The notes below the pieces were generated by a model. The model saw only the letters and a list, made by a program, of their open reading frames with translations, did no database searches and was not told the origin of the DNA. A stretch of 64,000 nucleotides of DNA, taken from NCBI RefSeq assembly GCF_009914755.1, contig NC_060929.1; one strand, written 5' to 3'. A program made the translations under genes and the position numbers. The stretch's first letter is position 1. Each line of letters opens with the position of its first letter. Shown here in pieces: positions 1-64,000 of this stretch. Source of the stretch: the human T2T-CHM13v2.0 reference genome, Homo sapiens.

Positions 1-2092
<2,092 letters not shown>

Positions 2093-4717
2093 TCAATCAG
2101 TTCCTGGAACTTTTTTCTAACTCTACTGTTGTGACCAGATGTGGGAATGCTTATCATGGTTTATACACTACGATTGGTTTCTCTAGTATAACTTGACTGT
2201 GTACTCTTGACTTTTCTTGGTATGTCAGAATTGTTCCGTATAACTCAAACTTTCTCATGTGTACTAGAAGGCATGCATTTTCCTACACAGGGTACTAGTT
2301 TTCTCATTTACATGCCTCTGTAATGTAGTGTATACTCATTACCTAGGACACATATTCTTCTTGTGTCAGGTTAAAGGACCCTTTTCAACAGGTTCAACTT
2401 CCAGATTATCTAAATGAACTTCCCACAGGCAGAAGCAATCACACTACAGGAGGTTTTCCTTTACCTTTTTAGTAACTAGCCTAAAAACAAAGGTTTTATC
2501 TTTTATCAAGATAATTTCCTGTGTGGTTGTTTTTAGGTTTTTGATTACTCAGGAAAACTGAGCTTTAAATGTGTTAAGGGTTTTTTTTTTAATTCACATA
2601 ACTTTCTGTATTTCTTATAATGTCTTTTAATTATCACACTGATTAAATGAATGACTATTGTTTCACTGTTACCTGGAATCCTGTTTTGATCAAATGTTTT
2701 GAAGCTTTTGACTTCTTTGGCAGGCCTCTCGGTACCAAAGTTCTATATTACGTCTTTTTGACTAAAATTAACTTTGAGATTTATCAGTTGGGACATTTGA
2801 CAGTCTCAAAGATGTATCTCTCATATAATCTTATATATGTATTAAATCATTAGACTTGTTTTGTAAATTGCATAAGAAACATTGTCAAAAGATAAGTGAT
2901 AGTATATCTTCTTTTATATACATTTATGAGTATAGTATTAATAGGAATGTTCCAAAATTGTACAAAACTCTCAGAAATCTTTCATTAGTTGGAATTCTGG
3001 ATAATATGTTATACGCCACAAAATAACTAACGTTCCTTGTCTATTGCTAATTATAATGAACTTTAATCAGATGTTAACCTTGGCTATTCTAAGTTTTTGT
3101 CATCTACAGTCATTGTTTTGATTTTTCTTTAAAAACATCTGCAATCAGTTACAGTTCAAAATGTTTTTTTTAATGGAAAAGACTCTAACAAATACCCTTG
3201 AGCACAGATTTCTAATAACTTTAAAGTCAATGAACTAAATAATTTTTTTCAAAACTCTAATGAAGAAACTGATGGATTCATGAAGCTATTAATCAAGATA
3301 AAGCAAAACAAAAACCAATTACATGAGATTGAATAGTGATGAAGATAGTGCTTTTGTGATTTGTATTTAAAACACTGTTCATTCTTTACTTAAATGTTTT
3401 ATTTTCCAGATATAACAAAATTTCTCTTTAGCTTTCTACAGTTTACAACAATTTGATAAAGTATACTTTGTTAACAAAAATGAAAGCATTTACTTTTTAT
3501 CCCTACTTCATTCCTTGAAAATTCAAAAACTATTCATGAGTATTCTTATGACAATATGGTTATTCACATAAGTCCAATAAAACTCTGCTCTCTCCTTACG
3601 ATAAAATATAACACTGATTATATTACCAAAGCTTTCACTAAAATAGCATTTTGAAAATGTATAGAATGCTTGGCTTCAAGATTTCTCTGCCTTGTAGTGA
3701 GTAGATAAAAACTGTCACTTGCTGACAGGCTGAGGAACCTTGACTCTAGGTATAATCTAGAGCCTACATGAGTTTGGCTTCCTAGCCTCAAGAAATTTTA
3801 TATCTGAGAATCATATGTGGTCAATGAAGAGGGGAAAAGTTATGTTTCTAAAGAAAGCTATAAAACATGCTATTAAATTGCAGCTCTGTACATTGTTTTC
3901 AAGTTTTGTTATCTGCATATAGACAAAACTAGATACTGAATTCTTCTAGATTTCTACAATCCAAATTTTTTCCATGAAATTACTAAAATTAGGAACTGCA
4001 CTGTTCCTAAAATATTATGTGCTACAACTAGATACGTTGTAAGAAACATGTCTTGTGCCTGATATATGGGCCACACGGAAAGTTTACCAAGATGCCCATG
4101 ACCATAACCATAGACGTTCAAACTGCAAACCGGGATGAAAAATTGATGTTTTTACATGTAGATAGGTTTCCCCAAGATATCAGAACAAGACTTCATATCA
4201 CAGAGAGACTCACCCCTCTAAATGCGTGTACCTTTTTCACTTGACAGGATAACAGTTATTTGATTTATTCAATTGGTTGCCTTTAAACTGAAGTTCATGG
4301 TTCAAAATCATTTGTAAACTGGGATTGTTATACTACTACTAGTTTTACTTTATACTTTCTTTTTTAAAACCTTATATCTGTTACTTGTTAATTTTTTATA
4401 GAAATACAACTCCTAACAGTTTAATGCTGGTCCAGCACTTAAAGATGATAGCAAAACACTAGGAAACAGAAAAAATTAACCTTAATGATGGACTCTGGTT
4501 AGATTAAGCTTTAGAGTCATTCTCTTCAAACTTCCCTTGTTGCTCAAATGTGGCTAAAAGGGTTTTGACACTACTAGTGCCCTTTACTCCCTCCAACATG
4601 GAACCAGACCAGTAACCGTGGACAAGTTCATCTTGGCACTGAGGAACATCAAAACCTATCTACAGGATGATTTATCAGTGATGCTTTTGAAGAAATATCT
4701 TGATCAAAAGGGAAAAA
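2093..4717 (+). mobile_element. ERV1 (MER4-group, MER65-int-like) non-coding internal sequence
   Basis: AT-rich MER4-group-like internal sequence ending in a polypurine tract (aaaagggaaaaa, ~4706-4717) directly before an LTR. Degenerate env-TM-like codons at ~4265-4370. Confidence 0.7.
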
Positions 4718-5160
4718 TGTGAAAAGTGTCAGAGTCAAAATGGAGTCACTTGTATTGAAAACAAAACAAAACAAAACACTTGATAAATAGAACTAGGGAA
4801 GGCTATGAAAAGAGAGTTTTTATGCATAAATGCCTAATAACAAGAGCTTACACCAAAGACTGCGCAACCCACAGATTTGCACAAGGTCATCACAACCTCA
4901 CACACAAAATATTTTTCTAAGGCAACTGTATCTAACCTCAAACTACCATCACCCTTGTTACTGATCTTTGTAGCCAAAGATAATATTCTCAGAACAATTA
5001 TGTAATCCTCTTCATTTTTCCTTTAAAAACTTTTGTCTTTCTTAACCTTCCTGAATATGCACATAGTTTACTATGGCTTGCATATTCTCATTGCCATGCC
5101 CTATCCCCAAATAAATATATTTTTTAGTGATTCTCTCTGTTTTTGTTATGTAGCTTGACA
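4718..5160 (+). mobile_element. MER65-like LTR (3' LTR)
   Basis: Begins TGTGAAAAGTGTCAGAGTCAAAATGGAGTCACT after the PPT, has AATAAA near 5110 and ends TTGACA. Matches the recalled MER65 consensus. Confidence 0.75.
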
Positions 5161-5349
5161 ATGCAAACCAGAAGACCTAGGTTTTCTTCCTCCTCTAATA
5201 TCTCAATATACAAAATAGAATGGAAAGAAAAGAAGGAAATGGAGAGCTGCTGATTCTGAATGTAACAGAGTGAAGCACAGTCATCCTCTCAACTTTACAT
5301 ATACAAGTCTACTTATGAAGTTGAGAAGACCTGAGGGGCTGGTTAGATT

Positions 5350-5413
5350 CACACACACATACACACATGCACACACACTCATACACAACACACACACACA
5401 AAGAGAGAGAGAG
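5350..5413. repeat. Imperfect (CA)n followed by (GA)n microsatellite
   Basis: Direct reading. Confidence 0.9.
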
Positions 5414-5839
5414 AAATTTTTTCATATGCAAAAAAGAAAGATTGGGGAAAATGCAACAAAGGCTACTCATTCCTGAAATAATTAATGTAAATTCCCTATA
5501 TAAACTAAATCTGTGAGCCGACACATAGTAGCACTCAACTGGGACTTATGTACCTCTTAATTGGACTTTTACAGCTTACAGAGCTAAATGTGATATAATC
5601 TATGATTTTTGCTGTCTACAAACATACTTACAATGAATATGCTGTGATTAAGAGGGTGTTGCTAATTTTTGATACTTTGATACTTTTTATGCCTTTAACA
5701 TTATTCTTTCTTGGCTACTTATCCTTTTTCTACTACTATTCTTCATATTTATTGCTTCAATCTATACTCAAATTTAATTCAATAGATAAATTAATAATTC
5801 TCATATTTCTAGCCAGTATTTTTGAAGACTTATTTTAAA

Positions 5840-6480
5840 ATATATACATTTTAGATTGAAATAATATATGCTCATTGTACAAAATTTGAAAAATACAGAA
5901 AAATATAAAGAGTAAAGAAAAAAATCCCCAATAATACCTTACTCAAAGATCATTTTGGTGTATTTCATTTGTTTATTTTCTATGAGTTCATATATATATC
6001 TTTCCCCTCAAAATTCTGTATTAAAGAATATACATAATTTAGCACTTTACTCTTTAAGATATATTTTCGTCCATATTAAAATTCCTCAAAATTACAGGTT
6101 TGAAATGGGATATTATTTTATTTAATTTTTCTTTTGTTTTTGGACATTTAATTTTTTATTAATTATAACATAAGTAATATTGTAAATATTCTTGTACATA
6201 AGTCTTTTTCTCAATCTTTGATGGGTTATGTATGGTGAGTTCCTAGGAGTGGAATTACTGGAATAATAGATCTGCATACCAAGCCCTCCTCCCATAAGCC
6301 ATACTTGAGAATGTCTTTCTTACAAGTTGTAGAAGTCATCTATTTTTAAATGTAAGTTTTAATTTGGACATTTTGATTACTGTGGAGGTGAAAAATTTTC
6401 AATCTTGCTGGTTATATGTATTTTATTTTTAAATTGTCTGCCATGTCCTCTACTTACTTGTCTGAGTGGGCTTGTTTATT
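5840..6480 (-). mobile_element. Ancient L1ME-like 3' remnant
   Basis: Degenerate L1M 3'-end motifs (e.g. ttcctaggagtggaattactgg). Boundaries approximate. Confidence 0.5.
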
Positions 6481-6779
6481 GACTTATGAAGCATTAACAC
6501 TCTCTTCTGTCATCATTGTTGTGGCTGCTCGTTCATGTAGATGATCCATCCCCACTCATCACCCTAGACCCTCAGCAACTTTTCTTCTCAAACCACTTTT
6601 ATTTCCTCATTCTGAATTCAGCCAACCGTTTTTATGATCAGCATTGTAGCTTGCCATGCCCAGTAGAGCTGCCACTTCAGGAAAACTGATTTTGATAATT
6701 ATTTTCTGTGGACTTCTCTTCTTTTTCCTCCTCTAGACTCAAGCTGACATTCTTCACATTTTGTGTCATCTGTTCTCTG

Positions 6780-6920
6780 AATATGTGATCTTTGAACGTT
6801 TCTGAACTATGTTATGACTCAGTATCTTCATCTGTAAAATGAGATCAATACCAGTCCTTTGTTATGACATTGTTATGAGCCCAGTTGACACATAGTAGGT
6901 GCTCAGTAATTGTTACCTAT
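6780..6920 (+). mobile_element. MIR fragment
   Basis: MIR core ctcagtatcttcatctgtaaaatg and tail acatagtaggtgctcagtaa. Confidence 0.7.
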
Positions 6921-7118
6921 TATGATCACAGTAATAGTACCTATGTGATAATTTTTCTCCTTCATTAAGAAATACAGTGTAAGTCTACATCTTATATCTT
7001 CCCCACTTCTAAACTTAGATCCTGTAGTCCAACCTCATTAAAAATAGCCTTACTCCTTTATGTTTGCCACCCTTTTTGTTATACCCAATCCTAGTTAAAT
7101 TCCGCTATTTATTTATTT

Positions 7119-7878
<760 letters not shown>

Positions 7879-8069
7879 TGTGGCTTCACTGAAGCAGGGG
7901 AAAAATAGGTAGAGAATATTAATTGTATATTATATATCTGTAGGAAATTATATAATTAGGTCAACTAGTATCACTTCAATTTATAATTACGTGTGCCTAC
8001 TGTGTATTTATCATTAGCCAAACAGTCATATTGCATTTCGTTTTATGTTCTTTGTTTTCATGAAACTGT

Positions 8070-8510
8070 CTTGTCAATTTCACCATTGGTTTCCATTTTG
8101 CTAAATCTGACGGTCGGTTCTTTGCCTCAGTAATCTACCTTAAACTCTCAGGAATGCTTGACACAGTAAAGCTTCGTCTATGAAGGCACTCCATGTTTGT
8201 ATGTTTGTTGATGCTTCCCTCTTTTAATATTTTCTTCAATTTCTGTAGTTATGTCTTTTCAGGTTGTTTTTGTTGTTAGCTCTTCCTCCTCCTCCTCTTC
8301 CTCTATCTAAGCATTAAATATTAAAGAAGCGAGCTCAATTCTGGCAGTTGTCATTCTCCCTATTTTCATTTTCTCTCTCTAGAGTCTAACCTTATTCTAT
8401 AAAAACAGTAACATCTACCTATTGTCGCTTCTCAAACTTAAATCTGTACCTGTAACTTCTTCCTCTTAACTAGAGACTCTTACAGTAAGCTGCCGAATTG
8501 GTGTCACCAT
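8070..8510 (+). mobile_element. L2 remnant
   Basis: Degenerate L2 motifs (ttgctaaatc...cttgacacagt, ctcaaactta). Confidence 0.5.
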
Positions 8511-10537
8511 TTGTTTAAGGTATTGGGAGATTATTTCTTTTTCATAATTTTTAAAGTTTTAAAGCATGTCTATTTTATTATTTTGGTATGTTTAGAATGG
8601 GGATGTTTCTGGATATGTTCAATCTGTTTTCCTGGAAATCAGGTGATTTGGTAAGAAAGAAACAACTGTAAGAATGGAATCCCCAAAATAAATTTTCTAC
8701 AGACTTGCCCAAGTGCTAGGCCATACATTTAAATTGTTTAAGGACATGCTTATACAAGCTTTCCATAGAAAAAGTGTGAAGTATTCTTTCCATAGAAAAG
8801 CCTGTGAAGTATTATTTAACTCTCTCTTATTTTATATCATCTTTGAGGAAAAAAAAGATAGAAAATCTTACATGGTATTAATAAAAACACAGTGATTATT
8901 CAAAAAAGTGTTCATTTAATACAAATTAATACTAGCGCATTATCTCTGCATATTTTGACCAGTGTATTCAGACAAATTGGTGGATTAGTTTTAGGTTGTC
9001 TTATTCTTTCTTATAATGTTTCAATAATAAATTGTTTTAGGAATCTACCAAATTCTTTAAACCCAACTCTGTTAATGTGTGAATCTGTACACGTTAAAAA
9101 TGTGACACATGAATCACTTTTTAGAAATGAATTAAACAGCATATGTTAAATTAGTGTGTACATTTTCCTATAAAAGTATAAGCAAAAAGCCGATTAACAC
9201 TCATAGAGTTACACGCGTTGATCAAGACAGGATATACCCTCCTGTATTTATTTATTTGATCATTCTTACAAGTAAATTGTACATATTTTCATAGCTACTT
9301 TATATAATAATATCACGTAACTATTATTTATACTACTGAAATAAATTTAACTGACAGATGAAACAGCAGCAAAAAGCTCTTGAGGTTTCCAGATAATTTT
9401 TAAAATGACTATATATTTACTCCATGGACTTTAATGGTATTTCTACCACTTAAAATATACACAATAAATATGTGCAGTTATTTTGTCCAAATGTGTACAT
9501 GAAAATGAGAACAATATTTTTAAAATATAACCAGAAAATCACCCAGTATATACTTATCAAATCTCACGTAGCTGTATTCAAACTCTTCTCTCTTTTAAGT
9601 TTCTTACTGGAATAATGTAAAGTGTAAAGCTCTCCAAAATTCATTTTTGCATAATCAAATAATTTAGCTAATTCAATCTGCATTATGAAAATAAAATGTT
9701 ACTATTATACCAGAAACCATAAAACTGGAGATTTTTGAAAATTTCTCCTACCTGCCAAAATGTCTGTCCCCAGAGCTAGTTCAAGCACATTTATAACTGA
9801 ACAGCATCTCAGTCATTCTGGGGGTACTGTTATAGACTTAAATATATCTAAGTAACAGAACCATAAAAAGGATAAGGCATGTTATCTAATTTAGCACCTA
9901 TACTTCAACTTAAATGTTTAGATTAGTCAATTATTTTCTTGTTAGACATTTCCCAATGTCCCAAATATTTCAATATTTTGTTATTCTGATGATCAAGAAG
10001 TTCTCATTCATTTCCAACAAAACTCTCTCCTAAGTTTATTCTTTTTGAAAAGCTATACTTGAAAATAGAAATGGAGTAAGTACATATAGTTAGGGTCAGT
10101 TTTCTATATGGAAGGGAAAGAAATGCATAAAGATATAAAAAAGGTATCCTGAGGATGGTGCATACAGATGTGCAGTTCTGCACCACACAAAGGTCTCTGT
10201 CAGAACAAATGAGAGAAGCCTGATACCTAACGAACCTTTCACTTGCCAAGCTATGTGGCCTTGTACAGGACTGCCTCAGCCTGGTGGAAGGGAGGCCTTT
10301 TTGTTTGTTTGCTTTCGCTGTTTGGTCATGAAGCAACCAAATGATAAACAAATGAACAGCCTGAAGACTATGTCTGCCTAGAAAAGGTGATTTTTTTAAA
10401 TACCATAATTTAGGATCTCCACTTGCAAAATATTGGGTAGCAGTGGTGCTCACTTGACCTTTCTATTTTTATGCATTTAGGAAAGGAAGGAGTGAGTAAA
10501 ATGAAAGCAGATCCAAAAAGCTTTGTAAAAGACTCAC

Positions 10538-10629
10538 CTTAATCTATTTTGAACATGATTTATTTAGCCCAGAAGAATTGTCAGTTGATTAACTCACACA
10601 AGTGCTGAACATAGACAATGCAAAGTTTT
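10538..10629 (-). other. Candidate 92-nt non-coding exon
   Basis: On the minus strand: long U-rich tract ending cccacag| and donor AAG|GTGAGT. Stops in all three frames. Confidence 0.35.
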
Positions 10630-11530
10630 CTGTGGGACAAAACAAAACAAAACAAACAGACAAAAGAAATCAGCATTAAAATCTCTCTTCCAAAAATTCA
10701 CTTTTGGGAGGAAGAGAGGACTGGCTTGGTTTGATAATATTCCCACTCTAGTAACAGTAGAATTTCATACTTAGGATGGACTTTTGAGATAAGTGAAGAC
10801 AGAATTTCTATTTTACGATGAAGAAAATCAGTTGGAGGAAAAAACAAAATAAAACTCAGGGATATTATGAGATTTTTAGGCTAGTTAATGGGAAACAACT
10901 CAGATATTATTTTTTTCAGATTTGAAAAATTCATTCCATTGTTCCTTCCTGTATACCCTTATAAAAATTGCTGCATTTATCAACAATTTATATGTATTAA
11001 CTCTCAAAATACTGATATTTTCCTTATCATCATTTTATAGATGAGGGCACTAATGCACATATAATTTGTTGGCTAAAATCACACAGCTTGACCAAACTTC
11101 TTTGGTCCAAAAGACATTGACCAAAGAAGCATTCAAGGTCAAACAGTGTGATGCCAGTACCTGTGAACTTAACTTTCACAACCTATTGATTCCCTTAAAA
11201 CTTGGGTTGACAAGTTAGGAGATTATACATAAAATAAGGAATCATTCAATTAATGCCATTTCAGACTGACATTTTTGATATCTGTATAGGAGTCCTAAGA
11301 ATAAAGGAATCCTTCAATGAAAGTGAACTGAAAAGTCATCCTGCAAGTGACTCAAGTTGGATCTTGACAGATGGGAAGGGTTTGAATTGGGTAAAAAGTA
11401 TATATTGGTAGGTGAAGAGGCCATTCTAATCAAGGAAATGACCTGTTTAAAAAAAGTTGGGAGTTATCAAGCTATATTCAAGAAAGAATTAGGTCATATT
11501 ATAGAGGTTTTAAAAATCAAATTAGAGATG

Positions 11531-11700
11531 CTTCCCCCTTCTCTCTCTTTCTTTCTTTCTCTTCCTTCCTTTCTTTCCCTTCCTTCCTTCCTTGCTTCTT
11601 TCCTTCCTTCCTTCCTTTTCCCTCCCTCCCTCCCTTCCTTCCTTCCATCCTTCCTTCCATTCTTCCTTTCTTTCCTTTCTATTATTTTTCTTTTTTTGCT
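11531..11700. repeat. Polypyrimidine (CCTT)n/(CTTT)n low-complexity tract
   Basis: Direct reading. Confidence 0.95.
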
Positions 11701-13100
11701 GCAATGGATGAAATGAAAAGCAAATGGTTAATAAACGTAATGAGTCATGGTCTTCATTGGGCCATACTATTGTACTTGGTTTCGATTTAAATATAAATAT
11801 ATAGAGAAGACACAGCAAAATGTTTACAGTTGTTCAGCAGAAACAACTTATAAGTGGTATTTGTTAATGTCTTGCTGTGTATTATGCTTCTCATAATGAT
11901 GTTTTCACTATATATTTCAACTTTCAATGCAATAAACTCAAAAATAATTTTTTAAAAAGTGGTGACATTATTCAAAACTGTCACTGTGAATTGGCAGAAG
12001 CCATTGGCCAAACAGAAAACATGCACATAGGCAAGAAAATATTAATTTCAGTCAAATGGGCTTTTAAAATGAAAACAGAATCAGACAGTGGGAGTTTCAA
12101 TTTGATTGAGTATAGTGAAAATCATAGCAATTGGTTATTTCAGGGTGATTGGTTATTTTCTCTACTCTGATATGGTATGCTTCAACCAGTTTTTAAATTC
12201 AATTTAACTTGATTATTTTACAAAAACACAAAATATATGTTTTATAAATAATCTTGGATCTGATATTTTTAACATAAGTCTTGTCTTATGGAAAGAGTTA
12301 AAAAAAGTGTTATTTTGAATTCTTACAAATATTACAAATTATAAATTACATAGTAGCATATGTACATGCTACAAACTATTAAAATATGTGTGTTAGTGCT
12401 TATGACAATATTTATATAAATCAGAAAACTTGATTATGCATAATATACAAAAAAATGTTTGGCTCAGTAATTTCTACTGTATTTTTGAGTATAATTGTGT
12501 TAAATTTTGATTAAACTATTATTCAAAAACAATTCACAATTTAAAATTCTCTTGTCATTTCGAAATGTTATTTTTACTATAACATTACTAAAAAGTGCTA
12601 ATAGTTTTTATTGTCAATTACATTTTTTGAAATGTGGAAACAATAATTTTAGAATATAAAAATGCTTAACATAAAATGCAAATAATTCAAAAGTGTTAGC
12701 TAGGCACGGAGCCTGCTGGATATTCCTACCAGGTTAATTACAGCTGTGCGAGTCTTTATTATTTTATGAAGAATCATCATTTTAAAGCATTCTTTAAAAT
12801 ATAGTATTATTTTAATTTGCTCCAATAAACATAAAAACAATTTTTGAAATTGCAAGACATTGGAATTTTTTTACTTTAATGGTAAAATAAGTAAAATATC
12901 ATAATTATAATGTGCTCTACTTTTAAGGTAGAAAAACTGATTATAATGAGCAATATCTCTTTCAAAAATTTTACAGGGATTTATATAATAAAACCATTTT
13001 AATGATGCGAGATGCACATATTCAGTTTAATCAACCTTATCTGTGACATCTTGAATAAGACATTATGAAGGATGTGAATCACTCATGGAAGGTTCCAGAG

Positions 13101-13283
13101 CAATAATTCTCAAACTTTAGCATGCATCAGAATTACTTGGAGGGCGTGTTAAAACATAGATTTCAGAGCCCCATCACCAGAGTTTCTGATTTGTCAGATT
13201 TGGGACGGGGCTTAAGAATTTGCATTTCTAACAATTTCTCCATTGATGGCAACACTAATGTTCTTAAACTTTGAAAACTCCTG
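13101..13283. mobile_element. MER5A (hAT-Charlie MITE)
   Basis: MER5A-like body (catcagaattacttggaggg...agaatttgcatttctaacaa). 8-bp TSD ttccagag (13093-13100) / ttctagag (13284-13291). Confidence 0.88.
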
Positions 13284-13773
13284 TTCTAGAGCATGTAAAA
13301 TCTTTATGTGTACTCTGAATCAAAGAAAAAATATTTATAACGCTTTTTCTTTAACTTTCCCTTTCATCAAACCGGCATGCATTATGTTATGAACCAGTTG
13401 TATGACCAACAGTTCATCTCTAGTGTAATGAAAAAAAAAAAAAGTCCTAAACTAGGAAGAAGACTTAGTCACGTCAGATTGGTCATGGACTACATCACTG
13501 GCTTTGGGTTAGACAAGGTCTTTGATTGTTAATTGTTTTTTTGTAAAATAAATATAACAATTCTCAAATTGCAGACTATATGTATGAGTGTTAAATAAAT
13601 GTGGGTTTTTTTTTTTTTTTGGTAAATTCTATGTCCATGCAAATGGAAGATACCAAATTATTTGTTTGAAGCTCAAAATTTCTTATAGGAATGGGTTATG
13701 TATGTTGGTGAAGTACTCAATTTAGTCTGTCAAAATCTGCTTGAACAACACAGAGCACTTTTTAAAAAATTTA

Positions 13774-14128
<355 letters not shown>

Positions 14129-14674
14129 TCAAATTCATCTATAGTACTTTTCCCAAAGGCAGCAATTCTTCAATATGTTCCTTTTGGGGAGTTATTGAGT
14201 CTGTCCAGCTTCCACAGAATCTGTCACAGTTTCTCAGAGTAAAAATGTTTGTTGCATTGAATGCATATATGCCTTTTGAAAAATACAATTGTGTATGTTG
14301 AACACTTGTTTTTAATTTATCGTTAATATTAGTATTTGACAGGTAAAAAACTGTTGTTAGGTTGGAAGGAAGTAGATAACAACTCATTTGAGTGTAAGGG
14401 CTTCTGTGTACTTTGAAAGGCTTCAGAGGTTAATACAAATATTACCTTATTGTGTCTAATTTCACTGCAAAATGTCAGATCTCAGTTTTTCTGAAAATAT
14501 GGTGAGTTGCCAGTACCAATCTGTACCTTTCAGACATGATCAGATGCTGATTGGGTCTACAAATTGGCCATACTCACATTACTTTCACTCTAAATGCTCA
14601 ATAATTTCCTCAATATTCAGAGTAGTTACCTTTTAAATTATTTTTTTAGATTCTTCTTTTTTGAAGTTTTATTT

Positions 14675-15965
14675 TGTGTTTAATTGACATATAATAATTT
14701 TACATATTATGGAGTACACAGTTTGATATTTTTATTCATGTACACATTGGATAATTAACATACCCATCACCTCAAACACTTGTCATTTCTTTGTGGTGAG
14801 AATAATTCAAAATCCTCTCTTTTGAAGCTATTTTGAAATATACAGTACATTACTGACTATAGTCACCCTACTGGGTGATAGAACACTGGAACTTGTTCCC
14901 CCTACTTAACTATAACTTTGTACCTACTGAACAGCCTCTCCCAATTCCCCATTCTCCTTGCTTTCTCCAACCACTGGTAACCACTGTTCTCCTCTTTATT
15001 TCTATGAGATCAATATTTTTAGATTTCACATGAGATAATGTGGTATTTGTCTTTCTTTGCTTGACTTATTTCACTTAACATAACGTCCTCTAGATTCAAT
15101 GATGTTGCAAATTAAAGGATTTTATTCTTTTTATGGATTAATAGTATTCCACTGTTTATGTATCCCACATTTTCGTTTAGCCATTCATCTGCTGATGAAC
15201 ACTTAGGTTGATTACATATCTTGGCAATTGTGAGTTGCGCTGCAAGAAACATGGAGGTGTAGACATCTCTTTGATGTATTGATCTCATTTATTTTGGTTA
15301 CAAACTCAGTGATGGGATTGCTAGATCATATGGTAGCTATGTTCATAATTTTTTGAAGAACTTTCAGGTTGTTGTCCATATGGCTATACTAATTTACATT
15401 TCCACCAACAGTGTGACTTTCTTTTCCTCTACATCCTTGCCATAATTTTTAAAATTTGTTGTCTTTTTGATAGTAGCCATCTATTTGGGGTGAGATAGCT
15501 CATAGTTTTAATTTGCATTTCTCTGGAGATTGGTGATGTTGAACATTTTTTCATATACTCATTGGCCATTTGTATATCTTCTTTTGATAAATGTTTATTT
15601 ACATGCACAAAAATAAAACTAGACCCCTTACCACTTAAAAAAAACTCAAAATGGATTAAATATTTAAACGTAAGACTCAAAACTGAACCTACTAGAAAAA
15701 AACACAAGAGAAATGCTTCATGACATTAGTCTGGGCAATGATTTTTTAAATAAGACCCCCAAAGCATAGGCAAGCAAAGTACAATGGGATTATATCCAAC
15801 TAAAAAGCTTTTGCACAGCATAGAAAATAATCAGCAGAGTAAAGAGACAACCTACACAATGGGAGATAGTGTTTGTGAACTGTGTATCTGACAATGGGCT
15901 AATATTAAGAATATATAAGGAACTCAACTCAAAAGCAAAATAACAAATAATCCAATTAAAAATGG
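14675..15965 (-). mobile_element. Old L1MA 3' fragment with 5' inversion (14675-15600 minus, 15601-15965 plus)
   Basis: L1MA-type 3'UTR on the minus strand, joined at ~15600 to the adjacent upstream ORF2 segment in the opposite orientation. TSD-like gaagttttatt (14663-14673) / gaagtttttatt (15966-15977). Confidence 0.85.
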
Positions 15966-17865
15966 GAAGTTTTTATTCTTCCTTTTAATTCTACTTTTTT
16001 AGACTTAAGTGCTCTGTTTTTTGTTTTTATGATGATTTTATTAGTGGTGGATATTGTTGCCTCTAACTGGAGAAAGTGGCCAGGTACTAGTGAGATGCCT
16101 GCACTTTGAGATCTGGATACTTCATCTGTCAGGACTAGTAAAAAGAGGATTTTGCAGTCTTTGGGGCCTATGCTTCACCAGAATTATGCTCCAGGCAGTA
16201 CTAACAGCATTGTGCTGGGTGCAGGAGTGAAGATGGCCTGGTCCTCTAAACCCTTGTCACAGATTGGACAGGAATTCTCTGACTTATGTTACTGCCATAA
16301 CTTTCTAAGCCACAAGAGAAAAGTTGCTTAGCTTTGGTGGGTCACTAGGCTCTAATTGTTTCTAATTTTAGGAGCTTCACAGTAAATCTCTTTCATTTGG
16401 GGAATGAGGGGCTCAAATTAGTAAACTTCAAGAAGGTGGCCAGCTAAATTTGAAGGGCTGATCTTCCAGTGAAGTCAAAAAAAAAAAAAAAAAGTAGAGC
16501 CTGTGTAAGATGGAAAAAAAGAGATGATGGTTGTGATAGAGGTGTTAGAGAGGGAAACATTCATTACCAGAGTAGTTCCAAAAATTTCTAAATTTGTAAA
16601 TCATTAATATATGAAATTGCCTAAGGTTGGTTCACTACTATCAGATTTCCTAAACACTAGTAATTGTTGTATGTGTTTAATATAATAGAGTTAACACAGC
16701 AGAGATGTGTTTGCACAACATACTTAGCTCTGACATATCTGTTGACACCCAAGATACCTGAGCATGAAGGGAAGACTCACCTGGACTGCAATTAGCACTT
16801 GAATAAGTACAGTGTGAGGAGTTGTACTGTCTCATTTACTAAGGGACTGGGGAATCCAGTGGTATGTGAGGAGGTTTCCAGCCCTTGCAATGAACATGTA
16901 AGGGCTATCAAACCACACTTGGGTGAGAATATTGTCACACATATAATAGTTGCAAAATGTACTTAGTTCATATAGACAAGAGCAAGATGGATCAAAAAGA
17001 ATGTCCAGCTGACCAACTCATTCATTTGAATTTCACAAGTCATTGCTTGCCATTGGCTTGCTGAAGTGGATCTCATCAAATATATAGACCCTATTAAGTT
17101 TGAGAGGCTGCCTACCTATTCCTAAGTTGCCTTATATTTCCTTTGCTAGTTTATAACTCACTTTAAGTGTGTCTTTCTAATTTAACAGAACACATCTGTA
17201 TATAACATACAAACCCAACAGGGCACATCTAAACAGAGCACATTTATGCAACTTATTTTTACTTCTTTGGGTAGGTGAATACCTTGGGTGTTGATAGTCC
17301 TGTATGTCTTCCATATGAGTATTTCCTACTCACCCATTCTCAATTTTTACTATAAATTTTTTTATATTTTTAATATGGTGTTTTTTACTTAAGGCTATAT
17401 TACAAATATTCATTATATAATTCATTACATTTCTGAAATTATTTTTGTAGACATAGAATATTTCTTTTTACATATATATTATAATTAATCTTTGGCAAAT
17501 ATTTAGGTTGTTTCTCTGCTTTTATTGTTACATAAGACTGATGTCAATGGTGTTACGAATATTTTTTATGGGTCTTATGGTTGCCTTACAATATATTTCT
17601 GTTACAGAATTACTTTTAATATAAATTCTTAGATATTGTCTTCTGGGAGACTGCATCAATAGATACATCCCCACAGGTGTGAGGATGTTTCCTGCCCTGG
17701 ATTTTGACCAATATTAGATGCTGACTATTTTAAATTGCCATATTGATATATAAAATTAATACATCATTTGGTTGATTTTTGCTTTTTATTTCTTTAAGTA
17801 ATATTAAATATAGTGAGAATGTTTAGGTGATTGAATTTTTCTTTGGAACAACGTAACATTATTTC

Positions 17866-18062
17866 TACTTTGTGTATACATGTGTGTCAAAGTATACACA
17901 TATACATTGTATATATATGCAAAGTATCTATATATACAATGTATATATACACAAAGTATATATACATACAAAGTATATATACAATGTGTATATATATATA
18001 CACAAAGTATATATACTATATATATATAATGAATATATATACAAACTATATATATACACGTG
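17866..18062. repeat. TA-rich minisatellite (units like tacacaaagtatatata / tacaatgtatata)
   Basis: Direct reading. Confidence 0.9.
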
Positions 18063-18111
18063 TTTTAATGATTTTAATGATTAAAACTGTTCTCTATATG
18101 GGGAAGGTAAC

Positions 18112-18705
<594 letters not shown>

Positions 18706-19435
18706 GTAACTTTGCTACGTACAATGCAAATTATTTTCTTATTGTATTTTGTGCCTTTTATTGTAGTATTTAATATTTTGTAATTTTGGTCTTCTTGACC
18801 CATTATTTTTATCTTCATAGTAATCTCATATTCTTTAAAATGTGTTTAATTATCTGAGAAAATATCATGTGTCTATATTCTTATTAGATATTTATGTTTT
18901 TGCTTTCTCTTTTAACATTTAACTGCTTGAGCCAATTGCTGCTTATTTTATATGGTGTGTGTGTGTGTCTGTGTCTCTGTGTGTGTTTTTTTCTAAGGCG
19001 CTTAAGGAGTTTCTCTTCCCAGGAAGAAAATTTTTCTTTTGCATTGATATTTGCCCCTTCATTGTACCAATTTTTCCAAATGTCTATTTGTAAATGTTCT
19101 ATTTCTCCCTATCAAAAAAGCCTACCTCTCCCATTTTTCATCTTCTGATTAGACTCTTTATTATTTTATACCTGAAACACATGGTTTTCAAGTTTGTTCA
19201 CCATTTGGGATTGATAACCACATTGTTGACCAAAATTTCTTTAAGCAATTACATGATTTATATTGGCCAATATATGGCATTTTGGTTCACAGTATGGGAA
19301 ATTCATGTGTGTATTTCAAAAAGCTTTTATTACATTGTACCTGACCTTTCACTTCTAAAATAACCACTCACAACTCCTTTGAGCAACTCAACCTGTTTCA
19401 ACTGATTGCAAAAGAAAAGCTTCTTTTTTAAGCCA

Positions 19436-19741
19436 CTTTTTTTTGTTTGTTTTGTTTTTTGTTTTTTAATTTTTTTTGAGATGGAGTCTTGCTCTGTTGC
19501 CCAGGCTGAGTGCAGTGGCATGATCTTGACTCACTGCAACCTCCACCTCCTGGGTTCAAGCAATTCTCTGCCTCAGCCTCCTGAGTATCTGGGATGACAG
19601 GCTTGGCTAATTTTTGTATTTTTAGTAGAGACAGGGTTTCACCATCTTGACCAGACTGGTCTTGATCTCCTGACCTTGTGATCCACCCGTCTCGGCCTCC
19701 AAAAGTGCTGGGATTACAGGCATGAGCCACCACGCCCAGCT
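19436..19741 (-). mobile_element. AluS (Sg-like) with small internal deletion
   Basis: Alu dimer in reverse orientation, T-rich tail at the left. Confidence 0.96.
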
Positions 19742-19936
19742 AATCTACTGTTTTCTATTCTTTCCTTCTTTTTATCCCCAACCTTTATACTTCATATGTT
19801 CAATTGTAATGAGCTATCTCCAAATTTAGAATTTTCTATGTTTTTTCTCTTTTTCTTAATGCTTTGACAGAGATGTCTCAAAATTGACTCTAAAAAGTGG
19901 AAATCCCAATAACCCTTTTTATCACGGATACTTTTT

Positions 19937-20496
19937 AAGTGAAAGCAAGTTTATTAAAAAGTAAAGGAATTAAAAATAAAGGAATAAAGAATGGCTACTC
20001 TATAGCCAGAGCAGCTGCTTGAGCTGCTTGACTAAGGATACTTATTGCTATTTCTCGATTATATGCTAAACAAGGTGTGGATTATTCATGAGTTTTCCAG
20101 GAAAAGGGTGGGCAATTCGTGGAACTGAGGGTTCCTCCCCTTTTAATACCATATAGGGTAACTTCCTCAAATTGACATGGCATTTGTGAACTGTCATGGA
20201 GCTGCTGGGAGTGTCATTTAGCATTCAAATGTATTATAACTAGCATACAATGAGCCAAGAGGACAACTAGAGGTCACTCTTTTTGCCATCTTGGTTTTCA
20301 TGGGTTTTGGCTGGCTTCTTTACTGCAACCTGTTTTATTAGCAAGGTCTTTATGGCCTGTATCTTGTGTTGACCTCCTATCTCACCCTGTGACTTAGAAT
20401 GCTTAACCTCCTGGGCATGCAGCCCAATAGGTCTCAGCCTTATTTCATCCAGCCCTTATTCAAGATGGAGTGGCTCTGGCTCAAACACCTCTGAGC
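19937..20496 (-). mobile_element. MER41(B-like) 3' LTR, U3-R only (U5 absent)
   Basis: Reverse complement begins tcagaggtgtttgagccagagccactccatcttgaataagggctgg (MER41 5' end) after a PPT (rc agagggggaaaata). Ends 13 nt after AATAAA (19955-19950). Confidence 0.92.
20095..20124. promoter_or_regulatory. Tandem GAS (STAT) motifs in MER41 U3
   Basis: TTCCAGGAA (20095-20103) and TTCGTGGAA (20116-20124), both TTCN3GAA, at the position of the known MER41B tandem STAT1 sites. Confidence 0.6.
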
Positions 20497-23400
20497 TATT
20501 TTCCCCCTCTCTTTTATAAGAGAACCCTTAATCCTAAGGTTTGTAGAGGGATGAAGATTCATCTTCTATAACTTCCTTGGGATGAATAGGGGTGATGATA
20601 TTCCTGCCTAACTATTAGGGTGTCTGGTATTTGGGGCAGAAAGGAGCTCAGTCAGAAAGTGTTGGTATGCTCTGGACATGGTGGCTCACACCCGTAATCC
20701 CAGCACTTTGGGAGGCCAAGGTGGACTGATCATTTGTGGTAAGGAGTTTGAGACCAGCCTGGCCAACATGGTGAAACACCATCTGTACTAAAAATACAAA
20801 ATTAGTGAGGCATGGTGGCAGGTGGCTATAATCCCAGCTACTTAAGTACTTGGGAGGCTGAGGCAAGAGAATCTCTTGAACCTAGGAGGTGGAGGTTGCA
20901 CTGAGCCAAGATCCTGCCATTGCACTCCATCCTGGGTGAAAGAGCAAAACTCTGTCTCAAAAAAAAAAAAGAAAGAAAAGAAAAAGAAAAAACAAAGCAT
21001 CAGTATGTCAATGGCCATTCATAACTCTGAGTTCTGACAAAAGATTATATATGGAATGTTAATAAGTATTGAATATAAGAAAATGTTGAGTAAGCTTATG
21101 CTGCATTCATACAAAAGAGTATAACAGCAATATATTCCACAACAGTAAAGCGAAATTATCTCCAAAAGTAACTAAATTAGAAGGCTTTCCATGAACTGGG
21201 CAATGGTTGGAACCAAGCTGGTACAAGGTTGCTAGCCAATCCCAATATGTGCCCAGAATTAGAATATTGATTTCTTTTTTTTTTTTTTTTTTACATTACC
21301 AATCCCTCTTGTTTCTTCTGAGCAGCAGGCAGAGGTCACCGGCTGGCTCACAAGAATAAGCAAGGTTAGTCTAAATTGCAGGAAAAATCTCAAAAACAAT
21401 TAATGAGACTAGAATCTAATAACAGGTTTACCATAGTTCTTGAAACAATTTTTTTTCTCCCTCTAGTGTCCCATTTTTACTAAAGACAAATCATGGTAAG
21501 ATTGATTAGCTTTATTTATTTGGCCTGATTATTTATACATATATATAAAGTACAGCAAAAATAATTATTTTTCCCATGGGCTTTTAAAATTGGCTTTGAT
21601 GGAAGTTTATTCCATAAGGAATCTCAGACAAGACTTTTTTAAAGCCGAGTCCAGCCATGGGTTTATACCCTCAAGTACCTGTATGAGTTGGGTCAATTCC
21701 TCTCCTCTTGAGGTCCTGAGATAAAATGGGGCTCCTGGACCTATCAGAAATGACATTCTTTATTTAGCACAGCTCAGGAACCCTGTACAGGGACTATGTA
21801 GACAAGATATGAGGCCAGTTGTCCCAGGGGGCTTTTATTGGCTCTACAAGTCAAGTTTGATGCCTTAAAGGAAAGCATGATGTGTGAAGCACCAATCCAG
21901 TCGAAGTCTTGGTAAAATAATCAGTTTCTCCAATTGTGTCCTGTTGTAAAACAAAATACTTTTATTGCACTTATGCAAATAACTATATTGAAATAAGAAT
22001 AGTCACAAATAATTTCCAAATTCTGGGGAAAGCATGTAGAGAGAAACAAATATGCTCCAAATTTTGATCATGAGAGTATAATTTACTCAAATGTTAAAAG
22101 CTGTAAATAGCTCAACAGTTTTCTTGTTTCTGAAAAACAAAACAAAGGATCAATAATGTTTTAAGCAAAAAAAAGTCAAAAAAGGTTACTTCAGTCTTCT
22201 ATTAGTTCAGTTAATGCAGTTAACTCCTGTTATATTGATATTCATATTTCAGTTCTCCATGAGTACTGAAAGTTTATTCCTCTAATCTAATGTCACACTC
22301 TCCAAAGTTATCAGAAACCTGCATTCAAGAGCACCTGTCAAAGTCCTATAGCTTATTATAAACCACCTTTTGAAGAGAATCAAAGCAAGACAATTATTAA
22401 TGAATTTAAAAAATCCGAGTTACGACAGCCACTATTAAAGCCACAATTGACAAAGAAATTTTGATTACTTCTGTGAGATGCAATAATTTTATATAGCAAT
22501 TATAACTATTAATAACATACACTAAGTCATATCAGGATTACAGGAGTTTCTCATAATTTCAGAACATATACCAATAACATATTTTTGCAAATACAGCCCA
22601 AAGAAAGCCAAATACCATTTCGTATTTGACAGTGCTTCCTGTATGTTGTTTACACCAAATAATCCAAATATGTCATTTTTGGACTTTATGGGATCTAATA
22701 TCTAAAATATTAATTAGGTCAGCAAAGATATAATTTATAATTTGATTTTGCAAAGTTTAAAACACTTGATATTATAAAATCAAATCCCAGGTCACCATAT
22801 ATCATTTACTTAGCCAAAATGACAACTCAAAAATTTTTAAAAGGCAGAAACCTTTACTCATAGATAAAGGGAAGAATTAGCTTTCCAAATAATCTGTCTT
22901 TTTTCTTTCCCTTTGTTTTCTATAGTTTATTCAAAAGGCAAACAAAAATCTTTTTCTTAACATAACATGAAAATCATGTTCGAGAAAGATAGCCAATCTC
23001 ACCCTTTGCTTTAGTGCATTATTAATGTCAAACCTAATTCTTAGTAATACCTTATAGACAAATCTATCTAATTTTAATGTCTGACTATAAGGTAAGATTT
23101 TCACAAACATTTTATAATCCTTTACAATGTTTGTTAAAGAGTGGATCATTGCTCTCAGGAAACCCTGTTGTGCTTTTATTCCAATGCTCAAATTACAAAT
23201 AAACTGAATAATACCCCTTTAATTTTAGGCAATATGTTCACACATAGAATTTCTTTTACAAGATTAATTTTTCATGAACCTTCTGCAACTTGTTCAAACC
23301 TTCAGCTTTATCTTCTCTAATGTAAAATGATCATTTAACCCTTTAATCTAGATAGAAAAAATCCACATTACCATGACTTCTTATAATCTTTTAACAAAAA

Positions 23401-25501
23401 CACATTTCACGTTCCTTACAAAACTTGCATGTAAAACAGTTTCTATGTCATAGAGATTACTTAATTAACGTGAACCAAAAAGCATTGCAATTATTTTTTC
23501 TGGTAAAATATTTGAGTTAATCGCTTATTTTAAGCTAATTAATCCAATTAATCAATGCTCTTTCATATCACACACACAACACATATAAATACACAGACAC
23601 ACAGAAGAAGATCCTGTAGTTGTAAGATTTTTTCATTTGCCAGTTTCTTAATTGGATTACTGGCTTCAGGGTGGATCCCTTGGAGGAACAGGGACAGGAA
23701 AGCATGCGATTTCTACAGCCTAATAAGCAGGCACAGCTAGAGGGCAAAACAGATCTCCAAAAGTTAAGGGTCCCATTTTTGTACCAGATCATGGATGTCA
23801 AAAAGAGAAATGCTATGTAACAAGACAGTACAATGATTTTACTGTACAATTCATTGCAAAGCAACCTAAAGCCAATCAGCCTCCTCAGTGATCAGCCCAT
23901 CCCCCATGGGAGTGATAACTCAGTGTGGGGTGGGGACACCTCCATACCTTCCAGGTGACCAAGAGCATGCTTCTCTGATCCTAACGGGCAAAGAGCTGAG
24001 TATCCCTCCATAACTGCCATTATCTATGCCCAAAAGTATATTTCTGACCTAGGTATTACCCACCAAAGCTCTCTCATAATGCAAAATAATTTCTGATACC
24101 TCCGAAAGTCAAAAACATCAGATAATCAATGCAAAACAGAATAGGACCTTAGAGTTTGAGAAGGATCTATCCACTTCCAATTGCTGGATTTTATGAGGAA
24201 AACAGATTTTTCCCAAAACAAGATCTGTGGAAAAACTCCTTGTTTTTCCAAAGAAGTCCCAGGCAGTTAGAGCTTGAATATCAGCTTTTAATTAAGCTGA
24301 CTTTTAACCATAGCACTCTTTTAAAAAGTTCTTTAAATTTCTTACTACCTGATGTTAGCCAGGCTACATGGCTGATATTTCTGACATTTGAACTCTATCA
24401 AAAGCAACCTCACCAATGAGCCTTGACTAAGTTTATGACTTAATCACAAGTATATGAGATATTTTCAAAGAGGTGGTAAGCAGTGTTTACAAGACCTAAA
24501 GGTAGGTCAGAGAAAGGAAAATTGAAGATGGTTCATGCAGTGGAGGAGAATCAACAAATGGTTCACACAGATATCAACGAGAAAATACTTATTCCCTAAG
24601 CCTGGATTGAACCCTGGGCTGCCATTTTAAAAAGGCAAAGCCTTAGCTGCTGAGCTACAGCATTGGGCAGTTTCCAGTGCCATTTTCAGAAGAAGCCTAG
24701 ATCAGCCAATTTTGAGCTTGTGAAGGCTTTCAAATGCTCAAGATAATTTTTAGGGCTAACTAAGACATGAACCCCCAAATTCTTGTCCACTGGATAGTGG
24801 AAACCAAGAGAAAGTACCGCCACATGATTACAAGATCAATCTCCCACAGGCGTTTTTCAACATGTGGTCTCTGGACAAGACAATCACCCTGAGTAACAGA
24901 CAAGATAGGAAAGGTAAAGTAGAGAAAGAAAGAAAAGCATTGCCTCAGCAGGGTGGGAAAGGTGAGGAGCTCAGGCAGGCCAGAGAATGACCCACCCATT
25001 TTAGAGACACTGAATCGAAAGTTCAGGTGGCTGCTTGTTAGCTGTGAAGGGACATTTGCAAGCAGTCCTGTCAGCTCTCAAATTTCCCCTTTTAGGGAGG
25101 AAAAAGCTCCCCATGTCCCACAATCCTGTAAATACCTAATTCTGTCACGCACAGTCATCAGCAAAGAGTGCAAGACAGATTAATCCAAAGAGAATAGCAA
25201 TTAACATCCCATAGTGTCAAACCTGTTCTTAGGAGCAGGGACTTTCCTCATGGCAGGTGGGTTCTAACCCCCTCAATCTTAGGAAGGACTCTAACCTTCC
25301 TAATTTGAGCCTCAAACCCACCTTTTTTCAAGAGGGGCCTTTAAAACTCTCTGTCTTAGGAGAGACTCTTAACTCCTCTTAAGTTGGGCCTCTAATGAAA
25401 TCCCATCACCGCTTACCCAAAGTCAGCCAATTTGTACTGCAGTCTATTTCCTTTGGGTCAGGGGTCTCCTCATATCATCTCTTCAGGATTCACCAGGAAG
25501 A
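20497..25501 (-). mobile_element. MER41/MER4-group internal sequence (non-coding)
   Basis: Lies between the two MER41 LTR parts. PBS-region text (rc taacatcttcctggtga) at the right end, PPT at the left end. No gag/pol/env ORFs in the track. Confidence 0.85.
20671..20993 (+). mobile_element. AluS inserted in the MER41 internal region
   Basis: Full dimer. TSD aaagtgttggtatg (20656-20669) / aaagcatcagtatg (20994-21007). Confidence 0.95.
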
Positions 25502-25662
25502 TGTTACTGGAAAGGAAAGGGGTCCTGATCCAGACCTAGAAAGAGGGTTCTTAGATCTCATCCAAGAAAGGATTTGAGGTGAATCCATAGGGTAAAGTGA
25601 AAGCAAGTTTATTAACAAAGTAAAGGAATAAAGAATGGCTATTCCATAGGCAGAGTGTCCTG
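25502..25662 (-). mobile_element. MER41 5' LTR, R-U5 only (U3 absent)
   Basis: Reverse complement reads ctctgcctatggaatagccattc...aataaacttgctttcacttt...gaaccctc...ggacccctttcc...agtaaca, i.e. the MER41 3' terminus. Similarity stops at ~25660. Confidence 0.9.
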
Positions 25663-25895
25663 ATCACTGTCCCTTTTTAATGGCATGTGTAAATAGAAAG
25701 GGGAAAGTAAATCAATATATCATTTTACATAAAATACTACAAATGAAATTATCATGCTATAACTAAGTAATAATAAATATTAGAAAGACAGATACATTTA
25801 GGTACTAGCTAAAGTCCTTCATTAATTTTTCTATTTTGAAACTCATTTAAATCTATTATCTTTCTATTTATGGTTTTCCATCTACTATTGCCAAT

Positions 25896-25917
25896 TGTGT
25901 GTGTGTGTGTGTGTGTG
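25896..25917. repeat. (TG)11 microsatellite
   Basis: Direct reading. Confidence 0.9.
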
Positions 25918-26619
25918 CTCATGTGAATTTAATATGCTTTTACTAATTGATCAACCTCAATTGGCCCTAAGTCTCTGTTACCTTGGTGTTGCATCATCTT
26001 AATTTCTGTAGATTTATCAAGGTTTTAGGATATACAAATTAATATTGTTAGTTGTCAAAGAAATATGAAGATTATAATTTGAGAACTGTCTTTTAGATAA
26101 AGAACTTAGAAAAAATTGGTATCAGTCTATGTAATTTGTTTCATTTTGCCTAAACTGTAGTGCATAAAAATCTATTCACGAAGTGCAAATTCAAAGTCAG
26201 ATAATAACATATTTATATTACATTTTCCTAGCACATTAACCCTGTGGGTACCATTGTCAGCAATTTCCAGATTGATTAGAAACATCCTCACAAAAACTTG
26301 AAAATTGAAAAATAATTTGTGATGCCATTATGCTATTGTTTGTCTCATACATTGTATTGTACTGATATTTAGTAACTCATTGATTTCTGAAACATCTAAC
26401 TTACTAAATTCAATACTTTTTTAAAAAATTAGTTTTGATAATTTCTTATCTGGGTTTTTTTTTGGATAGATAATCAGTCTATAATGCTTCTTACCTTTCA
26501 ATGGTTATATTATCTTTTGTTTACAAAAATTAATATCTCCCCATCCCACAAGCCTATCAGAGCTAGCATAAGCAAAATGAGACCTAGGGTATATTGTAAT
26601 AAGTCCCCAACTACTTTTC

Positions 26620-26942
26620 TCTCTTTCTTCTTTTTTTTTTCTTTTTTTGAGACAGAGTTTCACTCCTGTTACCAAGGCAGGAGTGCAATGGCATGATCTC
26701 GGCTCACTGGTTCACCTTGGCTCACTCTGCCTCCCAGATTCAAAAGATTTTCTTGCCTTGGCCGCCCAAGTAGCTGGGATTACAGGAGCCTGCCACCACA
26801 CCTGGCTAATTTTTTCTTTTTTAGTAGAGATGGGGTTTCACCATGTGGGTCAGGCTGGTCTCGAACTCCTGGCCTAAGATGATCCACCTGCCTTGACCTT
26901 CCAAAGTGCTGGGATTACAGATGTGAGCCATGACAGCCAGTC
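26620..26942 (-). mobile_element. AluS with local rearrangement (ggctcact duplicated ~26701-26727)
   Basis: Reverse-orientation Alu dimer. Confidence 0.95.
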
Positions 26943-27438
26943 TATTTATTTATTTAGCCTCATGATACATTATTGCTCATTGTCATTTTTTAACATTTAT
27001 GTCATTTTATTTCTAATGTGTTTTCTATAAATAGCATATAGGTGTATTTAGGGTTTTGAGTGAAGTTGAAATTTTTAATTTATAATGTATGTGTTAATCC
27101 TTTAATATTTATTTTCACAACCAATATGTTGCATGTAATGCATATCATAAATTATACACAATTCTATTTGGCATAATTTATTTTCAGAAATCATAATCGA
27201 GCTCAAATATTTCTTTCTTTATTTGTTATACTGATTTGATTGAAATAGATCCTGACTCGTTCTCTTAGTGATTAACCTTTCATTAAAATTTTCAAACAAT
27301 AGAAACTACAAAGCCACCAGCTAACAATTTCATGATAAGATTAAAACCGCATATGTCAATATTAACCTTGAATGTAAATGGTTGAAATGTCTCACTTAAA
27401 AGGCACAGAGTGGTAAGTTGGATAAAAAAAACAAGAAC

Positions 27439-27807
<369 letters not shown>

Positions 27808-28104
27808 TCAATCTCACACATAATGAAACACATAGACTCAAAGTAAATGATTGAAGTAAGATCTGCCACACAAATCGAAAACAAAAATATTCTGACATCA
27901 AACAGACTTTCAGCCAACAGTAAAAAAGGATAATGAAAGGCATTACAAAATGATAAAGGATTCAGTCCAACAAGAAGATTTAATTATCCTAAATAAATAC
28001 ACACCCAACACTGAAGTACCCACATTCATAAGACAAGTATTCTAGACCTAATAGACCCTTGACCAATTGGACCTAATAGACTTCTACAGAATATTCTTCC
28101 CATC

Positions 28105-28389
28105 CACTGGGCATGGTGGCTCATGCCTATAATCCCAGCATTTTGGAGGCCGAGGCGAGCAGATCACTAGGTCAGGGGTTAGAGACTAGCCTGACCTATA
28201 TAGTGAAACCTCATCTCTACCAAAAATAGCTGGGCATGGTGGTGCGGGGCTGTAATCACAGGTACTGAGGAGATGGAAGCAGAAGAATCGCTTGAACCCG
28301 GGAGGCAGAGGTTGCAATGAGCTGAGGTCGCACCACTGCACTATAGCCTGGGCAACAGGAGCGAAACTCCATCAACAACAACAAAAAAA
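28105..28389 (+). mobile_element. Diverged AluS in the old L1
   Basis: Alu dimer with shortened linker and (CAA)n tail. Confidence 0.93.
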
Positions 28390-28825
28390 GAATACTCTGC
28401 TAATCAATCAGAATATGCATTCTTCTCAGCTTCATGCAGAACATGCTCTAAGATCAACCACATGCTCAACCATAAAGCAAGTCTCAAAAAAAAATTTAAA
28501 AATGTAAGTAATAACAACCACACTCCTATAACACAGTGGAATAAAAATAGAAATCAATACCAAGAAGATCTCTAAAAAATATACAAATACATGGAAACTA
28601 AAAGACTTACTCTTTTTTTTTAATATACTTTAAGTTTTAGGGTACATGTGCACAATGTGCAGGTTTGTTACATATGTATACATGTGCCATATTTGTGTGG
28701 TGCACCCATTAACTCATCATTTAGCATTAGGTATATCTTCTAATGCTATCTCTCCCCACTTCCCCCACCCCACGACACCCTGGTGTGTGATGTTCCCCCT
28801 TCCTGTGTCCATGTGTTCTCATTGT

Positions 28826-32652
<3,827 letters not shown>

Positions 32653-32719
32653 TATGATGTTAGCTGGTGATTTTGCTCGTTAGTTGATGCAGTTTCTTCC
32701 TGGCCTCGATGGTCTTTCC

Positions 32720-33733
32720 AATTTGGCATGTTTTTGATGTGGCTGGTACTGGTTGTTCCTTTCCATGTTTAGTGCTTCCTTAAGGAGCTCTTCTAGGGCA
32801 GGCCTGGTGGTGACAAAATCTCTCAGCATTTGCTTTTCTCTAAAGCATTTTATTTCTCCTTCACTTATGAAGCTTAGTTTGGCTGGATATGAAATTCTGG
32901 GTTGAAAATTCTTTTCTTTAAGAATGTTGAATTTTGGCCCACACTCTCTTCTGGCTTGTAGAGTTTCTGCCGAGAGATCAGCTGTTAGTCTGATGGGCTT
33001 CCCTTTGTGGGTAACCCGACCTTTCTCTCTGGCTGCCCTTAACATTTTTTCCTTCATTTCAACTTTGCTGAATCTGACAATTATGTGTCTTTGAGTTGCT
33101 CTTCTCGAGGAGTATCTTTGTGGCGTTCTCTGTATTTCCTGAATTTGAATGTTGGCCTGCCTTGCTAGATTGGGGAAGTTCTCCTGGATAATATCCTGCC
33201 GAGTATTTTCCAACTAGGTTCCATTCTCCCCATCAGTTTCAGGTACACCAATTAGACATAGATTTGGTCTTTTCCCATAGTCCCATATTTCTTGGAGGCT
33301 TTGTTTGTTTCTTTTTATTCTTTTTTCTCTAAACTTCTCTTCACACTTCTTTTCATTCATTTCATCTTCCATCGCTGATACCCTTTCTTCCAGTTAATCG
33401 CATTGGTTACTGAGGCTTGTGCATTCATCACATAGTTCTCGTGCTGTGGTTTTCAGCTCCATCAGGTCCTTTAAGGACTTCTCTGCATTGGTTCTTCTAG
33501 TTATCCATTTGTCTAATTTTTTTTTCAAAGTTTTTAACTTCTTTGCGATGGGTTCAAACTTCCTCCTTTAGCTCGGAATAGTTTGATCGTCTGAAGCCTT
33601 CTTCTCTCACCTCATCAAAGTCATTCTCCTTCCAGCTTTGTTCCATTGCCAGTGAGGAGCTGTGTTCCTTTGGAGGAGGAGAGGTGCTCTTATTTTTAGA
33701 GTTTCCAGTTTTTCTGCTCTGTTTTTTCCCCAT
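32720..33733 (-). pseudogene. L1 ORF1p, disrupted
   Basis: ATG at 33733 (atggggaaaaaacagagcag). The C-terminal half is seen in ORF 32680-33213 (QENFPNLARQANIQIQEIQRTPQRY, YPAKLSF). Internal stop present and the native stop is mutated. Confidence 0.93.
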
Positions 33734-34307
33734 CTTTGTGGTTTTATCTACCTTTGGTCTTTGATGATGGTGACGTACAGATGGGGTTTTGGTGTGGATG
33801 TCCTTTCTGTTTGTTAGTTTTCCTTCTAACAGTCAGGACCCTCAGCTGCAGGTCTGTTGGAGTTTGCTGGAGGTCCACTCCAGACCCTATTTTCCTGGCT
33901 ATCAGCAGTGGAGGCTGCAGAACAGCAGATATTGGTGAACAGCAAATGTTGCTCCCTGATCTTTCCTCTGGAATTTTTGTCTCAGAGGAGTACCCGGCCA
34001 TGTGAGGTGTCAGTCTGCCCCTACTTGGGGGTGCCTCTCAGTTAGGCTACTCGGGGTCAGGGACCCACTTGAGGAGGCAGTCTGTTCATTCTCAGATCTC
34101 CAGCTGCGTGCTGGGAGAACCACTACTCTCTTCAAAGCTGTCAGACAGGGAAATTTAAGTCTGCAGAGGTTTCTGCTGCCTGTTGTTTGGCTATGCCCTG
34201 CCCCAAGAGGTGGAGTCTATAGAGGCAGGCAGGCCTCCTTGAGCTCCTGTGGGCTCCACCCAGTTCGAGCTTCCCGGCCGCTTTGTTTACCTACTCAAGC
34301 CTCAGAA

Positions 34308-34490
34308 ATGGCGGATGCCTCTCCCCCAGCCTCGCTGCTGCTTTGCAGTTTGATCTTAGACTGCTGTGCTAGCAATGAGCAAGGCTCCGTGGGTGTAGGA
34401 CCCTCCAAGCTAGGTGCGGGATATAATCTCCTGGTATGCCATTTGCTAAGACTGTTGGAAAAGCGCAGTATTAGGGTGAGAGTGACCTGA
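34308..34490 (+). pseudogene. L1 ORF0 (antisense 5'UTR ORF), truncated at 60 aa
   Basis: MADASPPASLLLCSLILDCCASNEQGSVGVGPSKLGAGYNLL...RVRVT*, homologous to primate ORF0. Premature TGA, probably from CGA. Confidence 0.85.
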
Positions 34491-35323
34491 TTTTCCAGGT
34501 GCCATCTGTCACCCCTTTCTTTGACTAGGAAGTGGAATTCCCTGACCCCTTGCCCTTCCCAGGTGAGGTGATGCCTTGCCCTGCTTCGGCTCACGCTCGG
34601 TGCACTGCACCCCCTGTCCTGCACCCACTGTCCAACACTCCCCAGTGAGATGAACCCAGTACCTCAGTTTGAAATGCAGAGATCACCCATCTTCTGCGTC
34701 TCTCACACTGGGAGCTGTAGACTGGAGCTGTTCCTATTTGGCCATCTTAGCTCCCCCCTCTCTAAATGACTTACTCTTGAATGACTTTTGGGTAAACAAT
34801 AAAATCAAGGTAGAAATTTTAAAAATTCTTTGACATAAGTGAAAATGGAGACACAACATCCCAAAGTATCTTCAATGCAGCAAAATCAGTTTTAAGAGGA
34901 AAGTTTATAGGACTAAATGCCTACCTCAAAAATTAAGATGATCTAACATCACACCTAGAGGAACTAGAAAAATAAAAACAAACTAATCCAAAACTAACAG
35001 AAGAAAAGAAGTAACTAAAATCAGAGAGAAACTGAACAAAATTGAGACCCAAAAATCCATATAAAGAATTAACTAAATCAAAAGTTGATTATTTGAAAGA
35101 ATAAAAACAAGATTGATATACCACCAGCTCTACTGACAAAGAAAAAAAGAGAGAAGATCCAAAGAAGCACAATTAGAAATGACAAAGGTGACATTACAAC
35201 CGATCACACAAAATACAAAAAAAGAAATAGAGACAATTCTAAATGTCTGTACACACACAAGCTAGAAAACCTAGAGAAATCTGATAAATTCCTAGAAACA
35301 CACCACTTCCCAATATTGAGTTA

Positions 35324-35530
<207 letters not shown>

Positions 35531-38500
35531 AGAACCTACACCAACCAGAAAAAGCCCTGGACCAGAAAGATTTACAGCCAAATTCTACCAGAAGTACAAA
35601 GAAGAGCTAGTACCAATTCTACTGAAACTATTCCAAAAAATTGAGGTAGAGAGACTCCTTGCTAACTCATTTTATGAAGCCAGGATCAATCTAACACCAA
35701 AACCTGGCAAAGACACAGTGAGAATGGAAAACTACAGGCCAACATCCCTGATAAACTTAGATGCAAAAATTCTCAAGAAAATACTAGAAAACTGAATTTA
35801 ACAGCACATAAATGAGTTAATTCATCATGATCAAGTATGCTTCATTCCTGGGATGAAGGGTTGTTTCAGCATACACAAATCAATAATTATGATTCACCAC
35901 ATAAACAGAATTAAAAACAATAACTATATGATCATTTCAATAGACACAGAAAAATCTTTGAATAAAATCCAGCATTTCTTTATGATAAAAACTCTCAGGA
36001 ATCTAGGCATCAAAGGAACATATCTCATAATAATAAGCGCCATCTATGACAAACCCATAGTTGACATCATACTTAATGGGCAAAAACTGGAAGGAAGCAT
36101 TCTCCTTGATAACTGGAAAAGGACAAATATGCACCTTCTCACCACTTGTATTCAACGTAGTACTGGAAGTGATAGCCAGAGCAATCAGGCAAGATAAATG
36201 AATAAAAGGCATCAAATAGGACAAGATAAAGTCAAACTGTCTTTGTAGATGATATGATTTTACACTTAGAAAACCCTAAAGACTCCACCTAAAGCTTCCT
36301 AAAGCTGATAAACAGCAAACAACTTCATGACAGTGGAGTTTCAGAACACAAAAGTAAATTTCAGTATAGTTTCAGAATACAAAATCAGTGTACAAATATC
36401 AGTAGTATTGCTACATAACAATAAAGTACAAGCTGAGAATCAAATCAAGAGTGAAATCCCATTTACAATAGACACACACACAAAAAAAACCTAGGAAAAC
36501 ATCTAACCAAGGAGGTAAAAGATCTCTACAAGGGGAATGATAAAACACCACTGAAATAAATCACATGAAACAAACAAATGGAAAAACATTTCATGGTCAT
36601 GGACAGGAAGAATCAATGTAATTAAAATGGCCATACAGTCCAAAGAAATCTACAGATTCAGTGTTATCCCTATTACACTACCAATGTCAATTTTCACAGA
36701 ATTGGAAAAAAAACTATTCTAAGATTCATATGGAACTAAAAAAGAGCCTGAATAGTTAAAGCAATTCCAAGCAAAAATAACAAAACTGGAGGTTTCACAT
36801 TACCTGACTTCAAACTAAACTGTAAGGCTACAGTAATCAAAACAGCATGGTACCAGTACAAAAACAGATACATAGACCAATGGTACAGGATAAATAACCC
36901 AGAAATAAAGCTGCACACCTACAGCCATATTATCTTTGACAACGTTGACAAAAATAAACAATGGAGAAAGAGCTCTCTAATAAATAGTGCTGGGATAGCT
37001 GTATAGCCAAATGCAGAAGAATAAAACTGGACCCAACTTTTCACCATATACAAAAATTAATTAACTCAAGATAAATTAAAGACTTAAGTGTAATACCTTA
37101 AGCTGTAGGAAACCTAGAAGAAGACCTAGGAAATACTATTCTTGTATTTCAGTATTGGGAAGGCATTTATAACTAAGTCATCAAAAGCAATTACAACAAA
37201 AACCAAAATTGACAAGTGGGACCTAGTTAAGCTAAAGAACTTATGCACAGCAGAAGAAACTATCAACAGAGTAAACAAAAATTTACAGAATGGGAGAAAA
37301 TATTTGCAAACTGTGCATCTGTCAAAGGCCTAATATCTGGAATTTATAAAGAAATTAAACAATTAAGCAAAAAAAAATCCCATTAAAAATGGGCAAAGAA
37401 CATGAACAGACACTTCTCAAAAGAAGACATACAAGGGGCCAATAAACATATTTTAAAAATGTTCCACATCACTAATCATTAGAGAAATGCAAATCAAGAC
37501 CACAATGAGATACCATCTCACATCTGCCAGAATGGTTATTATTAAAAGTCTAGAAACAACAGATGTTGGCAAGGTTGCATAGAAAAAGGAACACTTCCAC
37601 CCTGTTGGTGGGAATGTAAATCAGTTCAACCACTCTAGAAAGTAGTTTGACCATTTCTTAAAGAACTTAAAACACAACTACCATTCAACCTGGCAATTCC
37701 ATTATTGGGTATGTATCCAAAAGAAAACAAATTTTTTTACCAAAATACTCATGCACTCACATTTCATCACAGCATTACTCACAATAGCAAAGACATGGAA
37801 TCAATCTAAGTTCCCATCAATGGTGGACTGGATAAATAAAATATGGTACATACACACCATGAATACTATGCAGTCATAAAAATGATTACATTATTTCCTT
37901 TGCTGCAATCTAGATGCAGCTGGAGGCCATTATCCCCAGTGAATTAACACAGGGACAGAAGAAAAAAATATACTGCATGTTCTCATTTGTAAGTGGAAAC
38001 TAAACATTGTGCACTCATGGACGTAACGATGGTAACAGTAAATGCTGAGAACTATTAGAGGGGGGAAGAGAGAGGGAGTCAAGGGTTGAAAAACTGTTGA
38101 ACACTATGCTTGGTGCTTGGGTGATAAGATGATTTGTACACCAAACTTCAACATCACACAATATACTCAGGCAACAAACCTGCACATGTACCCCCTGACT
38201 GTAAAATAAAAACTGAAAAAAAAAATGTAAACAGTAGTTCTCTAATTAGTAAGTTATTAATGAAATATTGCCTTTTGGAATACTTTTTATGAGAGCTGGT
38301 TTAATTTTTCTCATCTTTTTGCTGATACGGTTTGTTTCACTTAGAAATTTAAGACCCAGAAGAATATTTTGTTTTACTTTTATATTGTTCAAGTTTTTCT
38401 ATTTTAGTATCAAAATTTTGTTCTAAAATTACGTATACAAAACTAATCTTAAGTGAAAATACGGCTTTTTCCACATTCACTGGTAGTCCTTTTACAATAT

Positions 38501-40233
38501 AGTTTTCCTGCTTTTAACTTATTTGATTCCTTACCCAGTCAGTTGCACTGAATCTTTGAGACTTTACTCAGGAAAGGCATTTAGGTGGAATACTTTCTGA
38601 ATCCTTATAGAATTCAAGGTACCTTTCAATTGCTTTATCCTGTAACAAAAATAATGCAGAATATTAAAAACTGAGTGATATAATTTTATCTTTTAATTAA
38701 TCCATTGTCTTCTGATATTTAATATAATAAAAGATAAGTCTCAAGCAAGTTTAATTTTTATTATTTTAAAGATAACTTTTTGCTTCCTTATAAATTTTTA
38801 ATTATTAAATTTCAAAAAATATAACTGGTATATATATGTATGATTTAATTGTGTTTGAATAAATTGAAGACTTGGGTATTAACTAATGTTAGTAAAACTT
38901 TTTTGTCTCATGGCTTTATTCCTTTTTTTATCTCTAATTTAAGAACATCAACTTTATTAATGTTTAGACTAATTAATGTCTTCTGTATTATTATTTTTGT
39001 TATTGTTTAAATTTTTTTCTTATACACTATTTTGAAATTCTTTTTTTTACTATATTCCCTGATTTTCTTTATTTTTTTGTTATTAATGTTCTGTTTCCAT
39101 TTATTGTAGTTTTGTTTATTATTAATGTGTTAATTTTAAATTCAGTTATGAAAAGTTTTATAAATGGGAAAAAATGTATAGAAAACTATGAAAATAACAA
39201 AGATCCCAGTTACCATATGTAATTAAAAACCGTTACTAAGCTATCACTTTTTTTCAGAATATAAGCAATACAAAGGTCTCTATAAAGGAGAGCATTTATT
39301 TTCAGTAGACTGTGGAGTGAAGATTAAATTTCAAAAACGTACAGGAAGAAAGGCCAGAAGGTAAAATAGGCTTTCATTGATAAACCTGGAGAGCTGGTGT
39401 CATGGGCAGAAGGCTGAGAATTTTATGGTAAGTCAGGTACAAATGCTGGTAGAGGTAGGATATTGGGGTCAGAATCAAGCAAAGTTTTTGAAAGAGATCT
39501 GGGGTGGGGGAACAAGCCCACCGCAAGTTTTTCTCTTCAGCCATTTGCCAAACACAAAGATGGGGCAGGTGGGGGATTAAAAACCAAAGCAGGAAGTTTT
39601 TGAAAAGCTGAGCAATTTATTTTGGCAGTTGTGATTCAGTGAATTTGGGTCTTACTGGTAGGAACTGTCTCAAATAAACAGCAGAAAACTCTGCAGGTTC
39701 AGTAGCAAACCAGAACTAGAATAAGCCTTACTAGCATTAAAACTTAACACAGCCTTAGCACATATTTCAGCACAGAACCTTACTTGGTTAAAATGTTCAG
39801 AGACAATATTGGCTTCCTGCGAGAATAGAAGGAGGAACTCTTACTATTTAGAGAAGCCATCATTTGGATACTACAAAATTTTTAATATACAACTCCTAGC
39901 ATTTATTTACAAAAATATTATGCCACGGAAATATATAACAAAACAACTTAAAAACAAGAGAAAAAAATAGGAACATATCCAAATATGGTCAGGATATTTG
40001 GATTAGCCAGAAAAAGCCTTATAGTAACTGTGTAATTTGTTCAAGATAATGAATGTAGAAAATAGTCAAAAATAAACAAAAATAAGAAGTTTTACCAGAG
40101 AATGGAAACTATTTAAGGAAAGAAAAGAATCAAGTAATCATTCTAAAGATGAAAAACAAAGAATGAAAATTAACTAAACAGGATTAACTTAACAATAGAT
40201 TTGACACAGCAGGAGATAAGATTAATGTTCTAG

Positions 40234-40532
<299 letters not shown>

Positions 40533-41129
40533 TTAATGTTCTAGAAGGTAGGTCAACAATAAAATACTCAAACACAGAAAGAGAATAAAAGAAAATACAG
40601 GAAATATATTACATATGTGTAGGTGTTAATGAAAAGGTCTAATATGTGCATGATGTAATACCAAAAAAGGAAAAGAAGAAATGGAGTAGAAGCTAATAGA
40701 TTTTGCAAACATGTCAAATACATGAAGCCACAAAGAGGAGAAAGACTATGAATCCCAAACGAAATACACAAAAACAAAACTACACTAAGATATTTTATGA
40801 AACACCACTAATTACTGAAGACATGGAAAAAAGCTTAAAAGTAGCCAGAAGATAAAAGTAAGTTTGTCATCCAATGAGCAACAATTCTTACAGATGACCT
40901 TTCAACAGAAACAGTGGAAGTCATATTAGAAATAACATTTTCAAATCGCTAAAAGGAAATAATTGTAACTCATAATTCTCTTTGCAGTCAAAAATATCTT
41001 TTAAAAGTAAAGTGGAAAAAGACTTTAACAGAAAAGCAGAAATGGAGAAAATAACCAGATCTGAACAGCAAAAAAAACCTATAAGACACAATTTATAGTC
41101 AACAAAGCCATCAAATATCTAGGAGAAAT

Positions 41130-42115
41130 CTTTTTATTTGTTTAAATTTGCTGGGTACAAGTAGTACATTTTGTTCCATGCATAGATTGGGTAGTGGTCA
41201 TGTCAGGATTTCTGGGTATCCATCACCCAAATAATATATATATATATTACCCATTAACTAATTTCTCATCATCCAAGCGCCCTCAACCCATCACCCTTCT
41301 GAATATTCATTGTATATCATTCTACTCTCTATATCCGTGTATATGCATTTTTTAGCACCCACTTCTAAGTGACAACATGTAATATTTGACTTTCTGTGTC
41401 TGGCTTGTTTCAATTAAGATGATAACCTCTAGCTCCATCCATGTTACTTTAAAAGACACTATTTTATTCTTTTTCGTGGCTGAACCACTGTGTATATATA
41501 CACCATATTTTCCTTATCCAGTTATCCACTGATGGAAACTTAGGTTGATTCCATATCTTTGCTTTTGTGAATAGCACTGTGATAAACATAAGAGTGTAGG
41601 TATAATTTTAATATGTTGATTTATTATTCTTTGAGTAGATACCCAGCATTGGGACTGTTGGATCAAATGGTAGTTCTATTTTTAATTCCTTGATAAATCT
41701 CCATACCGTTTTCCATAGGGGTTGTACTAATTTACATTCTCATCAACAGTGTGTAAGAGTTAGTTCCCTTTGCTTCATATCCTTGCTAACATCTGTTCCT
41801 ATTTTTTTGTCTTCTTATTTTTAGCCATTCTAACTGGTATAAGATGATATCACATTGTGGTTTCAATTTGCATTATTTGATGCTTAGTGATGTTGAGCAT
41901 TTTTCATATACCTGTTGGCCATTTGCATGCCTCTTTTAAAAAATGTCTATTCGTGTCCTCTGCCCACTTTTTAATGGAATTTTGTATTTTGTTGTTGTTT
42001 TTGAGTTGGCTTCTTTGTATATTCTGGATGTTAGTGTCCTGTTGGATGCCTAGTTTGCCAAAATTTTCTCTGAATCTGCAGGTTGCCTGTTCATTCTGTT
42101 GATTATTTCTTTTGC
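41130..42115 (-). mobile_element. L1MA2/3-like 3' fragment
   Basis: L1MA 3'UTR and ORF2 end on the minus strand, flanked by ctaggagaaat / ctagaaggaaat. Confidence 0.85.
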
Positions 42116-42459
42116 CTAGAAGGAAATTCAGTGGAAGCTATATAAGACCTTTATACTAAATAACATAAAATGCATAGAATTCTACTGAGAGTTATTTAAA
42201 ATATTTAGATAAACAAATGTATGAAGTTCATGGATTATAAAACTATATTTTAAATCTGTCAATTGTTTTTAGTCAATTGATAAGTTCAATACAATTTTAT
42301 TTATAATCACATCTGTGTGTGTGTGTGTGTATGTGTGTGTGTACAAAGTGAACTGATTCAAAAATTCTCACTGAAATGGAAAAGGCCAAGTAGATGAACA
42401 AATCTACAGAAGTTATATTACCAGTTATAAAGACAAAAAGCTACAGCAGTATGATGATA

Positions 42460-42521
42460 TTAGGTCAGTGCAGAAGTATTGGCCTTTTAATGGCAAAACT
42501 GCAATTACTTTTGCACCATCT
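42460..42521. mobile_element. MADE1 (Hsmar1-derived mariner MITE), internally deleted
   Basis: ttaggtcagtgcagaagta...ttttaatggcaaaactgcaattacttttgcaccatc matches the MADE1 TIRs. Confidence 0.85.
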
Positions 42522-43699
42522 CTCAAGGATAGCCAAATAGATCAATATAGCAGGTAGATTCTAGAAACGGATCCATATATGTTTCCCAATTTATGAGAAT
42601 AGTGATACTGGATTGTAGTAGGGAAAAGAGTAAACTTTTCAATAAATTGTGCTGGTTAAATGGGTATCTACATGTATACCATGTATGTGTGCATATGTGT
42701 GTATGTATAATACCTCTAACTCATACAACACACTAAAATAAAAACTAAACAGATTATAGATCTAAAATTGAATGGTAAAACAATAGTGTTGGTAAAAAAT
42801 AGTTTTTGGTCTTGGGGGTAGACAAAGGTTTCTTAAGATGTAAAAAGCAATTATCCATACATTTAAAAAAATGCTAAATTGGACTACATTGGACTATTTC
42901 AGTTTTAAAATTTCAGTTCATCAAAAAGCAATATCAGGAAGTAAAAAGTCAAGCCTCTAGATGGGAGAATAGGTATGCAATACATTTATATATTGAAGTA
43001 CTTATGACCGGAATATAAACAGTATGTCTACCAATTAACAGGAAACAAAGCAGACAACCCATTGGAAAAAATGGACAAATTCATTTTTCAGGCCATTCAC
43101 AAAAGCATATATCTAAACGGTAAAAAAATAAAGTCATTAGAGAGAGCATTTTTAATCTGAGATCATTACTGACACACCAGCAGCTAAAAGGAAAAAAGAC
43201 AATACCAAGTATTGGTGAGAATCTGGAGCAGTTAGAACTTCTATACTCTTCTGGTGGAAGTTAATTAGCATAGCTATTACAGAAAAATATAGAGTAACAT
43301 CTAATAAAGCTAAATATGTGCATATCTTATAACTCAGCAATTCATAGCAACAGTATAACTAATGGCTAAAACTATTCATAAAATGAAATAATACATAGTA
43401 TTGAAAATCTTTAAATACATTCTAGAGAAAATAAAAAAGATAAAGATAAGTAAGCTTATTCCAATCAAGATCAGTAACAGAGCAAACTCAAAAAGGAAAG
43501 AAATACTTAAACTAAATGAAGAAACAAAACAGATCAAAAACTCAAAATATAGAGAATACTAAAACTACCAAAAGCTATTTGAAAAGATTAATATAATACA
43601 CATTATGCTTGAATTACTTTAAAATTACCCCCAACTTTGAAAATATTTGTTAAATAAAGAAGGAGATGAAGCTACTGGTTTTATAAATATAGTGTGCCT

Positions 43700-45330
43700 T
43701 AGCTTTCCTCTGAATGCCAATCATGTATTTTTAAATTTATTATTAAATTTGTATGTTTTATTATCTTAGTTATTTTTGTTTATATTCATTTAGGTTTATT
43801 GTCTGAATTTACTAGTACTTTTTTCTCATTGTTGCCTGTTGCCTCACATTTCCTTCTATCTACTTTCATTTTTTTTCTCACTTCATGTTAATACAGGAAA
43901 AGGAGTATTCAGAAAACTTAACCCACTACAGTGTTCAGAAAATAGTACCCACTACATTACCTCCCTAGATTATCAAATCACGATTTGGCTGAATTAAAAT
44001 TCTCAGTTTATGGGTTTTATGTTCCCATAATGTTTGAAAGCTATCACTCTACTGTATTCTGGTATTCTAGTTGCTGATGACAAGTTGGCTGTTGGTTTTC
44101 TACCATTCTTTGTAAGTTGTCTAATTTTCTTTTCTTGCGGCTTTAGGATTTATTTTATCTCTGATGTCCTGCAATTTTATTATGTGACCAGATGTGGATT
44201 AAACATAATTATCCTATTTCTGGGCTTTCTCAATACAACTAATATTTCAATATGGACAATTCTTAGCCATAAACCCCTTGAATATTGTCTATTCAACATT
44301 ATCCCCATTTTATTCTTCTGGAATATTAGCTATAAAATGGAATTTCTTAATTAATCTTACATATATCTTAATTTTTCTTTCAGATTTTCCATCTCCTTGA
44401 GATACATTATTGCACATTTTCTATGTTCTGTCTTTTAATTCAGTCACTAGTTCTTTAGTTGCTTTCTGGTGACTTTAAGCTCATCTTTTAATTTTTGATA
44501 TTAGGATTATACTTTTTATTTACATATTTCAAATAGGTCATTTTTCATAGAGGATTATATGTTTTAAATAATATATTCTCAATCCTAATGGCTTATGTTA
44601 AAATCATTTTAAAATAGTTTAATGGGAAAAAACTCTTGTTTCATGGGGGCTATTCCCTCTATTATAGCTTAGAAATTTTAAACATTCAATATTAAAGTCA
44701 TTTCCAAATTGTTTCATTATTTTTTTTTTGGATATAAACTTTTTAAGATTGTTTGGTCTATAATCTCTCTTTTTTGCTAATGGATTTCCTCATGTGGTAA
44801 TTCATTTTGGTAATTTCACTTTCCCAGGGAGATTCCTCCAAATTGTTCCTCATCTACAAGGTTTTTAAGTCATCTAGAGCTTACACCTATCACCTGTGCA
44901 GATCAGGCTCCACACTGGGGACAGCCTGGCATGAATTTTCATTTCCTTTAGGTGATACTACCTCTTCCCCAGCCTTAGTAGGAGGTATTCTGGGTTGATT
45001 TATGAACAAACAGACTGAGACCATAGGGTATAGGCGGGGGTCTGTAGTTCTGACCATCAGCATATCAAATGTATTTTTAGTCTCATCTTCATATAGGCTT
45101 TGGGACCAGAACTGAGATGGCTTGTTTCAAGCCCTGGCTCCAATTAACAGAGAAGCTAGAGTTTTTATTTCTTCCATGAATTCCCTCTCCATTTCTGGTA
45201 CACGGAGATTTCCCTTTATAGTACAGTATAACCTATCTATGTATTAAATAATTTTATATTCTGTCCATTATTCCTATTTTTTTGGAGTAGGAATATGCTA
45301 TCATACTGTCATTTGACTTATAATTGCTAT
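43700..45330 (-). mobile_element. Ancient L1ME-like 5'/ORF1 remnant
   Basis: T-rich degenerate L1M motifs (gttgctgatgacaagt, aattcttagccat...ttgaatattg). Boundaries approximate. Confidence 0.5.
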
Positions 45331-45359
45331 CTCTTTGAATTTTTAGTAAAGAAAACATA

Positions 45360-45520
45360 TTTATTCATCTCATTTAAAAATATACAATAGTTGTACATTT
45401 TGGGGGGTACGTGTGATATTTTGATACATGTATACAATATAAAATGATTAAATAAGGGTAGTTAGGATAGCCATCATTTCAAACATTTATCTCTTTTTAT
45501 GTTAAAAGCATTACATTTCA
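45360..45520 (-). mobile_element. Short L1MA 3'-terminal fragment
   Basis: gtacattttggggggtacgtgtgatattttgatacatg...catcatttcaaacatttat. Confidence 0.75.
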
Positions 45521-47949
45521 AACTAGCTAGAAGAGAAGAAGTACTCATCTCATTTTATTCTCTTTTTTTCTGCTTTCAATCTAAACAATTCTACCTGGGG
45601 CTTTTCCACTATGGAAAATATGTCAGTATAAAATCATCTCACCCCAAAACCCTTTGAATAACTATTACTATATTATTTTATAAGCTTGTTTAATACAGAA
45701 AAAAACTCTAAAATTTCCTTAGAAATCTTGTTAAAGAATATGTTTTCTTACATAGTTATGCTATCTCATTTATTTTTCTAAATATGTATAGATTTTCTAT
45801 GATTTTTAAATTTGTTTAGTTAACATCTCCTTATGTGAAGTTTCAAATAAAGGATCATGTTTAAGATATACAAAAGTTTTGGATGCAATTGTTTAGCATG
45901 CGGGCACTGGTGAATCAGTTTAGTTGACTCAGGATGGCAATGCGACTGAATCTGCAATGGTACTAACAGATGCTACAGTAAGTTCATACCTATTGGCAAC
46001 ACTGATACTACAATTAAGTCACGTGAAAACTTCAAAACAGTAGTAGATTACTCATGACAAAAACATTTAATTTAAAAATACAATATGTCATGGTTCTAAA
46101 AATGGAAAATTATATTTCAAGTCATAAAAATCTAAAGTTAAATTACCAAAATAGCTGAAAAGCTTAAACTGGATAGCAGTGACTATGCTATTCATGTGTT
46201 ACATATGCACAGAAGTGCTATGACAAATACATTTAAATAAGCTTGATGTTCCAAAACCTGCAAAGGCATTTAGTGGCAATAAAATTTGTATTGAATTTGG
46301 ATAAATTTTAGACAATTAGCCATCTTCTAAATGTGATTTTAGCCAAGTAATCCAATGGGACACATGACTTATCCACATTTATTACTCATTAGAGGAGAGT
46401 AATTCCTGTCATAGCCAAACATCAAGGGATTTATTGTCATAAATTCAGATCAGCTAATGGACTCTGTAACCCTTTTTGCCAACGTACAAATCCCTGGGCA
46501 AGATATATGAAATATAAATTGATCACAGATATGTGCTCTAATACGGACTGAATATACACAAATACCTGAGATTTTCCAGCCTACATTTCTAATAGTTTAT
46601 AGTGTTTATAGCTGTATATTATGTGAATTACTTCAATTCACATAGCACGTATTCATCACACATAGACACACACAGAGGAAGGAAAGTTACAATATTTCTT
46701 TTCATGAAATATACCCCAATTGTTTCTGACTAGAATACTCTTAAGTGTTTTATATATATATAGTATGTAAATGTTTATTTGCATATCATACACACATTTT
46801 TTTCAAGAGTATTTCAATATCACAAACTGTACAAAAATGTCTCATGGCTACTCTTTAACTGCCCATGAATTTGAAAATGATCACCCCAGAACTCAAACAG
46901 CATACTCCCTTGACCATTTTTCCTTCCCTTATAATTTTTTCCCCTTATTACTGCTTATTTTCTAATAATCTGCTTCACAGTCTTTAGGAGCAGAATACTT
47001 TCCCCTAAGATTCTTTCAATTCCCTTCTAGCCAAAAATGACACAAACAATCTCCGGGAAGTCACACATATTCATCCAGGGCACAGGTCACTCTTGTTTAC
47101 ACATGAGCCCCTTCTCCTCATCTGTCTCTGAGGTGCTGATACTTTGGAGACGGCAGCTAACTGCCTTATTTCCTAGCAATGACATTTCCTGTCAGCAGCA
47201 GAAATGGCAAACCAGATTTGATTTTATGAGAACTGGCTTGTGGTTTTCCACCAAATTTAAACCATACTATGCTCTAGTGTGTGGAAGGAACTTACAGAAC
47301 TTTTTATTTTACATTTTCAACTCAATTATACTGTCTGACACCGCTGGATGTCATCAACAAATAAGAACAAATAATTGAATTACCTGTTTTACTGTGGAAT
47401 TTCTATTCTATTACACCTGCAAGAAGCTGTTTTCATTTTGCTTGATGTTTTATTCAACTTGAATAAAATTTTTATTTAGTAACTTCATGAAATATTTGTA
47501 ATTTTTATAAAATATTTGTGGGAGATTGTCACTAAGAAATTTTTTTCAATGCTAATAAATTCAAGGTATATCTTTGTGTGTGTATGAAAACCACCAGAAA
47601 TTTCAAGCCACTAAAGCTACTTCTCTTTCAAAAATAAATTTAATACCCATGGAATAATACTAATCAAATGTAAAAGCATTTGTTCCCTGCACAGGTTGGG
47701 GAAAGTTACAGATATCTGACAAAGAATAGGAATGTTCTGTTTGAAGGCCAGCACAATAGTTACCCTGATTTCTTGGTACTCTTCTATAATCATAGGACAA
47801 TTTAGCTTTTCTCTGAAAAAGAATGAGATATTCTTATTATTTCTCAGAATGGGAAAACAGGCTACATGAATTAGTCTAAGCCTATCCAAATATTGCAACA
47901 AACCTATCAGGATATCCACATGATTCAAAGAAGACTTCTCAGTCTACCC

Positions 47950-48215
47950 TCCCTGAGAAGGCAACTTCCTTTCGTCCTTATCTAGGGCCTCACTCAGCTT
48001 TTCATTCGTTCATTTTATTGGTTTTCATTAAGTTTATTATGACATGGCATGTTTTATTTAGTTATATAGTGTTTGGTGTCTCCAACAGAATGCAAAAATT
48101 CATGTTCCCAGGGATTTCACTCCAACTCTACAGCATCTAAAATAGAACCCACACATGCTAAGGCATTTACAAATATATAATGAATGAATGAAGGAAGGAA
48201 TGAATGAATAAGTAA
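47950..48215 (+). mobile_element. L2 3' end with (TGAA)n tail
   Basis: Ends aatgaatgaatgaaggaaggaatgaatgaat. Confidence 0.7.
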
Positions 48216-49049
48216 ATAAATCACATTTCTATAGCTCCTTTCAGCTTAAAAATTCTTGTATCCATTCTACCTTTTAAATTAAATTTCCTATATATATATA
48301 TTTTGTTTATTTTGTTGTTAATTTTTCTTCCTATTTTTAGTTCTTCCCAAGCAAAGTAATCATAGAAAGAATATTCAAGTAATACCTACGTGTTATCCAC
48401 AAGAATAAAAAATTATACATGGAAGAGAATTATTTATTATAAAATAAATAAGTTATACAGATATTAATTATAGCTTGGAGAATAGTGACATAAATTTAGG
48501 AAAGTGAAATCTGGACAGATTTTGGAAAAAAAGTAAGAGGTGAACTGGGTTTGGAAAATTGGATAACATTTAGGTAGGGGTTAAGATGTTAGAAGGGGAC
48601 TAAGTACATGCATAATTTCACAAGCAAGAAAGCTCAGAGATAGGAAGGAGCAATTAGGAGACCAAGTAAGAGAGTCGTTTGCCTAAATTAAACATTATAA
48701 AGACAGGAAATGGTAAAAGGTAAATTGGGGAAGACTTGTTAAAAACTAATCAAAAAAGAAAACTTCTCAGCAGAGACCATTCTCTTAGAGAATTGGATGT
48801 GACACAGGCATATTTTGGATTGAAGATGAAGAAAAATCTTTAGTACTGGGCATGTCCAGGGTGTAAGTAAGCTTCTTTGTGGTGCTTCCTGAGCAGCATG
48901 AGAGCCATAGAATTGAGGTACAGGAATGGGAAGTGCTAACAGTGTAGAAGACATTGTTGAACAGATTATCCGCTTTCTGTGGTTTCTACTTAAGCTAGTC
49001 TTGAATATCTTATTTTACAAATGAGAATGACCTCAGCGATCATCTCATT

Positions 49050-49229
49050 CAGCAATCTTCAATGCTGGCTGCACATTAAGAATCACCTGGGGAGCCTTAA
49101 ATAACTACCAAAGCCTGGCCCACCCCCAAAGACACTGATTTCATATTGGTCTGCAGTAGGTACCAGGCATTGGTAGTTTTAAAATCTCCCCAGGTAATTC
49201 TAATGTGTAGCCAAGGTTGAGAACCACTG
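49050..49229. mobile_element. MER5B-like MITE inserted in a MIR
   Basis: ggctgcacattaagaatcacctggggag...ccccaggtaattctaatgtgtagccaaggttgagaaccactg. MIR-like text on both sides (gcaaatgaggaaattgagacc). Confidence 0.85.
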
Positions 49230-49567
49230 ACCTAACCTAACACTCAACTCTTTGCAAATGAGGAAATTGAGACCTAGAGAAATTAAATGTGGCTCAGGAC
49301 CACGCAGATTTTAAGTGTTTTTTTTCTCATCAATTCAGATTTAGTTCTCTGATTGTCTTTTCTAAAAAATACTTCTCCAGCACGTCAAAGGCAGATATAC
49401 TTCCCATGATATCCTGTACTGTCTTGCCAGATGCTGCCTCTACTCTATTTTCTTCCTCACTATTGGGATAGTTCTTTAAGGGTGGAGGCACAACACTTTT
49501 TAAGTCTTGTTTTTCCCAAATAAACAGTACAGTGCTCAGTAAACATGTATGAAATAAAAAAGTAATA

Positions 49568-49858
49568 GGCTGGGCACAGTGGCTCATGCCTGTAATCCCA
49601 GAAATTTGGGAGGCCGAGGTAGGTGGATCACTTGAGGTCAGGAGTTTGAGACCAACATGGAGAAACCCTGACTCTACTAAAAATACAAAATTAGCCAAGT
49701 GTGGTGGTGCATGCCTGTAATCCCAGCTACTCAGGAGGCTGAGGCAGGAGAATCACTTGAACCCAGGAGGCGGAGGTTGCAGTGAGCCGAGATTGCATTC
49801 TTGCTCTCCAGCCTGGGCAGCAGAGCGAGACTCCATCTCAAAAATAAATAAATAAAAA
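49568..49858 (+). mobile_element. AluSp-like
   Basis: Dimer with accaacatggagaaacc and a small deletion in the left arm. Confidence 0.95.
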
Positions 49859-50009
49859 ATTTAAAAAAAGGAATAAATGCAAACTAGCCCTGTTCCTGAA
49901 GGTTTATTTTAGCGTTTTTCCCATGGTCTCCTTCTATATCCCTATTCTCCAGATGATGACTTCAAATTTGAAGGGCAGGGAGAAACTCTCAGTTCAAATC
50001 TTCTTTAGA

Positions 50010-50545
50010 ATCACTCAAGGCCACTGTTGACTGGCTAGCTCCTTTGACCCACTCTTCTCACTTTCTAGAGAATAAAATCTCAAATTCCATACCTGGGATC
50101 TAATGTTCTTAACAATAAAGTCACTATCTTTCTAAACTTATTCTCTGGAATACATCTTCAGATGATTTCATATTTCTTTCAAAAAAGGCTTATGCTCTTA
50201 AGTCAGTCGCTTTTCCCTCTCCCTGGAATTCTCTTCCCCCTGGCCCTTTTTTATCCAGCTAAGACCCATCCATCCTTTAAATTGCAGCTCAGATATCATT
50301 TCCTCCGTGTAACCTTTCCCTGACCTCTCAGACAGAACAGATCACTTCCTATTTCATGCTCTCTTAGCACTTGGGACATTGTGCTGCAGTGGATGGGAGG
50401 CAGTCAGTGGGTGCCCCTCCTCCATACAGCCCTGTGTATTACCTCTGGGAGGAGAAGACTCCATAGTTTTATTTATTTTATATCCCCAGAAGTTGGAACA
50501 ATGATAATATACTTGGTACTTAATAAATGTTTGTTGGTTGAAGCA
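50010..50545 (+). mobile_element. L2 3' fragment
   Basis: aaacctttccctgac-like motif, tatccccag, ending ttaataaatgtttgttggttgaa. Confidence 0.7.
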
Positions 50546-50805
50546 GGTGAAAGCTTGTGAATTTTTTCTTAGGTGTTCTTTGGGTTTAAATATAACTATA
50601 TAAAGAACCAAACTCAAATGATAAATTAGCAACAAACCAAAGAACTATAGTTTGAAACTCAAGCTTGATACTATTAACTGAAATTTAAGACATTCAATAT
50701 AGTGGCAAAATTCTGGGTCTCCAGTTTTAATGAATTTCTAAACAGGTTAACAGTGGTTCCTAGTTTATAAAGGTGTGAAACTGATGCATTCTTTGATGTT
50801 AGATG

Positions 50806-51147
<342 letters not shown>

Positions 51148-51232
51148 TAATGTCCATCCAGGATCTAACTTCAAATTCTGGCCACTATGGTCTTCCCTTA
51201 TTTTAATGACAGAAACATTGAGGTTTCTAATC

Positions 51233-51238
<6 letters not shown>

Positions 51239-51284
<46 letters not shown>
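51239..51284. repeat. (TG)23 microsatellite
   Basis: Direct reading. Confidence 0.97.
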
Positions 51285-51287
<3 letters not shown>

Positions 51288-53439
51288 TTTCACTGGCAGA
51301 GGAAATTAATCCATGCATATTTGAGAACAAATATGTCAAATCTATCAAATTTTGAACTTAAGGAATAAGTAGAAAATGAATTATTCTCAGGTGCCCACCT
51401 TCTTTCATAAATATAGATTAAAATGCCACTAAAGCAGCAAATTACTTATTAGAGTTATTTCGAAGTTAGAGTAATCTGACTTAAAATGATGGTTATTTAT
51501 TTAGTTGAGAAATAATTAATTGAAAAGCAAATGCAGCATTGCCCCGATTTTGTGCAAAAGAGCTCCATTCAATAAAAATGTCAACACCACCACCACAGAT
51601 GTAGAAATTGAGAGAGATGGGCAGGATCTTGGAGATACTTCTATAAATAGGGAAACTAAGTCGTAGGACCATCAACCGAGTTGCCCAAGATCTCACAGCT
51701 AGTTCTCAGTATAGTGGGTGCTTTGTGTAAGTGTAAAGCTTTATCCTGCAATTCTATTTTCATTGCAGATCAACCACTTGAGTTCATTGTTATAGTTCCA
51801 TTAAGTCCAATATGAAGAATTATCTAATAATATTTCTTTGAATATGTACTTTAGCACATACCTTTGCCTGTTTCAGAAATGATAAAATCTCATCAAATTC
51901 ACAATAAAATGGTTTTGTTCCCACAAGAGCAAACTGTCTCACTACCATGTCATCTTTCATGTTTGTGAAACACTGGCCCCTCTTGGTTGTGCTTCCCACT
52001 TCCCTGGGTAAAAGTTACCCATTCTTGAATCTCTATCTCAGACCAAAACTTCTCCAGGAAAATGTTCAAGACCCCCAAAGCTCATGTGCTGTCATTATGC
52101 ACATCATAAGCACTATACATGCTGTCTCTGTATTTTCAGGTATCTGGTGGGCATCCACATGGTTATGTGCCCATCCCCCAGTCTCCCTGAAATCTCTTAA
52201 ACTGGATAATGCGTACCTATTCACATGGCAACCTAGGAAATTGCCATATTCCTTATGTGACCTTGTCATCAATTAGTTTTGTGTGGATACCTGATTCCTG
52301 CTGAAACTATTATAATATAATATTCCACCTTTTAATAGTTGATCTATTGATCTATTGATGTGCTCTTGACCCATGCTGATACTGTTTTCTCCCCTCCGTA
52401 TTTTAGCTAAATGGGCTGTATTCATGTTATGGGCAGTAAATTGCTAAATATTGAAGTAGATCATGTTGTTTTCCAGAATGAGACTATGGTGGGAGGAGTG
52501 CAGCATGTTTGGTTGCAAGATACATTTTCAGCTCTAATTTGGAGTACTGGCTGGTTCTGTGCATATGGTGGTTGAAGCCATGATGGTACAACACATCTTA
52601 TGTCTCATCATGTGACTTAGTAGATATTAGGCTGTGTAATAAATTTATCACTCAAACGTTCACTAGTGAGCTACACCTGTGGTTTTGCAGCAGGATGTTC
52701 CTGGCATTCTGGAAATTAATTTTTAAAAAAATGTTTAGCTGAAGCCTCTTGGCTTATGGAACTTTTCCATTTTGGTGAAAGACTCAATCCTTGTAGCAAG
52801 GACTGAAACAAGTTTAACAAGACACAAAGCTCAACTGTCAATTCCCTGGGGCCATGTAGTCAACATATGTTCTTATTAAAAATTAATTTTTGTCTATTTA
52901 AATTTAGTTCTTAGTCATTCTGATTGTCTATTTCTTCCTATTCTTTGTCCTTCAATCCACTGACCTGAAGGTCCTGTGTCAAAAGATTGGACGCAAATAC
53001 ATCTTCTAGGGTTGGGGGATGTGGCATTTACCAAGGGCTGAAAAATGAGAAATGGAACAGAAGAGGGGAATAGAAGCTTTGTATGTCATTTATTGTCAGT
53101 ATTTGTTGCTTTGAGTACTCACTGTGAAAGTGCAGGGGCCGACTGATCCCCACACAGCCATATAAGACTGGGTGGAGAGTTTTGTACTCTTTCTAGCAGC
53201 AATGACCCATCATCTATAAATGCCTGAAGAGAAGTCTAAAATTCTGGGAGCTTTTAAGACTTGCTTTGTGTAGGTAGCTTGGACCAAGAGCAGGAAGTCA
53301 GAATAGATTCCTTCTTATGACTTTCACCTGTAAATTATTCACTTATCCACAGATGTGTTTACTTTTTGATTTGAGTAAATGTGAAAAAAATCCTTTCTCT
53401 GGCCTTTCTGATTTGTCCAAATATGTGCACCTTTGGGGA

Positions 53440-53630
53440 AAGACAGAACTGGATTTAAGGCTTTTCATAATGATTCTGCTTAACCTGTCTCAGCCTCAGT
53501 TTTTTTCATCTGTAAAAAAGGCATAATAATATATTCTGGGGGAGGTCACGATGAATAAATGAAATAATATGTATTGACCTCCTGACATAGTGCCTGGCAT
53601 TTCATAAATGCTTTATAAATTGTTGCAATT
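53440..53630 (+). mobile_element. MIR
   Basis: cttaacctgtctcagcctcagttttttcatctgtaaaa...atagtgcctggca. Confidence 0.8.
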
Positions 53631-56582
53631 ATTAAGCGATATATTGGCGTTTGCCCTAGTACACTGTAAAAGAAGGAGCTTCACATCAATGTAATTTGGA
53701 GAGTGAGCAAAGAGGTCTTCCTTTCTGCTGCTTCATGGTCACAGAAAAACAGCCAGTAGTCCCCAGTCCATTTTCAAGGAAAGGAGAGAATGAAAGAAAG
53801 CAAGAGCAAGTTGCAACTTCCAGACTCAAGAAGAAAAGTTGCTGTTTAGTGCTTCCTGGGAAGCTATAAAATTACTGAATTTCTAAATGCCTTCAAAATT
53901 TAATGGTATTATTTGATTATGTTGAATATTTTTAATTCAATTCATTCCTTACTTTATCAGCAACAAAAACAGTTTATAATTCAGAACTCTATAATTTTCA
54001 AAACCCTATCAAGCAGAATTACCCTCTTTATCACAATTCTGTGGGAACAGCAAGGGCTGCCTTCTGTCCTCATTCTCCTGAGAAAGAATTTAGGAGGCTG
54101 CAAGAAGGGAAGGCCTCCCTCTTACTCAGATCAGTATTAGGACCAGGAAAAGCACCCAAATTGTTTGGCTTCCTGGCCCCTGTAGTAGGCTGAATCATCA
54201 CTTGCCAATATTGTTATGGCCTCTGAGGCAATAGAATGTAATAAAGTATAACCAGAATTACTCGTCCATAATACAAATAAATTCCTGTTTGGATATGCCT
54301 CATGGCATGATTTCAAGCAGCTCACAGACATCCTGTGCCACCTCATTCACTCTCACATGCCTCTGAGGTGAGGGGGATAACAGCACTAGTATCATTTGAT
54401 ACTGATACAAATCGGCTCTAAATATTGTGGGGATGCTGGTGGTGTTATTGCTGGACTCCATTACACAAGTTTCATGAGCCAGTGAAAATCACTGAAGAAT
54501 AACATTGTCATTTAAATTTTGAGTAAACTTTTAATTTAAAATTAAGTTTGATGACTACCCTCTGTTGAATGGAATATTTCGCTTAAATGAAATATTTATA
54601 TCTTAACTCATGATCAGGGCAAAGATGTCATGTGCTGTTATTTATTTTTCTCATGTTATAAATTTTTAGAATATGTTTTTAGAAAGTTATTTCCTTTTTT
54701 TGTCTTTTCATTTTAGGATCCTGGCTGTAAATCAGCAATGCAATGCAACATGTATTTGGATGAAATATCACAAGAACTTTTCATTTTAGTTAAAGTTAAT
54801 ATTAGTTTAGTTATAACTTATAAAAATTGTGTTAACGTCAGTGTTTATTTGTCTTTCAAAGAGTTATAACTTTATTGATAGCAAAACATAATGCTTAAAC
54901 AGATAATAACATTATAAAAAATGTCCTGGAACTAGAATATTCTAGCATAAAATAGTAGCAATCTTTTGAAAAGACTCTTTATAGTAACAAATATTTTAAA
55001 ATAAATTATTCACTTTCAGCATTGAAAATCATAGTTAGTCCTTCGGGACAAATACATATATTTTTAAAATGCCTGTAAAGATTTTCTTTCATTCATTTGA
55101 TCCTATTAACTTGAAATTTGAAAGTAACACTTTGTTTCCTGTGTGATAAGACACAAAGAGAAACAACAACCGTGTTTCTACTAATATCCTCTCCAACACA
55201 GTGCCAGTAATTCCCTATCTTCTGTAATACCTCCAGTGACTGGAATCATTAATCCCATGTTTTGAAAATTATTTAAGATTGAAGGTGCCACAGTTGTACA
55301 TATTGGTTCAGTCTCTAGAGCCCTAAGAAAAGATTTAGTGCATTTTCAAAAGAATTTTGCAGGTAGGAGCCCAAATGGATTTTCAACTAGGCCTCAACCT
55401 TTTTGAAACCTACTGATGTTGAATAGTCTTTTACTGGTTGCCATGCCAACTGATACCAGAGGAACACTCTGCAGTGCGTTCATCCCCTAGAAAGCTTCAC
55501 CAGATGTCTTCAACAAATTGCTATGAAAAGACTTTGGTCTGTCAGCCTTGTTAGGAGATAAAAATCAGGCTAAGAGACGTCCCTGCCTCCACTTCTGATA
55601 AAACCAACCCATAAAATATGTAGACTTGTTCCACTCTCACAATAAACCAGTAAAATCTCTCACCCCCACCCCAACCCTCCTTACTTCCTGTAGCAGGATT
55701 TTTAAAATATTTATGCTCTTATTTCTACATGAAGCAGAGGCCATTATGTGTTGCAGCTGACATTGTCTGGCCGAGCAAAGCGAGAAGCATCTGGCTAGCA
55801 GCAAGGAAAGACAGCAAGTTGATAAATTATTGATTTACATAAATCAACACCCTTTAAATATTGGTCTTTTGAAGAAAAAAGCTTTTATGTTATTTCAGGT
55901 TGAAAAGTGTTAAGATGATAAACACAAAGTCAGCTGTGTCATAATTTTATATTTCTAATCAAACATATACAGGCATCGCATGAATAAATACAGTATATCC
56001 TATAAATTTGGGACCAAATGAATAAACTTTGCTTTCATGAATATCAAATAGGCAAACAGGAGTATTTTTTCAAATATATTTAAAATTTTAAAATATTTTT
56101 CCTGCCTAAATATTAATACATTTTCTGTACTGAAAATGAAAAAAGGAAAACTATTTAAAGGGTCATTTTCTTTAGGAAAAGAAAAAAGAAACCTGGCAAA
56201 TAGGGTCCACATGGAATATTATTTACATGCACCAATTGGCATCTGTATGTTTAAATTGTGGGTTTGCACGTGCAAATGAATCATTAACTGTCAAATTACC
56301 TGTTTGCATATGCAGTTATTCCAAGCAGTATGAAAATGTGTGGAATTTGCATATACAATTGAGGCTTAGGCATTTACAAAGCCCGATTTTTAAACAGGAA
56401 TTTTAAATCTTACTGTTAATTAGCAAGACAAGGAATTACCAAATTGAATCCAACATGTATTTTAGGCTACATTGTTGTACTGCAGTTCAAATTCAAAGCC
56501 CATACAAATCACCTAAATTTAGGATTAATCAGCGATAAAATGCTATTTATTTGTATTTCCAGGATGATATGACCCTTTGTCA

Positions 56583-56585
<3 letters not shown>

Positions 56586-56613
<28 letters not shown>
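56586..56613. repeat. (TG)14 microsatellite
   Basis: Direct reading. Confidence 0.95.
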
Positions 56614-56618
<5 letters not shown>

Positions 56619-57634
56619 TTCATGTGAATGTGAGTATCTATTTGGTATGTTTGCATTTTTGACATGTACAGGAGGAACAGTTTTGGAAATATAGGAGACA
56701 ACTCATTTTCATATTTTTTTAATCTTTCCTGGAATTCAATTATTTTAGTAGCAAATTATCTGAGTAATCTGATTAAAAATTCCATTTCACTTCAATGTTT
56801 TGTTTTGACAGGTCTACAGAGTCAGATCTGTTGAGTTTCTTCCCAGATATCAGAGTGAACTAGAACCATGGACATTCATGACATGGCTCCTTATCAAAGA
56901 ACAATAAAATAGGAGTTTAACAAAATATCTATAAACTTAAAAAAAAGTTTTTCAACATGGAGAAGGAAATTTGCTCAAAAATTTAGTTGATTAAAGACAT
57001 TGCTTTACACAGAGAGAAGATAACTTATCACTGTCTGTCTCTGGATGACTGATTAGAAAGAAATTAATAGAAAATACTACAGCATATATATGTAAAATGT
57101 AAGAAGCATTTTTACAAATTAAATTAAACTTTTGTATTGTCTATGGATTCCATTTATATAGATGTTTATGCCTTGGATGTTTTAAGAGAAGTCCTGCAAG
57201 TCGTTTGTTTGGGAGTTAAAGAAATTTTAGAACTGAGGGAGAAAGGAACAGGGAGAATACAGGTTGGGTTATCAAGCTAGCCACCACTTTAGAGAGCTGG
57301 AAAAAGTCTGTGGGCTGGTGTAAAAAGTGTGTCTCAAAGTTATCTAAGGCAACCTGAGTGATGCATCACACTCATCAGTTATTGGCAGTTGGAAGTCAGG
57401 TCACCATGCACTAAAGTGGAAACGAGAGGGTGTGGACTTGTTGCTGCAATTATGAATATATTAATACATTAGTCCCTCTAATTTTTCTCTCTATTCTATG
57501 CAAACATTTTAGTAACTTCATTAAGATACTCATACTCACTAAAGCAATTTTGCTTTGCCTATATTAATGTGTCTATAATCCATCATATGAATTGATTTTA
57601 CTCTTAGTAACACTAAATAAATCGATTTCTACAA

Positions 57635-57762
57635 TAGCTACCCAACTTAAGTGTGTGCATTAAAATCACCCTAGGGCACTTGATAACAACTTGGCTTACC
57701 AAACCCATTTCCAGGGATCTTTATGCAGGTGGTTCATATGGATCATATACTGAGAAAATTAT
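57635..57762. mobile_element. Degenerate MER5-type MITE
   Basis: gcattaaaatcacc...atgcaggtggttc...ctgagaaa. Flanking ttctacaa / ttctacag. Confidence 0.55.
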
Positions 57763-58020
57763 TCTACAGAACACTCAGTTAAAATTCTATTCCAAAGAAT
57801 ATTACCACATATAAGGTTCACAGTCAATATTTTTTCTCACTTATGGCTGATAGACCACCATGCTCTTTTAAGGTAACAGGATGGCACAATGAAAGAACTC
57901 TCATCTAGTTTTTGAAAGACTGGATTAAACCCCTGGCAATACCATGTATTAGCTGTGTGAGGTACAAAACAACACTTAACTTCTCTAAGCTCCAGTTTCA
58001 ACACCAGCAAATAATACAAT

Positions 58021-58214
58021 ACTATTATTACTAGTATAGTAATATAGTATTATTACTAATATAGTAATATACTAGTATTAATACTAGTATTATTACTAGT
58101 ATATTATTACTAGTAATATACTAGTAATAATACTAGCATAGTAATATACTAGTACTAATACTACTATTATTACTAGCATAGTAATAATACTAGTATTATT
58201 ACTAGTATATTACT
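58021..58214. repeat. Palindromic AT-rich minisatellite built from ACTAGT/TATTA units
   Basis: Nine ACTAGT and two ACTAGC within ~195 bp, with nested inverted repeats. Confidence 0.95.
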
Positions 58215-58485
58215 CAGAAATTCAAGTGTTTCTACAATTAAACTCGAATTTTTTGGTTGTCTTTCACCTTCCTTCAAACTATGTGTACACCAAAACCCAT
58301 ATTTAGGAATTAATTTAAATTATTGACCTGCTTGAGATGGAATACTAATTCAACTTAAAGTTTCTGTCACTTAGGACAGTTCACCTGGCCTCTTCAGATC
58401 TTTTTTGTTTTGTATTAAATGAAAACAATGGGTTAGGATTATTTCTTAAATTCCTTATAGCTATGACATTCTATGAGTCATTTGA

Positions 58486-58792
58486 TTTTTTTTTTTTTTT
58501 TTTTTTTTTTTTGAGACAGAATCTAGCTCTGTTGCCCGGGCTAGTGTGCAGTGGTGTGATCTCAGCTCACTGCAACCTCTGCCTCCCGATTCAAGTGATT
58601 CTCCTGCCTCAGGCTCCTGGGTAGCTGGGACTACAGGTGCGTGCCACCAGGCCTGGCTAATTTTTTGTATTTTTAATAGAGACAGGGTTTCACCATGTTA
58701 GCCAGGATGGTCTCCATCTCCTGGCCTGTTGATCCACCCACCTCGGCCTCCCGAAGTGCTGGGATTACAGGCGTGAGCCACCATGCCAGGCC
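58486..58792 (-). mobile_element. AluSc-like
   Basis: Reverse dimer (gttagccaggatggtctc) with a long T-tail. Confidence 0.96.
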
Positions 58793-58846
58793 TGATTTTG
58801 TTTTTTTAAAAATATTAAATTGCACACAATTAGCCCCCCATTTCCT

Positions 58847-59592
58847 TGTATAGTTTGTATTCTCTAGAGCAGATGCTGATACAGAGTTTGGGGTAGAAGA
58901 CATTTATTAGAAATTAACAACTATGGAAGGAGAAGGATAAAAACCATCTGGTGGCCAGGTGCTGTAGTTCATGCCTGTAATCCCAGCACTTTGGGAGGCC
59001 GAGGCAGGAGGATTCATGAGGTCAAGAGTTCAAGACCAGCCTGGCCAAGATGTTGAAATCCCATCTACTGAAACCTACAAAAATTAGCCGGATGTGGTGG
59101 CAGGTGCCTGTAATCCCAGCTACTCAGAAGGCTGAGGCAAGAGAATTGCTTGAACCTGGGCGGCAGAGATTGCAGTGAGCCAAGATCACACTACTGCACT
59201 CCAGCCTGGGCGACAGAGTGCGACTCCGTCTCAAAACAAACAAACAAACAAACAAACCAATCTGGGGCAGAAGAAGTCAAACTGCTCTCAGGCTCAACAA
59301 ATTCAGCAGCCTGGACTGAGTTTTGCCTGTCAGTGTTTTCCCATGGGGACTGAACTGACTGAGCCTTCACACACCACTCCTCCCCACTTTGCTAAGTCAC
59401 ATAATGCAGGCTATCCTGATAGGAGCTTGATCCCAAACAAGGTGGCTCTCTATAGCAGAAACAATCTCCCTCCTCCTCTTGAAGGAGGTGACAGCTGGGA
59501 GTTGTCCACCAGCTACACACAGGGTGATGCTTTGCAAGTCCTTTCTTGAAGAGAAATCTGGCCAGTGCATCTCTATTTCAACCTTCACCACA
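58847..59592 (-). mobile_element. LTR16(C)-like ERVL solo LTR, interrupted by an Alu
   Basis: Reverse complement starts tgtggtg...ccagatttctcttcaagaaaggacttg and ends aataaatgtc...ccaaactctgtatcagcatctgctctagagaa...aca. Confidence 0.8.
58953..59256 (+). mobile_element. AluS with (AAAC)n tail
   Basis: Full dimer. TSD-like aaaccatctgg / aaaccaatctgg. Confidence 0.96.
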
Positions 59593-60094
59593 CTTCCCAA
59601 AGACTAAGATATATGGCCAGTAACTTCCCTACAAGAGAAAAATGACTGTTTGCCAAGATTGCTTCATAGCCAGTCCAACTTATTTGCAAACTCTTTCTGG
59701 TATTGATGTTTGTATGAGTGATTTTTAAGTTGATAGTGTTTGTGGCCAAAAACGTGGACGTACAGAGCATAAACTGTTGCTTCTCAAGGTGGGCCAGCAC
59801 ATTTACCTCTTCTGGAATCATTAATACTTGGGTGCTGAAGCAAATGTGTGTTAAACAAACATGAAACATTTAAATTATTCATAGAGGTATTATGAAGCAG
59901 TGTGTCTGCATGTGCTACACCTGACAGTGAGGGTGGAGGATGGTAAATTCATGCCCTGCTTCAACACTACACAACATCTGGATTACTCTCTCTTCCCTGA
60001 GTCCCCATTACATTTTGCTATAAACCTCTTATTTGAGTGTATCAGTTCCAAAAAGGCAAAGCTCATGTTTAAACACGTTCGTGTTATTCATCAC

Positions 60095-60530
60095 CATAGA
60101 AGATATTGCTGATGGCCTGCCTCATATCTCCTCTGCCCACCTCTGAGTTCATCTACAGCTGTGTAGAGTTTCCTGGAAGGCTGACATCTTCCCACTTCAA
60201 GTGCCTGTTTTTCTCTACCTCCCTGCCAGAGAGCAACTAAAAACAGCTGGAAGAGGACACTTCCTCCCCTCCAGCAATCCTTCTCCCATGGCAGATAAGA
60301 GGTGGTGTTCATATGGTCCCCCGCTACCCACCATCTCCAAGCTTCAAGGGTTCCTCAGTGTGTCTCCAACAGAATTAAGCCCCATTTGCCCCCTTATAGA
60401 TATTCTAATGTTTCCTGTCTCACTTTCTGTACTTTTTCACTTGTGCTTCCTGTGGTCACCTTCTAAATAAATTACCTGCAACCAATTCCTTGTCTCTGGA
60501 TCTCCTTTTCGGAGAGTCCAAACTAAAACA
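60095..60530 (+). mobile_element. LTR33-like ERVL solo LTR
   Basis: 3' end cttcctgtggtcaccttctaaataaattacctgcaacc...ttgtctc...ccaaactaaaaca. Confidence 0.7.
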
Positions 60531-60639
60531 ACAACTGTATGTCCAGTAACTTTGTGTCTGGCAGTTAATTGTTCAACAAATGAGTGCTCCATTCTCAGAT
60601 TATAGGCTCTTGATCAGGTGTCCAGTTTTAGCTGAAAGT

Positions 60640-61570
60640 CTTGGGCCCAAAGCCAGATGACCCAGTCTCTAGTTCTCACACTACTATTTACTGTTCCTCT
60701 GACTTGGGGCTCTGGGCTTCACCTTCCTCCTTTGCAAAGTCTCCTTCCTCACAGGGTTCATATGAGATCAGAGAATGTGATGCACACATATGAAGGGATC
60801 TCAGATCATAAAGTGTCCCACTTGGCATTTATGTAACTTATTTAAGTTAAATAAGTTTCCTTTAGTAGATTCTAAACTCCTGTGGTAGGGATCATGCTTC
60901 CATAAGCTATATATTCCTAGACGGTCAAAGTGTACAACCTGAAAATTGGAACATAATTAATAATTGATGAATGTATTTTAAATAGCCAGTGTTATCCCCA
61001 GGGCTGTAAAGGGTGATGAGCAATAAACGTCTTCTCTGTCAAGTGCATTATTGTCCAGCTGGGAGGAAAGAATTAGCACAGGAACAAGAATCAGAGAGCT
61101 GCGCTCTGTGGTAAGCTTCTGACTAAGTGCTGAGGGGGAAAGAGAAGGGAGACATCACATTTGCTAGATTCGTTTTGGCAGATTATGGAAGAAATGAGAC
61201 CTGGTGAGCATTGAAGCCTGGGCAGGAAGAATCCTGTCTAAAGAATCTGCAAAGAAGTGAGAACAGCATGTGGATATGCTAAAGGAGTGAGCAACTTCAT
61301 GTGTCCTGGAGATAGGGTATAAAGTCACTAGATCATAGAGTGCAGAAAAGCAGCGCAGGATGTGGCCAAAAACACAAGCTCAGAGTCTTTATGTCTGCCT
61401 TGGAATATCACTGGGCCCTGGCTACTGTACATAAACCTCCATTTCCAAATCTGTATTAATTAGGGATGATAAAATCAACCCCCAATTTTGTATGACGCTT
61501 AAATTGTATCATATATGTGACACATTTATCATGTATTACACATTGCTGCTACCTGGCAGCATCTTACTAT
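60640..61570. mobile_element. Cluster of MIR and L2 relics
   Basis: MIR cores (ctccatttccaaatctgta, ttcctcacagggtt) and L2-like segments. Boundaries not resolved. Confidence 0.5.
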
Positions 61571-62007
61571 ATAATCTATAATTATTATATTCTTAATACT
61601 TTTATCATTATTCTATTGGTTAGTAGTAAATATAGGCATCCTATATGATTCAGGTATGAAGACTCTATTGATGTATTTGAATTTTGACTCTCCTCCTCAA
61701 TTCCAAATTCAACCACTAACTAGGAAAAAAGCTAATAAAAATAACAACCTAAGAAGTCTACTGAATTTTCAGTGCACCTACTGTCACCATATATATTTTT
61801 CCAGAATTTAAAGGAAAAAGTGTGCTGGTAAAAGAGGATGTTGTGTTTCCTAGAAAGTGAATACTATTTAATTTTCTAGGTTTATAACATGGCTTTCACT
61901 TGCAAATTACATCACTCCATTCTGGAAAGTTTCAAGAAGAAAAATTTTGGCTGAGCAAGCAAGTGCTTCCGAGCAATGTACTTGTAGCATTAGTTTTATT
62001 GTCACTA

Positions 62008-62067
62008 AATGCACTTATTTTGGGAAGAAATGGAATCAATGCACTTATTTTGGGAAGAAACAGAATC
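62008..62067. repeat. 30-bp tandem duplication
   Basis: aatgcacttattttgggaagaaatggaatc / aatgcacttattttgggaagaaacagaatc (28/30 identical). Confidence 0.95.
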
Positions 62068-62649
62068 AGTGCTATATTTGAATTCACACAAATAAAGTGC
62101 CAAGCAATCAGGCAGAAGCTTGCTCGGCCTTTCAGTTACCTTTATCATCATCTTATTATGTTGGAAATTTTGGTCAATTGTTTCTAATCAGACACTATTA
62201 AAAACATTGACCTAATTTCTTATAATGTGAGGTCTTTGATGTGAGACTTAACCAAAACAGCTTACTGTATTCAGAAATTCTTTTCTAGTCATCTCAAATA
62301 CATTTGGAAAACAAATACTATTATCATTAGAAACAGTCATTGGTGGGAAAGAAGAAATAGCACATATTTAAGTATTCATTCTACACTTCTAATATACAGA
62401 ATATTCTGCGTGTATTTATATTTTTATGGGACTAGTGATATTCTTTGAGTTTTATTGGAAGGCTATGAAATTTTTGTAGGTAGACTCTGTTTTATTGTTG
62501 AAAAATTAGAAAAAGTTATTTTTAAAAAAATATCAATCAGTATAAGAATGCATTGTGTTATTTTCATTTAGTTGCATGCTACTACATGTCAGTGGTAATA
62601 AATAAACTATAGCTATTGGAAACAAGAATATTTTAAAAAACAAAGTTTA

Positions 62650-62960
62650 GGCCGGGCACGGTGGCTCCCGCCAGTAATCCCAGCACTTTGGGAGGCCGAA
62701 GTGGGTGGACCATGAGGTCAGGAGTGTGATACCAGCCTGACCAACATGATGAAACCCCGTCTCTACTAAAAATACAAAAAATTAGCTGGGCGTGGTGGCG
62801 GGTGCCTGTAATCCCAGCCACTCAGGAGGCTGAGGCAGGAGAATTGCTTGAATCCGGGAGGCGGAGGTTGCAGTGAGCCGAGACCACACCTCTGCACTCC
62901 AGCCTGGGCGACAGAGGGAGACTCCGTCTCAAAATAATAATAATAATAATAATAATAAAA
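62650..62960 (+). mobile_element. AluSg-like with (AAT)n tail, inside an L1ME-like 3' remnant (~62540-63180)
   Basis: Full dimer. Flanking L1ME-like text (ataccatataatcc...aaaactaaatta). Confidence 0.95.
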
Positions 62961-63349
62961 TTAAAAACCAAAATTTAATGTTAGTTTAAGGAAGCAAAAA
63001 ATACCATATAATCCTTTTTATATAAATGTCAGAAACAGGGAAAACTAAATTATCCTGTTGAAGGGTCCATGGGTGATACCACTATAAAGAAAAGCAAGGA
63101 AATGATTACTAAAAATGAAAAGGTAAATATCACCTTTAGGGAGAAAAAAGAGAAAATGTTATCAGGGACACATGACATTGTCTCCTGAAAATAATTATTC
63201 TCTTGCATATGTCGCTTACTCCTTTGACCCTCTCTACTTCTGACTGATTATCAGAATAATTCATTCCTGATTAATTCTTACTCAGTCGGTTCTATACCTG
63301 TATGGGAGTAGCAGAAACTACCCAAGGAAAACTTTAACCATCCATTGTC

Positions 63350-64000
63350 TTTTTTTATATTTATGACCATAAACCCAAGTGATTCCCCAGGGCTGTCCAG
63401 TAATCCTTCCACATTTCCACATTCAATTCACCCTCCCTTAGTCTTTGGTGGGTATTTTATACTTTCCCCTATCTTCTCACACCTCAACATTCTTTTTCTC
63501 TACCCTTTTAGCTGAGGACCTGATTTCCCTGGAAAAACCAAGACAAGTAGATGAGAAAGTCCTCATTTTCTCATCTCTGAATCTATCAATCTGTATTGGT
63601 GCCCATATATCATGCCTTTCTTGCTGCAAGAAAAGAAACTGTTCTGCCTTTCTCTAAAGCCAAGCCTTCCATAAATATTGATTTTAATTCCTGCTTATCG
63701 TTTGAAGATTATTACTTTGGTCTTTTCTGTTTTCTCAGCTACCCTATCAATTTTTCTGTGCTGGATCACTCCCATCATGATAGAAACATACTGAAAATCT
63801 CTCTTTTATTAAAACAAAAAAGAAAACCTCAACCTCTGCCTTCATCCTATAACTCTCTTTGATTCTGTTTCATTCTAATCCAAAATTTATTCTGTCTCCA
63901 TTTTCCAACTCTTCTCTCTTTTCTCCTCCACTCAATCTAATCAAGCTATCATTTCCTTTATTCTACTGAAAACGTACTTACAAAGGTAGTGAAAACCCCC
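63350..64000 (+). mobile_element. L2 internal remnant
   Basis: Pyrimidine-rich L2-like motifs (ctggatcactcccatca, ctactgaaa). Confidence 0.55.

What the first reader, a model, noticed from the sequence alone, without database searches (positions are those of the whole stretch)
19921..25680. MER41 endogenous retrovirus that looks like an L1-retrotransposed processed RNA rather than a provirus
Seen (minus strand): the 5' LTR has only R-U5 (25662-25502), followed by the PBS region, ~5 kb of non-coding internal sequence, a PPT, and a 3' LTR with only U3-R. The 3' LTR stops 13 nt after AATAAA and runs into AAAAA. The flanks are atcacggatacttttt (19921-19936) and atcactgtcccttttt (25663-25678), 12/16 identical, and the right copy is followed by AA, giving the L1 endonuclease consensus TTTT/AA on the correct side. 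Integrase would leave two full LTRs and a 4-6 bp TSD. Known: R-U5...U3-R-polyA retrocopies made by L1 in trans are well described for HERV-W. I do not recall this being described for MER41. Inference: a non-autonomous ERV RNA was copied full-length by L1, a second route for spreading MER41 interferon-responsive U3 sequence. Caveats: the A-tail is very short and the TSD is degraded.
Basis: partly seen in the sequence, partly recalled or inferred. Interest (0 to 1): 0.8.

Follow-up and report, generated by a model that had tools for sequence, protein, structure and literature searches.

The report
L1-made retrocopy of MER41 retrovirus RNA
This stretch is a DNA copy of a whole non-coding MER41 endogenous-retrovirus RNA that was pasted into the genome by the LINE-1 machinery rather than by a retroviral integrase, and many other MER41 copies in the genome share the same signature, which the papers I could search ascribe only to the HERV-W family.

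Summary

**The element.** On the minus strand, window 25662-19937 reads R-U5, PBS-like leader, about 5 kb of non-coding internal sequence, PPT, then U3-R. It stops 13 nt after AATAAA and runs into AAAAA. The flanking 16-mers match 12/16, behind a TT/AAAAA site.

**Weak points in this copy alone.** The A-tail is only 5 A. The duplication has a chance probability of about 0.02 in fixed register.

**Both ends recur across the genome:**
- 11 of 29 other 3' LTRs attached to internal sequence stop at the same site and continue with A-rich tails.
- 10 of 21 sampled 5' ends start at the same GGCTGC with no U3.
- Five other elements have duplications that begin with A-runs. Four have 12-15 matching bases and the fifth a perfect 9-nt core. 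One of the five lacks an exact GT...AG intron, so it came from spliced RNA.
- Full LTRs instead show TG...CA ends with 4-nt duplications.
- 46 of 670 forward-strand exact R-end 18-mers are followed by A7, against 0 of 1016 for a control 18-mer.

**Novelty.** The mechanism is known from HERV-W. Five full-text searches found no paper describing it for MER41, and one review calls HERV-W the sole such group. Pavlicek 2002 and the Repbase/Dfam notes could not be read. I rate it a new member of a known kind.

The parts
25679..25680 (-). TT directly 5' of the duplication. Together with the next A's it gives TT/AAAAA, the LINE-1 endonuclease target read on the element's sense strand.
   Evidence: Sequence. 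Motif definition from PMC5016936 (passages).
25663..25678 (-). 5' copy of the target-site duplication, AAAAAGGGACAGTGAT.
   Evidence: 12/16 identical to the 3' copy, in register with both junctions.
25595..25662 (-). R of the 5' partial LTR. The transcript start is GGACAC at about 25660; no U3 lies upstream.
   Evidence: Ten other copies start at the same GGCTGC.
25502..25594 (-). U5, ending ...ccagtaaca.
   Evidence: Aligns to U5 of full LTRs.
25478..25495 (-). PBS-like TGG... stretch, 6 nt after the LTR end.
   Evidence: Sequence. The same tcttcctggtga... follows the full 5' LTR of L018. The tRNA match was not tested.
25411..25418 (-). Splice donor ...tttgg|gtaagc (GT at 25416-25415) in the leader. 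It is unused in this copy.
   Evidence: Locus L013 joins exactly here to the acceptor.
22125..22145 (-). Splice acceptor, a pyrimidine tract followed by cag|aaacaag (the intron ends at 22130).
   Evidence: The L013 junction CTTTGG|AATCAAG equals donor exon plus acceptor exon.
20497..25501 (-).
   Evidence: genome-wide hits at 70-88% identity for four pieces; no coding signal.
20690..21001 (+). A later Alu insertion inside the element, antisense to it.
   Evidence: (sequence), the hub's repeat mask 20736-21001, and Alu-to-Alu hits.
20499..20515 (-). Polypurine tract.
   Evidence: It lies 2 nt before the LTR start defined.
20017..20496 (-). Complete U3 of the 3' LTR.
   Evidence: aligns from the first LTR base of 23 other full LTRs.
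20095..20124 (-). Two TTCnnnGAA (GAS-type) motifs, TTCCACGAA at 20124-20116 and TTCCTGGAA at 20103-20095. They lie inside the 43-44-nt segment that some relatives lack.
   Evidence: sequence; the gap at query 427-471 in 8 of 29 loci. The MER41A/B 43-bp indel is described in PMC9963469 (passage).
19937..20016 (-). R of the 3' LTR, with AATAAA at 19955-19950 and the end 13 nt later. It contains a 15-nt internal duplication relative to the 5' R.
   Evidence: The same end is seen in 15 other distinct loci.
19921..19936 (-). A5, which is either the tail or the start of the duplication, followed by the 3' copy of the duplication: AAAAAGTATCCGTGAT.
19913..19920 (-). A second exact AAAAAGGG, directly behind the 3' 16-mer. 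Unexplained.

Best explanation
Window 25662-19937 (minus strand) is a processed pseudogene of a full-length, unspliced, polyadenylated RNA of a non-coding MER41-type endogenous retrovirus.

Proposed sequence of events:
1. The RNA was transcribed from a source provirus. It started at the U3/R border of the 5' LTR and was cleaved and polyadenylated 13 nt after the AATAAA in R of the 3' LTR.
2. LINE-1 ORF2p nicked the target at TT/AAAAA and primed reverse transcription on the poly(A) tail (target-primed reverse transcription).
3. This left R-U5-internal-U3-R-(A)n between duplications of about 16 nt.

Shown here: the anatomy; the recurrence of both ends in many other copies; A-tails and long A-initiated duplications in other copies; a spliced sister copy; and the contrast with integrase-type LTRs.

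Inferred: that LINE-1 was the enzyme (from the target motif, tails and duplication lengths), and that the copy arrived without a 5' promoter while still carrying a complete 3' U3 with two GAS-type motifs.
For: **(1) Anatomy.** Searches show R-U5 only at the 5' end and U3-R only at the 3' end. The element ends 13 nt after AATAAA.

**(2) Recurrent 3' end.**
- In 29 other loci found with the 3' internal end, 11 stop within a few nt of the same site. Ten of these 11 continue with A-rich tails: A9-A19 runs, or decayed (AAAT)n/(CAA)n-like tails. L040 has only a short AGAAAA. Of the rest, 17 have U5 and 1 is truncated.
- In the LTR-query set, all 6 LTRs with internal sequence upstream end there.
- That makes 15 distinct loci in all.

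**(3) Recurrent 5' end.** I sampled 21 places upstream of 5' leaders.
- 10 start at GGCTGC with unrelated sequence upstream.
- 7 continue into U3.
- 2 are X/Y twins that keep some U3.
- 1 has an Alu there and 1 starts inside R.

**(4) Duplications in other elements.**
- L062/L042: 15/15.
- L068/L084: 15/15.
- L061/L056: 13/16.
- L013: 12/13, behind an A19 tail.
- L074/L086: 9/9 core, about 16/20 overall.
All begin with A-runs.

**(5) Spliced sister copy.** L013 lacks exactly the interval between a GTAAG donor (25416) and a CAG acceptor (22130) of the window copy. This shows an RNA intermediate.

**(6) Genome-wide pattern counts.** The exact R-end 18-mer occurs 1304 times. On the forward strand, 46 of 670 are followed within 0-4 nt by A7. 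A control 18-mer 37 nt upstream occurs 1016 times and none is followed by A7. The reversed-pattern controls gave 0.

**(7) Contrast with full LTRs.** Thirteen solo full LTRs printed start TG and end CA (a fourteenth, L018, is a 5' LTR followed by the leader). At least 5 of the 13 have perfect 4-nt duplications and 4 more match 3/4.
Against: - In this copy the tail is at most five A's, and these also belong to the duplication.
- The duplication has four clustered mismatches (GGAC A against TATC C). Its chance probability is only about 0.02-0.2.
- An exact AAAAAGGG recurs just behind the 3' 16-mer and is not explained.
- Two of the seven other elements with both ends in hand gave no clear duplication (L072/L085, and L078/L088, which is low complexity).
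- One apparent degenerate 'duplication' (L067/L083) proved false. This shows that degenerate A-rich matches are easy to over-read.
- No orthologous empty site could be examined, and the flanks are single-copy.
- The name MER41 could not be tested against Dfam or Repbase.
Confidence: 0.9

Rival explanations
1. It is an ordinary integrase-made provirus that later lost the U3 of its 5' LTR and the U5 of its 3' LTR by two independent deletions.
For: The element is old: its LTR is 80-85% identical to the other 39 scored copies. It carries later insertions (an Alu). The tail and duplication are poor.
Against: - Both breakpoints fall within about 2 nt of the ends shared by 10 (5') and 15 (3') other loci. 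These are the transcript start and the poly(A) site.
- The four bases abutting the two ends differ (TGAT against AAAA), so no integrase-type 4-nt duplication is present.
- TT/AAAAA lies at the 5' junction.
Confidence: 0.03
2. It is an L1-made retrocopy, but the true duplication is the exact 8-mer AAAAAGGG (25678-25671 and 19920-19913). Under this reading, about 10 nt of filler lies at the 5' junction and 16 nt (A5 plus 11 non-A bases) lies behind R, both ending in GTGAT.
For: The 8/8 match is exact, against 12/16 for the 16-mer. Extra nucleotides at 5' junctions of L1-mediated insertions are known (recalled, not tested here).
Against: - The 8-mer is out of register with both junctions.
- The tail would not abut the duplication.
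- The shared GTGAT at both ends would be a second coincidence.
- In the clear sister cases the duplication abuts the element and the tail directly.
Confidence: 0.06
3. The R-poly(A) ends are not retrocopy ends. Instead they belong to an LTR subfamily whose U5 begins with an A-run, or they are random truncations next to A-rich DNA.
For: Four listed pattern hits share the same TTTGC before the A-run. That could be a sequence variant rather than a tail.
Against: - The sequence behind the A-runs is unrelated between loci and unrelated to U5.
- Tails vary from A7 to A19 or are decayed microsatellites.
- Duplications of the 5' flank follow the tails.
- The control 18-mer inside R is never followed by A7 (0 of 1016).
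Confidence: 0.01

Closest known systems
HERV-W (LTR17/HERV17) processed pseudogenes made by LINE-1 (Pavlicek 2002, as summarised in Grandi 2016, PMC5016936)
   Same: - R-U5 at the 5' end and U3-R at the 3' end, a poly(A) tail, a TT/AAAA target, and duplications much longer than the integrase's.
- A large share of internal-bearing copies are of this type: 135 pseudogenes to 65 proviruses for HERV-W (PMC5016936), and here 11 of 29 3' ends and 10 of 21 5' ends.
- Occasional copies lack a leader intron (PMC6995185 for HERV-W; L013 here).
- MER41-int is listed in the same HERVW9 supergroup (PMC5753468 table; PMC4724089 heading).
   Different: - A different family, with different LTR and internal sequences.
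- The internal part here shows no gag/pol/env signal.
- The family is older: 45-60 million years for MER41 in PMC9963469, against 43-20 million years for ERV-W locus formation in PMC5775608. An older LINE-1 cohort would therefore have done the copying.
- The duplications seen here are 13-16 nt, against 5-15 nt quoted for HERV-W.
Processed pseudogenes (retrocopies) of cellular mRNAs
   Same: Colinear with a capped, polyadenylated, sometimes spliced Pol II transcript. A-tail, duplications, and no promoter at the 5' end.
   Different: The template is a retroviral genomic RNA. The copy therefore carries a complete promoter/enhancer (U3) at its 3' end and can seed regulatory sequence at the new site.
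Integrase-made MER41 proviruses and solo LTRs
   Same: The same LTR and internal sequences at 70-88% identity.
   Different: Full LTRs have TG...CA ends and 4-nt duplications. The window element has neither.

Membership tests
LINE-1-made ERV processed pseudogene (criteria of PMC5016936, after Pavlicek 2002) | The 5' LTR is R-U5 only, starting at the transcript start. | tested here: met
   there is no U3 upstream of 25662. The start coincides within 2 nt with 10 other copies.
LINE-1-made ERV processed pseudogene (criteria of PMC5016936, after Pavlicek 2002) | The 3' LTR is U3-R only, ending at the poly(A) site. | tested here: met
   the element ends 13 nt after AATAAA with no U5. The same end is seen in 15 other distinct loci.
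LINE-1-made ERV processed pseudogene (criteria of PMC5016936, after Pavlicek 2002) | [quoted passage not shown] | tested here: inconclusive
   There are only five A's, which are also the start of the duplication. Sister copies have A7-A19 or decayed A-rich tails.
LINE-1-made ERV processed pseudogene (criteria of PMC5016936, after Pavlicek 2002) | A TT/AAAA insertion motif. | tested here: met
   cca TT|AAAAAGGG at 25680-25671.
LINE-1-made ERV processed pseudogene (criteria of PMC5016936, after Pavlicek 2002) | A target-site duplication of variable length, longer than the integrase's. | tested here: met
   12/16, in register with both junctions. P is about 0.02 in fixed register, which is weak on its own. 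Clear in 5 sister elements.
LINE-1-made ERV processed pseudogene (criteria of PMC5016936, after Pavlicek 2002) | The empty site in outgroup species contains one copy of the duplicated bases. | not testable with these tools
   No primate genomes are held, and the flanks are single-copy in this genome.
MER41 LTR / MER41-int (Repbase/Dfam family) | Best match to the family's library consensus. | not testable with these tools
No Dfam or Repbase library is on hand.
MER41 LTR / MER41-int (Repbase/Dfam family) | Subfamilies differ by a 43-bp indel that holds the STAT1 motif (MER41B has it, MER41A lacks it; PMC9963469). | tested here: met
   Eight of 29 related LTRs lack 43-44 nt at query 427-471. The window keeps this segment (20133-20091) with two TTCnnnGAA motifs. 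This is indirect support for the name and for a MER41B-like type.
Integrase-made provirus | Two complete LTRs with TG...CA ends. | tested here: not met
Integrase-made provirus | A 4-nt duplication abutting both LTR ends, as in this family's full LTRs. | tested here: not met
   TGAT against AAAA at the two junctions. Full LTRs show 4-nt duplications.

The most novel reading that the evidence does not exclude
MER41-int is a non-coding retroviral RNA that was amplified to a large extent as a LINE-1 passenger. Roughly 40-50% of the copies that keep internal sequence are retrocopies, some of them from spliced RNA, and this happened some tens of millions of years before the HERV-W burst.

If so, HERV-W is not the only HERV group mobilised by LINE-1. 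Proneness to L1 capture may be a trait of RNAs of the HERVW9 supergroup. A measurable share of MER41 U3-R units with STAT1-type motifs would have been seeded by LINE-1, not by infection or integrase. At least about 70 have an exact R end plus A7.
Probability: 0.6. Interest if true: 0.7.

Novelty: new member of a known kind. Interest (0 to 1): 0.6.

Why it matters
[quoted passage not shown] A second, older and much more abundant family with the same signature would correct that statement. It would also offer a comparison pair within one supergroup for asking what makes a retroviral RNA a good LINE-1 passenger.

**A practical point for annotation.** MER41 LTRs are studied as interferon-inducible enhancers (PMC9963469).
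- Copies that are U3-R-poly(A) fragments have a different origin, a different target-site preference (A/T-rich L1 sites) and a different structure (no U5, no 5' promoter) from integrase-made LTRs.
- Dating by LTR-LTR divergence does not apply to them.

**For this window.** The locus is a dead-on-arrival retrocopy in a gene-poor region, with no annotated gene or functional element.

Tried and rejected
1. **A false duplication.** I first read a degenerate 20-nt 'duplication' for L067/L083. One search showed that the supposed 3' flank is internal sequence of the family: a short U3-R-A7 fragment sits in the internal A-run of another copy. I dropped it.
2. **A missed 3' end.** I guessed the 3' end of the C5:119.5 Mb copy and fetched an unrelated stretch that looks like LINE-1 coding sequence (that name is recalled, not tested). 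No use.
3. **3' end not reached.** For L077, the fetched piece L087 was U3 with an Alu.
4. **No paralogous empty site.** Both flanks are single-copy apart from an Alu.
5. **A badly designed test.** A shuffle test with a mismatch-penalised score gave an observed score of 0 and P = 1. It tells nothing. Only the fixed-register binomial is reported.
6. **Whole-element translation.** This cannot see badly decayed gag/pol/env, so 'non-coding' means no signal in nine sense-strand open stretches of 50 aa or more.
7. **The second gap in L013** (element 3655-4611) has no GT...AG ends and a 3-nt microhomology. I read it as a deletion, not an intron.
8. **The interval 21010-22010 with its A18 run.** I suspected a nested insertion, but it is colinear in many copies and belongs to the family.
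9. **Sources not available.** Pavlicek 2002 (PMC155283) is not held.
Full report
**What is there**

Read on the minus strand, the window holds one element from 25662 to 19937. Its parts, in order:
- A 161-nt partial LTR (25662-25502) ending ...ccagtaaca.
- Six bases, then a TGG... PBS-like stretch (25495-25478).
- About 5.0 kb of internal sequence (25501-20497), interrupted by an antisense Alu at about 20690-21001.
- A polypurine tract (20515-20499).
- A 560-nt partial LTR (20496-19937).

Aligned pairwise to 29 other LTR loci of the same family (one search found them; one search aligned them):
- The 3' part matches full LTRs from their first base up to 19937 and lacks the last 90 nt or so.
- The 5' part matches only the last 160 nt or so.
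- The two parts overlap in a 68-80-nt R segment: 3 mismatches in 61 aligned bases, one 1-nt gap and one 15-nt duplication in the 3' copy.
- AATAAA lies at 19955-19950 and the element ends 13 nt later.

AAAAAGGGACAGTGAT precedes the element and is itself preceded by TT. AAAAAGTATCCGTGAT follows it. They match 12/16.

**How strong is this copy on its own**

It is weak.
- The A-run is five bases and doubles as the start of the duplication.
- Beyond the A5, 7 of 11 positions match. In fixed register this has P about 0.02, and up to about 0.2 if a handful of registers are allowed.
- An exact AAAAAGGG, the first eight bases of the 5' copy, recurs directly behind the 3' 16-mer (19920-19913). I cannot explain it.
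- The flanks are single-copy, so no paralogous empty site exists, and no other primate genome is held.

The window's own genome could be searched.

*(a) 3' ends.* I queried with the last 195 nt of the internal region (377 first-look candidates, 40 scored, 29 non-self loci fetched). Of those 29 loci:
- 11 have a 3' LTR that stops within a few nt of the same site (...aataaacttgctttcact[t]). Ten of these continue with A9-A19 runs or with decayed A-rich microsatellite-like tails. One (L040) has only a short AGAAAA before an Alu.
- 17 carry U5.
- 1 has lost R.

In the LTR-query set (3547 candidates, 40 scored), six of 29 loci have internal sequence upstream, and all six end at that site. Two of them are the same places as in the first set, so there are 15 distinct loci.

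*(b) 5' ends.* One search listed 40 non-self places matching the 5' leader (344 candidates, 40 scored). I fetched 370-391 nt upstream for 21 of them: the 20 best whose match began at query base 1-3, plus the partner of L042.
- Ten begin at GGCTGCTCTGCC, within 2 nt of the window's start, with unrelated sequence upstream.
- Seven run on into U3.
- Two are X/Y twins with at least 45 nt more of U3.
- One has an Alu at that point.
- One starts about 38 nt inside R.

In 3' LTRs this start lies about 28-30 nt behind an ATAAAAAT/ATAAGTA box (read). That is where a Pol II start is expected.

*(c) Duplications.* For seven other elements I had both ends.

| Element | Duplication | Match |
|---|---|---|
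| L062/L042 | TAAAACTGAATGCCT | 15/15 |
| L068/L084 | AAGAAAATACAAATC | 15/15 |
| L061/L056 | AAAAATTGATGACGTC against AAAAAATGATAATGTC | 13/16 |
| L013 | AAAAAGAAACTCC against A19-GGAACTCC | 12/13 |
| L074/L086 | core TATCATGAC | 9/9, about 16/20 overall |
| L072/L085 | none clear | - |
| L078/L088 | low complexity | - |

All clear cases begin with an A-run.

*(d) RNA origin.* L013 lacks exactly the interval between ...tttgg|gtaagc (25417|25416) and ...tttttcag|aaacaag (22130|22129) of the window copy. Its junction reads CTTTGG|AATCAAG, so a GT...AG intron was removed before copying.

*(e) Genome-wide pattern counts.*
- The exact 18-mer AATAAACTTGCTTTCACT occurs 1304 times (670 forward, 634 reverse).
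- Followed within 0-4 nt by A7, it occurs at 46 forward sites.
- The reverse count of 75 is inflated, because overlapping registers are listed separately. The 100 listed rows hold 39 forward and 25 distinct reverse sites.
- Four listed hits share TTTGC before the A-run and may be something else.
- A control 18-mer 37 nt upstream in R occurs 1016 times, and none is followed by A7. The reversed-pattern controls were 0 throughout.

*(f) Contrast with full LTRs.* One search printed 14 full LTRs. Thirteen are solo LTRs; they start TG (two bases before the point where BLAST alignments begin) and end CA.
- Perfect 4-nt duplications are seen in at least five (L005, L008, L019, L021, L023).
- Four more match 3/4 (L002, L020, L028, L029).
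- The fourteenth, L018, is a complete 5' LTR followed by the same tcttcctggtga... leader as the window.

**Interpretation**

The set of features is exactly the one used to define HERV-W processed pseudogenes (PMC5016936, passages read, citing Pavlicek 2002): an R-U5 start at a Pol II start site, a U3-R end at the poly(A) site, A-tails, 13-16-nt duplications that open with A-runs behind T's, and a spliced sister copy. That definition attributes the process to LINE-1 target-primed reverse transcription.

The window element fits at both ends to within 2 nt. I therefore take it, with about 0.9 confidence, as a retrocopy of a full-length unspliced RNA.

That LINE-1 did the copying is an inference from the target motif, the tails and the duplication lengths. 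No other known human activity leaves that combination (established knowledge, not tested here).

**The internal region**

Four pieces of it hit many colinear copies elsewhere at 70-88% identity, so it belongs to the family. This includes the stretch with the A18 run, which I had suspected of being an insertion. Frame 1 of the whole element has 128 stops. Nine sense-strand open stretches of 50-107 aa have no Pfam match at E<=1. Badly decayed genes would escape this test.

**The name**

No Dfam or Repbase library is available, so 'MER41' is not directly tested.

Indirect support: eight of 29 related LTRs lack 43-44 nt at one place. This matches the 43-bp MER41A/B difference that holds the STAT1 motif (PMC9963469, passage). 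The window keeps that segment (20133-20091), with TTCCACGAA and TTCCTGGAA.

MER41-int is tabulated in the HERVW9 supergroup together with HERV17/HERV-W (PMC5753468 table; PMC4724089 heading).

**Novelty**

The mechanism is textbook for HERV-W. For MER41 I found no report.
- I read passages in PMC4724089, PMC5753468, PMC5537654, PMC6995185, PMC11359688, PMC5016936, PMC9963469 and PMC5775608.
[quoted passage not shown] The library lacks most subscription journals. Pavlicek 2002 is not held, and the Repbase and Dfam notes could not be seen. A prior mention therefore cannot be excluded; I put that at roughly one in three.

**Verdict**

- The element itself is a dead-on-arrival copy in a gene desert.
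- The interest lies in the family-level pattern.

Noticed in passing
Loci L003, L004, L007, L013, L025, L030, L032, L050, L059 and L064 (R region of the LTR): Ten of the fetched loci carry an antisense Alu at the same spot in R, right after ...cctttactttctt and just 5' of AATAAA, with the neighbouring bases duplicated. L004 and L007 look like copies of one event. The poly(A)-signal region of this LTR seems to be a recurrent LINE-1 endonuclease target.
   Followed up: partly
G000:C2:108082127-108082347 (partly in L083): A short U3-R-A7 fragment lies inside the internal A-run of another copy of the family. It may be a 5'-truncated retrocopy nested in a sister element. It produced a false 'duplication' in my first reading.
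   Followed up: partly
window 23001-22669 (query 600-932): Many copies of the internal region lack about 330 nt here. This is a common deletion variant or subfamily marker.
   Followed up: no
window 19913-19920: An exact repeat of AAAAAGGG, the first eight bases of the 5' flank copy, lies directly behind the 3' flank copy. Unexplained.
   Followed up: partly
window 19956-19985: The 3' R carries a 15-nt tandem duplication (attcctttattttta / attcctttacttttt...) that is absent from the 5' R.
   Followed up: no
L079 (X) and L081 (Y): Two nearly identical copies lie on contigs C23 and C24, differing at one base in the 50 nt of flank shown. They represent one event in X/Y-shared DNA and were counted once.
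   Followed up: no
L013, element positions 3655-4611 of the window copy: A second gap in the spliced retrocopy has no GT...AG ends but does have a 3-nt microhomology (TAT). It is probably a deletion, either in the source or after insertion.
   Followed up: no
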